NCBI GenBank assembly: GCA_963760725.1 | Contig: CAVXET010000039.1 | Coordinates: forward strand, 63,497-127,496 | DNA length: 64,000 bases | Reading direction: 5' to 3' | Origin: an uncultured Gammaproteobacteria bacterium | Lineage (GTDB): Bacteria > Pseudomonadota > Gammaproteobacteria > Steroidobacterales > Steroidobacteraceae | Made by a program: the position numbers and the translations under genes | Notes under the pieces: generated by a model | What the model saw: only the letters and a program-made list of their open reading frames with translations | Told to the model about the DNA's origin: nothing | Databases searched by the model: none | Shown here: positions 1 through 64,000 of the stretch, piece by piece | Layout of the letters: every line of letters starts with the position of its first letter | How positions within the stretch are numbered: the stretch's first letter is position 1

Positions 1-2455
1 CGAGCGCGTCGACCTCGTCGATGACCGGCTGGAACGCGCCCTTCGCGCGAGGTCGGCCATGCGTCGACACGCGAGAGCTTGTGGCGCAGCAGGCTCTTCG
101 GCGTCATCACGATGAGCGGCTTGCGCAGCGCGCGCAGCATCTGCCGGCGCAGCATGTGGAACATCTGCGCCGGCGTCGACGGCACGCAGACCTGGTGGTT
201 CAGCTCGGCGGAGAGCTGCAGGAAGCGCTCGAGCCGCGCCGAACTGTGCTCCGGGCCCTGCCCTTCGTAGCCGTGCGGCAGGAACAGCGTGATGCCGGAG
301 ACGCGGCCCCACTTGGCCTCGCCCGAGGTGATGAACTGGTCGATGACGACCTGCGCGCCATTCACGAAGTCGCCGAACTGGCCCTCCCAGATCACGAGCG
401 TCGACGGATCGGTCGTCGAGTAGCCGTACTCGAAGCCGAGCACCGCCTCCTCCGACAGCGTCGAGTCGATGACCCGGAAGCGGACCTTGTCCTTCGGCGA
501 CGCGCACGAGCGGCGTGTCGGTCCTGCCGGTCGCCTGGTCGTGCAGCACGGCGTGGCGGTGGAAGAACGTGCCGCGCGCCGTGTCCTGGCCGGTGAGGCG
601 GATGTCGTAGCCGTCCGTCAGGAGCGTCGCGTACGCCATCGTCTCGGCCGCGCCCCAGTCGAGCGGCAGCTCGTCCGCGTACATGCGCGCGCGGTCGTCG
701 ATGATGCGCGCCACGCGCGGGTGCAGCGTGAAGCCCGCGGGCGGCTTGGTGAGCGTCCTGGCGAGCGTCGTCCATGCGTTTGCCGGTCGACCGCCGTCGC
801 GACCTTCTCGGACAGGTCCGCGTCGATATGGCGGCTCCAGTCCACGGTGAACTTGTTGCCGCTCGTGCCGGCGAAGGCCCGCGCCTGCGGCCGATCCTCC
901 TCGAGGCCGCGCCGGTAGTCCTCGAACATCGCCGCGGCCTGGCCCTCGTCCAGCAGGCCGTCCTGCTCGAGGCGCTGGCCGTAGATCTGGCGCGCGGTCG
1001 CGTGCTTGCGGATCGCCTGGTACATGAGCGGCTGCGTCGCCGCCGGCTCGTCGGCCTCGTTGTGGCCGTGGCGCCGGTAGCAGACGAGGTCGATGACCAC
1101 GTCCTTGCGGAACTTCATGCGGTAGTCGAGCGCGAGGCGCGCCACGAACACGACCGCCTCCGGGTCGTCCGCGTTCACGTGGAAGATCGGCGCCTCGATC
1201 ATCTTGGCGACGTCGCTGCAGTACAGCGTCGAGCGCGCGTCCGTCGGCTCGCTGGTCGTGAAGCCGACCTGGTTGTTGATCACGACGTGCAGCGTGCCGC
1301 CGGTCGCGAAGCCGCGCGCCTGCGAGAGCTGCAGCGTCTCCATGACGACGCCCTGGCCGGCGAACGCCGCGTCGCCGTGGATCAGGAGCGGCAGGATCGT
1401 CGCGCCCGTGGCGTCGCCGCGCTGCTCCTGGCGCGCGCGCACCGAGCCCTCGACCACCGCGTCGACGATCTCGAGGTGCGAAGGATTGAAGGCGAGCACC
1501 ACGTGCACGTTGCCGCCCGTCGTGCGCAGGTCCGCCGAGAAGCCCTTGTGGTACTTGACGTCACCGGAGCCCCGGGTGGCGTCCGTGTCGAGCTTGCCCT
1601 CGAACTCCGAGAACAGCATCGACGGCGACTTGCCGAGCACGTTGACCAGCACGTTGAGGCGGCCGCGATGCGCCATGCCGATGACGATTTCCTCGACGCC
1701 GCGCGGCGCCGCTCCGCTGCACGACGTCGTCGAGCAGCGGGATCAGCGCGTCGCCGCCCTCGAGCGAGAAGCGCTTCTGGCCGACGTAGCGCGTGTGCAG
1801 GTAGCGCTCGAGGCCCTCGGCCGCCGTGAGCTGCCACAGCAGGTTCAGGCGCTCGTCGTTGGTGAAGCGGTGGTGCAGCCGCCCGTCCTGGAAGCGGTCC
1901 TGGAGCCACAGCCGCTCCTCGCTCGTCGATACGTGCGCGAACTCGGCGCCGATGCGGCCGGTGTAGATGTGCCGGAGCTGCTTCAGGATCTCCGACAGCT
2001 TCATCTGCTTGTCGACGCCGCTGGTGCGGCTCGCGGTGTGGAACATCGTGTCCAGGTCCGCCTCGGTCAGGCCGACGTAGGCCGGGATCGAGCACCTTGC
2101 GGCATCGGCCGCTGCATCAGGCCGAGCGGGTCGATGTCCGCGATCAGGTGGCCGCGGTTCGCGTAGAACTGGATGAGGCGCGAGACCGAGGACTGCTTCT
2201 CGCGCGTCCGGTGTGCGGCGTCGGATGCGCAGGCGCCGCGGTCGACGGTCGCACGGCGACGGAGCTCGGCACGGGCTTCGCTGCCGGCTCGCGCGGCGCT
2301 GGCGTGCCGCCGCCGACCTGCCCGAAGAAATCACGCCATTCGGCGCTGACGCTCGCCGGGTCGTCCAGGAAGCGCTCGTACTGTTCTTCGACGTACGGCG
2401 CCTGCGCGCTCGAGAACGGGCTCGATTCGTAGAGTTCGCGCAGGGAGCGGCTCAT
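1..2455 (-). pseudogene. sucA: 2-oxoglutarate dehydrogenase E1 component (SucA). The 3' end runs off the window and the gene has several frame breaks.
   Basis: The minus-strand ATG at 2455 gives MSRSLRELYESSPFSSAQAPYVEEQYERFLDDPASVSAEWRDFF. The sequence continues in ORF 1561-2334 (GRIGAEFAHVSTSEERLWLQDRF, YLHTRYVGQKRFSLEGGDALIPLLD) and ORF 618-1676 (MAHRGRLNVLVNVLGK, HGDAAFAGQGVV, CYRRHGHNEADEP). An open frame then runs to position 1 ([31 protein letters not shown]). These are hallmark E1o segments, but they lie in at least three frames, with breaks near 490, 780, 1680 and 2100-2290. Confidence 0.88.
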
Positions 2456-2469
2456 GGCCTGACGAATTA

Positions 2470-2487
2470 TACCGGACCTGTCCGGTA
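2470..2487. other. Inverted repeat/hairpin in the 46-nt gap between the subtilase stop and the sucA start
   Basis: TACCGGAC-CT-GTCCGGTA read directly. On the minus strand it is preceded by a T7 run and followed by TATAAT, which sits 10 nt before the sucA ATG. I cannot decide between terminator, operator or promoter context. Confidence 0.3.
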
Positions 2488-2501
2488 CGGAAAAAAACCT
2501 C

Positions 2502-4825
2502 TTACGCCTCGCAAGGCGGCGCCGGTAAAGGCTCCACCTCCTTGGCAAGCATCACAGCCTCGAGCACGTCTAGGCGACCGTAACCATAGAAGTCGCTGAT
2601 CCACGTCAAGCCCTTCTGTAGCGAACCGCACGTCGGGGCTCGGATGGTGGAATAGCGCCTCTGCCGGTGCGCCAACGACCCGTCTGCGCGTTGCCCGAGC
2701 AATCAACTACATCGGACGTGTTATCGCAATCAATCTTCACGGCCGAAGCACAAAGCACGCGACATACTTGATCCCAATTCAGGTTGGGATTGACTGTGAG
2801 CACCAGCGCCGCAGCGCCTGAAACCATCGCCGCGGCAGCGGACGTTCCGCCATGCATCGCGAGGCCCTTCCCTGCATTCGCGTCGTCGCTGCAGAGTGGC
2901 GCCTGCCCCAACCCAATTCGCGGGCTCAGCGATGGCGCTCCTTGGCCATTTGCGCACAGGTCGAGAAATGGACCATAGTTCGAACCTCGCGGGTGTGGCC
3001 GCCCATCCATCTCGGCGACCCATCGCGACTCGCTGTTGCCTTGAGTGTTCGTGTTGCCGACGCCGATCGTGAACGGAAACGTCGCGAGAGTCTGGTCGTC
3101 CTCGATGTCGCAATTGTCGTTGCCAGCCGAATACACCACTATGGTTCCTCGACCGCCGCGGCCAAGACAGGCTAGCTTCTTCAGGGCGTACTTGACACGC
3201 GCTTGCACCACCATCCCGCCCAAACCGTGCGAGCAATTGATGATGTCCGCCGGCTTGTCAATCGGCGACGCACCTGAAGCCCGCCTCGGAGGTGTCTCAC
3301 GAATGCCGCCGACCCATGCGTAGAGTGTCCGCATAGTTCCGTGTGTCCTGAATGAAAATGCCGGTGAACTCGAGCGCGAGATGATTCACGTGCGGAGCTA
3401 CACCAGCAATGCCGAACTCGTTGTCGGGTTTCGCTGAAATGAGGCCATATGTGGCCATTCCGTGCCACTTGCTCGCATCCAGCGCGGGAACTCCACTGCA
3501 GCCTGTATTTGACTCCACGCTGTAGCAATAGCGCAGCCGCTCGACATCGACATCGGGATGATCACTGCTGCCGGTCACGGAGTCGAACGTAATTCCGCTG
3601 TCGATCGATGCAACGCGGATTTCAGCCGATCCGTACCGCTTTGCCGGATCGATAGCCTCGAGGAAACACCATGCTTGCCTGACTCGCTGCCTCTCGAGAC
3701 TGCCCTGACAAGCGCTAAATGGATCACTTGTCGAGTTCGACTGGCAAAGAAACATCCTGATCAAACCTGCGATGGACCCGGCGCCGTGTGATGGTCCATG
3801 GTTCTGGATCTGGAAGAGGAGATTCGGCTCACCAGATAACAGGGTGCCTACCCGGTATTCACGATTGACGACGTTTAGATGACGCCCGATATTCTGTGGA
3901 TCCTCGAAATCGATCAGCCAGAAGTCACCGAGCGGCTCTGATTCCGGAATCATGTTTGCTTGCAGCGTCTTGGCATAGCGTTGGGCCTCCTCGCCGCTGA
4001 CGGTTCTCGGCAATTGCACGATATACTGGCTGTCGATGATTCGAACAATTCCGGCCTCTGTCTGCGTCGGAGCACCAACCCTTCCTCCATAGCCCGCAAA
4101 CACAGTCCTTAACTGGACTACTGCATCCGGCGTCACAAGAGTGTGGGCCTGGCCGGGATCCGGCTCGAACGAAAAGAACGAGACGGACGGATTGGCGGGC
4201 ACGAAGACAGCACCGAGCCATTCACACTGTCCATCTGCGCCCCGGTGTCGGGATCGCGCGTTACCGGCCGAAAGCCCGCGCCGGAAGCCCGGGCGTACAG
4301 ATCGGTTATCTCCTGGTCGCTCAACCGGCGCTCCATTGCGACGCCCGCTAGCCGGGCCCGAGGCTCAAAAGGAATCTCGATCCCGTCCAGCAGGTATGCC
4401 GGCCAACCGACCGGTACGAGGTACGTTCTAGCCACCGAAAGCGAGCCCTTCACTTCTATCGTCCGCTTGACGTCTCGATGACCCCTGGCGCGCACCGCGA
4501 TGGTGTAGGTTCTTCCAGTTTGAACGATCCTTTCGTATACCAGGCCCGAGCGGACTCTCGGCACGTCGAGCCACTGACCATCGACCTCAATGGCGATGCT
4601 TATGTCGACCGGCACTGCCCGGTTCGGCGGCGACCTCACCGTAACCCGGAGCAGCCCCGTCGCTCGTGCTGCGTCGTCCGGCGAAACCAGAGAGATAGTG
4701 GGGTCCGCACTCGCGTTTGTCGGCGCAAGAGCCAGCGTCGAAGCCGACGCTGCAATCGCCTTGATCAGCTGACGCCGATCCATAACAAGGCAGCCCGTTG
4801 AGGTCAATCGCTTGAAACGCCGCAT
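2502..4825 (-). pseudogene. Tat-signal subtilisin-like serine protease (peptidase S8) with a long N-terminal extension; about 3 frame breaks
   Basis: Four minus-strand pieces join into one subtilase only if frame changes are allowed near 4205-4245, 3300-3335 and 2690. Piece 4133-4825 carries a twin-arginine signal (DRRQLIKAIAASASTLALAPTNASA). Piece 3297-4202 carries VASIDSGI (catalytic Asp) and WHGMATYGLISA (catalytic His). Piece 2606-3334 carries INCSHGLGG, VVYSAGND (oxyanion Asn) and HGGTSAAAAMVSGAAAL (catalytic Ser). Piece 2502-2702 carries FYGYGRLDVLEAV, a typical S8 C-terminus. Confidence 0.8.
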
Positions 4826-4869
4826 AAGGCGACTCCTCTTCTGTCAGTGCCGGCCAGGTACACAGACTA

Positions 4870-5372
4870 CTAGTAGCAGCAGCAGGTGGCAGTCGTGCAA
4901 TGGCAGCGCTTCGGGAACTTGCATGGATCGGTGGAGGTGAGGGGTGCACATGCGGCGATCGTGCGCTCCTTGACGAAGCCAAGGTATTCAACACTCTCCG
5001 GAGAACCTGGAACGTCGTCGGCACCCGGGCTGGAGTTTCCGACTCTTGGTCAAACGTGTAGTAGACCGCCATAACCGCAAAACGTGACATGGGAACATTC
5101 GTTCCTGAGATGAGCGGGACGCTCCGTTCGGTCAACATCGGGACCGGCATGACAGAGTCGTCAATGTCGACCAGCTTGCGCGTTTCGATTTCCCCATCCG
5201 GAACCTCTTCGACTTGTAGGAGCCGACTCTGCGCATCGTAGTAGAAAGCGCGATACTTGCTCTGCGGGTCAGCCTGCGCGGGTGACGATGCAAGTACCAC
5301 CGCTAGCATCAATGCAATGGCGCAAAAGCGTGCGGAAAGAAGGTTCGTCTCCCGGAAAATATCGTTTGTCAT
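4870..5372 (-). pseudogene. Small secreted hypothetical protein. The N-terminal part is in the frame of ORF 4587-5372, and the probable true C-terminus is a Cys-rich tail in another frame.
   Basis: The N-terminus MTNDIFRETNLLSARFCAIALMLAVVLASSPAQA looks like a Sec signal peptide. After about 5000-5040 the listed frame loses GC3 bias and overlaps the next gene by more than 200 nt. A second frame reads PGADDVPGSPESVEYLGFVKERTIAACAPLTSTDPCKFPKRCHCTTATCCCY, with a TAG stop at 4870-4872, 44 nt before the next start. Confidence 0.5.
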
Positions 5373-5414
5373 AGTTGTCTCCTATTGGTTTCTTGCATGC
5401 GGTCCCAAGGAACG

Positions 5415-8400
5415 TCAAAACACGAGGGATGCCCGAAACAGCACCACTCGCTCCCGTGCGAATTGCCGGGTAAACAAGTCGGTCTCCTGGAAACGGTATT
5501 GCTCGTCGAACAGATTCCGCCCCTCGAGGGACAGCGTGCCTTGCCGATTCGGCAACCTATAGCCAAGGGTCAAGTCCGCAATCCAGAATGAATCCTCGTC
5601 CGGGACGGGCTCAGGCCCGGCGTCGATGAAGAAGAACTCGCCAGTTTGCCTCACATATGTTGCAGTCGCGCGCACGAAGAACTTGGACCATGCATGTACC
5701 GCCAGGCCGAGCGGCATCGCGCGCGTCTTGATCTTCACGATCAGCTCTTTGCCCGGGAACGCATCCGGTCTCTCGAATTCCTCCGCCGAGTATTCGCCGG
5801 TTACAGCAATCGAGTCGGTCGCCGCCCAATAGGCATGGAGACCCGTATTGCGCTCGTCCCATTCGAATCGCTCGCCCGACACGTCGAAGGGAACCGTCAG
5901 ATCGCGGCGACTCCACTCCGCTCCGACGAACAGACGGTCGGTAAAAGACTGATCGAAGGCAAAACCGGTCCTGCGCGAACTGGTCGCCGCAAGATCGTCA
6001 TAGAACTGGTTGAATCCTGCGACTTGGGTCGGCTCGATCGTCTCAGCTGCGGCAAACTGCCGAGCTAGCGTCTCAAACGTCGCCGCACGCAGAATCGCGC
6101 CTTGCCATTGGGGACCAAGTGAATCCGATCTTCGGGTTAACGTTGGTCCTCGAAGGCGTCAAGTCGTTGCGGTCGGCGAGGTAGTCGATGGACACGCCGA
6201 GGTGAATCGACAACGGGTAGTCCATCGGAGCTTGAATTCACGTATACGTACGCGTTTGCTGCGTGCGGTCGGAATCGGTCGGGACTCCTAAGAATAAGAT
6301 GCCTCCTGCGTCTCCGAGTCGAATCCGAGCCCGGTCACGAAATTGAACTTGTCCCGCACCAGGACATGCTGAGCCTCCCCGACGTAGGTACGAAGCAGTC
6401 CTGTTCGACCGCCAGTCTCACCCGACGATTCCGATTCGCTCACGCTGGTCAATGGCGGCGAGCGACACGATGAAATGTGAACCCGGCGCGAAGTCCTTCC
6501 TCATGCCTAGCCGGATCCGGAGATCCCGCACATCGTGCCTATCGTCAATTACAAGATTCGGATCAAAAGCGAGGAGCGGATCGCCGAAACGTGAGTTCGA
6601 ATGCCTAATGTCGGCTTGGACGCTCAAATCCGGCGCGGCCTGATGCTGCACGAATGCACCGTACAGCCGCTTGTCGAAATCGTCGTTTGCACGTGTGCCT
6701 TCGGTCGAGTACGCCAGCTGACTGAATGCAAACGCGGTTCGATCCTGGAGGCCTGATACGATCAGCTGGTCTCCCCAAGTGCCCAGGTTTCCTCCTAGGA
6801 CGTCAGCCTGAAACGCGAGGCCGTTTCGGGTGTACATGGGCGTGTACTCGTTGAACCCGGTTCCGGTCGGCCCGGTGGCCTTCAATACGAAGAAGTTGTC
6901 TTCGGTCAGCTGCGGCTGGATCGGATTCGTATTGAGCGGCTGAGTTAGCTGCGATTGCAGCAATTCGCTTCGTCGCGCGATCTCGTGCCTTGGAAGCGCG
7001 ACGTACGAATCGGCGAGGAATCGATGAGCCGATGAGCTGCCTGGATCGGCAATGATCGAGGCCGCGCTTTCCCGAAAGGCCTGCATGTTGAATCCAATTT
7101 CGTGATAAGCGCGGGCCAAGCTCACCGATCGCACGGCTCCGTCCTCGACCAGGAACTCCTTCGAGCGAAATACTGCGCGATTGTCGTTGAGTGCGATCGA
7201 TTCCTGGAGCTTCGTCACCGCATCGACCGGTTGGTTGATCGTCTGGAGTCGTATTGCGTCATACAGCAGTGGTGTGGGATCACGCGGATCCAGCTGTCTG
7301 GCAAGCTCGAATTGGGTGGCGGCCAGCGAGTCGCGATCCATGGAGCCTTCTTCGTAGTAGGCCTTGCCGACGTAACTCCGGAGAAGCGAGTTCGACGGGT
7401 CCAACGCAACCGCAATTTCGATCTGCTCCCTGCCTGGGATAAGTTCACCATCGCGGATTATCGCAAGCCCGAGCCCGAGTCTTGGCAGTGCGCTGAACGA
7501 GTCGCGGTCAATGGCCGCCGCGAAGTCCGACCTCGCGGCTTTCGTGTCGATCTGCGTAAGGTGAATGAATCCGAGCATGCTGTGCGCGTGACTCTCGGCG
7601 GGATTCGCCCTGATCGCCGCACGTGCCGCCTGCTCCGCGTTACGCGAGTCGCCGAGCGACAGCAACAACTCCGCCACGCGCGCGTGCGCCAGAGAACTGT
7701 CTCCCCGTAGCAACCCCGCCTTACGTGCGCTGGCGAGCGCACCCTCGAGATCGAAGGCTGCCTGCTGGGCGTAGGACGTCGCAAGCCAGCCCCGATAGTT
7801 TGCAGCGTCGGTTTCCGTTGCCTTAAGCGCCGATTCCAGTGCCGAGGCTTTGTCGTTCTTCGCAACCTGGATGACGGAGCGCAGGGCATGGGCATCGCTG
7901 CTCGAGGGATTGGACGCGAGCTCGGCGTCGATGGCCTTCAGGGCATCGTCGACGCTGCCCGCACGCAGCAGATTCTCGGCGGAGGAAATTCCAGACGTAG
8001 TCGAATGATCGCTTATCGGTGGGTACCGCAACACCCATTGCACGGCATCCTGCGGCCTGACAACGGTCGCGATCGCCGACGCACCACTCGGGCCGCTGAC
8101 CACACTTTGGCCTGCGGACACCAGCTCTGTATCGCCCGTTGCCAATGACTCCGATGAAACAGTCCCCTCTATCACCGTCAACTTCGACGCCTCTCGGCTC
8201 GCCTCCACCATGAATTCAGTGCCCTCCACTGCGGCATTCATGTGAGGAGTCGTAACCTTGAACTTCTTGGGAAATCGGGTGATGAGGTAAACGGCGCCAC
8301 AGCACCTCGACTTTTGTGCGCCTGTCGCGAGCTCGTCCGCGTGAAGCTCGATGTGGGTCACTTCGGCAGTCTGGCGAAGCGTGATCGTCGTGTTCTGGTC

Positions 8401-8778
8401 CAGGCGTACCAGAGTCTCCGGTTGGACGAAGAGTGCCGCACGGCTGAGGCCTGCGACGCGCAGCCGGTCGCCCGCGCAGACGGTCGTGTCGAGCCTTCGC
8501 ACGCTCGACCATGCTCCCGCCCCGCCTCGCTGCACGTGGACATCGCCCTGAAGCGATACGACGCGCGCGATGGCCGGCGCACAGGCCGGTGTTTCTTGCG
8601 CCTGAGCAGGCTCGCGGAACAACAACGCAAACCCAGCAGCCAACACGAACAGGGAGACCCGGACTCTCCCGTAATCGCGCGTGGCGCCGAGTGCCGGCCC
8701 GACCCCCATCTCCCCGCCCCCTTTTTGCTTGAAATCAAAAAGCTCGGGCGAATTTCTTTTACTTGGCTGCGGCTGCAC
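5415..8778 (-). pseudogene. Large envelope protein: signal peptide, FecR domain, long TPR region and C-terminal outer-membrane beta-barrel. It is disrupted between about 6100 and 6425.
   Basis: ORF 6418-8778 has a signal-like segment (VSLFVLAAGFALLFREPAQAQE) and FecR-type segments (VVSLQGDVHVQRGGAGAW...CAGDRLRVAGLSRAALFV; KVTTPHMNAAVEGTEFMV...TVIEGTV). About 350 aa of TPR-like helices follow. ORF 5415-5882 ends LSLEGRNLFDEQYRFQE...RASLVF, an OMP-type C-terminal Phe. My hand translation of 5882-6424 links the two through SGETGGRTGLLRTYVGEAQHVLVRDKFNFVTGLGFDSETQEASYS, DYPLSIHLGVSIDYLADRNDLTPSRTNVNPKIGFTWSP and WQGAILRAATFETLARQ...GAEWSRRDLTVPFDVSGERFEWDE, which lie in different frames. An alternative start is the Met at 8709. 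Confidence 0.75.
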
Positions 8779-8914
8779 GGTAGTCCTTCAGGCACCCCGG
8801 CGCAATGCGCGGCGGAGTTGCCGGTAGCCTTTGATGGCTAGAAGGCTAATGACGTACCGGGTAGGTTTCTGTCAGGGACCCGACAGTAGTCCGAAAAGTG
8901 ATTGAACTTGTCGA

Positions 8915-11192
8915 TCAAGCGACTACCCACGCGCCGTCGCGCGCCACGACCTCGCCGTCAAGGCACTTCAAGTAGAACCGCGTTGGACCGTCTTCCGGGA
9001 AAGTCTCTAGAATGGCTCTAAATCGCAACTGCGCTTCCCCCGAATCTCCCTGGCCGAGCGTCCGGAGCGCATCGTCGAATCGATCGCAGAGTTCCAGCTC
9101 CCACGGCTTGGCTCTGGCACGCCGGTCCAATAGCTCGAACACGTGTATCGCATGGCTCTTGCCGCGGAGAAGGAAGCGTCCGACGTCCCGCAAAAGGAAC
9201 GGTACCCCGGCATCCCCGATCGCCGACTCGGACACAAGGATCCGGGTACCGAGCTTCTTGTTGAGCTCCTGGATTCGCGTCGCCGCGTTGACGGCATCGC
9301 CGACCGCCCGGTACTCGTAATGACCGTGCGCGCCGACCGTCGAAAGCGTGACCCTGCCCCAGTCGACGCCAAAGCGCGTCAACAAGCGACTACCAGCAAG
9401 TTGTTCGTTGAACTGTTGGGCCGCGTCGCTCATCTCGAGCAGGGCGTGCAGAAGCTGCACGTGGGTATCCTCGGTCCGGTGCGGCCATATCGCGAGCATC
9501 GCGTCACCCACCACATCCGAGACAAATCCGCCGCGATCGGCGACGTGGCCGAACAGCGCCTCAAAGTAGTGATTGAGGAAAGCTGTCAACGCCTCGGGCG
9601 TCATCGTCTCCGCGAGCGGCGTGAAGTTCGCGGCGTCCGTCGCGACGCAGGCGCAGTCCGTGGATTCCTGGGAGGTGCCGATCTCCCCGGCATTGCGCTC
9701 GAGCGTGGCCACGACATCGCGGGGCACGAAGTAGCTTATGGCCTGGCGCAATTGCGCCCTTTGCCGGTGCGCGGTCCAGAACTTCCAGCCGAACGAGCTC
9801 AACATACCGAGCGGCGCCGCAACGAGTAGTGGAATGACGACGGGAATCCACAACTGCCGCGACTGGAAGGCGTACAACGCTGCGGCCGCATAGGCGATAG
9901 CGCCAGCACCGACGATCGCGATCGCCCGCCTGTTGCGAAGACGATCGCAAGTGCCGTAGGTGAGTAGCCCGGCCAAGAACGTCAATCCGAGCCAATAGAT
10001 GAACGGCAACTCGCGCAAGGTCCGGTCGTCGCGGAGATTGGCAAATGCGGTCGCCGCAATCTCGACGCCGCTGAGGTCCGCGCTATCGTCGGACGAGTAG
10101 GCGGTCGCGAAATGCTCGATTTGCTCGAGTTCCTCCGTTTCGCCGTAGCCGACGAAATACGATCCGACCGCGGAAGCGTGCGTCATTTACCAGCGGCGCC
10201 GCACCGAGTACCTGGTCGTAGCCGATTGCCGGAATCGTGCCTGAAGGGCCGTAGAGGTTCAGGAATCGGGTTCCCGAACCGCGCATAGAGTGCGACCAGC
10301 GAGCGTTCGGAGGACGACCGGGTGGCGCCTTTCCCTGCAGGCGCCGCCAGGACTTCCTCAAACCTCTCGTTCAGTGTTCGTCGCCACGGACGATCTGCCG
10401 AATCAACAGCGACGTCGCCTGGAGTTGCCGCTGCGCGAGCATGTGTTCGGACGACGTAGGCAGCAGCTCTCCCATTTCGCCGGCGTGTTCAGCCAGGAAC
10501 TGGCGCAGGAAGGCATAACCGTCCATGGCGTGCGCCTGCAACGCGATCGCGGGCAAGGTGGGGGTAACAAAGCCTTCCTCCTTGAAGGCCATGAAACGGT
10601 CCACGCGACGACTCGCGTCGACGACCACCGGGAACGGCGCCAACCCCAGTACTGCATTTGCAATCACCGGGCTGACGGCGACGAGCGACTCGTCCTCGGC
10701 CCCTCCTTCGACTTTTTGTGCAATGAGCACCCGGCCTTGCGATGCAAGGGTCGCGAACTCCTGGTCTTGCCAGGCATGGAGGTCACCGTCCTTCCCGGGC
10801 AACGGCGGCCGCTCGCGGAACAAGACATCGAACACCACCAACTCCACGGCGGCCGCCTGGAGTACGCGAAGCAGTCGAGCGTGTAGACAACGAGGCCAAC
10901 GCGACGGCATGGCAGGAACGCTCACGTGCGTTGCGGGACGCGCGCCGATGTGAAGGCCTTCGCAGCGGTAGAAGCTCTCGCCGTCGCGCGGCAGCGAGAG
11001 GTTGTCCGCCGCCTGCTGATTGATCAACACGAGCGTGATATCCGCAGGTGGATCGACGGGCCCGCGCAGCTGAAACAGCCACCTCAGGCCGACCTGCTGC
11101 TCGGTCGCGCGCACTGCTGGAATGGCAAGGAGCGCGGCGCTCATCGCACCGACCCCGACGCCGGCCAGGACCGCAAGCCACCGCGCTTTCAT
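8915..11192 (-). pseudogene. CHASE2 extracytoplasmic sensor / class III adenylate-guanylate cyclase; 2 frame breaks
   Basis: ORF 10371-11192 has an N-terminal TM segment plus CHASE2-type segments (LRWLFQLRGPVDPPADITLVLINQQ; WPRCLHARLLRVLQAAAVELVVFDVLFRE). Bridging ORF 10083-10361 has FLNLYGPSGTIPAIGYDQVL. ORF 8915-10186 has TM helices (PFIYWLGLTFLAGLL, AIAIVGAGAIAYAAAALYAF, IPVVIPLLVAAPLGML) followed by a cyclase domain (CVATDAANFTPLAE, FVSDVVGDAMLAIW, YRAVGDAVNAATRIQELNK). Breaks are near 10365 and 10170. Confidence 0.82.
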
Positions 11193-11575
11193 GACGCGCC
11201 GGGATCATGCCGGATCGCCCGGCTGGGTGCCATCTCGCTGATTGTGTCAGGCGGTTGACAGAATGGCCTGGAGATTTGGCCAACTATCCAAACCACATCG
11301 AGTGTGAGTGGCAACAACGACCAGCGGAGTACGAACATGACTAACGGAATGTCTTCGCGCACCCGACATATCGTCTCGAGCCTGGCGGCCCTTGGAACGA
11401 CGGCCCTGCTCCTGCCCGCGGTAGTCAACTCGTCCGACACGCGGCTGCAGGCGAGCCCCAGTGCCTCTGAGCCCGCCAGTGCGGTCGTTGCCTGGTCACG
11501 GCGTGGTGACCGGAAGGTCTGAATGCGCGAGCGGCGCCGCGAGTCGGCTGGACGCCATTTTTCTTGGCCGCTGAC

Positions 11576-11651
<76 letters not shown>

Positions 11652-11725
11652 GGGAGGGGCAAAATTTTACCCGAGGACCGGTCCTATTGGACCGGCCCCG
11701 GGTAAACCGAAAGGCTTGCGGCGTA

Positions 11726-12139
11726 TCAGGCAGCCTGTGCGGGAGGTGCTGCCGTAATCGGCCGCGCTTCGGCCAGCGACTGATCGACTGCGACAGTTGC
11801 CTGTTCGACCTTGGCGGCCGTTGCACTGACGAACTGGTTGGCCGCCTTCTCGACGGTCCGGGTCGCCGAGCGGACGTTCTTGGCCGTGCTGCGAATCGCC
11901 GAACGCGCCTCGCGCTTGACCACCCTGACCTTGCGGCGGGCCGAGCGCGCGACCTTGCGCACTGAACGCTTCGCCTTGCGCATGGCGGCCTTCGCCTTCA
12001 CGCGGGTCGTCACCTTGCGGGCCTTGGACTTGATCCGTACCGCCGTCTTCTTGCGCGCCACCTTGCGCCGTACCGACCGGCGCTTGCGCTCGATCGAGCG
12101 GCGTCGTACGGCTTTCTTCGCCTTCTTCCTCGCTGCCAT
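11726..12139 (-). CDS. Highly basic Lys/Arg/Ala-rich histone H1-like / nucleoid-associated-like protein
   Basis: MAARKKAKKAVRRRSIERKRRSVRRKVARKKTAVRIKSKARKV...RKVRVVKREARSAI is followed by a non-basic tail (AANQFVSATAAKVEQATVAVDQSLAEARPITAAPPAQAA). The start is taken at the internal Met of ORF 11726-12190. The functional name rests on composition only. Confidence 0.55.
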   Translation of the reverse strand: MAARKKAKKAVRRRSIERKRRSVRRKVARKKTAVRIKSKARKVTTRVKAKAAMRKAKRSVRKVARSARRKVRVVKREARSAIRSTAKNVRSATRTVEKAANQFVSATAAKVEQATVAVDQSLAEARPITAAPPAQAA

Positions 12140-12250
12140 GACTGTTCTCCAGAGAATTCCGACGCCAATGCGGGCGTCGCCGGATGCCACGCCCCGGCTT
12201 CAACCTAGGCCTGTGTCAGGTCACTGTCAACGAGGGAAAGGAGGAAAAAT

Positions 12251-12326
<76 letters not shown>

Positions 12327-12428
12327 ACGAACGAGGGGCGGGATTGTAAAGAGGTGCCGCCGGGCCAGCAAGCAAAAGGGTCCCTGGCGCGGGACGACTG
12401 CCCTACCGATCGGGTACCTTTCCGGCTC

Positions 12429-12911
12429 ATGAAGGTGCGAGACGCGACATCCGCGGACCTGGCGTTCATCGTCGCCGCGAACACCGCGCTTGCGGCGGAA
12501 ACCGAGGGTCAGACGCTCGATCCGTCGCTGCTGCAAGCGGGCGTCCAGGCCGTGCTCGCGGATCCCCGCCTGGGCCGCTACTACTTGGCGGAATGCGACG
12601 GGCAGGTGCTCGGCCAGTTCATGACCACATTCGAGTGGAGCGACTGGCGAAACGGCCTCTTTCTCTGGATCCAGTCCGTCTACGTCATGCCGGGCCACCG
12701 GGGCGACGGCGTATTCCGGGCCCTTTTCGACCACCTGGAGGCAGTCGCGCGCGAGGATGCCCGAATCTGCGGCATCCGCCTGTACGTCGACCGGCGCAAC
12801 GAGAAGGCCCAGTCCGTCTACGGCCGCCTCGGGATGCACCGCTCGAACTACGGCGTGATGGAAGTCGTCTACCGCGGGCCGGAGTCCCAAGAGGAGGCAT
12901 CCCCATGCTGA
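12429..12911 (+). CDS. GNAT family N-acetyltransferase
   Basis: MKVRDATSADLAFIVAAN...YYLAECDGQVLGQFMTTFEWSDWRNGLFLWIQSVYVMPGHRGDGVFRALFDHLEAVAR matches the acetyl-CoA binding core pattern (Q/RxxGxG/A type) of GNAT proteins. The start is taken at an internal ATG of ORF 11811-12911. Confidence 0.8.
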   Translation: MKVRDATSADLAFIVAANTALAAETEGQTLDPSLLQAGVQAVLADPRLGRYYLAECDGQVLGQFMTTFEWSDWRNGLFLWIQSVYVMPGHRGDGVFRALFDHLEAVAREDARICGIRLYVDRRNEKAQSVYGRLGMHRSNYGVMEVVYRGPESQEEASPC

Positions 12912-13369
12912 AACCGGGCGTCGAGGCACCGGACTTCACGCTGCCTGACCAGGACGGCCGGCAGCGCCGGCTGGCGGACCTGATCGAGGGCAATCCCCTG
13001 ATCCTCTATTTCTACCCGGCTGACTTCACGCCGGGGTGCACACGGGAGGCCTGCGACTTACGTGACCTGCATGCGCGCATCCTCGCCGCGGGCCTGCGCG
13101 TCGTCGGCATCAGCCCGCAATCACCTGAGAGCCATCGCCGGTTCCGTGCCGAGCATGCCCTGCCCTTCACGCTGCTGTCCGACGAGGACAAGGTGGCCAT
13201 CAAGGCCTACGGCGTCGACGGCCCGCTCGGCATCGGCGTTCGACGCGCAACTTTCCTGATCGATGCCCGCCGTCACATCGCCGACGCCGTGCTGGCCGAC
13301 CTGATGATCGCCAAGCACCAGGCCTTCGTGGAGCGCGCGATCGCGGCTAGGGCAGGTCGAGGCGCGTGA
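12905..13369 (+). CDS. bcp: Thioredoxin-dependent thiol peroxidase (Bcp-type peroxiredoxin)
   Basis: MLKPGVEAPDFTLPDQDGRQRRLADLIEGNPLILYFYPADFTPGCTREACDLRD contains the peroxidatic Cys motif FTPGCT. The 5' end overlaps the GNAT stop by 7 nt. Confidence 0.88.
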   Translation: MLKPGVEAPDFTLPDQDGRQRRLADLIEGNPLILYFYPADFTPGCTREACDLRDLHARILAAGLRVVGISPQSPESHRRFRAEHALPFTLLSDEDKVAIKAYGVDGPLGIGVRRATFLIDARRHIADAVLADLMIAKHQAFVERAIAARAGRGA

Positions 13370-13914
13370 CCGACGCGCGGCTGAAGCGCGGAACGGCCAC
13401 CAGGTAGAGGATTCCATAGTCGGCTTCGGACATCGGCCCGACGTCCACGCCCGAGAGTTCCTTCGACGATGACGGGGACCGTGTCCGAGTGCCCGACGAT
13501 CAGGACCCGGCCGCCACGGTATTCCGAGAGCGCGCGTTTCGCGGCGCCAGCAGGATCTTCGGCTTTCACGACGATCACCGGGATTCCGAGCCGGTTCGCG
13601 AGCGGGCGCACCGTGTCCTGGGTCCGGCGCAATTCCGTGACGATGATCGCGTCGAGCGACTGGCCCTTCGGCGCCCGGCCGAAATGTTGCGCAAGCTCCA
13701 GCGCCCGGGCCTCGCCTGCCGGCGCCAGCGCCGGATCCGGGTCGTCGGGATTCACCGTGAGCTTCTCCGCGTGTCGCATGACGAACACGGTGGTCGTCGA
13801 GGCCGCGGTCACGAGCCAGAAGCCGAGCGCGATGACGACGAGGCCCGCCAGTGCCGCGATCCACACCGGGGCCAGCAGTGGCCGGCGACGCAGGCTCGCG
13901 TATTCTTTGCGCAT
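13347..13914 (-). pseudogene. Membrane-anchored histidine phosphatase family protein (SixA/phosphoglycerate-mutase-like); 1 frame break
   Basis: MRKEYASLRRRPLLAPVWIAALAGLVVIALGFWLV (TM segment) is followed by VFVMRHAEK (RHxE/G catalytic motif) and RVLIVGHSDTVPVIVE. After about 13465 the sense continues in the +1 frame as ELSGVDVGPMSEADYGILYLVAVPRFSRASVTRLDLP, with a stop at 13347-13349. The break coincides with GAAGGAACTC, where GAAGAACTC would restore the frame. Confidence 0.65.
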
Positions 13915-14536
13915 GCCGCGAATGATAGCGCGCCCATGGGTCGTCCTGCTCGCAGCCGGCGGATCGCGCCGCTTCGGCAGCCCCAAGCAGCTTGCGAGGA
14001 TTGGCCGCGAGTCGCTGCTGCGGCGTGCGGCGCGCGTCGCGCTCGCGAGCGACCCGGCCGGCTGTGTCGTCGTTCTCGGGGCGCACGCCGCCCGGATGCG
14101 GGCCGAGTTGTCCGGGATCGCCGCGAGAATCGTCGTGAACCCCAGGTGGCGGCAGGGAATCGCGGGTTCTCTCGTGACCGGGATCGACGCATTGCCGCGC
14201 ACCGCCCGCGCGGCACTCGTCTTGCTGGCCGACCAGGTGGCCGTGGGGCCCGCGGATCTCGCGCTGCTCGCCGCCGCGTCCCGGGCGCGGCCCCGCGCGA
14301 TCATTGCAACCCGCGCGGGCGGCGTGCTCGGCCCGCCGGCCGTCCTGCCGCGCAGCCTGTTTCGGGCCGTGAGGCGCCTGCGTGGCGATGCCGGCGCGCG
14401 CGAACTGTTGCGGGATCCGGCGCGCACGGTCGTTGCCGTCGAACTACCGCACGCGGCCTACGACGTGGACCGGCCTGCCGACGTCAGGCGGTTGAGGCGG
14501 CCGAAAGGGCGCGCCCGAAATCCTCGATCCGCCTGA
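13913..14536 (+). CDS. MobA/MocA-like nucleotidyltransferase (molybdenum cofactor cytidylyl/guanylyl-transferase family)
   Basis: WVVLLAAGGSRRFGSPKQLARIG...VVLGAHA...IVVNPRWRQGIAGSLVTGIDAL...ALVLLADQVAV shows the LAAGxSxRxG nucleotide-binding signature. The gene is divergent from, and back-to-back with, the phosphatase gene. Confidence 0.72.
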   Translation: MPRMIARPWVVLLAAGGSRRFGSPKQLARIGRESLLRRAARVALASDPAGCVVVLGAHAARMRAELSGIAARIVVNPRWRQGIAGSLVTGIDALPRTARAALVLLADQVAVGPADLALLAAASRARPRAIIATRAGGVLGPPAVLPRSLFRAVRRLRGDAGARELLRDPARTVVAVELPHAAYDVDRPADVRRLRRPKGRARNPRSA

Positions 14537-15933
14537 TCGTTTCCTTCACGTCGTCCCAGGTCGTCTGGTGCGACATGATGCACAGCCGCAGCGAGTACAC
14601 GTCCGCGCAACCGCGTCGAGGAAATCATCGCCGTGCCGGACTGGATCACGCGCGCCTGGATGGCCTCGTTCAGCGTGTCGATCCGCTGCGGCGTCCAGTC
14701 TGCGCCACGCGGCCGGTAGCGGAAGCAAAGCACGCCGAGGGAAGGCGGACCCAGGAGCTCGAGATTTTCGGTGTCCGCGACGAGCGCACCGGCATCGGAT
14801 GCGAACTGGATGGTGCGCGCGATCGCCGCGCGAAAGCCGGCAAGGCCGAAGGTCTGGATGGACATCCACACCTTCAGCGCGCGGAAGGAGCGCGTGAGCT
14901 GATAGCCACGGTCCGCGAAGTTCACGTGCTCGAGGCCGAGCTTCGTATCCTGCAGGTAGTCGGGATTGACGCTGAATGCCCGCACCAGGTGGGCGACGTC
15001 CTTGACCATCACGCAGCCGGCCTCGAAAGGCTGGTACAACCACTTGTGCGCATCGAGGCTGATGGAGTCGGCCCGCTCGATGCCTCGCAGCAGCGTCTTG
15101 CCGCTCTCGCACAGCACGGCAAAGCCGCCATAGGCACCGTCGACGTGCATCCAGATATCTTCGGTCGCGCAGAAATCCGCGATGGCCGGGAGTGGATCGA
15201 CAGCTCCGGTATTGGTCGTTCCCGCGTTCGCGCAGACCGCGATGGGCGTGAATCCCGCCGCCCTCGCCTTGCCGACCGCCTCGGCGAGCGCCGGCACCGA
15301 CAGCCGGTACTCCGCGTCCGACGGAATCACCACGATGCCCTCGCGCCGCACGCCGATGATGCGCGCGGCACGCTCGACGGCCGAGTGTGTCTGGTCGCTC
15401 AGGAAGATGGCCGGTCGATCCGGCGCGCCGGCACGCTCGCGTGCGGCGACCAGTGCATCGAGAGTGGCCGCGGATCCGCCCGACGTGAACAAGCCGCCTG
15501 CCGACTCCGGATAGCCGATCCAGTCGCGGATCCAGTCGATCACGACGAGCTCGACCTGGCTGGGAGCGCCCGCACCGAGCCAGGTGCCCTGGAACGTGTT
15601 GAAGCCAGCGGCCAGGAAGTCCGCGATCACGCCGGGCCAGGTCGGCGCGGACGGAACGAATGCAAAGAATCGCGGGTGATCCACCCGGCCGGCAATCGGC
15701 AGGACGTCACGCACCGCACGCTCGAGCACCTTGACCGGGTCCTGTCCGGACTCCGGCGCCGGCTCTCGCAAGAGGGGCTCGAGCTCGGCGCGCGTCGCGC
15801 CGCGCCAGGGCACGTCGTCGCGCAGGCCCTCGAGGCGGGTGACCAGGCTGTCCGTCGCGGCGTGCGCCAGCCGCCGCATGTCCTCGGCCGACAGGCGCAG
15901 TCCGGCGTCGCCGTCTTGCACGCGATCTTTCAT
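14484..15933 (-). pseudogene. Group II pyridoxal-phosphate-dependent amino-acid decarboxylase; 1 frame break near the 3' end
   Basis: ORF 14458-15933 contains ...FVPSAPTWPGVIADFLAAGFN...FTSGGSAATLDALVAAR...VCANAGTTNTGAVDPL...DSISLDAHKWLYQPFEAGCVMV, with the PLP lysine in the DAHKW motif. After about 14610 the sense continues in another frame as DVYSLRLCIMSHQTTWDDVKETIRRIEDFGRALSAASTA, with a stop at 14484-14486. Confidence 0.8.
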
Positions 15934-15955
15934 GACAACAGGATCCTGCTGAATC

Positions 15956-16045
15956 TGGCGGAGAGGGTGAGATTCGAACTCACGAGCCCCGTGAAGGGCT
16001 GCCGGTTTTCAAGACCGGTGCATTCAACCGCTCTGCCACCTCTCC
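15956..16045 (-). tRNA. tRNA-Ser (anticodon TGA)
   Basis: The reverse complement reads GGAGAGGTGGCAGAGCGGTTGAATGCACCGGTCTTGAAAACCGGCAGCCCTTCACGGGGCTCGTGAGTTCGAATCTCACCCTCTCCGCCA. It has a long variable arm, anticodon loop CT-TGA-AA and an encoded CCA. Confidence 0.92.
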
Positions 16046-16135
16046 GTCCGGTCTCCGGGGACTCGCTGCGATTCTAGATCATCGCCCTTGCGATATAATG
16101 CCCGGCAGGCCAATTGCTGGCCGGAGGGTCGTGCC

Positions 16136-16813
16136 ATGGAACGCAATGCCGCAGTCGTCACGCCGCGCATCGAAACGCGAGAGTCCACGCTCGCGACCCA
16201 CAAGGTACTGCGCAATACGTACCTGCTGCTGTCGGCGACCCTCGCCTTCAGTGCGATCGTTGCGGGCATCAGCTATGCGCTGAACCTGCCCTACCTCGGC
16301 CCCTGGATCACCCTCATCGGGTATTTCGCATTGCTTTTCGCCGTTCAAAAGACGGCTGACAGTGCCTGGGGACTCTTGTCCGTCTTCGGGCTGACCGGAT
16401 TCATGGGCTATACGCTCGGCCCGATCCTCAGCCTCTATGTGCGGGCGATTCCCGACGGGCACACAGTCGTCATCACCGCATTCGCCATCACGGCGGTGAC
16501 GTTCCTCGCCCTTTCGGCCTACGCCATCCGCAGCGGCCGGCGTTTCTCGTTCATGGGCGGCTTCCTGACGGTCGGTATCCTGACCGCGTTCCTGCTCGGG
16601 ATTGTCTCGATCCTGTTCTCGATGCCGGCGCTTTCGCTCGCCGTTTCAGGGATGTTCGTGTTGCTGATGGCCGGGCTGATCCTGTACCAGACCGGCGAGA
16701 TCCTGCACGGGGGCGAGACCAACTACATCCACGCGACCGTGACGCTCTACGTCAGCATCTACAACCTCTTCACCAGCCTGTTGCACCTGCTCGGCGTCGC
16801 GTCCGACGACTGA
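16136..16813 (+). CDS. Bax inhibitor-1/YccA family inner-membrane protein
   Basis: MERNAAVVTPRIETRESTLATHKVLRNTYLLLSATLAFSAIVAGI... is followed by about 7 hydrophobic segments and ends ...LYQTGEILHGGETNYIHATVTLYVSIYNLFTSLLHLLG, typical of the BI-1/UPF0005 family. Confidence 0.85.
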   Translation: MERNAAVVTPRIETRESTLATHKVLRNTYLLLSATLAFSAIVAGISYALNLPYLGPWITLIGYFALLFAVQKTADSAWGLLSVFGLTGFMGYTLGPILSLYVRAIPDGHTVVITAFAITAVTFLALSAYAIRSGRRFSFMGGFLTVGILTAFLLGIVSILFSMPALSLAVSGMFVLLMAGLILYQTGEILHGGETNYIHATVTLYVSIYNLFTSLLHLLGVASDD

Positions 16814-19461
<2,648 letters not shown>

Positions 19462-19493
19462 GGCGAACGGATTCTAGCCGCTCGCAGCGGTAT

Positions 19494-19886
19494 TCAGGAC
19501 GGGCGCCGCTCCGAAAGCCACGCGGCCGCTCGCAGCCCCCAGCCGGCGCGACCCTGCCCGGCAATCAGCCAGGCCGCACCGATGCCGGCGGCGTTGGCAG
19601 CGAGGTCGGCGAAATCCGCGACGCGGTGCTCGGTCAGCACCGCCTGGGCGACTTCGAGCGCCGCGCCCAGCAGGAAGCATCGCAGCATCGTGCGCCACAG
19701 CCCCGTGGGCGTCGCGATTCCTGAACCCAGCAGGGCGAGCGAGAAATAGGCCAGAAAGTGCGCGGTCTTGTCCGAGAAGGATTCGTTCGCGACCACCGGA
19801 CGCGGCGACAGGCTTGCAAAGATGATCAGGGCGACAAGCACCAGGATCGCCGCGATCCAGAGTCGGCGCAGCGTCGCAGGGTTCAC
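19494..19886 (-). CDS. VanZ-like family membrane protein
   Basis: The GTG start at 19886 overlaps the lolA stop (GTGA). The sequence is [27 protein letters not shown]...FSDKTAHFLAYFSLALLGSGI...LLGAALEVAQAVLTEHRVADFADLAANAAGIGAAWLIA, i.e. four hydrophobic segments plus a DK..H motif as in VanZ-like proteins. Confidence 0.6.
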   Translation of the reverse strand: MNPATLRRLWIAAILVLVALIIFASLSPRPVVANESFSDKTAHFLAYFSLALLGSGIATPTGLWRTMLRCFLLGAALEVAQAVLTEHRVADFADLAANAAGIGAAWLIAGQGRAGWGLRAAAWLSERRPS

Positions 19887-20530
19887 GCGCCGTCCGCGGG
19901 CACGCGGCCGACCACGTCCACGCCCGGCGGCGGCGAGAAGCGGAAGCCTTCCGGATCCAGGCTCGGGTTGCGCTCGATGCGATCGAAATCGAGGCGCGTC
20001 GTCTGTCCGAGGCGGTCGACGAGGATCATTCGCCGCAACTCGCCCTCCACGATGCCGACGCGCAGCTCCCGGAAGTCGCTCTTCGCGTCCTTCGGCGACA
20101 GGAGGCACCAGGCGAGGCCGTCGGCAAGGCCGCCTTCGGTCACGTCGAACTCGGCGTGCAAGTCAGCCTGTCCCGAGAGCAACAGCGCCGGTGTGCCGAC
20201 GAGGGTCTCCGCGGCGGGACGCACGGTCACCTGCGCGAGGTCCGCATCGTAAAGCCAGACCGTCGTCCCGTCGGAGACGATGAGTTGCGCGGGCTCACGA
20301 TAGTCCCAGCGGAACTTGCCGGGCCGCGCGAGCGTCACCGTGCCAGCGGCGGACTCCGTGAGCTGGCCGGCTGCGTTGGTCACCGTCTGCCTGAACTCCG
20401 CGCGAAAACTCGAAAGGCCCTTGAGCGCCGTCTCGAGGCGCGCTACCGCGCGGGCGTCGGCCGGAGCGTCGGCCAGCGCGGCCCAGGGCAGGAGCGCCGC
20501 GACGCTGGCGAGAACGGCGAGGCGCATCAA
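19883..20530 (-). CDS. lolA: Outer-membrane lipoprotein carrier protein LolA
   Basis: Signal peptide [20 protein letters not shown], then [15 protein letters not shown]...[41 protein letters not shown]...[16 protein letters not shown]. It sits between ftsK and rarA, as in E. coli. Confidence 0.9.
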
Positions 20531-22857
20531 CGTTCCGGTGGCGGCGGTGCGAGCACTTCGCGGCTGCCGTTTGATTGCAGCGGGCCGACGAGGCCTGCCG
20601 CCTCCATGGATTCGACGAGGCGCGCTGCGCGGTTGTAGCCGATCTTGAGCCGGCGCTGCACGCCCGAAACGGAAGCGCGGCGCGACTCGGTCACGATACG
20701 CACGGCCTCGTCGTAGAGCGGGTCCTGTTCGCCGTCCGCGCTGCCGTCGCCGCTGCCGCCCTCGCCCGGCTCGTCCGGCAGGCCCGGGATGCTCTCCTGC
20801 GGGCCGGTCAGCACTTCGTCGACGTAGACGGGCCCGATCCCGCCCTTCAGCGAATTGACGACCGCGTGCACTTCACGGTCGGAGACGAAGGCGCCGTGCA
20901 CGCGATCCGGCGTCGAGGTGCCCGGCGGCTGGTACAGCATGTCGCCGTGGCCGAGCAGCGACTCGGCGCCGTTCTGGTCGAGGATCGTGCGTGAGTCGAC
21001 CTTCGCCGACACCTGGAACGCGATGCGCGTCGGGATGTTCGCCTTGATGAGCCCGGTGATGACGTCGACCGACGGCCGCTGCGTCGCCAGCACGAGGTGG
21101 ATGCCCGATGCGCGCGCCTTCTGCGCCAGCCGCGCGATGAGCTCTTCCACCTTCTTGCCGACGATCAGCATCAGGTCGGCGAGTTCGTCGATCACGACGA
21201 CGATGAACGGCAGCGGCTGCAGCGACGGGATGTCGCCCTCGAACTTGCCCAGTGCGCGAAGTTTTGCGATCAGCGGGTCGGGAATGGCCTGTCCGGCGTA
21301 CTGCGCGTCGCGCACCTTGCGGTTGAAGCCGGCGAGGTTGCGGACGCCCAGTTCCTTCATGAGGTGGTAGCGCCGCTCCATCTCGGCGACGCACCAGCGC
21401 AGCGCGTTGGCCGCGTGCTTCATGTCGGTGACGACCGGCGCCAGCAGGTGCGGGATGCCCTCGTAGACGGAGAGCTCCAGCATCTTCGGGTCGATCAGGA
21501 TCAGGCGCACGTGCTCGGCCGAGCTCTTGTAGAGCAGCGAGAGCACCATCGCGTTGATGGCGACGGACTTGCCGGAGCCGGTGGTGCCGGCAATCAGCAG
21601 GTGCGGCATCTTGGCGAGGTCCGCGACCACCGGGTTGCCGCCGATGTCCTTGCCGAGCGCGAGCGCGAGCGGCGAGTCCAGCTCGTCGTAGGCGCGCGAG
21701 CGCAGGATCTCGCCGAGCGTGACCAGCTCGCGCGACTCGTTCGGGATCTCGAGGCCGACCACCGCCTTGCCCGGGATCACCTCGACGACGCGCACGCTGA
21801 TCGCCGAGAGCGCGCGCGCGAGGTCCTTGGCGAGCGCGCTGATCTGGCTGACCTTCACGCCCGGCGCCGGCTTCAACTCGAAGCGCGTGACGACCGGCCC
21901 CGGCTGCACGGCGACCACTTCGACGTCGATGCCGAAGTCCTTGAGCTTGATCTCGACCAGGCGCGAGATGGCATCGAGCGCCTCGGGCGAATAGGTGCTC
22001 GGCCGCGGCGGCGGCTCGTCGAGCAGCTTGAGTTCCGGCAGGTCGCGCGAGGTCGGCTTGGCGAACAGCTGCACCTGCCGTTCCTTCTCGACGCGCTGGC
22101 TCGGCTCGGCCACCGCCGGTGCCGGCGTCTCGATGCGCGGCGGCGTGCGCTTCTCGGCCTTCTTCTTGACCTCGCGCACGGCGATCTCACGCGCCTCGCG
22201 CAGCTCCCGTCCGACCGCCTGGTCGCGCGAGACCGCAAAGCGCGCGCGAACCCAGGCAGCGGCCGCGAGCACGTCGTGACCCAGCCAGTCCATCACCGTG
22301 AGCCAGGACACGCCGGTATACAGCTGGACGCTCGCGAACCAGATCGCGAGCAGGAGGAGTGTCGCGCCGAGGAGCGATGCAATCCCCGCAAGCCCGTCGC
22401 CGACCAGGCTGCCGAGGATGCCGCCCGCGCCCACGGGCAGCACGCCGGCGGAGAAATGCAGGGTGGCAAGCGCGCAGCTCGTTGCGAGCGCAGCGACGAG
22501 ACCTGTCACGCGCAGCGCGATCGTGGTGCGGCCCTGCCCCGGTTCGCCCGGTGCGCGCTTGAGTCCGATCCAGGCGCTGAATGCGATGGCGACCGGGAAC
22601 AGGAATGCCGGCCAGCCGAACAGCAAGTAGAGCGCGCTCGCGAGCCAGGCGCCGAGCGGCCCGATCAGGTTGCCGACCTGCCCAGGCTCGCCGGTGTAGC
22701 TGAAACTGCGGTCAGCCGGGTCGAAACTCGCGAGCGCGATCAGCAGCACGAGCGCGAGCGCTGCGAGCAGCCAGAAAAGCGCCTCGCGCAGTGCGCGCGC
22801 GAAAACGGGATCGAGCTTTGCATCGGGACCGATTGCCTCGGCGGCGGACTTGGCCAC
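20527..22857 (-). CDS. ftsK: DNA translocase FtsK
   Basis: The 776-aa ORF has N-terminal TM segments, a linker, and a motor domain ([95 protein letters not shown]). It ends with a gamma winged helix ([41 protein letters not shown]). Confidence 0.96.
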
Positions 22858-22903
22858 GGCTCAGAATCCCGGTAAGGAAAATGTCATAAGCGTTTGATTA
22901 TAA

Positions 22904-23949
<1,046 letters not shown>

Positions 23950-23956
23950 GCGCCGC

Positions 23957-25107
23957 GTGGACAGCGCACTCGCCCGCATCGCTCGCCGAGGTCGACGCCG
24001 CGGAGTGGAATGCGCTGCCCGGCGCGGACTGCCCCTTCCTGCGCCACGAGTTCCTGCTCGCGCTGGAAGCAACCGGCTGCGCGACCGCCGACACCGGCTG
24101 GGACGCCGCGCCATGTGCTGCTGCGCGCGCGCGGACGGCTCGCTCGCGGCGCGCTGCCGCTCTACCTGAAGTCGCATTCCTGGGGCGAGTTCGTCTTCGA
24201 TTTCGCCTGGGCCCAGGCCTACCAGCGCGCCGGGCTTCGCTACTACCCCAAGCTCGTCTCGGCCGTGCCGTTCACGCCGGCGACCGGCCCGCGGCTGCTC
24301 GCGCGCCGGCGACGGGCCGCGCGCGGCGCTGCGTCGAGGCCGCTCGCGCGCTGCGACGCAGGGCGCTGCAGGTCTCCTCGCTGCACGTCCTGTTCCCGAC
24401 GGCCGCACGACCGCGAGACGCTCGAGTCGCGGGGCTGCTGCTGCGCCTCGACTGCCAGTTCCACTGGCGCAACGACGGGCTACGCCACCTTCGACGACTT
24501 CCTGGCCGGCTTCACCGCCGAGAAGCGCAAGAAGCTGCGCCGCGAGCGCCGGCGCGTCGCGGAAGCCGGCATCGCCTTCCGGACGCTGACCGGCGCCGGA
24601 CCTCGACGAGGCGACCATCGACGTCGTCTACGGCCTGCATGCCGCGCACCTTCGTGCGCCACGGCCACGCGCCCTACCTCAATCGCGCATTCTTCGTCGG
24701 AGCTCGCGCGCGTGATGCCGGAGAGCCTGGTGGTCGAGCTCGCGCAGCCTCGGCGGCGAGCCCGTCGCCTGCGCGATCTTCTTGCGCGGCGCCGACACGC
24801 TGTACGGCCGCTACTGGGGCGCGAGCGGCGACTTCCACAGCCTGCATTTCGAGCTCTGCTACCACCGGGCATCGAGTACTGCATCAGCGAGGGCCTCGCG
24901 CGCTTCGAGCCCGGCACGCAGGGCGAGCACAAGATTGCTGCGCGGCTTCCTGCCGACGCCCGCGTGGTCGGTGCACGACATCGGCCGACGCGCGCTTTCG
25001 CGCGCGCCATCGGCGGACTGGCTCGCGCGCGAACGGGCGGCGCGCCGATGACGGCTTGCCGAGGCCGCGATGCACCTGCCCTTCCGGCGCGCCGACATCC
25101 CGGCTAG
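23957..25107 (+). pseudogene. FemAB-like/GNAT-fold protein of the DUF482 family; many frame breaks
   Basis: Family-typical fragments lie in three frames: SLAEVDAAEWNALPGADCPFLRHEFLLALEATGCATADTGW; LPLYLKSHSWGEFVFDFAWAQAYQRAGLRYYPKLVSAVPFTPATGPRLL; GYATFDDFLAGFTAEKRKKLRRERRRV; LYGRYWGASGDFHSLHFELCYH; GIEYCISEGLARFEPGTQGEHKI. The start (GTG 23957) and the end are approximate. Confidence 0.6.
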
Positions 25108-25118
25108 GCTCGAAGCCG

Positions 25119-25826
25119 ATGTCCGGCATCGCCTGGCTCCAGAGGACTGACCCGCCGACGGCCCTGCCGCCGACGTTCGCGCGCTCGACGAGCCGAACGG
25201 GCTGCTCGCGGTCGGCGGCGCGCTGACGCCGGAGCGGCTGATGCACGCCTACCGCCGCGGCGTCTTTCCCTGGTACTCCGCCGGACAGCCGATGCTCTGG
25301 TGGTCGCCCGATCCGCGCGCGGTGCTGTTGCCCGGAGGAGTTCCGCATCTCGCGCAGCCTCGCGCAGATCCATCCGCAGGCGCGGCTTCGAGACGCGCAT
25401 CGACACGGCACTTCGCCGCAGTCATCGACGCCTGCGCCGGGCCGCGGCGCGGCATGCCGGGCACCTGGATCACGCGCGAGATGCACGCGGCCTACGTGCT
25501 GCTGCACCGTCGCGGGCTCGCGCACAGCATCGAGATCTGGCGCGACGAGGCAACTGGTCGGCGGCCTGTACGGCGTAGCGCTCGGCCGCGTGTTCTTCGG
25601 CGAGTCGATGTTCAGCCGCGCGACCGACGCCTCCAAGGTCGCGCTGGCGCGCCTGGTCGCGGAGTGCCGCGCGCGGAACGTCGCCGCTGATCGACTGCCA
25701 GATGCCCAGCCCGCACCTGCGCGAGCCTCGGCAGCCGCAGCATCCCGCGTTGCGGATTTCGAGCGCGCGCCTGCGCCGAACTCATCGACTCCCGCGTCGC
25801 CGTGTGGCGGAGACGCCACGATTTAA
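25119..25826 (+). pseudogene. aat: Leucyl/phenylalanyl-tRNA--protein transferase; several frame breaks
   Basis: Fragments: [13 protein letters not shown]; [47 protein letters not shown]; [30 protein letters not shown]; [22 protein letters not shown]; a frame-corrected [11 protein letters not shown] read across a break (only MPSPHL is in a listed ORF). It sits immediately upstream of infA, as in E. coli. Confidence 0.82.
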
Positions 25827-25886
25827 TTGCGCATGGGTGCGGCTGCGGCACAATCCGCGCGGTTTCCGCTACAGCAACGGGGCGCG

Positions 25887-26105
25887 ATGGCCAAAGAAGA
25901 CGCGATCCAGATGGAAGGCGAGGTCGTCGAGACCCTGCCCAACACGACGTTTCGCGTGCAGCTGAAGAACGGCCACGTGGTCACCGCCCACATCTCCGGC
26001 AAGATGCGCAAGAACTACATCCGCATCCTGACCGGCGACACCGTGACGGTCGAAATGACGCCCTACGACCTGACCAAGGGCCGCATCATCTACCGCGGGC
26101 GATAG
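25887..26105 (+). CDS. infA: Translation initiation factor IF-1
   Basis: [72 protein letters not shown] is a 72-aa sequence close to canonical IF-1. Confidence 0.97.
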
Positions 26106-26107
26106 AA

Positions 26108-26154
26108 GGGGACGCACCCCGTTTCTTCGTTGCGCTTGAACAGGGGTGCGTCCC
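26108..26154. terminator. Long hairpin between convergent infA and clpA (candidate bidirectional terminator)
   Basis: GGGGACGCACCCC (26108-26120) pairs with GGGGTGCGTCCC (26143-26154). A T-rich stretch (GTTTCTTCGTT) follows the first arm. Read directly; no energy was computed. Confidence 0.45.
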
Positions 26155-26172
26155 TGATCGCGCGCGCGCTGA

Positions 26173-28474
26173 TCATTCCTGGCCGAGCAGCTCGCGGCGC
26201 CTTGCCGGTCGGATGTCGAGCAGCGAGGCTGTCGCCGTCCGTCGGCCAGCGTGACGCAGGACGTGCCCGCCACCGGCGAGCTTGCCGAACAGCAGTTCCT
26301 CGGCCAGCGGGCGCTTGATCGTGCTCCTGGATGCAGCCGCGCCATCGGCCGCGCACCCATCTTCGGGTCGTAGCCGTGCTCGGCGATCCAGCGCGCGCGC
26401 CGGCGTCGTCGATCGACAGCGTGCACGCCCTTCTGCTCGAGCTGCGCCTCGACCTCGACCAGCAGCTTGTCGACCACGCGCTCGATGGTCGGCCGCGATC
26501 GAGCGGCGCGAACTGGATGATCGCGTCGAGGCGGTTGCGGAACTCCGGCGAGAAGAGCCGGCGGATCGCCTCCATGCCGTCGCTGCGCGTTGTCCGACTG
26601 CGTGAAGCCGATGCGGCGCGCGGCTCATCTCCTGCGGCGCCGGCATTGGTCGTCATCACGATGATCACGTGGCGGAAGTCGGCCTTGCGGCCGTTGTTGT
26701 CGGTGAGCGTGCCGTGGTCCATCACCTGCAGCAGCAGGTTGAAGACGTCCGGATGCGCCTTCTCGATCTCGTCGAGCAGCAGCACGCAGTGCGGATGCTT
26801 GGCGATCGCCTCGGTCAGCAGGCCGCCCTGGTCGAAGCCGACGTAGCCCGGCGGCGCGCCGATCAGGCGCGAGACGGTGTGGCGCTCCATGTACTCGGAC
26901 ATGTCGAAGCGCAGGAACTCGACGCCCAGCGCGATGGCCAGCTGGCGCGTGACCTCGGTCTTGCCGACGCCGGTCGGACCGGCGAACAGGAAGCTGCCGA
27001 CCGGCTTGCGCTCGTCGCCGAGGCCCGAGCGCGCCATCTTGATCGCCGCCGCCAGCGCCTCGATCGCCGGATCCTGGCCGAAGATCACGAGCTTCAGGTT
27101 GCGCTCGAGGTTGCGCAGCACCTCGCGGTCGGAGGTCGAGACGTTCTTGGCCGGGATGCGCGCCATGCGCGCGACCACGTCCTCGATCTGGCGCGACGGT
27201 CACCGTCGCCTCGCGCTCCGCCGGCGGCTTCAGGCGCAGCGCGCGCCCGCCTCGTCGACGACGTCGATGGCCTTGTCGGGCAGGTGGCGGTCGTTGATGT
27301 GCGCGCTCGGCGAGCTCTGCCGCGGCCGACCAGGGCCTCGTCCGCGTAGGTGACGCCGTGGTGCTCCTCGAAGCGCGACCTGAGGCCGCGCAGGATCTCG
27401 ATGGTCTCGGCGACGGTCGGCTCGACCACGTCGATCTTCTGGAAGCGGCGCGCCAGCGCGTGGTCCTTCTCGAAGATGCCGCGGTATTCCTGGTAGGTGG
27501 TCGAGCCGATGCAGCGCAGCTCGCCGTTGGCCAGCACCGGCTTGATCAGGTTCGAGGCGTCCATGACGCCGCCGGAGGCGGCGCCGGCGCCGATGACCGT
27601 GTGGATCTCGTCGATGAACAGGATCGCGCCGGGCTGCTTCTTGAGTTCGCCGATCACGCGCCTTCAGCCGCTTCTCGAAGTCGCCGCGGTACTTGGTGCC
27701 CGCGATCAGCGCGCCCATGTCGAGCGCGTAGATCGTGCAGTCCGCGAGCACGTCCGGGCACCTTGCCCTTCGACGATGAGGCGCGCCAGGCCTTCGACGA
27801 TCGCGGTCTTGCCGACGCCGGCCTCGCCGACGTAGAGCGGGTTGTTCTTGCGGCGGCGGCAGAGGATCTCGATGGTGCGCTCGACCTCGAGCTGGCGGCC
27901 GATCAGCGGATCGATGCGCCCGGCGCGGCCTGCGGCATTGAGGTTGACCGTGTATTTCTCGAGCGCGCTGCGCCCCGCGTCCTCCGCGCCTCGCGCTCGC
28001 CGGCGGCGTCCTTCTTCGCGCGCGGCTTCGCGCCCGTCGCCTGACGACGGCAGGCCGTGCGAGATGAAGTTGACGATGTCGAGCCGCGTGACGTCCTGCG
28101 CGACAGCAGGTACACGGCGTGCGATCTGCTTCTCGCTGAAGATCGCGACCAGCACGTTCGCGACCGTCGACTTCCTTCTTGCCGCTCGACTGCACGTGGA
28201 ACACCGCGCGCTGCAGCACGCGCTGGAAGCCGAGCGTCGGCTGCACTTCGCGGTCGTCCTCGGCCGCGAGTGCGGGCGTCGTCTCGTCGATGAACTTCTG
28301 CAGCTCGGCCTGGAGCCGCGCGAGGTCTGCGCCGCAGGCCTTGAGGATCTCGCGCACGCGCGGCGCATCGATGATGGACAGCAGCAGGTGCTCCACCGTC
28401 ATGTATTCGTGGCGCGCGTCGCGCGCCTGCTGGTAGGCCTCGTTCAGGCAGTATTCGAGTTCACTGGACAGCAA
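26173..28474 (-). pseudogene. clpA: ATP-dependent Clp protease ATP-binding subunit ClpA; many frame breaks
   Basis: The N-domain [36 protein letters not shown] is at 28474. NBD1 pieces include [21 protein letters not shown] and [51 protein letters not shown]2 pieces include GSFLFAGPTGVGKTEVTRQLA, CVLLLDEIEKAHPDVFNLLLQVMDHGTLTDNNGRKADFRHVIIVMTTNAG and FSPEFRNRLDAIIQFAPL. They are spread over all three frames, and the exact 3' end is uncertain. Confidence 0.88.
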
Positions 28475-28804
28475 TCAGGTTTCCTCCATCGTGCACAGCA
28501 GCGGGTGCTGGTGCTGCCGCGCGTAGGTCATCACCTGGGCCACCTTGGTCTCCGCGATCTCGAACGTGTACACCCCGCAGACGCCCTTGCCCTTCGTGTG
28601 CACCTCGAGCATCACCCGCGTCGCCCGCATCCGGTCCAGGCTGAAGATGCGCTCCAGCACGTCGACCACGAACTCCATGGGCGTGTAGTCGTCGTTCAGC
28701 AGCACCACCTGGTACAGGGGCGGCTTGCGCAGCTTGGGCTGCGCCTCCTCCACCACCAGGTCGAGCCCGCCTTGCCCGATATCGCGTTCCTTGTCGCCCG
28801 CCAC
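28475..28804 (-). CDS. clpS: ATP-dependent Clp protease adaptor ClpS
   Basis: The core [83 protein letters not shown] matches ClpS. The gene abuts the clpA start. Confidence 0.95.
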
Positions 28805-29033
28805 CCGTTTTCCCCGTCCTTCGCCTTCGGCTCATTTATAGGGGTCGAGAGGCGGTGGCACAAGTGACGGGTCCGGCATTCGCCAAATGGCGACACCATT
28901 GCAAGCCAAGTTTGAGAAGTGTCGCACAAGTGCCCGCCGTTACATCGTTTTCCCACCCCTTTTCGCCTTGTGGCAGCGCGCCGGCAACCCGTATCATGTC
29001 CGGGTCTCCCGGCCCCGGCGGACCAGGCACCGC

Positions 29034-30034
29034 ATGCAGCTAGTCGATCGAATCGTCGCGCCCTTGCGCCGCCCAGCGGGCGGCGTCCAGGGGCTTGCGG
29101 CCGCCGCGCCGTCGATCGCCACGGTGATCCTCGCCATCGTGATCGCAGCCCAGCTCGCCTCGCTGGTCTGGCGCGCGCTCGGTGCGGGCGAAGACTCCGA
29201 GGTCGTCGAGCTCCCCGACGTCCTGCCGGCCGCGCCGGTCGTCGATCTTCCGGCGATCGTCAATGCACATCTCTTCGGAAAGGCTGCCGATACAGGCGAC
29301 CCTTCTGACGCGCCGGCAACTTCGGCGAATCTCACGCTGACCGGCACCCTGGCCGGCCGCGAGCCGGAGCACGGCTGGGCCATCATTGGCGCGACCGGGC
29401 AGACCGCGCGCGTCTACGCGACCGGCACGTCGCTTCCCGGCGGCTCGAAACTCTTTGCCGTCTATCCGGATCGCGTGATCCTCGACCGCAACGGGTCGCG
29501 CGAGTCGCTGATGCTGCCGAGGCTCTCGGGCGGTGGCGGCGCAAACTACGCGCCGCGCGTGGCAAGCCAGGCCCAGGGAGGCGCGCCGAACGCTTCGCTC
29601 GCCGACAGCGTTCGGCAGTTGCTGGTGCAGAACCCGCAGGCGGGCGGTGACCTGCTGCGCCCGCAGCCGGTCTTCGCCGGCGGATCGCTGCGCGGCTATC
29701 GCGTGTACCCCGGCCGCAATCGCGCACAATTCGCGGGACTCGGTTTGCAGCCCGGCGACCTGGTGATGGCGGTCAACGGGGCTGCGCTCGACGACCCCAA
29801 TCGCGGGCTCGAGATCCTGCGCGGCGTCGGCCAGGGTTCGGCCGTGACGCTGACCGTCGAGCGCGGCGGCCAGCAGCAGCAGATCACGATCGATCCCGTC
29901 ACGGCCGTCCAGGAACTGCAGCAGGCACCGACCGTCGAGGATCCGTGGAAGAAGAAGCAGACGAATTGGACGAGGTGGAGACGGTCGACGATGAAGAGAC
30001 GGCAACGAATGAGGATCGTCTCCCAAAGGAATGA
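29034..30034 (+). pseudogene. gspC: Type II secretion system protein GspC (TM anchor + PDZ); 1 frame break near the 3' end that fuses it in-frame to gspD
   Basis: MQLVDRIVAPL...IATVILAIVIAAQLASLVW (TM anchor); LTLTGTLAGREPEHGWAIIG..GQTARVYATGTSLPGGSKLFAVYPDRVILDRNGSRESL (HR domain); LRGYRVYPGRNRAQFAGLGLQPGDLVMAVNGAALDDPNRGLEIL (PDZ). After about 29945 an alternative frame reads VEEEADELDEVETVDDEETATNEDRLPKE, with a TGA at 30032-30034, 4 nt before the gspD ATG. Confidence 0.78.
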
Positions 30035-30038
30035 CCTC

Positions 30039-32084
30039 ATGATCCGATTCATCCGGATGGCCACCCTCCTCGCCTGCGCGTTGCCGCTCGCCGCCGCGGC
30101 GCAGCAGGGCGCGCAGATCACGCCGAACTACAAGGACGCGGACATCAACCAGGTGATCGAGGCCGTGAGCCAGGTGACCGGCAAGAGCTTCATCGTCGAT
30201 CCGCGCGTGCGCGCCCAGGTGACGATGCTGTCGACGACGCCGATGAGCCCGGACGCCTTCTACGAGGCATTCCTCGCGATCCTGCAGGTGTACGACTACA
30301 TCGCCGTGCCCTCGGGCAACGTCATCAAGATCCTGCCGAACCTCAACGCCCGGCAGGTGCCATCGAACGACCTGCCGGACCGGGTCAGTGCGACCTCGGA
30401 CGAGATCGTGACGCAGGTGATCCAGGTCCGGAACGTCTCCGCCGGGCAGCTGGTGCCGATCCTGCGGCCGATGATGCCGCAGGCGGCGCATCTCGCGGCC
30501 TACCCCAGCGCCAACATGCTGATCATCTCGGACCGCGCCGCGAACGTGAACCGCATCATGCGCATCGTCCAGCGCATCGACCGCAGCGGCGACGAGGACA
30601 TCGAGTTGATCCGCCTCGAGCACGCCTCCGCGAGCGAGATCGTGCGGGTGATCAATTCGCTCTCTTCCGCCCAGGGCGCGGATGCCGCGGGCGGATCACG
30701 CATCGTCGCCGACGAGCGCACGAACAGCGTGCTCGTGAGCGGCGAGAAGTCGCAGCGCCTGCGCCTGCGCACGCTCGTGGCCCACCTCGACACCCCGCTC
30801 GAGGCCGGCGGCGATACGCAGGTCCGTTACCTGCGCTACGCCGATGCCGAGAAGCTTGCCGCCAAGCTGAAGGAGCAGTCCGGTGCGGCGGTCGCGGCGG
30901 AAGGCGGCGCGGCGGCCGCCCAGGCGGCGGCGGCCCCGGGTACGGCAGACAAGTCGATCACGATCTGGGCGGACCCCGAGACCAATGCGCTCGTCATGAC
31001 CGCCCCGCCCAAGGCCATGCGCTCCCTGATGGCGGTGGTCGACCGGCTCGACGTGCGCCGCGCCCAGGTGATCATCGAGGCGATGCTGGTCGAGGTCTCC
31101 ACCGACGCGTCCCGCGACCTCGGCGTCAACTGGGTCGTCGACGGCTCGGGCGACAATTTCCTGGTCGGCCTCTTCAACACCCCGATCGCGGGCGTCTCCC
31201 TCGGCGACATCGCGCGCGGGGTCCAGGACCCGTCCTCGGTGACCTCCGCCCCGGGCGGCTTCACGATCGGCGGCGGCCGCCGCGAGGACAGCGGCACCAA
31301 CTTCGCCGCCATCCTGCGCGCGCTCGCGAGCAACGGCGACACCAACGTGGTTTCGATGCCTTCGGTCATCACGCTCGACAACGAGGAAGCGCAGATCAAG
31401 GTCGCGCAGGAAGTGCCGTTCCTGACGGGGACGTACACCAACACGGGCGGCGCCGGCGGCGCGGTCAACCCGTTCCAGACCATCGAGCGCAAGGAAGTCG
31501 GCAACATCCTCAAGATCACGCCGCAGATCACCGACGAGGACACGATCCTGCTCAAGATCGAGCAGGAAGCGTCGGGCATCGCAGCGGCGGCGGCCCAGGT
31601 GTCCACGACCGATCTCGTGACCAACAAGCGCACGATCTCGACCCGCGTGCTGGTCGACGACGGCGGCATGATCGTGCTCGGCGGCCTGATCGAGGATCGT
31701 CTGACCGAGAGCGAATCGCGCGTGCCGGTGCTCGGCAGGATCCCGGTGATCGGCGCCCTGTTCCGGGTGCGCAACACGCAGAAGACCAAGACCAACCTCA
31801 TGGTCTTCATCCGCCCGCGCGTGCTGCGCACGGCCGAGCAGGCGGCGATCGAGACCAACTCGAAGTACAACTACCTGCGCGACATGCAGCAGAACCGCAA
31901 TGACGGCAAGGTCAAGATGATGCCGGGCTCGACGCAGCCGATGCTGCCGCCCCTCGTCGGGCCGACCCAGCCGACGCCGACCCCGCCGCCTCCGGCGCCG
32001 CTCGAGATGGCCTCGCCGACGTCGGACGCGCCGCCGCCGCCGCCGCCCGAGGCCGCGGAATCGACCCAAAGCCCGCCCGAGTGA
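30039..32084 (+). CDS. gspD: Type II secretion system secretin GspD
   Basis: MIRFIRMATLLACALPLAAAAQQ (signal peptide), ITPNYKDADINQVIEAVSQVTGKSFIVDPRVRAQVTM (N0/N1 domains), then the secretin core VLVDDGGMIVLGGLIEDRLTESESRVPVLGRIPVIGALFRVRNTQKTKTNLMVFIRPRVL. The tail is Pro-rich. Confidence 0.93.
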   Translation: MIRFIRMATLLACALPLAAAAQQGAQITPNYKDADINQVIEAVSQVTGKSFIVDPRVRAQVTMLSTTPMSPDAFYEAFLAILQVYDYIAVPSGNVIKILPNLNARQVPSNDLPDRVSATSDEIVTQVIQVRNVSAGQLVPILRPMMPQAAHLAAYPSANMLIISDRAANVNRIMRIVQRIDRSGDEDIELIRLEHASASEIVRVINSLSSAQGADAAGGSRIVADERTNSVLVSGEKSQRLRLRTLVAHLDTPLEAGGDTQVRYLRYADAEKLAAKLKEQSGAAVAAEGGAAAAQAAAAPGTADKSITIWADPETNALVMTAPPKAMRSLMAVVDRLDVRRAQVIIEAMLVEVSTDASRDLGVNWVVDGSGDNFLVGLFNTPIAGVSLGDIARGVQDPSSVTSAPGGFTIGGGRREDSGTNFAAILRALASNGDTNVVSMPSVITLDNEEAQIKVAQEVPFLTGTYTNTGGAGGAVNPFQTIERKEVGNILKITPQITDEDTILLKIEQEASGIAAAAAQVSTTDLVTNKRTISTRVLVDDGGMIVLGGLIEDRLTESESRVPVLGRIPVIGALFRVRNTQKTKTNLMVFIRPRVLRTAEQAAIETNSKYNYLRDMQQNRNDGKVKMMPGSTQPMLPPLVGPTQPTPTPPPPAPLEMASPTSDAPPPPPPEAAESTQSPPE

Positions 32085-32097
32085 CGCGGAACGCCCG

Positions 32098-33585
32098 ATG
32101 ATCGCGGGGACGCCGCCCAAGCCGATCGCGCCCGTCGGTCGCCTGCCCTTCGCGTTCGCGAAGCGGCACGGCGTGCTGGTGCGCGGCGTGGCCGACGGCA
32201 AGGCCCAGGTCGTCTACCGCGAGGGCGCGCAGCCCTCGGCCGTCGCGGAGCTGCGCCGTTTCCTCGGCATCCCGCTGGTGATCGAGCGCGTTGCGGAACC
32301 CGCGTTCGACGAGCTGCTGCGCAAGGCCTACGAGGGCGGCAGCGGAGAAGCCGGTCAGATCGTCGAGGGCATCGAGGGCGAGACCGACCTCGCCGGCCTC
32401 GCCGAGGGCCTGCCGGAGCCGTCCGACCTCATGGAGAGCGAGGACGACGCCCCGGTCATCCGCCTGATCAACGCCGTGCTGTCGCAGGCGATCAAGGAAA
32501 ATGCCTCCGACATCCACGTCGAGCCCTACGAGAACCGGCTGGTCGTGCGGTTCCGCGTGGACGGCGTGTTGCGCGAGGTGCTGCAGACCAAGCGCGCCGT
32601 TGCGCCGCTCCTGATTTCGCGCATCAAGGTCATGTCGCGCCTCGACATCGCCGAGAAGCGACTGCCCCAGGACGGCCGCATCAGCCTGCGCATCGCCGGG
32701 CGCGCGGTGGACGTGCGCGTGTCCACGCTGCCCTCCGGCCACGGCGAGCGGGTCGTGCTGCGCCTGCTCGACAAGCAGGCAGGCCGACTCGACCTGTCCT
32801 CGCTCGGCATGGAACCGCGCGTGCAGGGCATGATCGACGAGCAGATCCACAAGCCGCACGGGATCATCCTCGTCACCGGCCCGACCGGCTCCGGCAAGAC
32901 CACGACGCTCTACGCCGCGCTCGAGCGAATCAACGACCGCACGCGCAACATCATGACGGTCGAAGACCCGATCGAGTACTACATCGACGGCATCGGCCAG
33001 ACCCAGGTCAACACCAAGGTCGAGATGACCTTTGCGCGCGGCCTGCGCGCCATCCTGCGCCAGGACCCGGACGTGGTGATGGTCGGCGAAATCCGCGACA
33101 CGGAAACCGCGCAGATCGCGGTCCAGGCCTCGCTGACCGGCCACCTCGTGCTGTCGACGCTGCACACGAACACCGCGGTCGGCGCCGTCACCCGCCTGCG
33201 CGACATGGGCGTCGAGCCCTTCCTGCTCGCCTCGACGCTGCTCGGCGTCGTCGCGCAGCGCCTGGTGCGCGTGCTGAACCCGGACACCCGCATCGGCTAT
33301 CCGGCCGGCGACTACGAGGCGAAGCTGCTCAACGTACCGCTCGGGACGACGCTGTACCGCCCCGGGGCGGACGCCGGCAACGGCTACCGCGGCCGCACCG
33401 GCATCTACGAGCTCGCGATCATCAACGACCGCATGCGCGTGATGATCCACGACGGCGCCGGCGAGCACGAGCTCGAGCGCGCGGCGCGCGAGGTCACGCC
33501 CGGCATCCGTGACGACGGACGCACCAAGGTGCTCTCGGGTGTCACCTCCCTCGAGGAGCTGTTCCGCGTCGCCCGAGAGGAATGA
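32098..33585 (+). CDS. gspE: Type II secretion system ATPase GspE
   Basis: PVIRLINAVLSQAIKENASDIHVEP, LVTGPTGSGKTTTLYAAL (Walker A), VMVGEIRDTETAQIAVQASLTGHLVLSTLHTN (Walker B/His box) and YRGRTGIYEL. Confidence 0.95.
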   Translation: MIAGTPPKPIAPVGRLPFAFAKRHGVLVRGVADGKAQVVYREGAQPSAVAELRRFLGIPLVIERVAEPAFDELLRKAYEGGSGEAGQIVEGIEGETDLAGLAEGLPEPSDLMESEDDAPVIRLINAVLSQAIKENASDIHVEPYENRLVVRFRVDGVLREVLQTKRAVAPLLISRIKVMSRLDIAEKRLPQDGRISLRIAGRAVDVRVSTLPSGHGERVVLRLLDKQAGRLDLSSLGMEPRVQGMIDEQIHKPHGIILVTGPTGSGKTTTLYAALERINDRTRNIMTVEDPIEYYIDGIGQTQVNTKVEMTFARGLRAILRQDPDVVMVGEIRDTETAQIAVQASLTGHLVLSTLHTNTAVGAVTRLRDMGVEPFLLASTLLGVVAQRLVRVLNPDTRIGYPAGDYEAKLLNVPLGTTLYRPGADAGNGYRGRTGIYELAIINDRMRVMIHDGAGEHELERAAREVTPGIRDDGRTKVLSGVTSLEELFRVAREE

Positions 33586-34799
33586 TGGCGGCCTACGAGT
33601 ACACGGCGCTGGATGCCCAGGGCCGCGAGTTGCGCGGCGTGATGGACGGCGACAGCGCCCGTCTGGTCCGCCAGCTGTTGCGCGACCAGTCGCTGCTGCC
33701 GGTGACGGTCACGGAAGTGAGCGATGCGCCGGCGCCCAGGACACTCTCGTTTTCCTTCGGCAACAGCATCGGGACTTCCGACCTCGCACTGCTGACGCGC
33801 CAGCTCTCGACCCTCGTCCGCTCCGGCATCCCGCTCGAGGAAGCCCTGCTCGCGGTTTCGCAGCAGAGCGAAAAGGTCCGCGTGCGCAGCGTCATCGCGG
33901 GCGTGCGCTCGCGGGTGATGGAAGGGCGCACCCTGGCCGAGGGCCTCGCCGCCTTTCCCACCGTGTTCCCGGAGATCTACCGGGCAACCGTTTCGGCCGG
34001 CGAGCAGTCCGGGCACCTCGACGCCGTGCTCGAGCGCATGGCGGACTACACGGAGAACCGCCAGATCCTGCAGCAGAAGATCCGCAACGCCATGATCTAT
34101 CCGGTGCTGCTGACCGTTGTCTGCCTCGGCATCGTGGCGCTCCTGCTCGCCTACGTGGTGCCGGAGGTCGTGCGCGTGTTCGAGGCCGGCGACCAGGTGC
34201 TGCCGCTCATGACCCGGGTCCTGATCGCGATGTCCGATTTCCTGCGTGCCTGGTGGTGGCTCCTGATCATCGTCGCCGTGGCGGCGGCCTGGGGCTTCCG
34301 CCGCTGGGTGCGCAATCCCGCCGCACGGCTGCGGTACGACGCCTTCAAGCTGCGGCTGCCACTGGTCGGCCGCATCACCCGCGGCAACAATGCGGCGCGC
34401 TTCGCCCGCACTTTCTCGATCCTGGCCGCAAGCGCCGTGCCGGTCCTCGAGGCGCTGCGCATTGCGGCGGAGGTCGTCACCAACACCACGATGCGCCGCG
34501 CCGTGCAGGACGCAGCCGTACGCGTGCGCGAGGGCGCACCCATCGCGCGCTCCCTGGGCGCGAGCAAGCTGTTTCCGCCGATGCTGGTCCACCTGATCGC
34601 GAGCGGCGAGACCAGCGGCGAGCTCGAATCGATGCTCGAGCGCGCCGCCGACAACCAGGAACGGGAGCTCGACGGCGTGGTCAATACGGCAGTGGGCATC
34701 CTGGGGCCGGTGATGATCCTGCTGATGGGCGGCTTCGTTTTCGTGATCGTCATCGCGCTCTTGCTGCCAATCTTCCAGCTTAATCAGCTGGTGCGCTGA
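33582..34799 (+). CDS. gspF: Type II secretion system inner-membrane platform protein GspF
   Basis: MAAYEYTALDAQGRELRGVMDGDSARLVRQLLRDQSLLP, duplicated T2SS-F domains (LTRQLSTLVRSGIPLEEAL; FARTFSILAASAVPVLEALRIA) and a C-terminal TM segment GPVMILLMGGFVFVIVIALLLPIFQLNQLV. The ATGA overlaps the gspE stop. Confidence 0.94.
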   Translation: MMAAYEYTALDAQGRELRGVMDGDSARLVRQLLRDQSLLPVTVTEVSDAPAPRTLSFSFGNSIGTSDLALLTRQLSTLVRSGIPLEEALLAVSQQSEKVRVRSVIAGVRSRVMEGRTLAEGLAAFPTVFPEIYRATVSAGEQSGHLDAVLERMADYTENRQILQQKIRNAMIYPVLLTVVCLGIVALLLAYVVPEVVRVFEAGDQVLPLMTRVLIAMSDFLRAWWWLLIIVAVAAAWGFRRWVRNPAARLRYDAFKLRLPLVGRITRGNNAARFARTFSILAASAVPVLEALRIAAEVVTNTTMRRAVQDAAVRVREGAPIARSLGASKLFPPMLVHLIASGETSGELESMLERAADNQERELDGVVNTAVGILGPVMILLMGGFVFVIVIALLLPIFQLNQLVR

Positions 34800-34810
34800 G
34801 ACCCCTTGCG

Positions 34811-34825
34811 GCCGGGGGCCCCGGC
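34811..34825 (+). terminator. Short GC palindrome after gspF (weak terminator candidate)
   Basis: GCCGGGGGCCCCGGC followed by GCTTTATAA. Read directly; the stem is short and the U-tract is weak. Confidence 0.3.
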
Positions 34826-34864
34826 GCTTTATAAGTCGGCCCGCAGTGACCTCGGACTGGTCGC

Positions 34865-35149
34865 ATGAGCGAAAAGCCGAAAGAAGAATTCGAAGACGAA
34901 GAGCCGGACGAACTCGAGGAAGCCGCCGAGGACCTCGATGTCGACCGGTTGATGCGGGATTTCGACACCCGCAAGCGTCGCGGTGCCCGTGCCGTGGCCG
35001 CGGAACCCGCCTGGCGCAAGCTCGAGCGCATTCGCGAGGAAAAGCGCACGGCGGGCCTGCTGTCCGACTTCGAGGACTACGACGTCGACGAGACGGGCTC
35101 CGGGTCCGGGAAGAAGCCGCGCCGCGTCCCGGTCCCCCGCCGGCGCTAG
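34865..35149 (+). CDS. Small highly charged hypothetical protein (acidic N-terminal half, basic tail)
   Basis: MSEKPKEEFEDEEPDELEEAAEDLDVDRLMRDFDTRKRRGARAVAAEPAWRKLERIREEKRTAGLLSDFEDYDVDETGSGSGKKPRRVPVPRRR. GC3-rich codons support coding. The stop overlaps the convergent dnaE2 stop region by 4 nt. Confidence 0.55.
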   Translation: MSEKPKEEFEDEEPDELEEAAEDLDVDRLMRDFDTRKRRGARAVAAEPAWRKLERIREEKRTAGLLSDFEDYDVDETGSGSGKKPRRVPVPRRR

Positions 35150-38100
35150 CGGAAGCTCCTCGCCTTCGTCATCAGGCTCCCCAGCAGCGCCGAGCGGTCC
35201 TCGAGCGTGTCGACCACGACGTGCCGGACCTCGCCCTCGCGTTGCAGCCGCCCACGGACCCCGAGCAACCGGGCGCCCAGCATCGCCTTGCGGTGTGCGT
35301 CCGCGATGCGGCTCCACACCACCAGGTTCACGTAGCCCGTCTCGTCCTCGAGCGTCACGAAGATGACCCCGCCGGCGCTACCCGGTCGCTGGCGCGTGAC
35401 GACGATCCCGCCGGTGGCGAGGGGCGCACCATCGGCGAGGTCCGCCACCTCGGCGGCCGTCAGCCAGCCGTCCTGCTCGAGCTGCGGGCGCAGGAGCGCG
35501 AGCGGGTGCCGCGCCAGCGTGAGCCCGAGCGCACGGTAGTCGGCGACGATGTCCTCGCCCTCGGTCGGTGACCGGAGCAGCGGCAGGCCCTCCTCGCGCT
35601 CCGCGGCTGGCAGGAGCGGCAGCGCCGGCTCGATCCCCAGCACGTCCCAGGCCGCCCGATGCCGGTGCCCGGCAATGCCGGCCAGGGCGCCCGCCGCGGC
35701 GAGCGCCCCGAGGTCGCGCCGGCCGAGGCCGGCCCGGCGCGCCAGCTCGGAAACCCGCGCGAACGGGCCATCGGCGCGGGCGGCGACGATGCGCCCGGCC
35801 GCCTCGCGCGCGAGCCCCCGCACGCGGTCGAGGCCGAGGCGCAGCGCCTGCGTACCGCCCTCCGCCGACTCGAGCGTCGATTCCACGGCGCTCTCGTTGA
35901 CGCCGGCGGGCCGCACGGAGACGCCGTGCGTACGTGCATCGCGCACCAGCTGCGCCGGCGCGTAGAAGCCCATGGGCTGGCTGTTGAGGAGCGCGCAGCA
36001 GAAAGCGGCGGGCTCGTGCCGCTTGAGCCAGGCCGAGACATAGACCAGCAGCGCGAAGCTCGCGGCGTGAGCTTCAGGAAATCCGTAGTCGCCGAAACCG
36101 AGGATCTGCTGGAAAACCTGCCGCGCGAAGCCCTCGTCGTAACCGCGCGCGCGCATGCCTTCGACGAGGCGCTGCTCGAACGGGCCGAGGCCTCCCTTTC
36201 GCTTCCAGGCCGCCATCGCGCGGCGCAGGCTGTCGGCCTCGCCGGGCGTGAAACCCGCGGCCACGATCGCGAGCTGCATCACCTGCTCCTGGAAGATCGG
36301 CACCCCGAGCGTGCGCGAGAGCACGCCCTCCACCTCCGGGCCCGGGTAGTGGACCGGCTCCTGGCCGCTCCGCCGGCGCAGGTACGGATGCACCATCTGG
36401 CCCTGGATCGGGCCGGGACGGACGATCGCGACCTCGATGGCGAGGTCGTAATAGCACTTTGGCCTGAGCCGCGGCAGCATCGCCATCTGCGCGCGCGACT
36501 CGATCTGGAACACGCCGACCGTGTCGGCGCGGCAGATCATCTCGTAGACGTCGGGGTCCTCGGCCGGGATGTCCGCCAGCCGGAATTCCGCCCCCCGGCG
36601 CGCGGTGACCAGCGCGAGCGCACGGCGGATCGCCGTCAGCATGCCGAGCCCCAGCACGTCCACCTTGAGCAGCCGGAGTTCGTCGAGGTCGTCCTTGTCC
36701 CACTGGATCACGGTGCGCTCGGGCATCGCCGCGTTCTCGATGGGCACGAGCTCTTCGAGCGGCCCGCGCGAGATCACGAAGCCGCCCGTGTGCTGCGACA
36801 GGTGGCGCGGGAAGCCGATCAGCTCGCGCGTCAGCGCGAGCACCCGCGCGATGGCCGGGTTCGCCGTGTCGAAGCCCGCGTCATGGATGCGCGAGTCCTC
36901 GACTTCGCGGCCGTCCCACCACTGCATCGCGCGCGCGAGGCGCTCGACCTGCGACGGATCGAGGCCGAGGGCCTTGCCGACGTCGCGCACCGCGCTCTTC
37001 GGCCGGTAGCAGATCACCGTCGCGGTGAGCGCGGCGCGGGCGCGGCCGTACTTCGCGTAGAGAAACTGGATCACTTCCTCGCGCCGCTCGTGCTCGAAGT
37101 CCACGTCGATGTCGGGGGGCTCGTTGCGCTCGCGCGAGATGAAGCGCTCGAACAGCATCGACATGCGCGCCGGGTCGACCTCGGTGATGCCGAGCGCATA
37201 GCAGGCGGCCGAGTTCGCCGCCGAGCCGCGCCCCTGGCACAGGATGCCGCGACCGCGCGCGAACTCGACGAGGTCGTGCACGGTCAGGAAATAGCGCTCG
37301 TAGCCGAGCTCCGCGATCAACCCGAGCTCACGCTCGATGAGCTGCCGCACCGCCGTCGGCATCCCCGCAGGCCAGCGCCGCACCGCGCCCGCCTCCACCA
37401 GGCGGCGCAGCTGCGCCGCCGGCGTCGTGCCCGCCGGCACGATCTCCTCCGGATACTCGTAGCGCAGTTCGTCGAGCGAGAACGCGGCAGCGCCCGGCAA
37501 TGTCCCGCGTCGCCTCGACGAGCGCGCGCGGGTACAGCGATTCGATGCGGCCGAGCGGGCGCAGCGCGCGCTCCCCGTTCGGATGAAGCGCACGGCCGGC
37601 ATGCGCGACCGTCGTCTTCAGGCGCACCGCGGTCAAGAGGTCCTGGAGCGCCCGGCGGCGGCGCTGGTGCATGTGCACGTCGCCCGCCGCGACTGCCGGA
37701 AGCGAGAGTTCGCCCGCGAGCGTGCCCAGCCGCTCGAGCCGTTCCCGGTCGGTGCCCGAGGCCGTGAGCTCCACCGCGACCCAGAGCCGCCCCTCGAAGC
37801 GCGCCCGCAGCCAGGCTCCCTCGTCGCGTGCGGGCTCGGCGCCCGGGAGCCACAGCGCGAGGCAGTCCGGCAGCCCCGCGTCGAGGTCGTCCCGCGTGAG
37901 CCGGTACTGGCCTTTCGCGGCCGCGCGCCGGCCCCGCGTGACGAGGCGCGCGAGCGCGCCGTATCCGCCGCGGTTCTGTGCGAGCGCGACGAAGCGCAGG
38001 CCGTCCGCGAGCCGGAACTCGCTGCCGACGATGAGCGGCAGGCCCGCCTCGCGCGCGGCGGCATGGGCGCGCACGACGCCCGCGAGCGAGCACTCGTCGG

Positions 38101-38215
38101 TCAGCGCGAGCGCCGCGTAGCCGAGCGCCTTCGCACGCTCGACGAGTTCCGCCGGATGCGACGCGCCCCGCAGGAACGTGAAATTGCTGATGCAGTGCAA
38201 TTCCGCATACGACAT
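35146..38215 (-). pseudogene. dnaE2: Error-prone DNA polymerase DnaE2 (ImuC); 1 frame break
   Basis: ORF 37328-38215 starts MSYAELHCISNFTFLRGASHPAELVERAKALGYAALALTDECSLAGVVRAH (PHP domain). ORF 35146-37602 continues with YPEEIVPAG...LIAELGYERYFLTVHDLVEFARGRGILCQGRGSAANSAACYALGITEVDP...PPDIDVDFEHERREEVIQFLYAKYG...GFVISRGPL...AIVRPGPIQGQMVHPYLRRR. The frame change is near 37500. It lies downstream of imuA-imuB. Confidence 0.92.
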
Positions 38216-38261
38216 CGCGCTTCCATGGCGAAGTCACGCCCGCCGCGCGGGCGTTGCGCGG

Positions 38262-38314
38262 CCGGGACTCCGCTCGCTCGCGCCGGAACTTGATGCGCTC
38301 GCTCGCGGGTCCCG
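38262..38314. repeat. Palindromic repeat element, copy 1 (inverted orientation relative to copies 2 and 3)
   Basis: CCGGGACTCCGC-TCGCTCGCGCCGGAACTTGATGCGCTCGCTC-GCGGGTCCCG. The reverse complement of its loop, GAGCGAGCGCATCAAGTTCCGGCGCGAGCGA, differs at 2 of 31 positions from the copy-3 loop. Confidence 0.8.
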
Positions 38315-38372
38315 TCCGCACGCACCGCGCGGCGGACGCTGCCACCACCGGCCGCCCCGCGCGAGGTGGCGT

Positions 38373-38421
38373 GGGTGTCCCCGAGCGGAGCATAAAGTTC
38401 CGGCGAAGCGAGGGGACACCC
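38373..38421. repeat. Palindromic repeat element, copy 2
   Basis: GGGTGTCCCC-GAGCGGAGCATAAAGTTCCGGCGAAGCGA-GGGGACACCC has a perfect 10-bp stem. The stem sequence differs from copies 1 and 3, but the loop is clearly related (GAG.G.GC.....AAGTTCCGGCG....CGA). Confidence 0.75.
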
Positions 38422-38471
38422 CGCCGGATCCCGCGCGGGGCGGCTGAACTCGGCGACGTCTCACGAGCGTT

Positions 38472-40010
38472 TCATCCGAACACGCCGTGAAGGAACCAGC
38501 GCTGTCCCGGCGGGCGCTCGCGGAAGATCCAGAGGCGCACTCCGGCGCGGCTCTGCGCGACGTAGTAGTCGCGCCGGACGTCATGCCCGTCCCACCACCC
38601 TGACTCGATGCGCTCCGGACCGGTGATCAGCGTGCCCTCCCAGTCGTCGAGCGGCTGCGGCTCGGCCAGCATCCACAGCGGCCGCGTCGCGCGTGCAGCG
38701 GCGCTCCAGGGCATCGGCAGCGCGCCGGCAGCGCCCGGCTCCGCGATCCGGAAGGCGCGCTCGGGGCGATGCTCCGATACCGGCATCACGCCGAACACGG
38801 CCTCATGCCCGAGCCGCGCACGCAGCAGGTCGAGCAGACGTGCCGTCGCTTCCGGGTCCGCGCCCTGGCCGCGCTCGAACAGCCCCGCGTCGCGAAGCAC
38901 CAGCGGCGACAGCACGCCGGAGCGCAGCCTGAGTGCGACGACCGGCAGGTCGAGCCGGCAGCGCCCGAGCCGCTCGTCGAGCAGCTCGCCGAGCTCGGCC
39001 GCGCCGCCCGCGAGGCGCGCGAGCGCGATGCGAAGCCGCGTCGGCGCCGCGTCGCGATGCAGGAGGTCGACGCGCAGCTCGCGGATACCCGAGGCGCGGG
39101 CACGCAGGAACGCCGCGAGCTGCGCCAGCAGGTGCCCGAGCGCGGGTTGCAGCACGGCCACGGATTCCGCGGCGACGGGCAGTTCGAGCCGCTCGTCGAA
39201 GCGCTCCGGCACGAGATGGCGCCGGCGCGGCGCAGGACGGCGGCCGAGCCCCTCGTCGAGCTCGTCGAGCAGGTGCGGCCCGAAACGCGCGGCAAAGCCC
39301 GTCCGCGGCAGCCTGAGCAGGTCCGCGACGCTCGTGATGCCGAGCCCGGCGAGTGTCGCGACCGTATCTGCGGGCCACTGCAGGCAGGCGAGCGGCAGCC
39401 GCGATGCGATGCCGGGCAACGCATCGGTGCGGGTCACCGTCATCGCGAGCTCGGCGCGTGCCAGCCAGAGCGCGCCGCGCGCCGTCGGTGCGAGCGCGAG
39501 CGAGGCCGACAGGCCGCTCGCCGAGAGGCCCGCGAGCGCGCGCCGCAGCAGGGCCATGACGCCGCCGAAGAGGTCGAGGCTGCCGCGCACCTCGGCGAGC
39601 ACGGCGCCCGGCGGCTCGAGGCTGACGACCGGCGTGAACTGCAGGGCCCAGCGCCCGAGGCGGTCGAGCAGCGCGGTTTCCGCCGCCGGCCTCTGTTCCA
39701 GGGCGCGCAGCCCCGGCACGAGGGCGAGCGCGGCATTCAGGCCCATGCCGGGCGCAATGCCCTGGCGCGCCGCACGCTCGTTGCAGGCGATGACGGCACG
39801 GCGCGGATCGCCCGCCGCGGTGACCGCGGTCGCGTGCGCCTGCCCGGTGCCCAGCACCAGCGCATCGAGCGGCAGGCGGGGAAAGTGGGCGGCGAGCCAG
39901 AGCTCGCCGGCCGGGGCGGCCGGTTCCGTGCGCGGCGCGGGCACCGGCACGAGTGCGCGCCGACGACTGGCCGCTGCCGGCGCGATCGGTGCCGGACGTC
40001 CTTCGAGCAT
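38472..40010 (-). CDS. imuB: Y-family polymerase-like protein ImuB
   Basis: ELWLAAHFPRLPLDALV...VIACNERAARQGIAPGMGLNAALALVPGL...LDRLGRWALQFTPVVSLEPPGAVLAEVRGSLDLFGG... The intact 512-aa ORF lies between imuA and dnaE2. Confidence 0.88.
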   Translation of the reverse strand: MLEGRPAPIAPAAASRRRALVPVPAPRTEPAAPAGELWLAAHFPRLPLDALVLGTGQAHATAVTAAGDPRRAVIACNERAARQGIAPGMGLNAALALVPGLRALEQRPAAETALLDRLGRWALQFTPVVSLEPPGAVLAEVRGSLDLFGGVMALLRRALAGLSASGLSASLALAPTARGALWLARAELAMTVTRTDALPGIASRLPLACLQWPADTVATLAGLGITSVADLLRLPRTGFAARFGPHLLDELDEGLGRRPAPRRRHLVPERFDERLELPVAAESVAVLQPALGHLLAQLAAFLRARASGIRELRVDLLHRDAAPTRLRIALARLAGGAAELGELLDERLGRCRLDLPVVALRLRSGVLSPLVLRDAGLFERGQGADPEATARLLDLLRARLGHEAVFGVMPVSEHRPERAFRIAEPGAAGALPMPWSAAARATRPLWMLAEPQPLDDWEGTLITGPERIESGWWDGHDVRRDYYVAQSRAGVRLWIFRERPPGQRWFLHGVFG

Positions 40011-40019
40011 CCGGAGTTC

Positions 40020-40637
40020 TCAGTGGATGGGCAGGCGCTCGATGCGCGCAGGGCCGCATCGGCTTTTCACGACTTCGACGTCGAGGCCGTACTCGCGGGC
40101 CGTGAGCGCGAGCCGGAGTGCAGCCGGCGAAGCTTCGTGGCGATGCAGGGAGGGCCGCAGCAGGAACGCGGGCGTCCCGCCCTCTTCCGCGGCCAGCTTC
40201 AGCCGGCGCAACATCGGATCGCGGGCCTCGCCAGCCCAGCCGAGCACCGCGGCGCAGGCGCCGGACCGCAGGGCCTGCTCCATCGCCCAGAGCCGGTCGA
40301 GTCCCGCACGCGGACGCACCACGAGCATGCGCGCAGGATCGAGACCGGCTTCGGCGAGCGCGGGTGCGTACGGCAGGTGCGGTGGCGCGAGCCAGGCCAC
40401 CCAGCGCGGTTCCATGCCATCCGCCGTGAGGCTGCGCAGCGCCGGCAGCAGCAGGCGCACCTCGCCCACGCCTGCCGTGGGCACCAGGAGCTCGATCAGC
40501 GACGCAAGCGGCCAGCCGCCACCCGGCAGGCGTGCATCGAGGGCGCGAAAACCGGTCGGGACAGTCTCGGGTGCGCCTGCGTCGCCGCCGCGCCAGAGCG
40601 CGGGATGACGCAGGATCTCCGCGAGCGCATCGCTCAC
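40020..40637 (-). CDS. imuA: Translesion-synthesis associated protein ImuA (SulA/RecA-fold)
   Basis: The GTG start at 40637 overlaps the lexA TGA (CAGTGAGC). The sequence is [66 protein letters not shown]...[29 protein letters not shown]...[13 protein letters not shown], the typical ImuA pattern. Confidence 0.82.
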
Positions 40638-41257
40638 TGCATGACGTCCGCGCGGCTGCGCCGCAGCACGCCGACCACCACGCCCTCGATCGTCATCGAC
40701 TGCTTGCGCAGGTCCACGCGGATCGGCTCGAAATCCGGGTTCTCCGGCATGAGCCACACGACCGAACCGTCCTGCTTGTAACGCTTGACGGTCACCTCGT
40801 TCTCGAGGCGCGCGACGATGATCTGGCGGTTGCGTACGTCGGTCGAGCGGTGCACGGCGACGAGGTCGCCGTCCAGGATGCCGACGTCGCGCATGCTCAT
40901 GCCGCTGACGCGCAGCAGGTAGTGCGGGCGCGGGCTGAACAGCGCCGGGTCGACCTGGAAGCGGCCCTCGATGTGCTCTTCGGCGAGGATCGGACGGCCG
41001 GCGGCGACCCGGCCGATGAGGGGCAGCCCGAACTGCTCGCGCAGGGCATCCTTCAGCACGATGCCGCGCGCGCTGCCTGCGACCAGGTTGAGCACGCCCT
41101 TGCGCTGCAGGGCCCGCAAGTGTTCCTCGGCGGCATTGGCGGAGCGGAAGCCGAGGGCATGGGCGATCTCCGCACGGGTGGGCGGCAGGCCGTTCGCGGC
41201 GATTGCGTCCTGGATGAACTCGAGGATCTGGCGTTGGCGGGGCGTGAGGTCCGACAT
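40634..41257 (-). CDS. lexA: LexA repressor (first gene of the lexA-imuA-imuB-dnaE2 cassette)
   Basis: [55 protein letters not shown] (wHTH), the cleavage site VAAGRP, the catalytic Ser in RVSGMSMRD and the catalytic Lys in VTVKRY. The start is taken at an internal ATG of ORF 40634-41338. Confidence 0.93.
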
Positions 41258-41283
41258 GGTCCACCTGTATGGATGATCAGGTG

Positions 41284-41299
41284 CTGTGATTATATACAG
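41284..41299. promoter_or_regulatory. LexA (SOS) box upstream of lexA
   Basis: CTGTGATTATATACAG fits CTGT-N8-ACAG and lies 27-42 nt upstream of the lexA ATG. Confidence 0.85.
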
Positions 41300-41395
41300 G
41301 CAGATCGTTTCCCTGGCAAGCACTCGCTTCAAGACCATTCACGATCGCGCGGCCACATGGGGTGGTCGTCGATACCGGGCACCCAGACAAGCGCG

Positions 41396-41450
41396 CCGGG
41401 ACCCCGCGAGTGAGCGCATCAAGTTCCGGCGCGAACGAGCGGGGTCCCGG
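41396..41450. repeat. Palindromic repeat element, copy 3
   Basis: CCGGGACCCCGC-GAGTGAGCGCATCAAGTTCCGGCGCGAACGA-GCGGGGTCCCGG has a perfect 12-bp stem and a 31-nt loop. Confidence 0.8.
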
Positions 41451-41733
41451 CAGCGAAGTCCGGGTGCCGTGCATCCGCAACCGGCGCACTCTCCGCGAGC
41501 ACGCGTGGATGCATCGAGTCGTGTGCAAAAAGCGAAACGGGTGCGCCGGCGTGTCCGACAAAGGCGGGTTGAGCGATGTCGCTGGCCGGCGACAAGCGCG
41601 CGCGCCGCTTTCCCCTGCCCCGCTGATACGTTACGATCCGCATCGCCACCGCGCGGGGAGGAAGGACCGCCGGCGCCGTGCATCCGCGGAAGCGGCTTGT
41701 AACGTTCCATGCAACCTTATGGAGAAAAATCTC

Positions 41734-42045
41734 ATGTCCAACATCCTGAAGGTGGGCGTCGCTGCCGCCGTACTCGCCCTGGGCGCCGGCTGCACCGATC
41801 TGAAGCCCTTGCAGGCAGAAGTCGACTCGCTCAAGTCGCAGGTCGCCAAGCTGTCAGGTGACCTCGACGGCGTGAAGACCTCGGCTGACGGCGCAAGCCG
41901 TGCTGCCGCTGCTGCACAGCAGGCTGCCACCTCGGCGCAGAACACGGCCAATCAGGCTGCGTCTGCGGCGCAGGCGGCGCAGCAGTGCTGCGATGCGAAC
42001 AGCGAGAAGCTGAATCGCATGTTCGAAAAGTCGATGTCGAAGTAA
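41734..42045 (+). CDS. Braun-type (Lpp-like) alanine-zipper outer-membrane lipoprotein
   Basis: A GGAGA sits 9 nt upstream of the ATG. MSNILKVGVAAAVLALGAGC provides the lipobox LGAGC. A coiled-coil region follows (LQAEVDSLKSQVAKLSGDLDGVKTSADGASRAAAAAQQAATSAQNTANQAASAAQAAQ), and the protein ends ...NSEKLNRMFEKSMSK with a C-terminal Lys as in E. coli Lpp. Confidence 0.78.
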   Translation: MSNILKVGVAAAVLALGAGCTDLKPLQAEVDSLKSQVAKLSGDLDGVKTSADGASRAAAAAQQAATSAQNTANQAASAAQAAQQCCDANSEKLNRMFEKSMSK

Positions 42046-42065
42046 GTCGACGTCGCAAGCCGATA

Positions 42066-42104
42066 AAAGGCCCCGCGGTGGCGACACCGCGGGGCTTTTT
42101 CTTT
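42066..42104. terminator. Rho-independent, probably bidirectional terminator between lpp-like and ldt genes
   Basis: AAAAG-GCCCCGCGGTG-GCGA-CACCGCGGGGC-TTTTTCTTT: an 11-bp GC stem and 4-nt loop, with a T-run downstream and an A-run upstream. Confidence 0.85.
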
Positions 42105-42118
42105 CTGGTGCGGCGTGA

Positions 42119-43063
42119 CTACTGCGCGGGTGAGAGCGCCGCGGTACGCGGGGGCTGCGTGGCGACGGCCGTCGGGATGCCGCGGGCCTCGCGCCAGATG
42201 CGCTCCGCGCCCATCCAGTCGATCGCGAGCGGCTCTTCCCGCGTCGCCTCGACCAGCAGGCGCGTGAGGTCGGTCAATGACGGCGGCGTGCCCGCATCCT
42301 CCTGCAACGGCGGATGCACCTCGATCAGCAGCTCGCCGTCGTGCCATCCCCACTTGTAGGGCTGGTTCACGATCATGACCGGCGTGCCGATCGGCACCAT
42401 GCCATAGAGCGTCTCGATGTCCTCCGGATAGAGCCGCATGCAGCCGTGAGTCACCTGCATGCCGATACCCGCCGGCCGGTTGGTGCCGTGGATCAGGTAG
42501 GCGCCGCCCGGGATCCCGAGTGCCATCTTGTAACGCCCCATCGGGTTGTCCTCACCGCCGGGCACGACCTCCGGCAGAGGCTCGCCCCGCTTCTCATGTT
42601 CTTCGCGCACCGACTTCGGCGGAATCCACGGCGCGTCCTTGGCCTTGGAGACGATCGTCGTCCGACCGAGCGGCGTGTTCCAGTCCATCTTCCCGATGCT
42701 GACCGGGAAGGTGTGCACGACGGGCGGCTTTCCGGCCGCGACCGGCGGATACCAGTAGAGGCGGTGCTCCGGCAGGTTGATCACGATCCCGGTCCGCGGC
42801 GCCCGCGGCAACAGGCGCCGCTTCGGCACCACCACCGCGGTACCCGCGCCCGGCAGCCACGGGTCGATGCCCGGGTTCGCGTTGGTAATCTCCTCGTAGC
42901 CGAGGCCATAGCGGCGCGCGAGATCGAGCAGCGTGTCTTCGGCTTCCGTCGCCGTCGTGACCGTCTCGCCGATCACGTCGCTTTCCGTCGGCGGCAACGG
43001 GAATTCGCCCGCTCCCGCAGGCAGCGTGACGAGGAAGACGAACGTCGTGATCAAGGACCGCAT
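42119..43063 (-). CDS. L,D-transpeptidase (YkuD/ErfK/YbiS/YcfS family)
   Basis: MRSLITTFVFLVTLPAGA (signal peptide), a LysM-like segment DTLLDLARRYGLGYEEITNANPG, and the YkuD core INLPEHRLYWY...FPVSIGKMDWNTPLG...GAYLIHGTNRPAGIGMQVTHGCMRLYPEDIE with the catalytic HGC motif. Confidence 0.88.
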   Translation of the reverse strand: MRSLITTFVFLVTLPAGAGEFPLPPTESDVIGETVTTATEAEDTLLDLARRYGLGYEEITNANPGIDPWLPGAGTAVVVPKRRLLPRAPRTGIVINLPEHRLYWYPPVAAGKPPVVHTFPVSIGKMDWNTPLGRTTIVSKAKDAPWIPPKSVREEHEKRGEPLPEVVPGGEDNPMGRYKMALGIPGGAYLIHGTNRPAGIGMQVTHGCMRLYPEDIETLYGMVPIGTPVMIVNQPYKWGWHDGELLIEVHPPLQEDAGTPPSLTDLTRLLVEATREEPLAIDWMGAERIWREARGIPTAVATQPPRTAALSPAQ

Positions 43064-43101
43064 GCGTGAATGGACCGCCTTGTCCGCCGCGGGTTTCCGC
43101 G

Positions 43102-44076
43102 TCAGTAGCGTATCAGCGCGGATCCCCAGGTGAAACCGCCGCCGAATGTCTCGAGCAGCAGCAGCTGGCCGCGGTGGATGCGGCCGTCCCGCACCGCCGT
43201 GTCGAGCGCGAGTGGGATGGAGGCGGCTGAAGTATTGCCATGGTTCTGCACGGTGACGACGACTTTTTCCATCGGCAGGCCGAGCTTCTCGGCCGCCGAC
43301 TGGATGATGCGCAGGTTTGCCTGGTGCGGCACCAGCCAGTCGATGTCGCCCCGCTCCACGCCGTTCTTCGCGAGGGTCTCGTCGACGAGCTTCGACAACG
43401 TGCGCACCGCAACCTTGAAGACCTCGTTGCCCTGCATCGTGAGGCCGGCGGTCGAATTGTTGCGGAGCGTGTCGAACCCCTTCGACACGCCGTAAGGGAA
43501 GTACAGCAGGTCCTGGTACTTGCCGTCCGAATGCAGGTGCGTCCCGATGATGCCGGGCTCGTCCGCGGGCGTCAGCACGACGGCCCCGGCGCCGTCGCCG
43601 AACAGGACCGCGGTGCCGCGGTCGGTCCAGTCGATGAAGCGCGACAGGCACTCCACGCCGACGACGAGCGCGCACTTCGACTCGCCGCAGCGCACGTACT
43701 TGTCGGCGATGGAGAGCGCGTAGACGAATCCGCTGCAGGCGGTCTCGAGTGAAAACGCCGGGCAGCCGTGGATGTCGAGGCGTTGCTGGAGCAGCGTCCC
43801 GGTGTTCGGGAAGATCAGGTCGGGCGTGGTCGTGCCGACGACGATGAAGTCGACGTCCGCCGGCGACATGCCGGCCGCTTTCAGCGCGCGGCGTGCCGCG
43901 TGCTCGGCGAGCGACGAGCTCGTCTCGTCAGGTGCCGCGATGTGGCGCCGCTCGATGCCAGTGCGCGTGCGGATCCACTCGTCGCTGGTGTCGATCGTCT
44001 TCGCCAGGTCCGCGTTGGTGACGATCTTTTCCGGCAGGTAACTGCCGGTACCGGCGATGCGCGAGTAGCGGTTCAT
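43102..44076 (-). CDS. fabH: 3-oxoacyl-ACP synthase III (FabH)
   Basis: [45 protein letters not shown]...[16 protein letters not shown] (active Cys)...[10 protein letters not shown]...[12 protein letters not shown]...[13 protein letters not shown]. Confidence 0.95.
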
Positions 44077-44110
44077 GGAGGGGCCAGCAGCCGCGTGGCG
44101 GGTACCGGTC

Positions 44111-44305
44111 CTACTCCTGTCCCGTGTCCTCTGCCGGCACGTCGATCACCTTGCGACCGCGGTAGAAGCCGTCGCGGCTCACGCGGTGGCGAAGATGCGT
44201 CTCGCCGGTGGTCGGGTCCTTCGAAAGCGCCGGCTTCTTGAGGCCGTCGTGCGAACGGTGCATGCCGCGCTTCGACGGTGTCTTTCGGCTTTTTTGAACG
44301 GGCAT
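44111..44305 (-). CDS. rpmF: 50S ribosomal protein L32
   Basis: [53 protein letters not shown]. It lies directly downstream of yceD. Confidence 0.93.
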
Positions 44306-44320
44306 CGGACTCTCTCCAGA

Positions 44321-44836
44321 TCAGTGTTTCAGCAAATCCTTCAAACCCGCGAACGGCCTGCGCATTTCGGGCGTCTCCGCCACCGGCTCGTTCATCAGGC
44401 CTGCCGGGGCCGTTGCCAGCCCGCAGGTATCGCCCGCCTCATGATGCGGGATGAGCGGCAATCCCAGCAGCAGCTCGTCCTCGACCAGTGCCGCGAGGTC
44501 GAGCTTGCGGGGATCGCCCCCGATCGCTTCGAACCCCCCCGGCAGTTCCGGCGCGCCTTCCTCCGCGAACACGAGGTTCGACTCCAATGACAGCTTTTGC
44601 TGCATCGGACCGAGGCAACGCTGGCACGTAAGCACGAGATCCGCAGTCACCGCGAGCCGCACCACCGGCCAGTGTCCCTGCAATCCGAACTCGGCTTGTG
44701 CCATCACGGTCCCGGCAGGCTCAGCCAGCCGGTCGCTCAAGCGTTCGAAGGCGGCGACCTGGAACTCGCGTTCCACCCGCGCCGCGCTCCGAGCCAAACC
44801 GAGCGCATCGAGCGACCGATCGGGGGGCATCGACAT
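44321..44836 (-). CDS. yceD: YceD family (DUF177) 23S rRNA accumulation protein
   Basis: The sequence reads ...VVRLAVTADLVLTCQRCLGPMQQKLSLESNLVFAE...DLAALVEDELLLGLPLIPHHE...PFAGLKDLL, and the gene is in the conserved yceD-rpmF arrangement. Confidence 0.85.
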   Translation of the reverse strand: MSMPPDRSLDALGLARSAARVEREFQVAAFERLSDRLAEPAGTVMAQAEFGLQGHWPVVRLAVTADLVLTCQRCLGPMQQKLSLESNLVFAEEGAPELPGGFEAIGGDPRKLDLAALVEDELLLGLPLIPHHEAGDTCGLATAPAGLMNEPVAETPEMRRPFAGLKDLLKH

Positions 44837-44917
44837 GGGGGCGGTATCATAGTGACCGTGCACCGGAGTGTCAAAGAACTCCCTGCGCAAATCATTGTTT
44901 TTTAAGCACTGAGTGCC

Positions 44918-45511
44918 ATGGCACCTGCCCTCATCCTGGCTTCGACTTCGCGCTACCGGGCCGACCTCCTCGGCCGGCTGGGCCTCGCTTTCGAGGCCGT
45001 CGCTCCCGGCGTCGACGAAGCGCCCCAGGGCGGCGAGTCGCCGCGCGCGCGGGCACTGCGCCTGGCGAAAGCCAAGGCCGATGCCGTCGCGAAGCGGTTT
45101 CCAGGCAGCTGGGTCATCGGATCGGACCAGGTAGCCGACCTGGGAGGCCGGATTCTCGACAAGCCCGGCGATGCGGCGCGCTGCCGCGCGCAACTGGCCG
45201 CGGAAAGCGGAAGCGTCGTCGAGTTCCATACGGCCGCGGTCCTGCTGCGACAGGAATCGCGTTCCGTTTTCGAGCACGTCGACCGGACTGCCGTGCGATT
45301 TCGCACGCTGTCCGTGGACGAGATTGCGCGCTACGTCGAACTCGACCGCCCGTTCGATTGCGCCGGCGGCTTCCGCAGCGAGGGACTCGGCGCGGCCCTG
45401 TTCGAATCGATGGAAACGCGTGACCCGGCCGCGCTTGTCGGGCTGCCGCTGATCTGGCTCGCGGGCGCGCTGCGCGCCGCCGGGCTCGATGCGCTCGCGC
45501 CTCAGCCCTGA
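44918..45511 (+). CDS. Maf-like nucleoside triphosphate pyrophosphatase (YceF-type)
   Basis: MAPALILASTSRYRADLLGRLGLAFEAVAPGVDE...WVIGSDQVADLGGRILDKPGD...RYVELDRPFDCAGGFRSEGLGAALFESMETRDPAALVGLPL. The gene is divergent from yceD, as in enterobacteria. Confidence 0.88.
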   Translation: MAPALILASTSRYRADLLGRLGLAFEAVAPGVDEAPQGGESPRARALRLAKAKADAVAKRFPGSWVIGSDQVADLGGRILDKPGDAARCRAQLAAESGSVVEFHTAAVLLRQESRSVFEHVDRTAVRFRTLSVDEIARYVELDRPFDCAGGFRSEGLGAALFESMETRDPAALVGLPLIWLAGALRAAGLDALAPQP

Positions 45512-46476
45512 CTCACCGCTTCGCCCAACCGCTCCAGCACGCCCCGCAATTCGGCCGGCAAGGCCGCCTCGGCCCGGAAAGCCGCGCCCGTATCCGGCCA
45601 GCGGAACGCGATCGACGATGCGTGAAGGAACATGCGGCGCAAGCCGAGCGCGCGCAGGCGCGCATTGCTTTCCCGGTCGCCATACTTCTCGTCGCCCGCG
45701 ACCGGATGGCCCGCGAAGGCCGAATGCACGCGGATCTGGTGCGTGCGCCCGGTGCGGATCGCGACATCCATCAGGGTCGCCAGGTCGCGATAGTGACTGA
45801 CGACGTTGAAATCGGAGAGCGCGACCTTGCCCGCGCGATGGACGCGCACCACGCGTTCGCCGCCCTCGCGCGTGTTCGTGAGCACCGGGGCGTCGATCGT
45901 CTTGCGGCCGAGCCGCCAGCGGCCGGCGACGAGCGCAGCGTAGTGTTTCTCGACGGTGCCCTCGCGCAGCAATGCGTGGGCGAGGCGCAAGGCCGGCCGC
46001 GTGCGCGCGACGAGCAGGCAGCCGCTGGTGTCCCGATCGAGCCGATGCACGAGCTCCAGCGATTCGTCCGGGCGCAGTGCACGCAGCGCCTCGATGGCGC
46101 CGAACGACAATCCGGAACCGCCGTGGACCGCGAGGCCCGCCGGCTTGTCGAGCACGAGCAGGCGCGCGTCCTCGTGCACGATCGCGGCCTTCACGGTCGC
46201 GAGCAGGCCGTCCGGTAGGCGCTTCGGCGCCGAGTCCGGCGCCGGGGGCTCCCGCACGGGAGGCAGGCGCACTTCGTCGTCGGCTGCCAGGCGGTAGTCC
46301 GCCTGCTTGCGCTTGCCGTTGACGCGGACCTCCCCGCGGCGCAGCAGCCGGTAGACCCGGCTCCGCGGTACCCCGGCCAGCTCGCGCAGCAGGAAATTAT
46401 CGAGTCGCTGTCCCTCGGATCCCGCGCCGGCCCGCACTCGCCGCACGCCAACCGGTTGATTTCGATCCGCCGTCAC
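45502..46476 (-). CDS. rluC: 23S rRNA pseudouridine synthase RluC (RluA family)
   Basis: An S4 domain (QRLDNFLLRELAGVPRSRVYRLLRRGEVRVNGKR), the catalytic motif LVHRLDRDTSGCLLVA, and MDVAIRTGRTHQIRVH. The gene is divergent from rne, as in E. coli. Confidence 0.85.
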   Translation of the reverse strand: MTADRNQPVGVRRVRAGAGSEGQRLDNFLLRELAGVPRSRVYRLLRRGEVRVNGKRKQADYRLAADDEVRLPPVREPPAPDSAPKRLPDGLLATVKAAIVHEDARLLVLDKPAGLAVHGGSGLSFGAIEALRALRPDESLELVHRLDRDTSGCLLVARTRPALRLAHALLREGTVEKHYAALVAGRWRLGRKTIDAPVLTNTREGGERVVRVHRAGKVALSDFNVVSHYRDLATLMDVAIRTGRTHQIRVHSAFAGHPVAGDEKYGDRESNARLRALGLRRMFLHASSIAFRWPDTGAAFRAEAALPAELRGVLERLGEAVSQG

Positions 46477-46866
46477 GGAGAGTCTCTAACGTGTTGATTT
46501 TCCGGGCGCATCTGATATCTTAACCGTCAGTCAGGTCTTACGGCGCAGGCTTCACGAAGCGAAGCGTGGCCGCTGACCGGTACGCGGTCACTCCCCCATC
46601 AGGCCCGTTCAATCGTGGTGTCGTGGCGGGCAGGCCGCATGTTAGTTGGTCCGGCTGGTCCGGACCATCGCCGGCCCTTCGTTCGGATGTGATGTTCCCC
46701 GCGCGTGTCGACCAAAGTGGTTCGTGCAGGAGCGATTCAAACCGCAGCCAGTCGCTGCGGCCCGCTCGCGTGCGCCCCCGGTCCACGCCTGCGGTGATGC
46801 CGACATTTCCCATGAAAGCACGTGACATCCCTCGCGACAGGGCCCCAAGCACCTTGGATGGGGCAC
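46477..46866 (+). promoter_or_regulatory. Long non-coding rluC/rne intergenic region; probable rne promoter plus structured 5' leader
   Basis: There are 390 nt without a credible ORF immediately upstream of rne. E. coli rne has a long autoregulatory 5' UTR in the same position. The structure was not computed here. Confidence 0.4.
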
Positions 46867-49267
46867 ATGAAGAGAATGCTTATCAACGCGACTCAGCAGG
46901 AGGAGTTGCGCGTCGCTCTGGTTGACGGCCAGAAGCTGTACGACCTGTCGATCGAGTTACCGTCCCGCGAGCAGAAGAAAGGCAACGTTTACAAGGCGCG
47001 CGTCACGCGCGTCGAACAGAGCCTCGAAGCCGCTTTCGTCGAATACGGCGCCCAGCGCCAGGGCTTCCTGCCGATCAAGGAAGTCGCGCGCGAGTATTAC
47101 CGCTTCCAGCCGGCGCCCGGCGCCCGCTTCAACATCCGCGACGTGCTGCAGGAGGGCCAGGAAATCCTCGTGCAGGTCGAGAAGGAAGAGCGCGGCAACA
47201 AGGGCGCGGCACTCACGACCTTCATCAGCCTGGCGGGCCGCTTCCTGGTCCTGATGCCGAACAATCCGCGCGCCGGCGGCGTATCGCGCCGCATCGAGGG
47301 CGAAGAGCGCGACGTCACCAAGGATTCGCTCGACCAGCTGCACGTGCCGGACGGCATGGGCACTATCGTGCGCACGGCGGGCGTCGGACGCAGCCCCGAA
47401 GAGCTCCAGTGGGACCTCGACAACCTGCGGGCCAACTGGGATGCGATCGTGACCGCCGCGGGCGAACGCGCCGCGCCGTTCCTCGTCTACCAGGAGAGCG
47501 ACGCCGTCACACGCTCACTGCGCGACTACCTGTCGGATGACATCGGCGAGGTGCTGATCGACGAACCGGGCGCCCACCAGCGCGCGATCGAGTACGTGCA
47601 GCGCTTCCAGTCGGGGGATGGCGCCAAGCAGCTCAAGCTCTATACCGACGAAGTCCCGCTGTTCACGCGCTTCCAGATCGAGAGCCAGATCGAGTCGGCC
47701 TACTCGCACTCGGTCACCCTGCCCTCCGGCGGCAGCATCGTGATCGACTACACCGAAGCGCTGGTGTCGATCGACATCAACTCCGCGCGCGCGACGCGTG
47801 GCTCGGACATCGAGGCGACCGCCTACAACACGAACCTCGAGGCTGCGGACGAGATCGCCCGGCAGCTGCGGCTCCGCGACCTTGGCGGGCTGATCGTCAT
47901 CGACTTCATCGACATGGAGTCGAAGAAGAACCAGCAGGGCGTCGAAGACCGACTGCGCGATGCCGTGCGTTCCGACCGCGCGCGCATCCAGCTCGGGCGC
48001 ATCTCGCGCTTCGGCCTCATGGAAATGTCGCGGCAGCGCCTGCGGCCGTCGCTTGGCGAGTCGACGCACATGGCCTGCCCGCGCTGCAGCGGGATGGGCT
48101 CGATCCGCAGCGTCGAATCCATGGCGCTCGCCGTGCTGCGCCTTATCGGCGAGGAAGTCCGCAAGGACCGCACCACCCGGGTCGTCGCCCAGCTGCCGGT
48201 CGACGTCTCGACCTTCCTCATCAACGAAAAGCGCGAGTGGTTGCACCAGCTCGAGAGCGCGCGCGAGATCGACATCGTGCTCGTGCCTGACACGAACATG
48301 CAGACGCCGAATTACTCGATCCGCCGCGTGCGCGACGACGAGATTGACGCTGCCCGAGAATGCGAAGACGAGCTACCAGATGGCCGGGACCGGCACCAAG
48401 GAGCTCGACTTCCAGACCCAGGCGGACAAGCGACCCGCCGCCGCCCCCGCGGCGGTGCAGCCGATCGCACCCACGGCGCCGGCCCCGACGCCCGCAGCGC
48501 CGCCTGCCGCACCGGAAGCGCGCCGCCCGGGATTCTGGGCGTGGCTGCTCGGCCTGTTCCGTGGCAGCGCCGCGAGCGAACCGGCCGAAGCGCCCGCCCC
48601 GGCACGTCGCGAAGAGCAGCGGCCGGGTGGCCGTCATCGCCGCGATCATCGCGAGGAGTCTGGCAATCGCCGACCGCATCGCGGCGATCGCGAGCGTGGC
48701 CCGCGTCATGACCGGGATCGCGACCGGGACAGGAACCGCAATCGCAACCGCGATCGGGACCGGAACCGCGACGGCGAACGATCGGAGAACCCGGACCGTC
48801 CGCGTGGCGGCGAAGGGCGCGACGACGGTAACCGGCAGCGTGAGCGGCAGCCCGAGGCGCCGCGTGCGCCGCAGGCCGCGCAGCCGCCGCGGCAGCCGCC
48901 GCGGCAGGAGCCGCGACAGGAACCGAGTCAGGAACCGCAATCGGGCGAAGGAGATCCCCAGCGTCGCCGTCGGCGCCGCCGCGGTCGCGGAGGCCGCGGC
49001 CGTCAGGAAAGCTACCGGCCGACCGACACGCAGCCGATCACCGTGCCGGTGCATGGCGGCGTCGATTCCCCGGGCCAGGCTGCGCCGCCAGTTGCGGCGA
49101 GCCCGTCACCGGCAAACGACACGTACTCGCATCCGACGGCTCCGGCATCGGTACCTGCGCCGGCTCCGTATGAATCGTCGGCGCCTGAAACGCCCAAGGC
49201 GGGATCGAGCTATACGGTCTGGTCGTCCTCGCCCGGCGAGGGCCAGCACTTCGACCCGAAGGAATGA
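46867..49267 (+). pseudogene. rne: Ribonuclease E; 1 frame break at the junction of the catalytic and scaffold halves
   Basis: [61 protein letters not shown]...[29 protein letters not shown]...[11 protein letters not shown]...[12 protein letters not shown] (frame of ORF 46822-48711). After about 48350 the frame of ORF 47960-49267 carries the Arg/Pro-rich scaffold ([45 protein letters not shown]...). Confidence 0.92.
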
Positions 49268-49268
49268 G

Positions 49269-49739
49269 TCAGGCGCGCGCGGCCAGAGACGACAGCAGGC
49301 CGCGCGCGCCCTCCTCCACCAGGTCCAGAACTTCCTCGAAGCCGGTCGCTCCGCCGTAGTAAGGATCGGGCACGTCGCGTCGGTCGAGCCCGGGCGCGAA
49401 TTCCATGAACAGCGCGAGTCGCGCCGCCTGCGCGCGCGGCGCCAGTCGCTGCAGTCGCCCGTAGACTTCCTCGTCCATCGCAACCACGAGGTCGAACAGG
49501 CCGAAATCGCCGGCCTCGACCACGCGCGCGCGCAGCGTGCTGAGGTCATAGCCGCGACGCCGGGCGGCGGCAATCGAGCGCTCGTCGGGCGGGCTGCCGG
49601 TGTGGTACCCGTGCGTACCCGCCGAGTCGACTTCGAGTGCGAGGTCGGGCCGCTCGCGACGCGCGAGCTCGCGAACGACGGCTTCCGCCGTCGGCGAACG
49701 GCAGATGTTGCCGAGGCAGACGAAGAGCACGCGGGTCAT
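49269..49739 (-). CDS. Low-molecular-weight protein-tyrosine phosphatase
   Basis: MTRVLFVCLGNICRSPTAEAV contains the CX5R(S) P-loop, and DVPDPYYGG contains the DP general acid. Confidence 0.9.
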   Translation of the reverse strand: MTRVLFVCLGNICRSPTAEAVVRELARRERPDLALEVDSAGTHGYHTGSPPDERSIAAARRRGYDLSTLRARVVEAGDFGLFDLVVAMDEEVYGRLQRLAPRAQAARLALFMEFAPGLDRRDVPDPYYGGATGFEEVLDLVEEGARGLLSSLAARA

Positions 49740-50881
49740 GCGCGCTTGCGCCGGCGCAACCAGCCATCGAGCAGTTCGATCGCGCGCAGCGTCTCGGCGG
49801 TCGACACGGCGAACGAGACGCGCACGAAGCGGTCGCCGTGGGCGCCGTCGAAGTCACGCCCGGTATTGAGGGCGACACCGGTCGCATCGAGGAGCTCGAG
49901 GCACCACGCCAGCGAGTCACGCGTGAATTCGCCCACATCCGCGTAAAGGTAGAAGGCGCCGTCTGGCGGCGCAATCCGGTGAATTCCGAATTCGGCCAGC
50001 GCAGCAGTCAGCAGGGAACGGTTGTTTGCGTAAGTCGCGACGTGGGCCTCGAGCTCGGCATTCGCGTTCATCGCCGCGAGGGCGACGTGTTGTGAGAGCG
50101 TCGGCGGCACCAGGAACAGGTTGCCGGCGAAGCGCCGCATGGGGTCCACCAGCATCGCCGGCACAACCGCCCAGCCGAGCCGCCAGCCGGTCATGCACCA
50201 GTACTTCGAAAACGTGTTGACGACGACGGCATCCGGGGCGTGTGCGAGGACCGATTCGGCGCGGGTGCCGTAGGTGATGCCGTGGTAGGTCTCGTCGGAC
50301 AGGATCCGGATGCCGCGCTCGCGGCACACGGCCGCAATGGCAGCGAGCTCCGGTCCCGGGATCATCGACCCGGTCGGGTTCGACGGGCTGGTCAGTATCA
50401 GGCCGGCCGGCGGCGGATCGAGCGCGGCCACCATGGCTGCCGTCGGCTGGAAGCGCGTGTCGTCGCCGCAATCGAACTCGACCGGCTGGAGACCGAGCGC
50501 ATGCAGCACATTGCGGTGCGCGGGGTAGCCCGGACGCGGAACGGCAACGCGATCGCCGCGGCTGAACAGGACCGACATAGCCAGCACGAGGGCCGCGGAC
50601 GCGCCCATCGTCAGCACGATGCGCTCGTGGCCGATGTCGAGCCCGTAGGCTTCGAGGTAGTGCTGCCCGAGCCGTTCGGCGAGCGCCTCGCTCTCCCAGT
50701 AGCCTTGCGGGCATTCGGCGAGGGCGCGGTGCCCGGCCGCGATCGCCGACGCCGGCGCGCCGGCCGAAGGCTGGCCGACTTCCATGTGGATGACGGGCAG
50801 GCCCTGCCGCTCACGCGCGTTCGCGATGCGGTTGATCTCGACCGCGTAGAACGGCGCGACCCGGCCGGCGGCATGGTTCAT
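49736..50881 (-). CDS. Class I/II pyridoxal-phosphate-dependent aminotransferase
   Basis: The sequence ...LILTSPSNPTGSMI...ILSDETYHGITY...VVNTFSKYWCMTGWRLGWAV...RVSFA carries the PLP Lys in the SKxxxMTGWR motif. Both ends have ATGA overlaps. Confidence 0.85.
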   Translation of the reverse strand: MNHAAGRVAPFYAVEINRIANARERQGLPVIHMEVGQPSAGAPASAIAAGHRALAECPQGYWESEALAERLGQHYLEAYGLDIGHERIVLTMGASAALVLAMSVLFSRGDRVAVPRPGYPAHRNVLHALGLQPVEFDCGDDTRFQPTAAMVAALDPPPAGLILTSPSNPTGSMIPGPELAAIAAVCRERGIRILSDETYHGITYGTRAESVLAHAPDAVVVNTFSKYWCMTGWRLGWAVVPAMLVDPMRRFAGNLFLVPPTLSQHVALAAMNANAELEAHVATYANNRSLLTAALAEFGIHRIAPPDGAFYLYADVGEFTRDSLAWCLELLDATGVALNTGRDFDGAHGDRFVRVSFAVSTAETLRAIELLDGWLRRRKRA

Positions 50882-51645
50882 GGCCGCCGCGCCTCCCGCA
50901 GGGTGGCATCTGCGCGCGCGAGGTCCTGCGCGGTGTCGACTCCGGGGCCCGGCGGCTCCTGCGCATCCGCGACGACGATGGCGAGGCCCAGGGCGAGCGC
51001 GCGCAACTGCTCGAGCCGTTCGCGGCGCTCGAGCTCGGAAGGCGCCGCGGACGCCAGCTTGAGGAGTGCGGCGACGCGATACGCGTAGAGCCCGAGGTGC
51101 CGGCGACTGCCGTGGTGCCGGCTGGCGGCGGCGGGAGTCTGCGCCGCGCCATCGCGGTCCCAGGGAACGGGCGCGCGGCTGAAGTAGAGCGCCATCCCGT
51201 CTGGCCGTGCGACGACCTTCACCACGTTCGGATCCAGGTATTCGGCTTCGGTCAGGATCGGGGTTGCGAGGGTCGCGATTGCCGCGCCCGGGGTTGCGGC
51301 GAGGAGTCCCGCCACCTGGCCGATCAGGACCGGCGGCAGCAACGGTTCGTCGCCCTGGACATTGACGACGATGTCATCTCCCGCCCACCCGCGCTGCATC
51401 GCCACCTCGGCGATGCGGTCGGTGCCGGAGACATGGTGCGCGGCCGTCATTTCGACCGTGGCGCCTGCAGCGAGGCAGGCATCGCGGATGCGCGCATCGT
51501 CGGTCGCGATCACGACCTCCGCGGCGCCGGAACGCAAGGCGAGGCGTTGCACGTGCAGGATCATCGGCTCGCCCGCGATCGGCAGCAGCGGCTTGCCCGG
51601 CAGGCGGGTGGACGCATGCCGCGCCGGGATGACGACCCTGAACAC
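50878..51645 (-). CDS. kdsB: 3-deoxy-manno-octulosonate cytidylyltransferase
   Basis: The GTG start is at 51645. The sequence reads FRVVIPARHASTRLPGKPLLPIAGEPMILHV...VVIATDDARI...TAAHHVSGTDRIAEV...IVVNVQGDEPLLPP...LYFSRAPVPWDRD...HLGLYAYR...LEQLRAL. Confidence 0.9.
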   Translation of the reverse strand: MFRVVIPARHASTRLPGKPLLPIAGEPMILHVQRLALRSGAAEVVIATDDARIRDACLAAGATVEMTAAHHVSGTDRIAEVAMQRGWAGDDIVVNVQGDEPLLPPVLIGQVAGLLAATPGAAIATLATPILTEAEYLDPNVVKVVARPDGMALYFSRAPVPWDRDGAAQTPAAASRHHGSRRHLGLYAYRVAALLKLASAAPSELERRERLEQLRALALGLAIVVADAQEPPGPGVDTAQDLARADATLREARRP

Positions 51646-51647
51646 GG

Positions 51648-51839
51648 TCAGCGGCCGGTCAGCGAGCTGTCGTCGGAAGCGAGGCGCCTCGCCTCGTCCG
51701 GCAGCATCACCGGAATGCCGTCGCGCACGGGGTACGCGAGCCGGTCCGCGCGGCAGACGAATTCCTGCGCTTCGCGCAGCCACGTGAGCGGGCCCTTGCA
51801 CACCGGACAGGCGAGAATGTCAGTCAGCCGCTCGCTCAC
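51648..51839 (-). CDS. ycaR: Trm112/YcaR family (UPF0434) small zinc-ribbon-like protein
   Basis: The GTG start at 51839 overlaps the lpxK stop (GTGA). The sequence SERLTDILACPVCKGPLTWLREAQEFVCRADRLAYPVRDGIPVMLPDEAR fits the family, and the gene is in the conserved position between lpxK and kdsB. Confidence 0.8.
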   Translation of the reverse strand: MSERLTDILACPVCKGPLTWLREAQEFVCRADRLAYPVRDGIPVMLPDEARRLASDDSSLTGR

Positions 51840-52846
51840 GATTCCGTACCTCGCTTCCCGTCCACCAGCCGCTCGATGCGCGCGATCAGTGCCTCGGCCG
51901 CGGCAGCGTCGACGACGGGCGACACCTCGACGTATCCCGTGTCCATCCAGCCCACGCCGCCGCATTTTACGGCATCTTTCTCGGTCAGCAGCACCGGCTT
52001 GCCTTGCCCCGCGCCGGCCAGCGCCGGCGTGAAGCGTGCATGGTCCGGCAGCGTGCGGGTCTCGATCCGGAGCCCGTGGTCGCGCAGCATCGCGAAATAC
52101 CGGTCCGGGTTGCCGATCGCCGCCGCGGCGATGACATCGCGGCCCGCATAATTGGACAACGGCTGGCGCGAGCCGTCGCGGAATGAAACGACGGCGACCG
52201 GTTCGAGCTGCATGAAGATGGCGCCCGCCCTCTCAAAGCCACGACCGTTGACGACCACGGCGTCGGCCTCCTCGAGGCGCGCGACGGGCTCACGCAGTGG
52301 TCCTGCAGGGAGTCGGCGCCCGTTGCCGAATCCGCGCATGCCGTCCACGACGATGATTTCGATGTCGCGGGCCAGTGCGTAGTGCTGGAGGCCGTCGTCG
52401 CACAGGATCAGGTCACAGTCAGGCTCGAGCAGGCGCACGGCGTCGGCACGCCGCGCCGCGACCGCAACCGGAACCGACAGGCGGCGGCGAATCATCAGCG
52501 CCTCGTCGCCGGCTGCAGCTGCCGAGTCCGTATCCGTCAGGCGCCGCGCCGTGCCCCCGGCACTGCGGTAGCCCCGCATCGCGACGCCGACCCGGAGGCT
52601 GCGCCGTGACAGTTCGCCGGCGAGCCATATCACGAACGGAGTCTTGCCGGACCCGCCCACCGTGAGATTGCCGACAACGACGACCGGACGCGGCGAACGA
52701 TAACGGCTCAGGACGCCGCTCTGGTACAGGCTGCGGCGCAGGCGCGCGAGGCCCGCGAACAGCCAGGCGAGGGGCAGCAGCCAGCGTCCGCGCCCCGTAT
52801 TCCCATACCAGGTCGCGATGAACCAGTCGTGCAGGCGCTTGCCCAT
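51836..52846 (-). CDS. lpxK: Tetraacyldisaccharide 4'-kinase
   Basis: WLLPLAWLFAGLARLRRSLY...VVVVGNLTVGGSGKTPFVIWLAGEL (P-loop)...DLILCDDGLQHYALARD.EIIVVDG.RGFGNGRRLPAGPLREP. Confidence 0.92.
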   Translation of the reverse strand: MGKRLHDWFIATWYGNTGRGRWLLPLAWLFAGLARLRRSLYQSGVLSRYRSPRPVVVVGNLTVGGSGKTPFVIWLAGELSRRSLRVGVAMRGYRSAGGTARRLTDTDSAAAAGDEALMIRRRLSVPVAVAARRADAVRLLEPDCDLILCDDGLQHYALARDIEIIVVDGMRGFGNGRRLPAGPLREPVARLEEADAVVVNGRGFERAGAIFMQLEPVAVVSFRDGSRQPLSNYAGRDVIAAAAIGNPDRYFAMLRDHGLRIETRTLPDHARFTPALAGAGQGKPVLLTEKDAVKCGGVGWMDTGYVEVSPVVDAAAAEALIARIERLVDGKRGTES

Positions 52847-52864
52847 GCGCGGATCGCGTGCCGG

Positions 52865-54643
52865 TCAGGCGTTGAACTGCATGCGGTGCAGCGCGGCATA
52901 GACGCCGCCTGCAGCCAGGAGCTCGGCGTGGGTACCGGACTCGACGATACGGCCGCCGTCCATCACCACGATGCGGTCGGCCCGCTCGATCGTCGTCAGG
53001 CGGTGCGCGATGACGAGTGTGGTGCGGCCCGCGACGAGCCCCGCCAGCGCAGTCTGCACCAGGTGCTCGGATTCGGCGTCGAGCGCGGAAGTCGCCTCGT
53101 CCAGTATCAGGACCGGCGCGTTCTTCAGGATCGCGCGCGCGATTGCGACCCGCTGGCGCTGCCCGCCGGAGAGCAGCGCGCCGCGCTCCCCGATCACGGT
53201 GTCGAGTCCATCCGGCAGGTCTGTGGCGAACTCGAGCACGTGCGCCGCCTGCGCCGCGTTCTCGACGTCAGTCGGGCTCGCCGCGGGCGCGCTGAAGGCG
53301 ATGTTGTTGCGGATCGAGTCGTCTATCAGCATCACGTCCTGGCTCACGAGTGCAAGCTGGTTGCGCAGGTCCGCCAGCCGATAATTCCGGATATCGACGC
53401 CGTCGAGCAGCACGGCGCCGCTGTCCGGGTCGTGAAAACGAGGCAACAGGCTGACGAGCGTCGACTTCCCGCTGCCGGAGCGGCCGACGATCGCCACGGT
53501 CTCGCCCGGCGCGACCTGGATGCGGATGCCGGTGAGGACCTGGCCCTTCTCGGCGTCGTAGGTGAATGTCACGTCGCGGAACTCGATCTCGCCCCGGGCG
53601 CGGCCGAGCGTGACTGCGCCGCCGCGGTCCTCGGCGGCGGCATCGAGCACCTCGAATACGCTCTCGCCCGCCGCGATGCCCTGCTGCAGCGGGCCGACCA
53701 CGCTGACGAGGCGCCGCAGCGGCGCCGTGACCAGGAGCAGGGCCGTCAGGAAGGACGTGAACTCGCCGATCGTGAGCCCCAGCTCGAGAACGTCACGGAT
53801 CGCCATGTACATGACGGCAGCGAGGCCGGCCGCGGCGATCATCTGCACCACCGGATTGGAGACGGCTTTCACCGTGATCAGCTTCATGAAACTCGCGCGA
53901 TTGCGCTCGTTGACCACCTCGAAGACCGCCGCCTGCTGCGCCTCGGCATTGAAGACCTTGATCATGCGCTGGCTCTCGAGCGACTCCTTGGCGACGCGCG
54001 TCACGTCCCCCATCGAGGCCTGGATGCGGCCGCTGTAACGCCGGAACTTCTGGCTGGTCGCGCGGATCAGCCCGACGATCAGCGGTGCGACTGCGAGCGC
54101 GAAGAGGGTCAGCTTCCAGTTCAGGTACAGCAGGTAACCGATCAGCCCGATGATCGTCAGCGTGTCGCGGATGATGAACGTGACGGCGTTGGTCGCGGCC
54201 TCGGCGACCAGCTCGATGTTGTAGGTGAGGCGCGACAGGAGCTGCGCGACGCCGTTCCTGTCGAAGTACGAGACCGGCAGGTGCAGGTAGCGCGCGAAAA
54301 CATCGCCCCGGATCGCCTTGATGACCTGGCGACCGACCCAGCCGGGCGCATACACCGACAGGTAGTCGCCGATCCCGCGCACCAGGAACAGCACGATGAT
54401 CCCCCCCGGCACGTACACCAGCAGGCGCGGGTCGCGCTCGACAAAGGCGCCGTCCAGGAACTTCTTGACCAGCACCGCGAATCCCGTGTCGACCGCGGCG
54501 TACAGGACCATGCCGAGGACGCCCAGCAGGAACATGGCCCAGTGCGGGCGCGCGTACGCAAGCAGGCGCCAGTAGGTCTTGAGGCCGCTCGCGGTCAGCG
54601 GCGGCAGCGGGACCTTATTCTTCTTGCTGGCTGACTGTCGCAA
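52865..54643 (-). CDS. msbA: Lipid A export ABC transporter MsbA (fused permease/ATPase)
   Basis: The 592-aa ORF has a six-TM N-terminal half, then VAIVGRSGSGKSTLVSLL (Walker A), LSGGQRQRVAIARAIL (signature) and VLILDEATSALD (Walker B). It lies immediately upstream of lpxK. Confidence 0.9.
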   Translation of the reverse strand: MRQSASKKNKVPLPPLTASGLKTYWRLLAYARPHWAMFLLGVLGMVLYAAVDTGFAVLVKKFLDGAFVERDPRLLVYVPGGIIVLFLVRGIGDYLSVYAPGWVGRQVIKAIRGDVFARYLHLPVSYFDRNGVAQLLSRLTYNIELVAEAATNAVTFIIRDTLTIIGLIGYLLYLNWKLTLFALAVAPLIVGLIRATSQKFRRYSGRIQASMGDVTRVAKESLESQRMIKVFNAEAQQAAVFEVVNERNRASFMKLITVKAVSNPVVQMIAAAGLAAVMYMAIRDVLELGLTIGEFTSFLTALLLVTAPLRRLVSVVGPLQQGIAAGESVFEVLDAAAEDRGGAVTLGRARGEIEFRDVTFTYDAEKGQVLTGIRIQVAPGETVAIVGRSGSGKSTLVSLLPRFHDPDSGAVLLDGVDIRNYRLADLRNQLALVSQDVMLIDDSIRNNIAFSAPAASPTDVENAAQAAHVLEFATDLPDGLDTVIGERGALLSGGQRQRVAIARAILKNAPVLILDEATSALDAESEHLVQTALAGLVAGRTTLVIAHRLTTIERADRIVVMDGGRIVESGTHAELLAAGGVYAALHRMQFNA

Positions 54644-55034
54644 TGTTGACCTGTGTGAAGCCCTGCTTTGCGGCGACGTCCATGGCGGTCACCACCGACT
54701 GGTGGGTCGCCCGCGCGTCGGCGCGGATGGTCACGGGCTCCTTGCGCGAGCCGCCGGTGACCTGGCGCAGCGCGGCGCTCAGCGTCGCCCTCTCGTTGTT
54801 GACCAGGGCGCGGTCGTTGACCCGATAGCTGCCTTGCGCGGAGATGGTAATGACGATCGCCTGCGGCGAGCGCTCGGCAATGGCTGAGCCCGCCTCGGGA
54901 AGTTCGACCCGCAGCCGGGCGTCCTGCACGAAGGTGGTCGACAGCATGAAGAAGATGACCAGCAGGAGGACGACGTCCACCAGCGATATCAGGTTCAGCT
55001 CGACCTCGTCGGCGCGCTTGACCTGCAGCCTCAT
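54615..55034 (-). CDS. exbD: ExbD/TolR family biopolymer transport protein
   Basis: MRLQVKRADEVELNLISLVDVVLLLVIFFMLSTTF...VTIRADARATHQSVVTAMDVAAKQGF. Confidence 0.88.
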   Translation of the reverse strand: MRLQVKRADEVELNLISLVDVVLLLVIFFMLSTTFVQDARLRVELPEAGSAIAERSPQAIVITISAQGSYRVNDRALVNNERATLSAALRQVTGGSRKEPVTIRADARATHQSVVTAMDVAAKQGFTQVNIATVSQQEE

Positions 55035-55678
55035 GAGGCCGCTTCGCGGCGGCGGGCCCCGCGCTCCGTCCGCTTCTGCAACAGGTCGAAGGCGCGTACG
55101 AGCTTCATCGCCTCCTTCTCCATGTCGACGACCAGCACATCGACGAGGCCGCGCAGGTAGCGGTACGCAAACAGGGACGGGATGGCGACGACGAGGCCGG
55201 CAGCGGTAGTGATGAGCGCCGTGCCAATGCCGCCGGCCAGCACCTGCGGGTCTCCCACGCCTTCGGCCGAGATGGCCTCGAAGGCCTGGATCATGCCGGT
55301 CACCGTGCCGAGCAGGCCAAGGAGCGGTGAGACGGCGGCGATGGTCCCGAGCGTCCCGAGGAAGCGCTCGAGCTCATGCACCACGTGCCGGCCGGTGTCC
55401 TCGATCGCCTCCTTCATGATCTCGCGGCCGTGATCCCGGTTCATCAGGCCGGCGGCAAGGACGCGCCCGAGCGGCGAGTTATGGGCCAGCGCCTCGATAT
55501 GGCGCTCATTGAGGCTCTGCGATTCGACCAGCTTCCAGATGCGGTCCGTGAGCTCGCGCGGAATCACCCGCTTGCGTTGCAGCGTCCACAGGCGCTCGAG
55601 AACGATGGCGGCGGCGACCACCGAGCAGAAGATGATCGGCCACATGACTGGGCCGCCGGCCAGGATGATTTCCCACAT
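55031..55678 (-). CDS. exbB: MotA/TolQ/ExbB proton-channel protein
   Basis: MWEIILAGGPVMWPIIFCSVVAAAIVLERL...LGTIAAVSPLLGLLGTVTGMIQAF...GIGTALITTAAGLVVAIPSLFAY. Confidence 0.88.
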   Translation of the reverse strand: MWEIILAGGPVMWPIIFCSVVAAAIVLERLWTLQRKRVIPRELTDRIWKLVESQSLNERHIEALAHNSPLGRVLAAGLMNRDHGREIMKEAIEDTGRHVVHELERFLGTLGTIAAVSPLLGLLGTVTGMIQAFEAISAEGVGDPQVLAGGIGTALITTAAGLVVAIPSLFAYRYLRGLVDVLVVDMEKEAMKLVRAFDLLQKRTERGARRREAAS

Positions 55679-55723
55679 GGCGCGGCATGATACCGTGCGG
55701 CCAGATCCGCTGCCCGCGACCCC

Positions 55724-57991
55724 TCAGCGGACCGGCCGGGCGCGCCACCAGTGCGGCTCGTCGCGCCGCTCCGTCTCGACCTCGATGGTACCGGCCGCGG
55801 GTGGAACGCGAACCCGGACCGCACCCTGCCCTGCCGTATCGATCACCGCCGTGCCGGCTGCACGCCAGCGCGCCACCACATCCGCGCGCGGCATCCCCCA
55901 GCGATTCCCGAAGCCGACTGACGCAATGGCGACTTGGGCAGACACTGCGGCGACCAGTGCCGGTGAAGACGAGGTCGCACTGCCGTGATGCGGGACGAGG
56001 ACAATGTCCGCCGCGATCTCCTGGCCGACGAGCGCCGACTCCGCATCCGCTTCGGGATCGGCCAGCAGGAGCACGGAACCGCCTGCGCCAGCGACGTGCA
56101 AGGCGCAAGAGCGGTCGTTGTCGCTGCCCTCGAACGCCCTTGGCGGATGCACCACACGAAATGCGACGCCGTCCCACTCCCATGCGGTGCCCGTCGTGCA
56201 GGTTCCGTGGGCGGCAGCGCGGCTTCCGGGAGACGCCAGCATGTGTTCCACCGCGATCGCGCCCGCGATGAGCCGGGCACCCCCGGTGTGATCCTGGTCG
56301 TCGTGGCTCAGGACGAGCCGGTCAATCCTGCGGATGCCGCGCGAGCGCAGGTACGGGAGCAGTGAAACGCGGGCGGCAACCGTCCCGCCGCGCCACTGCG
56401 GCCCGCTGTCGAACAACAGCACGTGACCCGAAGTCTCGATGACCGCTGCCAGTCCCTGGCCGACGTCGATCACGGATAACGTGAACGCGCCGGGCTCGAC
56501 CGGTTCTGCGCGCCCGCAGACCAGGGCAATCAGCAGCACTGCGGCGGCAGCACAAAGCCCTCTCTTCGGGACCAGCATCGCGCCGTACGCGAGCACGCCG
56601 GCGCCCGCCATTAGCGCAGCCGGTTGCAGCGCGGGCGCCATGCTCGCAGCGTGCCAGGTGGCGATCCATTCCAGTACGGGCCAGGTCCCGTCCAGGATCC
56701 GGCCGAGCAGGCGCCACAGCAGCGCAGACGCTGCCGGCGCAGGCACCGCGATCGCCGTGCCAAGCAGCACGCCGGGCAGGATCAGCAGGCTGAAGACCGG
56801 GATGGCGACGGCGTTGACCAGGGGCGCGACGAGCGAGAGTCGGCCAAACGTCGCCGCCAGGACTGGGGCCAGTACGACGGTAATCGCCATCTGGGCGCGC
56901 GCAAATCCGCCGACCGATGCGCGCCACCCATTGCCCGCAGAGCCCGCCGCAAAGAGCGCCGCTGTCGCGACGAAGGAAAGCCAGAACCCCGCCGACGTGA
57001 TCGATAACGGGTCAGTGGCCACCAGGATCGCGGCCGCGATCGGGAGCGTGCCTGAAATCGGAGCCGGACGCCGCAAGGCACGCAGCAGGGAGAAGAGCAC
57101 AACCATCGCAAGCGTGCGCAGCGCCGGAACCGAGGCCCCGGAAAGCAGTGCGTAGGCGGCCGTCGCCCCCACGACGGCGATGCCCTCGATAACGACGCGG
57201 TGGGGCGATGGCCGCAGGACGCGCCAGCGCCAGGCGAGCCGCAGCAGCAGCAACATCGAGAGCGCGCATCCGGTGACGTGCAGGCCCGAGATTGCGACCA
57301 GGTGCGCAAGTCCGGTGACCGCGAATGCTTCCCAGAGTCCATCCGGGATGTTGCCGCGTACGCCGACGGACAGGCCCTGCAGCACGGCTGCGGATGGTCC
57401 CGCGGGCAGCGCAGCGGCAATCGCGCCGGCAACTCGTTCCCGCAGCCGCTCGACCCCGTGCACCACCGGACCGTCGAGGCGTTCCGGCGAGAGTCCGTTG
57501 ACTACATACCCGGTCGCGCCGATGCCTTCGCGCAGCAACGCCAGTTCGCGATCGGGTGCCCCCGGATTTGCGAATCCGCGCGGGCAGCGCAATTTGGCCG
57601 TGACCCGCCAGCGTTCGCCGACGTGCGGGACCCGATCGGCGTCGTACCAGGACAGGCGGATTCGCCGCGGCGCGGACCGGCCGCTCGATGCGTACCTGCT
57701 CTCGAGATCAAAGTCGGTCCGGTCCGGCCGCACGATGGCAGGCGCGGAAACCCGGCCATCCAGCTCGACGGTCTGACCATCCCGGGCGCAAGGCCAGCTT
57801 CCCACGAGCGCGTTCGACACGCTGTGGAGTGCCCATGCACAGCCGGCGAGGCATGCCGCAAGCGCCGGCGCGCGACGAAGCACCCAAGCCGCCGCGATTG
57901 CAGGCACGGCCGCCACTGCGGGTGGCCAGGGCGCCGGCAATACATGGATCGCCGCGGCGCCGAGGCAGAAGGCGAGCGCACTGCGCAGCAT
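55724..57991 (-). CDS. comEC: DNA internalization-related competence protein ComEC/Rec2
   Basis: The 755-aa ORF has multiple TM segments (GLAHLVAISGLHV competence-domain motif) and a C-terminal metallo-beta-lactamase domain (LSVIDVGQGLAAVIET...LVLSHDDQDHTGG...VPHHGS). Confidence 0.88.
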   Translation of the reverse strand: MLRSALAFCLGAAAIHVLPAPWPPAVAAVPAIAAAWVLRRAPALAACLAGCAWALHSVSNALVGSWPCARDGQTVELDGRVSAPAIVRPDRTDFDLESRYASSGRSAPRRIRLSWYDADRVPHVGERWRVTAKLRCPRGFANPGAPDRELALLREGIGATGYVVNGLSPERLDGPVVHGVERLRERVAGAIAAALPAGPSAAVLQGLSVGVRGNIPDGLWEAFAVTGLAHLVAISGLHVTGCALSMLLLLRLAWRWRVLRPSPHRVVIEGIAVVGATAAYALLSGASVPALRTLAMVVLFSLLRALRRPAPISGTLPIAAAILVATDPLSITSAGFWLSFVATAALFAAGSAGNGWRASVGGFARAQMAITVVLAPVLAATFGRLSLVAPLVNAVAIPVFSLLILPGVLLGTAIAVPAPAASALLWRLLGRILDGTWPVLEWIATWHAASMAPALQPAALMAGAGVLAYGAMLVPKRGLCAAAAVLLIALVCGRAEPVEPGAFTLSVIDVGQGLAAVIETSGHVLLFDSGPQWRGGTVAARVSLLPYLRSRGIRRIDRLVLSHDDQDHTGGARLIAGAIAVEHMLASPGSRAAAHGTCTTGTAWEWDGVAFRVVHPPRAFEGSDNDRSCALHVAGAGGSVLLLADPEADAESALVGQEIAADIVLVPHHGSATSSSPALVAAVSAQVAIASVGFGNRWGMPRADVVARWRAAGTAVIDTAGQGAVRVRVPPAAGTIEVETERRDEPHWWRARPVR

Positions 57992-58054
57992 GCGGCCGGG
58001 CCTGCAAGCGGGAGTCCTGCAGCTTGCCGGCGCCGGGTGCGCCCCGCTCAGCGA

Positions 58055-58744
58055 TCAGGCGCTGCGTTCGAGGAGAATCCCGTCCTCCAGCATGAGCACG
58101 CGGTCCATGCGCGCGGCAAGCGCGTGATCGTGGGTCACGATCACGAGGCTCGTCCCGAGCTCGCGGTTGAGTTCCATCATGAGCTCGAGCACCTGGCGCG
58201 CGTGGCCGCCGTCGAGGTTTCCGGTCGGCTCATCCGCCAGCACGATGCGCGGCCGCGTGATGAGCGCGCGTGCCACCGCCGCGCGTTGTCGTTCGCCGCC
58301 CGAGAGCTGGGAGGGCCGGTGCGTGAGGCGCCCGCCGAGCCCGACGCGTGCCAGCAGGCTCCCGGCCTGGCGCGCCGCCTCGGCGCGCGGCAACCCCCGG
58401 ATCAGCAGTGGCATGGCCACGTTCTCCAGCGCGCTGAACTCGGGAAGCAGGTGGTGGAACTGGTACACGAAGCCCATGGCGGCATTGCGCAGGCGCCCGC
58501 GCTCGGCGTCTTCGAGCGCCGACATCTCGCGCCCGTCGATTCGCACGCGGCCGGCCGTCGGCAGGTCGAGCCCGCCGAGCAGCTGCAGGAGCGTGGTCTT
58601 GCCGGAGCCGGACGCGCCGACGATCGCGACCCGCTCGCCCTGGCGGATCACGGCGTTCACGCCTTGCAGGACGCGCACCAGGGCCGGGCCCTGGCGGAAT
58701 TCCTTCACCAGGCCTTCGCAGGCGAGGACGACGTTGTCGCTCAT
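58055..58744 (-). CDS. lolD: Lipoprotein-releasing ABC transporter ATP-binding protein LolD
   Basis: [54 protein letters not shown] and LVIVTHD. The gene follows two LolC/E-type permease genes. Confidence 0.88.
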
Positions 58745-58753
58745 GGCAGTCGG

Positions 58754-60013
58754 TCAAACCTCGTGGCGCAGGGATTCGGCGGGCTGTGTCCTGGCGGCAC
58801 GCCAGGCCGGATACAGGGTCGCGAGGATGCCGAGCGCGAGCGCGACGACCGCAATCAGGACCACGTCGCCCGGGCGGATCTCGGAGGGCAGCTCGGAGAT
58901 GAAGTAGACGCGGGGGTCCACCAGCGTGATGCCGGTGATGTGCTCGAGCCCGGACGCGATCGCCGTCACGTTGGCGGCCGCGAGCAGGCCGAGGCCGACG
59001 CCGATGGCCGTGCCGAGCAGCCCGATGATCGAACCCTGCGTCATGAAGATCGCCACCATGTCGCGCGGCGAGCCGCCGAGCGTGCGCAGGATGGCGATGT
59101 CCGCCCGCTTTTCCTTCACCACCATCACAAGGGTCGAGATGATGTTGAAGGCGGCGACCGCAACCACCATCAGCAGCACGAAGAACATGATGGACTTCGT
59201 CACCTGGATCGAGCGGAAGAAGTTGCCCTGGCGGCGGCTCCAGTCGCTGATGTAGTAACGGCCCTCGAGGTTCTCGGCAATCGCGCGGATGCGCTGCCCG
59301 GCGGCGGCCGGGTCGTCGAACGTGTAGCGCAGCCCGGTCACGGAATCGCCGAGCCGGAACAGGCGCCGCGCGTCATCGAGGTGCACGAGCGCGAGCCCCT
59401 GGTCGAACTCGTACATGCCGGCATCGATGTAGCCCGCCACGGTGAAGCGCCGCATGCGCGGCGCGACTCCCGCCGGCGTGACGTTGCCCTGCGCGATGAC
59501 GACCAGCACCGCGTCGCCTGTCGCGACGCCGAGCTTTTCAGCGAGTCCCCGGCCGAGCAGGATGCGCCACCGCCCGGGTACGAGCTCGTCGAAGCCACGG
59601 CCGGTCAGGTGCCGCTCGAGCGCCGAGACGCGCCGCTCCGCGTCGGGCTGGACCGCCCGCAGGTCCACGGCCGCCGAGCGCTCCCCCGCCACGACCATCC
59701 CGCGTCCTTCCACGAATGGCGCAACGGCAACGACGCCCGCCGCGCTGCCTGTCTTGCCCGCGATCTCCTGCCACGCGTCGAGCCGGCCGCCGTCGCCCTC
59801 GAGTGTCGCGTGCGCGACCACGTCGAGGATGCGCCGGCCGAGGTCGCGCTCGAAGCCATTCATGACCGACAGCACCACGATCAGCGTGAACACGCCGAGC
59901 GCGATGCCCGTGATCGCGATGCCCGAGACGAAACCGACGAAGCGGCTTCCCTGGCGCGCGCGCAGGTATCGCAGGCCGATCCAGGCGGGAGTCCTATTCA
60001 TAGCGGAGCGCAT
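58754..60013 (-). CDS. Lipoprotein-releasing system permease (LolC/LolE family), second copy
   Basis: MNRTPAWIGLRYLRARQGSRFVGFVSGIAITGIALGVFTLIVVLSVMNGFERDL, followed by a periplasmic domain and a C-terminal FtsX-type TM bundle. Confidence 0.85.
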   Translation of the reverse strand: MRSAMNRTPAWIGLRYLRARQGSRFVGFVSGIAITGIALGVFTLIVVLSVMNGFERDLGRRILDVVAHATLEGDGGRLDAWQEIAGKTGSAAGVVAVAPFVEGRGMVVAGERSAAVDLRAVQPDAERRVSALERHLTGRGFDELVPGRWRILLGRGLAEKLGVATGDAVLVVIAQGNVTPAGVAPRMRRFTVAGYIDAGMYEFDQGLALVHLDDARRLFRLGDSVTGLRYTFDDPAAAGQRIRAIAENLEGRYYISDWSRRQGNFFRSIQVTKSIMFFVLLMVVAVAAFNIISTLVMVVKEKRADIAILRTLGGSPRDMVAIFMTQGSIIGLLGTAIGVGLGLLAAANVTAIASGLEHITGITLVDPRVYFISELPSEIRPGDVVLIAVVALALGILATLYPAWRAARTQPAESLRHEV

Positions 60014-61229
60014 CGGCGGGTTCCGTCGCGGCCGCGCGACGCGCCGGATACAGGGTCGCGAGCAGCGTCAACGCAAAGGCCGTCACCGACACCAGCGCGA
60101 CGTCGCTGGCCCGCAGTTCCGACGGGATGCGCGAGATGTAGTAGACGGCCGGGTCGAAGAGCTCGAACCCGAACCACCGTTCGAGCACGTGGACGATGTC
60201 GCCTGCATTCAACGCGAGCAGGATGCCGAGCCCGATGCCCGCGAGTGCGCCGATCCAGCCAATCACCGTGCCCTGCACGATGAAGGTCGCGATGACGCCG
60301 CCGCGCGAGAGCCCGAGCGTGCGCAATATGGCGATGTCGTTGCGCTTCTCCGACACCACCATGACGAGGCTCGCGACGACGTTGAACGCGGCCACGGCGA
60401 CGATCAGCAGCAGGATGACCGTCATCATGGTCTTCTCGAGCCGGATTGCGCGAAAGTACGCGGCATGCTCCACGGTCCAGTCTGTCCCTGCCGCGGTGCC
60501 GAGCGCCGCCGACAGCAGGGGCGTGCGCCGCGGCGCCTCGAAGGGATCCGCGTAGAACACGCGCACGCCCGCGCTGGCCGCCGGCCCCGCGAGCGCCGTA
60601 ACGTCCTCGAGCGACGCGAAGGCGAGCGTCAGGTCGTGGTCGGCGAGCCCGATCTCGAAGCGGCCCGACACGGTGAACGCGCCGATCTTCGGCGCAAGGG
60701 CGCCATCCTCGCCGGCGCGAAGCAGCAGCAGGCCGAGGTCGTCGCCCTGCCCGGCCTGTAGCTGGACGGCGAGCGCGCGGCCGAGTGCAACGCGACGGCT
60801 TCCTGGAACGAGGTCTGTTACGCGGCCCTCGACCATGGCCCGCGCGAGCGCACCACCCTCGGCCTGGTCGCGCGCGTCGATTCCGCGCAGGACGGCGCCC
60901 GCCAGCGTTGCGCCATGCGACAGGAGTCCCTGCACCTCGACAAAGGGTTCGACGCGCTCGACACCCGGCTGACTGCGTGCCCGCGTGGCGAGGTCACGAA
61001 GTGCCGCGGGATCCGCCGGCGCGGGCAGCGTCGTGTGTGCGGACAATGCCAGGAGCCGCGTGCGCAGCTCTCCCTCGAAGCCGTTCATGACCGACAGGAT
61101 TGCGATGAGCGCTGCGACGCCGAGACAGATGCCGGCGAGTGACACCCAGCTGATGAATGACACGAAATACTGGTGCTGGCGGGCGCGGACGTAGCGTAGC
61201 CCGAGCCCGAGGGGCAATGGCGTCAGCAT
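59994..61229 (-). CDS. Lipoprotein-releasing system permease (LolC/LolE family), first copy
   Basis: MLTPLPLGLGLRYVRARQHQYFVSFISWVSLAGICLGVAALIAILSVMNGFEGEL... The gene overlaps the next permease gene by 20 nt. Confidence 0.85.
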   Translation of the reverse strand: MLTPLPLGLGLRYVRARQHQYFVSFISWVSLAGICLGVAALIAILSVMNGFEGELRTRLLALSAHTTLPAPADPAALRDLATRARSQPGVERVEPFVEVQGLLSHGATLAGAVLRGIDARDQAEGGALARAMVEGRVTDLVPGSRRVALGRALAVQLQAGQGDDLGLLLLRAGEDGALAPKIGAFTVSGRFEIGLADHDLTLAFASLEDVTALAGPAASAGVRVFYADPFEAPRRTPLLSAALGTAAGTDWTVEHAAYFRAIRLEKTMMTVILLLIVAVAAFNVVASLVMVVSEKRNDIAILRTLGLSRGGVIATFIVQGTVIGWIGALAGIGLGILLALNAGDIVHVLERWFGFELFDPAVYYISRIPSELRASDVALVSVTAFALTLLATLYPARRAAATEPADALRYE

Positions 61230-61329
61230 GTGCGGTGGTTCACAGGATTCGGGATGCCTATCAACGATTTACTGTGGCAACCTCGACAGGCTTCCACCCG
61301 GTGCTACACTCGAAAGCGGAGGTACCGCG

Positions 61330-61614
61330 ATGCCTATCCTACGCATTTTGCTCTTGGTTGCGCTCGGCACGGCCACGCCTGCCCTGGCGGAGACGCTCAG
61401 CACCGATACCGGCAATCCGGCCGCTGCGGGCGAGCGCCCGAACCGGGGCAGTTCGATGTCGACGGTCGAGAGCCGCTACGGCGCGCCATCCAACCGTCAT
61501 GCCGCCATCGGCAGTCCGCCGATCTCACGCTGGGACTACCCGCAGTTCTCGGTCTATTTCGAAAATGACCGCGTGCTGCACACCGTCCTCGTGAGGAGCG
61601 CGCCAGCCGGCTGA
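61330..61614 (+). CDS. Small periplasmic hypothetical protein
   Basis: A GGAGG sits 8 nt upstream of the ATG. MPILRILLLVALGTATPALA is a signal peptide, followed by ETLSTDTGNPAAAGERPNRGSSMSTVESRYGAPSNRHAAIGSPPISRWDYPQFSVYFENDRVLHTVL. Confidence 0.6.
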   Translation: MPILRILLLVALGTATPALAETLSTDTGNPAAAGERPNRGSSMSTVESRYGAPSNRHAAIGSPPISRWDYPQFSVYFENDRVLHTVLVRSAPAG

Positions 61615-61652
61615 TTCGTCCGCCGCCCGGACCGAGGTATCCTGCGCACTCA

Positions 61653-61678
61653 AACCCCGCCGGGTTCGCCCGGAACGG
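61653..61678 (+). terminator. GC hairpin between the small periplasmic-protein gene and mfd (weak terminator/attenuator candidate)
   Basis: CCCCGCCGGG-TTCG-CCCGGAACGGGG read directly. The downstream U-tract is poor (AGTTGTG). Confidence 0.3.
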
Positions 61679-61702
61679 GGAGTTGTGCCTGCAGGAACCT
61701 CC

Positions 61703-64000
61703 ATGCCCGAGCCGCGGCCCGTACCGATCCGACTGCCCACCGGCGCCCAGCGCCTGCGCTGGGGTGAGCTGTACGGCAGTAGTCCCGCGTACTTCCTCGC
61801 GGAGGCTGCCCGCGCATCCGCACCCCTCCTCGTCGTGACCGGCAGCGGCCGTGAAGCGGACCAGCTGCTCGCGGAACTGCGCTTTTTCACTGCGGAGCGC
61901 GTCGGGGTCTGGTCGTTTCCGGACCGGGAGACCTTGCCCTACGATCCCTTTTCCCCGCACCCGGACATCGTCTCCGAGCGGCTGCGGACGCTCGCCGCAC
62001 TGCCTGAACTGGCTCGCGGGATCGTCGTCACGACCACGGCGGCCTTGCTCGACCGGCTGCCGCCGCGGACGTTCATCGCAGCACACGCCTTCACGCTCGC
62101 GAGCGGCGAGCGCATCGATCTTCCGCAACTGCGCAAGCGGCTCGCAGATGCCGGCTACGCACAGGTCACCCAGGTGCTGAGCCCCGGGGAGTTCGCGGTG
62201 CGCGGTTCGGTCGTGGACCTGTACCCGGCGGGTGCGCCGCAACCCTATCGGCTCGACCTGTTCGACGACCTGATTGAATCGGTGCGGCAATTCGACCCTT
62301 CCGACCAGCGTTCCGGGGCGCGGCTCGCGACCGTGCCGTTGCTGCCGGCGCGCGAGATTCCCTCCTCGCCCGAGGACATTGCGGGCTTTCGCGGTCGCTG
62401 GCGCGAACGATTCGAAGGGGATCCACAACAGTCGACGGTCTACCGTGCGGTGACGGCGGGACAGATGCCGGCCGGCATCGAGGCCTGGCTTCCGTTGTTC
62501 TTCCGCCAGACCTCAGCCCTTTGCGACTACCTCCCGACCGGCAGCGTGATCGTCGATCTCGTGGACCTGGAGCTGTCGCTCGCACGCTTCGGCACCGAAA
62601 TCGAGACGCGCTACGAGGAACGCCGCCATGACCGCGAAAGGCCCTTGCTGCCGCCGGCGGAATCCTTCGTGCCACCCGGCGATGCGCTCGCTGCCATCGC
62701 CCGCCAACCACGCGTGGACCTGACGGCCGTCAAGGTGGAGCCGATCGGCGCCACGCTGCCGTTCGAGAACTTCGCCTCCGGGCCGCCGGCCGAACTTCGC
62801 ACCGCGAGCCGCGAGTCGCAGCCACTCGAAAAGCTCGCTGCCTTCCTGGCCGGATTTGCCGGCCGTGCGCTGGTGACCGCGGACTCGGCGGGCCGCCGCG
62901 AGGTGCTGCTCGACATGCTGCATCGCCAGGGACTCACGGTCGACGTGGTGGCCGACTGGCCGTCATTTCTCGAGAGCGGGAGCGCCCTCGGGCTCGCCGT
63001 CGCGCCTGACGTCCGCGGATTCTTCCTGCCGGATCGCGGGTACGCGCTCGTGGCCGAGGAGCAGCTCTTCGGCGCCCGCGCCCGCCAGGAACGACGGCGG
63101 CGACGGGCCGAGCGCGACCCCGAGGCGATCCTGCGCGAGCTCGCCTCGCTCTCGCCTGGCGCGCCCGTCGTGCACGAGGACTACGGCGTCGGGCGCTATC
63201 GCGGCCTGAAGGTCATGCAGGTTGCCGGCCACCCGGCGGAGTTCCTGGTGCTGGAGTACGCGGGCGGCGACCTGCTCTACGTGCCTGTGCACACGCTCGA
63301 CCGCGTGACCCGCTACACCGGCGGCTCGCCCGATTCGGCGCCCTGGCACAAGCTGGGAACCGAGCAGTGGGCGCGTGCGCGCCGCCGCGCGGCGGACCGC
63401 GTACGCGACGTCGCCGCGGAATTGCTCGATCTCTATTCGCGCCGTGCCGCGCGCGAGGGCCGGCCGATAATCTTCGACGAGAATGCCTATCGCGCCTTCG
63501 AGGCCGCGTTCCCGTTCGAGGAAACGATCGACCAGCACGAGGCGATCGAGGCCGTGCTTGCGGACATGCGTTCAGGCAAGCCGATGGATCGGGTGGTCTG
63601 CGGCGACGTCGGCTTCGGCAAGACCGAGGTTGCGCTGCGGGCCGCGTTCGCCGCCGTCACCGGCGGCCGGCAGGTCGCCGTGCTCGTACCGACGACGCTT
63701 CTCGCGCAGCAGCACGCCCAGACCTTCGCCGACCGCTTCGCGGACTGGCCGGTGCGCGTCGAGAGCCTGTCACGTTTTCGCACCGGCCCCGAGCAGCGCG
63801 CGGTCGTCGAGGGCCTGAAGGCCGGCAAGGTCGACATCGTGATCGGCACGCACCGGATTCTGCAGCGTGACGTGTCGTTCCACGACCTCGGGCTCGTCGT
63901 CGTGGACGAGGAGCATCGATTCGGCGTCGGCCACAAGGAGCGCCTCAAGCAGATGCGCGCGGACGTCGACATGCTCACGCTGACGGCGACGCCGATCCCG
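61703..64000 (+). CDS. mfd: Transcription-repair coupling factor Mfd (3' end beyond the window)
   Basis: My hand translation from ATG 61703 reads MPEPRPVPIRLPTGAQRLRWGELYGSSPAYFLAEAA...PDRETLPYDPFSPHPDIVSERL...EFAVRGSVVDLYPAG...VHEDYGVGRY...FPFEETIDQHEAIEAVLADM...MDRVVCGDVGFGKTEVALRAAF (Walker A)...VVVDEEHRFGV (DEEH). The frame stays open to position 64000. Confidence 0.93.
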   Translation, partial: MPEPRPVPIRLPTGAQRLRWGELYGSSPAYFLAEAARASAPLLVVTGSGREADQLLAELRFFTAERVGVWSFPDRETLPYDPFSPHPDIVSERLRTLAALPELARGIVVTTTAALLDRLPPRTFIAAHAFTLASGERIDLPQLRKRLADAGYAQVTQVLSPGEFAVRGSVVDLYPAGAPQPYRLDLFDDLIESVRQFDPSDQRSGARLATVPLLPAREIPSSPEDIAGFRGRWRERFEGDPQQSTVYRAVTAGQMPAGIEAWLPLFFRQTSALCDYLPTGSVIVDLVDLELSLARFGTEIETRYEERRHDRERPLLPPAESFVPPGDALAAIARQPRVDLTAVKVEPIGATLPFENFASGPPAELRTASRESQPLEKLAAFLAGFAGRALVTADSAGRREVLLDMLHRQGLTVDVVADWPSFLESGSALGLAVAPDVRGFFLPDRGYALVAEEQLFGARARQERRRRRAERDPEAILRELASLSPGAPVVHEDYGVGRYRGLKVMQVAGHPAEFLVLEYAGGDLLYVPVHTLDRVTRYTGGSPDSAPWHKLGTEQWARARRRAADRVRDVAAELLDLYSRRAAREGRPIIFDENAYRAFEAAFPFEETIDQHEAIEAVLADMRSGKPMDRVVCGDVGFGKTEVALRAAFAAVTGGRQVAVLVPTTLLAQQHAQTFADRFADWPVRVESLSRFRTGPEQRAVVEGLKAGKVDIVIGTHRILQRDVSFHDLGLVVVDEEHRFGVGHKERLKQMRADVDMLTLTATPIP

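Follow-up and report, generated by a model that had tools for sequence, protein, structure and literature searches.

The window, the whole 64,000-nt stretch of contig CAVXET010000039.1 from an uncultured member of the Steroidobacteraceae, carries on its minus strand a gene encoding a FecR domain, a tetratricopeptide repeat (TPR) region and a barrel in one polypeptide (Table 1). An earlier note on this DNA, made from the letters alone, had described the flanking genes correctly: we recovered CHASE2 and Guanylate_cyc domains upstream and, downstream, a small ORF with a signal peptide followed by a Peptidase_S8 gene. The neighbours scanned comprised the cyclase, GNAT, AhpC, histidine phosphatase, PLP decarboxylase, S8 and sucA genes. 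A promoter and terminator scan of the operon gave results at chance level, the only plausible terminator-like element being a stem-loop with a T-run at 2515-2501, after the S8 gene.

Table 1. Features of the FecR–TPR–barrel locus, in window positions.
Feature	Positions	Strand	Basis or remark
CHASE2 + class-III nucleotide cyclase (Guanylate_cyc) gene	8915..11241	minus	Domain matches; upstream of barrel gene
NsrA-like FecR–TPR–barrel gene, whole	5415..8709	minus	Stop codon 5415-5417; repaired product 1095 aa
Predicted signal peptide (MGVGPALGATRDYGRVRVSLFVLAAGFALLFREPAQAQ then ETPAC...)	8596..8709	minus	Sequence reading; cleavage site inferred by eye
FecR beta-sandwich domain	8092..8568	minus	Pfam PF04773, core 8158-8466
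TPR solenoid, ~360 aa, ~20 helices	6901..7986	minus	Pfam and P0002 model
C-terminal 22-strand barrel, TonB-dependent-transporter-like, ending ...RASLVF	5418..6822	minus	P0002 model and Foldseek
Small signal-peptide protein, motif YRAFYYDAQSRLLQVEEV	4861..5372	minus	Directly downstream of barrel gene; gene end uncertain
Peptidase_S8 (subtilase) gene, Tat-like signal (MDRRQLIKAIAASAS...)	2606..4825	minus	Domain match
sucA (2-oxoglutarate dehydrogenase E1)	1..2455	minus	Outside the system; indel control

Translation of the barrel gene (protein P0001) was called from an ATG at 8709, within an ORF (6418..8778, minus strand; 786 aa counted from a GTG) that covers the FecR and TPR part. Frameshift-aware alignment against a homologue, P0002 (1096 aa), located six indels of 1-2 nt, at ~6426, 6413, 6397, 6293, 6229 and 6108, all of them within the barrel-encoding part. 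Computational repair of the frame, a step proposed in the earlier note, yielded a single 1095-aa protein that is 62% identical to P0002, with zero in-frame stops and amino-acid identity steady near 60% between shifts; the peptides quoted in that note (VVSLQGDVHVQRGG, KVTTPHMNAAVEGTEFMV and LSLEGRNLFDEQYRFQE...RASLVF) were all found in the translation. Minus-strand positions 8709..5415 encode one outer-membrane protein of ~1095 aa, running from a signal peptide through FecR and TPR regions into a barrel of ~465 aa with a terminal Phe.

Pfam searches of ORF 6418..8778 returned a FecR match (PF04773, E 4.7e-12) right after the signal-peptide-like N-terminus and a TPR_16 match (E 3.4e-11), while the C-terminal piece (5415..6098) gave a sub-threshold match to TonB_dep_Rec_b-barrel (E 9e-4). 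Within the FecR domain the motif AAVEGTEF is invariant and two Cys residues are nearly so; a search of PDB sequences with this domain gave no match at E ≤ 1. No Pfam match to the plug domain (PF07715) was obtained in the window ORF, P0002, P0004 or the Sinorhizobium meliloti protein NsrA.

Structure was read from an AlphaFold model of P0002, standing in for the repaired window protein (pLDDT 87, pTM 0.86). The model places a helix at 17-26, with low pLDDT, in the signal-peptide region; residues 47-205 form a beta-sandwich, 241-602 are helical and 629-1095 contain 22 strands. The best structural matches found by Foldseek were FpvA, FptA, PqqU, BtuB and FecA (E ~1e-15). The C-terminal barrel proposed in the earlier note is thus borne out in the model as a sheet of 22 strands, and the solved structures closest to it are TonB-dependent transporter barrels, also of 22 strands; among the barrel families that the note had considered, Foldseek favours a transporter-like barrel, and not a BcsC-, PgaA- or Slam-like one. 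The surface loops, as predicted, are mostly very short, at 2-10 aa.

Conservation is higher in the periplasmic modules (0.70-0.72) than in the barrel strands (0.47), a pattern that fits a conserved protein-protein contact, and the TPR region is the most conserved part across the family. The barrel part also includes a conserved long connection, L7 (IEPTQVAGFNQFYDD). Such high conservation of the long barrel connections is unusual for a ligand-binding surface and counts against a co-receptor function.

A homologue search returned 1576 matches, with full-length proteins of 1050-1160 aa, and at E ≤ 1e-30 the family comprises no fewer than 2,728 clusters of proteins (50% identity). Members occur in Gammaproteobacteria, Burkholderiales, Nitrosomonas, Desulfobacterales, Nitrospirota, Acidobacteriota and Poribacteria. 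That FecR, TPR and barrel belong to one fused protein, as first read from this DNA, is confirmed by the length of the best homologues (≥1000 aa in 113 of 120) and by the best 150 cluster representatives, nearly all of which cover the whole profile. PF00593 matches are recorded in many homologues. We found no model in Pfam or NCBIfam that matches the entire protein, which accounts for current labels such as 'Tfp pilus assembly protein PilF', 'TPR repeat protein' and 'TonB-dependent receptor'.

The premise that TPR-plus-barrel proteins are not known with an N-terminal FecR module does not hold, given that the layout is shared by all these clusters and by NsrA. Recomputed from pSymB DNA, NsrA has a FecR domain (E 8.7e-15), TPRs and a C-terminal barrel of ~500 aa, and hhalign aligned the family profile with it over its whole length (probability 99.85%, E 9e-31, 1007 aligned columns, 19% identity). 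BLASTP matches to NsrA are collinear and include the barrel motif NPKLG..W.P..G..LRAA around L7. The role of NsrA in signal perception reportedly goes back to an original study by Garnerone in 2018. NsrA is described as a barrel protein that the CHASE2 cyclase CyaK, like CyaD1/D2, needs in order to perceive its signal (PMC7529298, PMC13001267), and its signal is reported to be peptidic, residing in a defined, protease-sensitive extract fraction (PMC7529298).

The window protein and NsrA have in common a signal peptide, an N-terminal FecR domain, central TPRs and a C-terminal barrel, in the window within a single polypeptide once the six indels are repaired, and both are encoded beside a CHASE2 + Guanylate_cyc gene. 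They differ in that NsrA exceeds the window protein by ~100 aa and contains an insertion that separates FecR from TPR; it is also the product of a gene on a rhizobial megaplasmid, with no small protein or protease encoded downstream. In S. meliloti the annotated nsrA lies directly upstream of cyaK on pSymB, whereas the cyclase comes first in the window. The low identity to NsrA and this inverted gene order count against a co-receptor function. We conclude that the window gene is an ordinary, if distant, member of a very large NsrA-type family, seen here in an indel-rich assembly.

The cyclase gene of the window is itself split, by 4 indels, into ORFs 10371..11192 and 8915..10186, and its product is 60% identical to that of an intact gene at a related locus, L007. 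Of 81 related loci, 67 have a CHASE2-cyclase gene immediately upstream in the same orientation and two more have it elsewhere in the locus; seven loci lack enough flank, so that the cyclase is adjacent in 69 of the 74 informative loci and missing from that position in five. The pairing is near-obligate, and the suggestion in the earlier note that the protein anchors a periplasmic FecR module to the outer membrane, beside a CHASE2 receptor, proves essentially right. Gene context of this kind supports a functional tie between the barrel protein and the adjacent receptor. At the position of the adenine-specifying Lys of CyaK the window cyclase has Asp, which leaves its product uncertain; this and the five loci without an adjacent cyclase weigh against a co-receptor function.

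Pairing of FecR with CHASE2 recurs in other architectures, a point that we counted in favour of a co-receptor. A Burkholderia operon encodes a LysM-FecR protein with a CHASE2 histidine kinase (PMC5192318), and a Campylobacterota cluster encodes a FecR outer-membrane protein, a TPR protein and a CHASE2 cyclase (PMC9239204). Both resemble the window in placing a secreted FecR-domain protein beside a CHASE2 receptor; they differ from it in the peptidoglycan-binding LysM anchor and histidine kinase output of the former and in the separate genes for FecR-OMP and TPR in the latter. No CHASE2 ligand was known as of the 2016 paper on the Burkholderia operon (PMC5192318).

TonB-dependent transporters (FecA, FpvA, BtuB, FptA) supply the best structural match to the modelled 22-strand barrel, and the window protein, like them, ends in an aromatic residue; unlike them, it has no detected plug, no STN domain among the Pfam matches listed and much shorter surface loops, and its N-terminus consists of FecR and TPR regions in place of a plug and TonB box. 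With anti-sigma factors of the FecR/PupR type it shares the periplasmic FecR domain (PF04773); the FecR domain of those factors contacts a transducer in the outer membrane. In the window, however, FecR forms part of the outer-membrane protein itself, and the partner in the inner membrane is a CHASE2 cyclase. Neither a cytoplasmic anti-sigma domain nor a transmembrane helix nor FecR_C (DUF4974) was found, PF04773 being the only Pfam match from the anti-sigma set; nor did the neighbours scanned include an ECF sigma or STN-transducer gene. A FecI/FecR/FecA-type system was rejected for want of a sigma factor, an anti-sigma domain and a plug. BcsC, PgaA, PelB and Slam/T11SS proteins likewise fuse periplasmic TPRs to a C-terminal outer-membrane barrel, but the best-listed structural matches of the window family are all TonB-dependent transporters. 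Exporter and Slam barrels are smaller, at ~14-18 strands (16-18 in exporters, 14 in DUF560). No polysaccharide-synthase or Slam-substrate gene occurred among the neighbours scanned, and DUF560 gave no match.

On balance, we think it probable that the window gene encodes an NsrA-type outer-membrane co-receptor working with the upstream CHASE2 cyclase. A 22-strand barrel, related to those of TonB-dependent transporters and with no detectable plug, would be seated in the outer membrane, from which a rigid TPR solenoid of ~360 aa would hang into the periplasm, ending in the FecR beta-sandwich. The barrel–TPR–FecR assembly would change when a signal is met, either at the surface of the cell or inside the barrel lumen; its FecR/TPR end would then touch the CHASE2 domain on the periplasmic side of the inner-membrane cyclase and turn on cyclic-nucleotide synthesis. 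A role in signal-dependent cyclase activation is suggested by analogy with the NsrA literature. We infer the direct FecR–CHASE2 contact, the direction of signal flow and the existence of a ligand, gene adjacency being the only direct evidence for the link between FecR and CHASE2.

TPR domains commonly bind peptides, which would also suit a protein whose barrel is a passive uptake channel for a peptide or other solute, with sensing by the periplasmic TPR/FecR part or by CHASE2 itself and no relay through the barrel. The 22-strand barrel without a Pfam-detected plug, the short surface loops, the look of the most conserved barrel elements (L2, L7 and L11) as lumen or constriction elements and the reportedly peptidic NsrA signal all point the same way. 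We nevertheless consider this unlikely, since a mere channel needs no covalent fusion of barrel, TPR and FecR, yet that fusion has been kept in thousands of clusters. The high conservation of the periplasmic part, the tiny surface loops and the spread of the family over free-living environmental phyla without a host signal might instead indicate a sensor of envelope state, in which the TPR–FecR arm, anchored in the outer membrane, tells CHASE2 how intact that membrane or how wide the periplasm is and no specific external ligand is involved. Such a function seems quite improbable, given that NsrA is described as answering to a defined extract fraction (PMC7529298) and that no envelope-stress genes are linked among the neighbours scanned.

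Downstream of the barrel gene, 45 of 72 loci (62%) have a small ORF with a signal peptide, against 8% at random anchors, and secreted proteases make up the two commonest families: of 63 ORFs scanned, 6 encode S8 and 5 M12B. These associations are what would be expected of a pore that secretes the small protein and the protease, by analogy with TPR-barrel exporters, and the earlier note had offered such a pore as its alternative. The proposal fares poorly and we rate it as very unlikely: proteases occur in only about one-fifth of loci and the window's S8 matches only three, the near-universal partner is the cyclase, the S8 protein has its own Tat-like signal, the barrel is transporter-like and has neither the 16-18 strands of an exporter nor the 14 of Slam, and the NsrA phenotype, as reported, is lost signal perception.

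The window's SucA shares 89% identity with a SucA from Steroidobacteraceae, yet its gene contains 10 indels, with no stops. Because indels also interrupt this essential gene and the cyclase gene, the frame breaks in the barrel gene are most likely assembly errors, and the gene is probably intact in the organism. Decay of the window copy into a pseudogene with no function in its host is scarcely credible and was rejected, for although its six indels fall in 320 nt, denser than the window average, and G+C drops from 0.70 in the flanks to ~0.58 in the operon, sucA has the same pattern of indels, no in-frame stops remain after repair, identity between shifts is unchanged and related MFD/ERZ long contigs contain the same split genes.

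The small-protein gene of the window probably contains a frame break as well, its alternate frame ending in a Cys-rich tail (...CKFPKRCHCTTATCCCY, followed by a stop). A jackhmmer search from this protein found no relatives, and HMMs of the small-protein clusters scored it at E 0.1-0.3 with frame junctions tried, so its membership in those clusters is no more than suggestive. The S8 gene, interrupted by at least 5 indels, has Asp, His and Ser motifs that by eye resemble a catalytic triad, and is a lineage-specific accessory: the downstream protease is S8 in the window, M12B in sister lineages and C39-like in one. Neither the small protein nor the M12B protease of L007 aligns with the window's downstream genes, which shows that the downstream cassette has been exchanged between lineages. 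These two side findings, a recurrent small secreted protein and a lineage-swapped protease cassette (S8 or M12B), may be new. They also allow a more speculative arrangement, which we hold to be doubtful, of a self-contained module of three to four parts in which a secreted Cys-rich protein would be cut by the co-encoded protease, the product sensed by the plug-less barrel–TPR–FecR protein and the CHASE2 cyclase turned on. If true, this would be a proteolysis-gated circuit for autocrine or neighbour sensing, its signal made by the cell, and CHASE2 receptors would in general be activated by a FecR-domain partner and not by a small ligand.

The NsrA–CyaK arrangement, known from one rhizobium, is the rule, extending over thousands of protein clusters from at least six phyla of free-living bacteria. 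A confident model predicts a barrel without a detectable plug, a TPR arm and, at its tip, FecR; how a CHASE2 cyclase may be reached by a surface signal thereby becomes a testable protein-protein question outside symbiosis.

The FecR-TPR-barrel gene lies on the minus strand and is interrupted in the assembly. Its longest ORF encodes 786 aa from a GTG, while the gene call in a public protein collection (P0001) starts at the ATG at 8709 and spans 763 aa; Pfam placed FecR (PF04773, E 4.7e-12) and TPR_16 (E 3.4e-11) within this ORF. The final 227 codons, ending ...RASLVF, gave a sub-threshold match to TonB_dep_Rec_b-barrel (E 9e-4), and all peptides quoted in the earlier note were found in the gene. 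The frame shifts several times between ~6100 and ~6430: with P0002, the closest full-length homologue, as guide, a frameshift-aware alignment required six 1-2 nt indels (at ~6426, 6413, 6397, 6293, 6229 and 6108), and through this computational repair, which the earlier note had proposed, the pieces join into a 1095-aa protein. Pfam detected no plug (PF07715), FecR_C or anti-sigma domain in the product or in the relatives scanned, and no whole-protein model in Pfam or NCBIfam matched; names on database relatives include PilF, TPR repeat protein, TadD, FecR domain-containing protein and TonB-dependent receptor.

As a control for indels, neighbouring genes were subjected to frameshift-aware alignment with the intact genes of a related Steroidobacteraceae MAG locus (L007) as guides. 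The window sucA shares 89% protein identity with its guide, yet its 2455 nt hold 10 indels; four lie in the CHASE2-cyclase gene and at least five in the subtilase gene. Such breaks, including those in the barrel gene, are best explained as indel errors of assembly, because ten breaks in an essential gene such as sucA cannot be genuine. The six-indel cluster of the barrel gene is denser than average, as might befit a damaged pseudogene, but the other three genes are also affected and the repaired frame holds no in-frame stops, leaving decay unlikely, with a small residual probability. Identity of the repaired gene to homologues holds near 60% between shifts, and the gene is probably intact in the organism. 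Split genes also occur in related long contigs of similar source (ENA ERZ2503..., ‘MFD’ MAGs). Throughout window positions 1-11300, indels of 1-2 nt occur about once per 400 nt, often clustered 10-15 nt apart; the region looks like an indel-prone long-read assembly and any ‘pseudogene’ call in the window should therefore be distrusted.

A structure model was made on P0002 (1096 aa; 62% identical to the repaired window protein) from an alignment of 113 homologues (mean pLDDT 87, pTM 0.86), yielding a beta-sandwich (47-205), about 20 helices (241-602) and 22 beta-strands (629-1095). In a PDB structure search, the 50 best matches listed were all TonB-dependent transporters (E ~1e-15, probability 1.0), including FpvA, FptA, PqqU, BtuB, FecA and FhuA. 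The barrel proposed in the earlier note is thus supported, but its analogy with exporters is not: the fold is like that of TonB-dependent transporters rather than BcsC, PgaA or Slam. Predicted surface loops are mostly only 2-10 aa long. Three long connections between strands are strongly conserved: L2 (DGFRADDD), L7 (28 aa, with an invariant EPTQVAGFNQF recognisable in NsrA too) and L11 (23 aa). These probably line or close the barrel lumen in place of a plug.

Full-length proteins proved to be the norm in this family, rather than the oddity that had been supposed, and the FecR-TPR and barrel parts are not always separate genes. A word-indexed search returned 1576 matches; of the 120 top entries, 113 reach 1000 aa or more and have both PF04773 and TPR, with PF00593 as well in many of them. 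In an exhaustive profile search, 1.84 billion cluster representatives yielded 2,728 clusters at E<=1e-30, with nearly all of the top 150 covering the whole profile, and 206 relatives were confirmed in one-genome-per-species contigs. Taxonomically, the best 79 loci span Gammaproteobacteria (Steroidobacteraceae, Chromatiales, Methylococcales, Competibacteraceae) as well as Burkholderiales, Nitrosomonas, Desulfobacterales, Nitrospirota, Acidobacteriota, Poribacteria and Rhodospirillales. Two loci, L049 (Thiotrichaceae MAG) and L056 (Nitrosomonas MAG), carry two tandem paralogues.

Nor is the layout without precedent, as the earlier note had held. Passages in two reports describe NsrA of Sinorhizobium meliloti as a predicted outer-membrane beta-barrel protein required for signalling (PMC7529298, PMC13001267). 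On pSymB, the annotated nsrA lies directly upstream of cyaK; its product comprises FecR (E 8.7e-15), TPR and a long C-terminal region, and the adjoining gene encodes CHASE2 and Guanylate_cyc. BLASTP gave collinear matches to NsrA in FecR (30%), TPR (27%) and a barrel motif (NPKLG..W.P..G..LRAA ... EPTQVAGF.NQF), and profile-profile comparison of the two families aligned 1007 columns from the FecR domain through the barrel end (99.85% probability, E 9e-31, 19% identity). By homology, the gene in the window belongs to the NsrA kind as a new and distant member; this kind is known but poorly characterised. Other FecR-CHASE2 pairings include a LysM-FecR/CHASE2 kinase operon in Burkholderia (PMC5192318) and a Campylobacterota cluster with a FecR outer-membrane protein and CHASE2 cyclase (PMC9239204). 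In rhizobia, a DUF5706 gene (‘Pycsar system effector family protein’) is found upstream of nsrA-cyaK in divergent orientation; its product is possibly a cyclic-nucleotide-responsive effector beside the cyclase module.

The link to CHASE2 drawn in the earlier note is supported by adjacency, in the window and beyond: of 81 related loci, 67 have a CHASE2-cyclase as the next gene upstream, on the same strand, and two have one elsewhere in the locus; in seven the flank is too short. Among the ORFs checked, the remaining five loci showed no adjacent cyclase; they include L049, L056 and L060, the last with a cNMP-binding protein encoded nearby. The adjacent window genes encode neither an ECF sigma factor nor a CRP-like protein. 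The cyclase catalytic domain retains both metal-binding Asp residues and the Asn/Arg pair. Its nucleotide product is uncertain, because Asp (SDVVGD) replaces the adenine-specifying Lys of CyaK (DKYIGD), as it does in the cyclases of L005, L007 and L016.

Coordinates of features in the window and in related loci (window positions unless a locus is named)
Feature	Location	Strand	Remark
sucA	1-2455
Stem-loop + T-run	2501-2515	minus	CTTGCGAGGCGTAAG AGGTTTTTTT; just past S8 stop, before sucA
S8 protease	2606-4825	minus	slot after small ORF
Small ORF	4861-5372	minus	hairpin-like motif; Cys-rich tail (...CKFPKRCHCTTATCCCY, then stop) in another frame
Barrel gene, 3' piece	5415..6098	minus
Barrel gene, longest ORF	6418..8778	minus
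CHASE2 + class-III cyclase	8915-11241	minus	directly upstream of barrel gene
Cyclase catalytic domain	8915-10186	minus
M12B protease	L007 11907-13385
C39-like protease	L033 5726-7066
Tandem paralogues	L049 4389-11252
Tandem paralogues	L056 3519-11162
DUF5706	L083 3382-3927	divergent	S. meliloti pSymB
DUF5706	L085 2265-2804	divergent	Rhizobium sp. BG4

In 45 of 72 loci, an ORF of 70-230 aa on the same strand, its N-terminus resembling a signal peptide or lipobox, begins within 300 nt of the barrel-gene stop (8% at random anchors). These ORFs (loci L001-L082) form linked clusters, one with a ‘YYD..G’ hairpin motif and a C-terminal four-Cys motif; none matched a Pfam or NCBIfam family, and homology of the window ORF to the cluster HMMs was not significant. 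The following slot holds a secreted protease: S8 in the window and five other loci (among them L002, L006, L009 and L047), reprolysin-like M12B in L004, L007, L008, L015 and L046, and C39-like in L033 only. This non-homologous replacement between lineages hints that the protease is functionally tied to the signalling module. The S. meliloti nsrA locus, unlike the window, has neither small secreted ORF nor protease, and we found no mention of them in published passages on NsrA/CHASE2 systems. Together they motivate a speculative and rather improbable reading, a proteolysis-gated autocrine signal. G+C is ~0.70 in sucA and the upstream flank but drops to 0.57-0.61 across the S8 gene, small ORF and 3' half of the barrel gene (2500-9000); this drop and the exchange between S8 and M12B in a conserved slot ahead of sucA suggest a recently acquired accessory cassette. 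The stem-loop beyond the S8 gene is a plausible operon terminator, in a region whose overall terminator count is at chance level.

A passive uptake channel, with sensing confined to the periplasm, would fit a plug-less barrel yet leaves the obligatory fusion unexplained; a ligand-independent envelope sensor is possible and would suit the tiny surface loops. The secretion pore for downstream proteins offered in the earlier note is a weak alternative, as the window's S8 was found in three loci only, proteases of any class occur in only about a fifth of loci and S8 has its own Tat-like signal. We propose instead, as the most likely mechanism, a relay, for which we infer direct FecR-CHASE2 contact, the direction of signal flow and a ligand; the higher conservation of the periplasmic modules (majority fraction 0.70-0.72, highest in the family, versus 0.47 for barrel strands) is a supporting detail. 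The barrel would anchor the protein in the outer membrane, and the TPR solenoid would project into the periplasm and present FecR to the periplasmic CHASE2 domain of the cyclase, so that a surface or lumenal signal may alter the FecR-CHASE2 contact and switch on cyclic-nucleotide synthesis.

What the first reader, a model, noticed from the sequence alone, without database searches (positions are those of the whole stretch)
38262..38421. Two copies, in opposite orientation, of a hairpin element with conserved loop and covarying stem, in the imuB-dnaE2 spacer
The 256-nt gap between imuB and dnaE2 contains two hairpins.
- Copy 1 (38262-38314) is CCGGGACTCCGC...GCGGGTCCCG, with a loop that reads GAGCGAGCGCATCAAGTTCCGGCGCGAGCGA on the opposite strand.
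- Copy 2 (38373-38421) is GGGTGTCCCC-GAGCGGAGCATAAAGTTCCGGCGAAGCGA-GGGGACACCC.
- The stems have different sequences but both pair well, while the loop core (GAG.G.GC.....AAGTTCCGGCG....CGA) is conserved.
Conserved-loop, covarying-stem behaviour is what one expects of a functional RNA or DNA structure or a REP/MITE-like family, not of chance palindromes. Lying inside an SOS-induced operon, they could act as mRNA stabilisers, processing sites or protein-binding sites that uncouple dnaE2 expression from imuAB.
Basis: seen in the sequence. Interest (0 to 1): 0.62.

Follow-up and report, generated by a model that had tools for sequence, protein, structure and literature searches.

The report
Dispersed hairpin repeats in SOS operon
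The two hairpins between imuB and dnaE2 are real, but they are copies of an undescribed repeated hairpin element found in many unrelated gene gaps of Steroidobacteraceae-like soil bacteria, although this pair has stayed in this SOS operon gap across the whole group.

Summary
Each "hairpin" is a palindrome of about 95 nt (C1 38239-38336, C2 38350-38445), and a third copy lies upstream of lexA (41378-41468).

- **Structure.** The conserved "loop" is mostly helical. On one strand it reads C-GA-GC-GA-GCGC-[AUAAAGUUCCG]-GCGC-GA-GC-GA-G, with two tandem G·A/A·G mismatches and an 11-nt apical loop.
- **Family.** A model finds 101 distinct units in 492 kb of Steroidobacteraceae-like MAG and soil-metagenome DNA. 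They are nearly all intergenic, mostly between convergent or co-directional genes. None occurs in plasmids, phages or Rfam.
- **Covariation.** 95.8% of stem cells are paired, and 19 of 22 pairs show changes on both sides.
- **Pairs.** Adjacent units have one fixed polarity in 31 of 32 cases, and the two units have different arms.
- **This site.** All ten orthologous imuB-dnaE2 spacers (ImuB identity 63-96%) keep the element. C1 is 78-100% identical where synonymous sites are 47-87%.

It is therefore a REP/BIME/REPIN-like family of unusual build and an old resident of this operon. It lacks the tags that define REPs, and no transposase was found. An effect on dnaE2 expression is plausible but untested.

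The parts
38239..38336 (-). C1: long hairpin unit, subtype B. The core strand is the minus strand, which is the sense strand of the operon.
   Evidence: The fold is -74.6 kcal/mol. The covariance-model hit is 38251-38323 (-), 66.4 bits. The 70-nt core is 96-100% identical in orthologs L014, L083 and L134.
38273..38304 (-). C1 top module, GAGCGAGCGCATCAAGTTCCGGCGCGAGCGAG. It has two tandem G.A/A.G mismatches, a 4-bp GCGC helix and an 11-nt apical loop.
   Evidence: Pattern match. The helical register is supported by compensatory changes in the module's helices across the family.
38337..38349 (.). Short linker between the two units of the pair.
   Evidence: It varies in length and sequence among orthologs and among paralogous pairs.
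38350..38445 (+). C2: long hairpin unit, subtype A1. The core strand is the plus strand, which is antisense to the operon. Its parts are an outer stem GCCGCCCCGCGCG/CGCGCGGGGCGGC, an internal loop AGGT/GGATCC and an inner stem GGGTGTCCCC/GGGGACACCC.
   Evidence: The fold is -77.5 kcal/mol. The covariance-model hit is 38365-38431 (+). It is 96.8% identical over 95 nt to a copy in an unrelated locus, L066.
38383..38413 (+). C2 top module, GAGCGGAGCATAAAGTTCCGGCGAAGCGAGG.
   Evidence: In orthologs L083 and L134 (and, degenerate, L014) this inner part is of another subtype (A2), so it was swapped in the window's lineage.
41378..41468 (+). C3: third unit, subtype B, in the divergent lpp-like/lexA control region. 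It lies about 80 nt beyond the LexA box.
   Evidence: The fold is -68 kcal/mol. The covariance-model hit is 41390-41460 (+), 67.2 bits. It is present in L083, L164 and L165, flipped in L014 and L165, and absent in L166.
38472..40010 (-). imuB, the gene upstream of the spacer.
   Evidence: Pfam IMS match. Sources name close homologues 'protein ImuB'.
35146..38215 (-). dnaE2, the gene downstream of the spacer. Its reading frame changes near 37481.
   Evidence: Pfam PHP, DNA_pol3_alpha, finger, HHH_6 and OB domains on two ORFs. tblastn with the intact ortholog shows the frame change at residue 245.
41284..41299 (.). LexA box CTGTGATTATATACAG of the cassette promoter. It is the only such box in the window.
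   Evidence: Regex CTGT-N8-ACAG. The same box precedes lexA in L164-L166.

Best explanation
C1 and C2 are one inverted pair, and C3 a single unit, of a dispersed chromosomal family of long hairpin repeats. The family is confined, as far as sampled, to Steroidobacteraceae-like soil Gammaproteobacteria. It works like REP/BIME/REPIN elements but has a different build.

**Build (shown).**
- Each unit has GC-rich arms that fall into many subtypes.
- It has a nearly invariant 32-nt top module. On one strand only, this module forms a helix with two tandem G.A mismatches under an 11-nt loop, AUAAAGUUCCG.

**How it spreads (partly shown, partly inferred).**
- Whole hairpins, arms included, are the unit that is copied to new sites and swapped between copies. 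This is shown by identical arms at unrelated loci and by wholesale, fully compensated replacement at orthologous sites.
- I infer that spread goes through a folded single-strand intermediate, recognised at the top module by an enzyme encoded elsewhere.
- I infer that arm pairing is kept by template switching within the palindrome and by gene conversion between copies.

**Pairs (shown).** Pairs are built with one fixed polarity: on either strand the C.U form comes first and the G.A form second. The two units have unlike arms.

**Role in the operon (inferred).** The pair has sat between imuB and dnaE2 since before these genomes diverged. In the lexA-imuA-imuB-dnaE2 transcript it would form two hairpins of about -75 kcal/mol, 26 nt after the imuB stop and 23 nt before the dnaE2 start. 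The most likely effect is the one known for REP/BIME elements: a barrier to 3'-5' decay and a partial block to read-through. That would give less dnaE2 than imuB message.
For: **Dispersal**
- A 16-mer scan of one genome per species gave hairpin-flanked copies only in Steroidobacteraceae-type MAGs.
- A metagenome scan gave 46 loci.
- Model R1 gives 103 matches, 101 distinct units, in 492 kb.
- nhmmer finds only 4 weak, core-only hits in 781 kb of unrelated loci.
- Only L014, L083 and L134 among these loci are imuB/dnaE2 loci.
- At 44 sites with both flanks determinable, 23 are convergent, 18 co-directional and 3 divergent.
- Soil-metagenome contig depth rises 30-60 fold over the loop bins.

**Structure**
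- 95.8% of cells are paired, against 69% in shuffles and 35-45% when partners are slid.
- 19 of 22 pairs have changes on both sides. The covariation score is 0.517 against 0.122.
- Pairs inside the 'loop' also change on both sides: CG to UA 9 times, GC to AU 9 times, GC to UA 8 times. Copy L155 replaces one G.A tandem by C-G pairs.

**Pairs.** 31 of 32 adjacent pairs have polarity (-,+).

**Whole-unit copying**
- C2 is 96.8% identical to a copy in L066, and C1 is 95.5% identical to copies in L066 and L126, all in other contexts.
- In L134 the C2 outer arms differ at more than 5 positions per arm yet pair perfectly.

**Old residence**
- All ten orthologous spacers carry the element: plus L014, where the second unit is degenerate.
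- C1 identity is 0.78-1.00, against 0.47-0.87 at third codon positions.
Against: - 'Tens per genome' rests on contig depth and on a few non-ascertained sites.
- No mobilising enzyme was found. A RAYT-motif scan of 492 kb found nothing, which is inconclusive.
- No empty site could be aligned cleanly, so insertion as such is not shown.
- The arms show no G.T versus A.C asymmetry (138 v 156, p = 0.32). Single units show no orientation bias relative to genes. Nothing therefore says that RNA rather than DNA is the working form.
- All three copies in the 64-kb window, and all copies in six 21.5-kb orthologous loci, lie in the SOS cassette. That is more clustering than a random repeat would suggest.
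- The alignment used for covariation was fitted to the model's structure. Palindromes can also covary through template switching without any selection (PMC5941160).
Confidence: 0.72

Rival explanations
1. The pair is a dedicated cis-regulatory element of the SOS mutagenesis operon. It would be selected to set the ImuB:DnaE2 ratio or to time dnaE2 expression. The copies elsewhere would be a side product, or co-opted members of the same RNA or protein-binding motif.
For: - The pair is present in all ten orthologous spacers down to 63% ImuB identity.
- C1 is far better conserved than synonymous sites, for example 70/70 against 0.74 for L083.
- The unpaired spacer segments beside it are only 34-70% identical.
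- There is no promoter and no LexA box in the spacer, so dnaE2 depends on read-through.
- All copies in the window and in the six 21.5-kb orthologous loci lie in the cassette.
Against: - The same units, with the same arms, lie between unrelated genes (L066, L126 and about 40 other sites).
- In L167 the whole pair is inverted relative to the operon, and L164 has only one unit.
- In the window's lineage the inner part of C2 was replaced by another subtype.
- The fixed polarity is a property of all pairs, not of this site.
- High conservation can also come from gene conversion with other copies.
Confidence: 0.13
2. The hairpins are host-made, factor-independent ('I-shaped', no U-tract), two-way transcription terminators. 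They would have diversified in place and would not be mobile DNA.
For: - Sites are enriched between convergent (23) and co-directional (18) genes, with few divergent (3).
- The stems are very stable.
- One copy, in L066, is followed by TTTTCGTT.
- The polarity of pairs is symmetric, so both incoming transcripts meet the same arrangement.
Against: - There is no U-tract after C1, C2 or C3.
- The pair sits inside an operon with no downstream promoter.
- C3 lies in a promoter region.
- Near-identical 66-95-nt units at unrelated loci and an invariant asymmetric top module are not expected of terminators that arose independently.
Confidence: 0.08
3. They are chance GC-rich palindromes or an assembly artefact.
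For: At 68% GC the sequence makes many spurious inverted repeats: 33 pairs in 400 nt.
Against: - A 31-nt match has 0 expected.
- Fold z-scores reach -7.
- About 100 related copies occur in independent assemblies from several projects.
Confidence: 0.01

Closest known systems
REP/BIME elements and GTAG- or CGTC-tagged REP superfamilies (E. coli, Pseudomonas, Stenotrophomonas; Di Nocera et al. 2013, PMC3733652)
   Same: - They are extragenic palindromic repeats in many copies.
- They lie mostly downstream of genes, between convergent and co-directional ORFs.
- Many units sit close together in opposite orientation, and several subtypes combine in pairs.
- They are thought to act as RNA hairpins or protein-binding DNA.
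   Different: - Units here are about 95 nt, not 20-40.
- The conserved part is the top of the hairpin, not the stem.
- There is no GTAG or CGTC tag at the foot.
- The arms fall into many unlike subtypes.
- The tandem G.A platform has no counterpart that I know of in REPs (own knowledge).
REPINs and their RAYT transposases (Bertels and Rainey 2011, PMC3116915)
   Same: - Inverted pairs are the dominant and better conserved form.
- Pairs are predicted to fold in ssDNA or mRNA.
- Whole pairs recur at unrelated sites (L066, L126), as expected of a replicative unit.
   Different: - In a REPIN the two REPs pair with each other. Here each unit is its own hairpin, the partners have unlike arms, and only their top modules are complementary.
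- No RAYT was found, but the genome could not be searched.
Other 'invariant loop, variable stem' hairpin families noted by this scan in Steroidobacteraceae (e1-4078269, e1-4070031, e1-3050573)
   Same: - They come from the same bacterial family and have the same overall design.
- The second loop class found here (GAGTGTCCGTTCTTCCGA) resembles the loop GTGTCTGCCTTTCC of e1-4078269 and sits on the same GAGCGAGC platform.
   Different: - The AAGTTCCGG loop class was not in those notes.
- Those notes are unchecked AI notes, not published families.

Membership tests
REP (GTAG/CGTC-tagged superfamilies) | Small palindromic unit of 20-40 bp | tested here: not met
   The three units in the window fold over about 91-98 nt. 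Model matches are 64-75 nt even without the outer arms.
REP (GTAG/CGTC-tagged superfamilies) | Unpaired GTAG or CGTC motif at one end of the palindrome | tested here: not met
   At most 2 of 96 units have any of GTAG, CTAC, CGTC or GACG at a given foot. Chance would give 1-6.
REP (GTAG/CGTC-tagged superfamilies) | High copy number in extragenic space, mainly downstream of ORFs (co-directional or convergent) | tested here: inconclusive
   The context criterion is met: 41 of 44 sites are convergent or co-directional. Depth ratios suggest tens.
REPIN | Inverted pairs over-represented and acting as the replicative unit | tested here: met
   32 adjacent pairs against 37 single units, with 31 pairs in one polarity. 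The C1+C2 pair recurs in L066 and L126 in other contexts.
REPIN | The two REPs pair with each other to form one hairpin | tested here: not met
   Each unit folds on itself. The partners have unlike arms. Only the top modules are mutually complementary (pair I4).
REPIN | A cognate RAYT (Y1 transposase) gene flanked by the repeats | not testable with these tools
A motif scan of 492 kb of held loci found none, which proves nothing.
MITE | Conserved terminal inverted repeats plus target-site duplication | tested here: not met
   The ends (outer arms) are the least conserved part. No direct repeat is seen at the unit borders in the aligned orthologs. The test is weak because no clean empty site was found.
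Intrinsic terminator | GC-rich stem followed by a U-tract | tested here: not met
   Neither hairpin in the spacer is followed by a U-tract. The scan's single terminator-like hit is an alternative fold inside C2, followed by ACTTTATGCT.
Any Rfam family | Reaches the family's gathering score | tested here: not met
   The best hits have E = 4-10, far below gathering scores.

The most novel reading that the evidence does not exclude
The invariant top module, with its two tandem G.A mismatches and fixed 11-nt loop, is the ligand of a dedicated protein that reads it on one strand only, as ssDNA or RNA.

The family, together with the sister loop class GAGUGUCCGUUCUUCCGA on the same platform, would then be a modular system in which the platform is the handle and the loop is an exchangeable address.

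The pair kept in the imuB-dnaE2 spacer across the whole clade would be a selected post-transcriptional control of the mutagenic polymerase DnaE2.
Probability: 0.12. Interest if true: 0.65.

Novelty: new variant of a known kind. Interest (0 to 1): 0.4.

Why it matters
**Annotation.** These three features should be labelled as members of a repeat family, not as SOS-specific regulators.

**Repeat biology.** The family reverses the usual REP logic: the top is conserved, the arms come in many subtypes, pairs have a strict polarity, and the mismatch platform exists on one strand only. The persistence of the G.A mismatches matters because template switching should otherwise mend a palindrome. Their survival is evidence that something reads that exact sequence. 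This gives a concrete handle (oligonucleotide pull-down) for finding the partner protein.

**SOS biology.** A very stable double hairpin sits in front of dnaE2 in a whole bacterial family. This is a testable candidate for uneven expression within the imuA-imuB-dnaE2 mutasome operon.

Tried and rejected
- **Literature.** No paper links Steroidobacter with REPs, and the core 11-mer occurs only as unrelated sequence in eukaryotic and biotechnology papers.
- **MAFFT with RNAalifold** on unaligned arms gave no structure. It was replaced by a hand-set structure and a covariance model.
- **Gene calling by GC3** chose wrong strands. It was replaced by a self-trained codon model applied to the flanks, which is still imperfect.
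- **Loop inserted into an existing palindrome, or arms made from the target.** Rejected. The A-type flanks never occur without the core, and units with identical arms occur at unrelated sites.
- **Strand test by wobble pairs** showed no asymmetry.
- **Empty site upstream of lexA.** L166 lacks the copy, but the region is too diverged to define borders.
- **RNA runs** are kept only as contigs. They show that the elements occur in metatranscriptome assemblies but give no 3' ends.

Full report
**Observation**

The window has 68% G+C. On the minus strand it carries lexA (40634-41257/41338), an imuA/SulA-like gene, imuB (38472-40010) and dnaE2 (35146-38215), as shown by Pfam. The imuB-dnaE2 spacer, 38216-38471, is 256 nt.

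Their central 16 nt are 94% reverse-complementary to each other (pair I4). Chance does not explain this:
- The 31-nt centre of C1 recurs at 41408-41438 with two mismatches, against 0 expected.
- Fold z-scores are -2.8 to -7.0.
- nhmmer and a covariance model find exactly three copies in the 64 kb, with E <= 7e-12. The next hit has E = 0.78.

The third copy, C3, lies upstream of lexA, beyond the only LexA box in the window (41284-41299). Folding 98-nt stretches shows that the units are much longer than reported:

| Unit | Extent | Energy (kcal/mol) |
|---|---|---|
| C1 | 38239-38336 | -74.6 |
| C2 | 38350-38445 | -77.5 |
| C3 | 41378-41468 | -68 |

**It is a dispersed family**

- A 16-mer scan of one genome per species gave mostly chance hits. 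Every hit with flanking inverted repeats came from Steroidobacteraceae MAGs or from one 'uncultured Gammaproteobacteria' MAG.
- Of those loci, L014 (93% nt identity) and L083 (86%) are orthologous lexA-imuA-imuB-dnaE2 loci. The other eight have no imuB or dnaE2 nearby.
- A more specific pattern found 46 metagenome contigs.
- Covariance model R1 then gave 103 matches, 101 distinct units, in 492 kb.
- In 781 kb of unrelated loci, nhmmer gave only four weak hits driven by the core.
- There is no match in Rfam, plasmids or phages, or the literature.

Flank coding strand was called with a self-trained codon model. Of 44 sites where both flanks could be determined, 23 lie between convergent genes, 18 between co-directional genes and 3 between divergent genes.

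In soil metagenomes the summed contig depth over the C1 loop bin is 30-60 times that of the flanks. In two runs under coded organism names it is about 6-12 times. Together with the few non-ascertained extra sites, this suggests tens of copies per genome. That figure is an estimate, not a count.

**Anatomy**

The alignment to the model shows three layers.
1. **Arms.** They fall into many subtypes: GGGACCCGC/GCGGAGTCCC, GGGTCCCC/GGGTCCCC, GGGGTGTCCCC/GGGGACACCCC, GGGGTCTCGC/GCGAGAACCCC and others. The A subtype has an extra outer stem and a conserved internal loop, AGGT/GGATCC.
2. **Top module.** It is almost invariant: C GA GC GA GCGC - AUAAAGUUCCG - GCGC GA GC GA G.
3. **Register of the module.** Written as a helix, G faces A and A faces G at two tandem positions, separated and flanked by Watson-Crick pairs.

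The register is supported by several observations:
- The module's own pairs show changes on both sides: CG to UA 9 times, GC to AU 9 times, GC to UA 8 times.
- Subtype A2 replaces the apical helix by CAAACUCG/CGGAGUUUG.
- Copy L155 replaces the inner G.A tandem by C-G pairs.

On the other strand the same positions are C.U/U.C. The module is thus asymmetric, although the arms show no wobble bias (138 v 156, p = 0.32).

Over the whole structure:
- 95.8% of cells are paired, against 69% in shuffles and 35-45% with slid partners.
- 19 of 22 pairs have changes on both sides.
- The covariation score is 0.517 against 0.122.

Two caveats apply. The alignment was fitted to the structure, and DNA palindromes can be kept paired by template switching without selection (PMC5941160). 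Under that mending process the G.A mismatches should be lost. Their persistence in about 90 distinct copies is the best sign that the exact module is read by something.

**Pairs**

Of 32 adjacent pairs, 31 have polarity (core on minus, core on plus). The exception is a truncated fragment. Some pairs are orthologs of each other, but about 18 are independent.

On either strand a pair reads 'C.U form, then G.A form', so it looks the same to transcripts arriving from both sides. The two partners nearly always have different arms. Sometimes they have a different loop class, GAGTGTCCGTTCTTCCGA, on the same GAGYGAGC/GCGARCGAG platform (L065, L131, L133, L145, L150, L162).

This second loop resembles the loop of an earlier unchecked note of this scan (e1-4078269). 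Several 'invariant-loop' families of these bacteria are therefore probably one superfamily.

**Dynamics**

- Units travel whole. C2 is 96.8% identical over 95 nt, and C1 95.5% over 66-89 nt, to copies in L066 and L126, which lie between other genes.
- A-type flanks never occur without the core. The loop was therefore not dropped into pre-existing palindromes.
- At the orthologous site, L083 and L134 carry an A2-type inner part and L014 a degenerate version of it, where the window has A1. The inner part of C2 was therefore replaced in the window's lineage.
- In L134 the outer arms of C2 differ at more than five positions per arm yet pair perfectly. The neighbouring genes are 94-96% identical. 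This is replacement by another copy, not stepwise compensation.
- The lexA-upstream unit is flipped in L014 and L165 relative to the window, L083 and L164, and it is absent in L166.

**The SOS site**

I fetched six further orthologous loci through ImuB homologues of 63-84% identity. Synteny from rne to clpS is the same in all six.
- Five of the six imuB-dnaE2 spacers (265-315 nt) hold a pair. L164 (161 nt) holds a single B unit, and L167 holds the pair inverted as a whole.
- With L014, L083 and L134, that makes ten of ten orthologous spacers that carry the element.
- Within these six 21.5-kb loci, the only copies of the family are in the cassette.

| Comparison | C1 identity | Third-codon-position identity |
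|---|---|---|
| L014, L083, L134 (70-nt core) | 0.96-1.00 | 0.74-0.93 |
| Six distant orthologs (about 98 nt) | 0.78-0.90 | 0.47-0.69 |

The unpaired spacer segments beside the hairpins are only 34-70% identical.

The spacer has no promoter-like site and no LexA box, and neither hairpin is followed by a U-tract. The scan's single terminator-like hit is an alternative fold inside C2. dnaE2 is therefore presumably read through both hairpins from the lexA promoter. C2 begins 26 nt after the imuB stop, and C1 ends 23 nt before the dnaE2 start.

**Interpretation**

- **Identity (confidence about 0.7-0.8).** This is a REP/BIME/REPIN-like dispersed hairpin family, and the pair is an old resident of this spacer.
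- **Membership.** It should not be filed as a REP. It fails the size criterion and lacks the GTAG/CGTC tag (PMC3733652). In a REPIN the two units pair with each other (PMC3116915), whereas here each unit folds alone. No RAYT could be sought.
- **Effect on the operon (inference from what REP/BIME elements do; own knowledge).** The likely effect is a decay barrier and partial attenuation that lowers dnaE2 relative to imuB.
- **Rival reading.** A dedicated SOS regulator keeps some weight (0.13) because of the site's conservation and the clustering in the cassette. Against it stand the same units at unrelated sites, the inversion in L167, the single unit in L164 and the subtype swap.

**Limits**

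- There was no genome-wide scan.
- The metagenome loci were chosen because they contain the element.
- Gene strands come from a rough codon model.
- RNA data exist only as contigs. They show the element in metatranscriptome assemblies but give no transcript ends.

Noticed in passing
window 37470-37490 (dnaE2): dnaE2 changes reading frame near 37481/37482, at residue 245 of 1022. The orthologs L164 and L166-L169 are intact at 1021-1023 aa. This is either an assembly error or a recent pseudogene.
   Followed up: partly
window 41257-41338: The longest lexA ORF starts at 41338, but the orthologs are 207 aa, which puts the likely start at 41257. The canonical LexA box CTGTGATTATATACAG (41284-41299) then lies in the promoter, not in the gene.
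   Followed up: partly
L065:430-500, L131:517-589, L133:11806-11879, L145:3523-3595, L150:456-527, L162:100-170: A sister class of hairpins has the same GAGYGAGC/GCGARCGAG G.A platform but another apical loop, GAGTGTCCGTTCTTCCGA. It is often the partner of an AAGTTCCGG unit in a pair. It is not present in the window.
   Followed up: partly
window 41378-41468; L014:5700-5800; L164:8543-8615; L165:8552-8622; L166:8263-8737: The lexA-upstream unit is flipped between orthologs and missing in L166. This region between otherwise 93%-identical loci cannot be aligned, so repeats turn over quickly here.
   Followed up: partly
L167:11592-11750: In this ortholog the whole imuB-dnaE2 pair is inverted relative to the operon: B unit first, A2 unit second. 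The (-,+) polarity is kept.
   Followed up: yes
window 41408-41468 and B-subtype copies in L060, L124, L129, L147, L151, L153, L161: Many B-type units share a purine-rich internal loop lower in the stem, with ..GCGAAG(T).. on the 3' arm opposite ..A(C)AA.. on the 5' arm. It is analogous to the AGGT/GGATCC loop of the A type. It was not analysed further.
   Followed up: no
L014, L165, L167, L169: Several long-contig MAG loci have many split genes, including dnaE2, T2SS genes and rluC. This is typical of uncorrected long-read assemblies, so frame changes in such records should not be read as biology.
   Followed up: no
window 41466-41478 and 41675-41687: Another first-stage note (e1-4033934) reports an exact 13-nt direct repeat, GCCGTGCATCCGC, in the same lexA/lpp region. 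The first copy abuts the foot of C3. I did not examine it.
   Followed up: no
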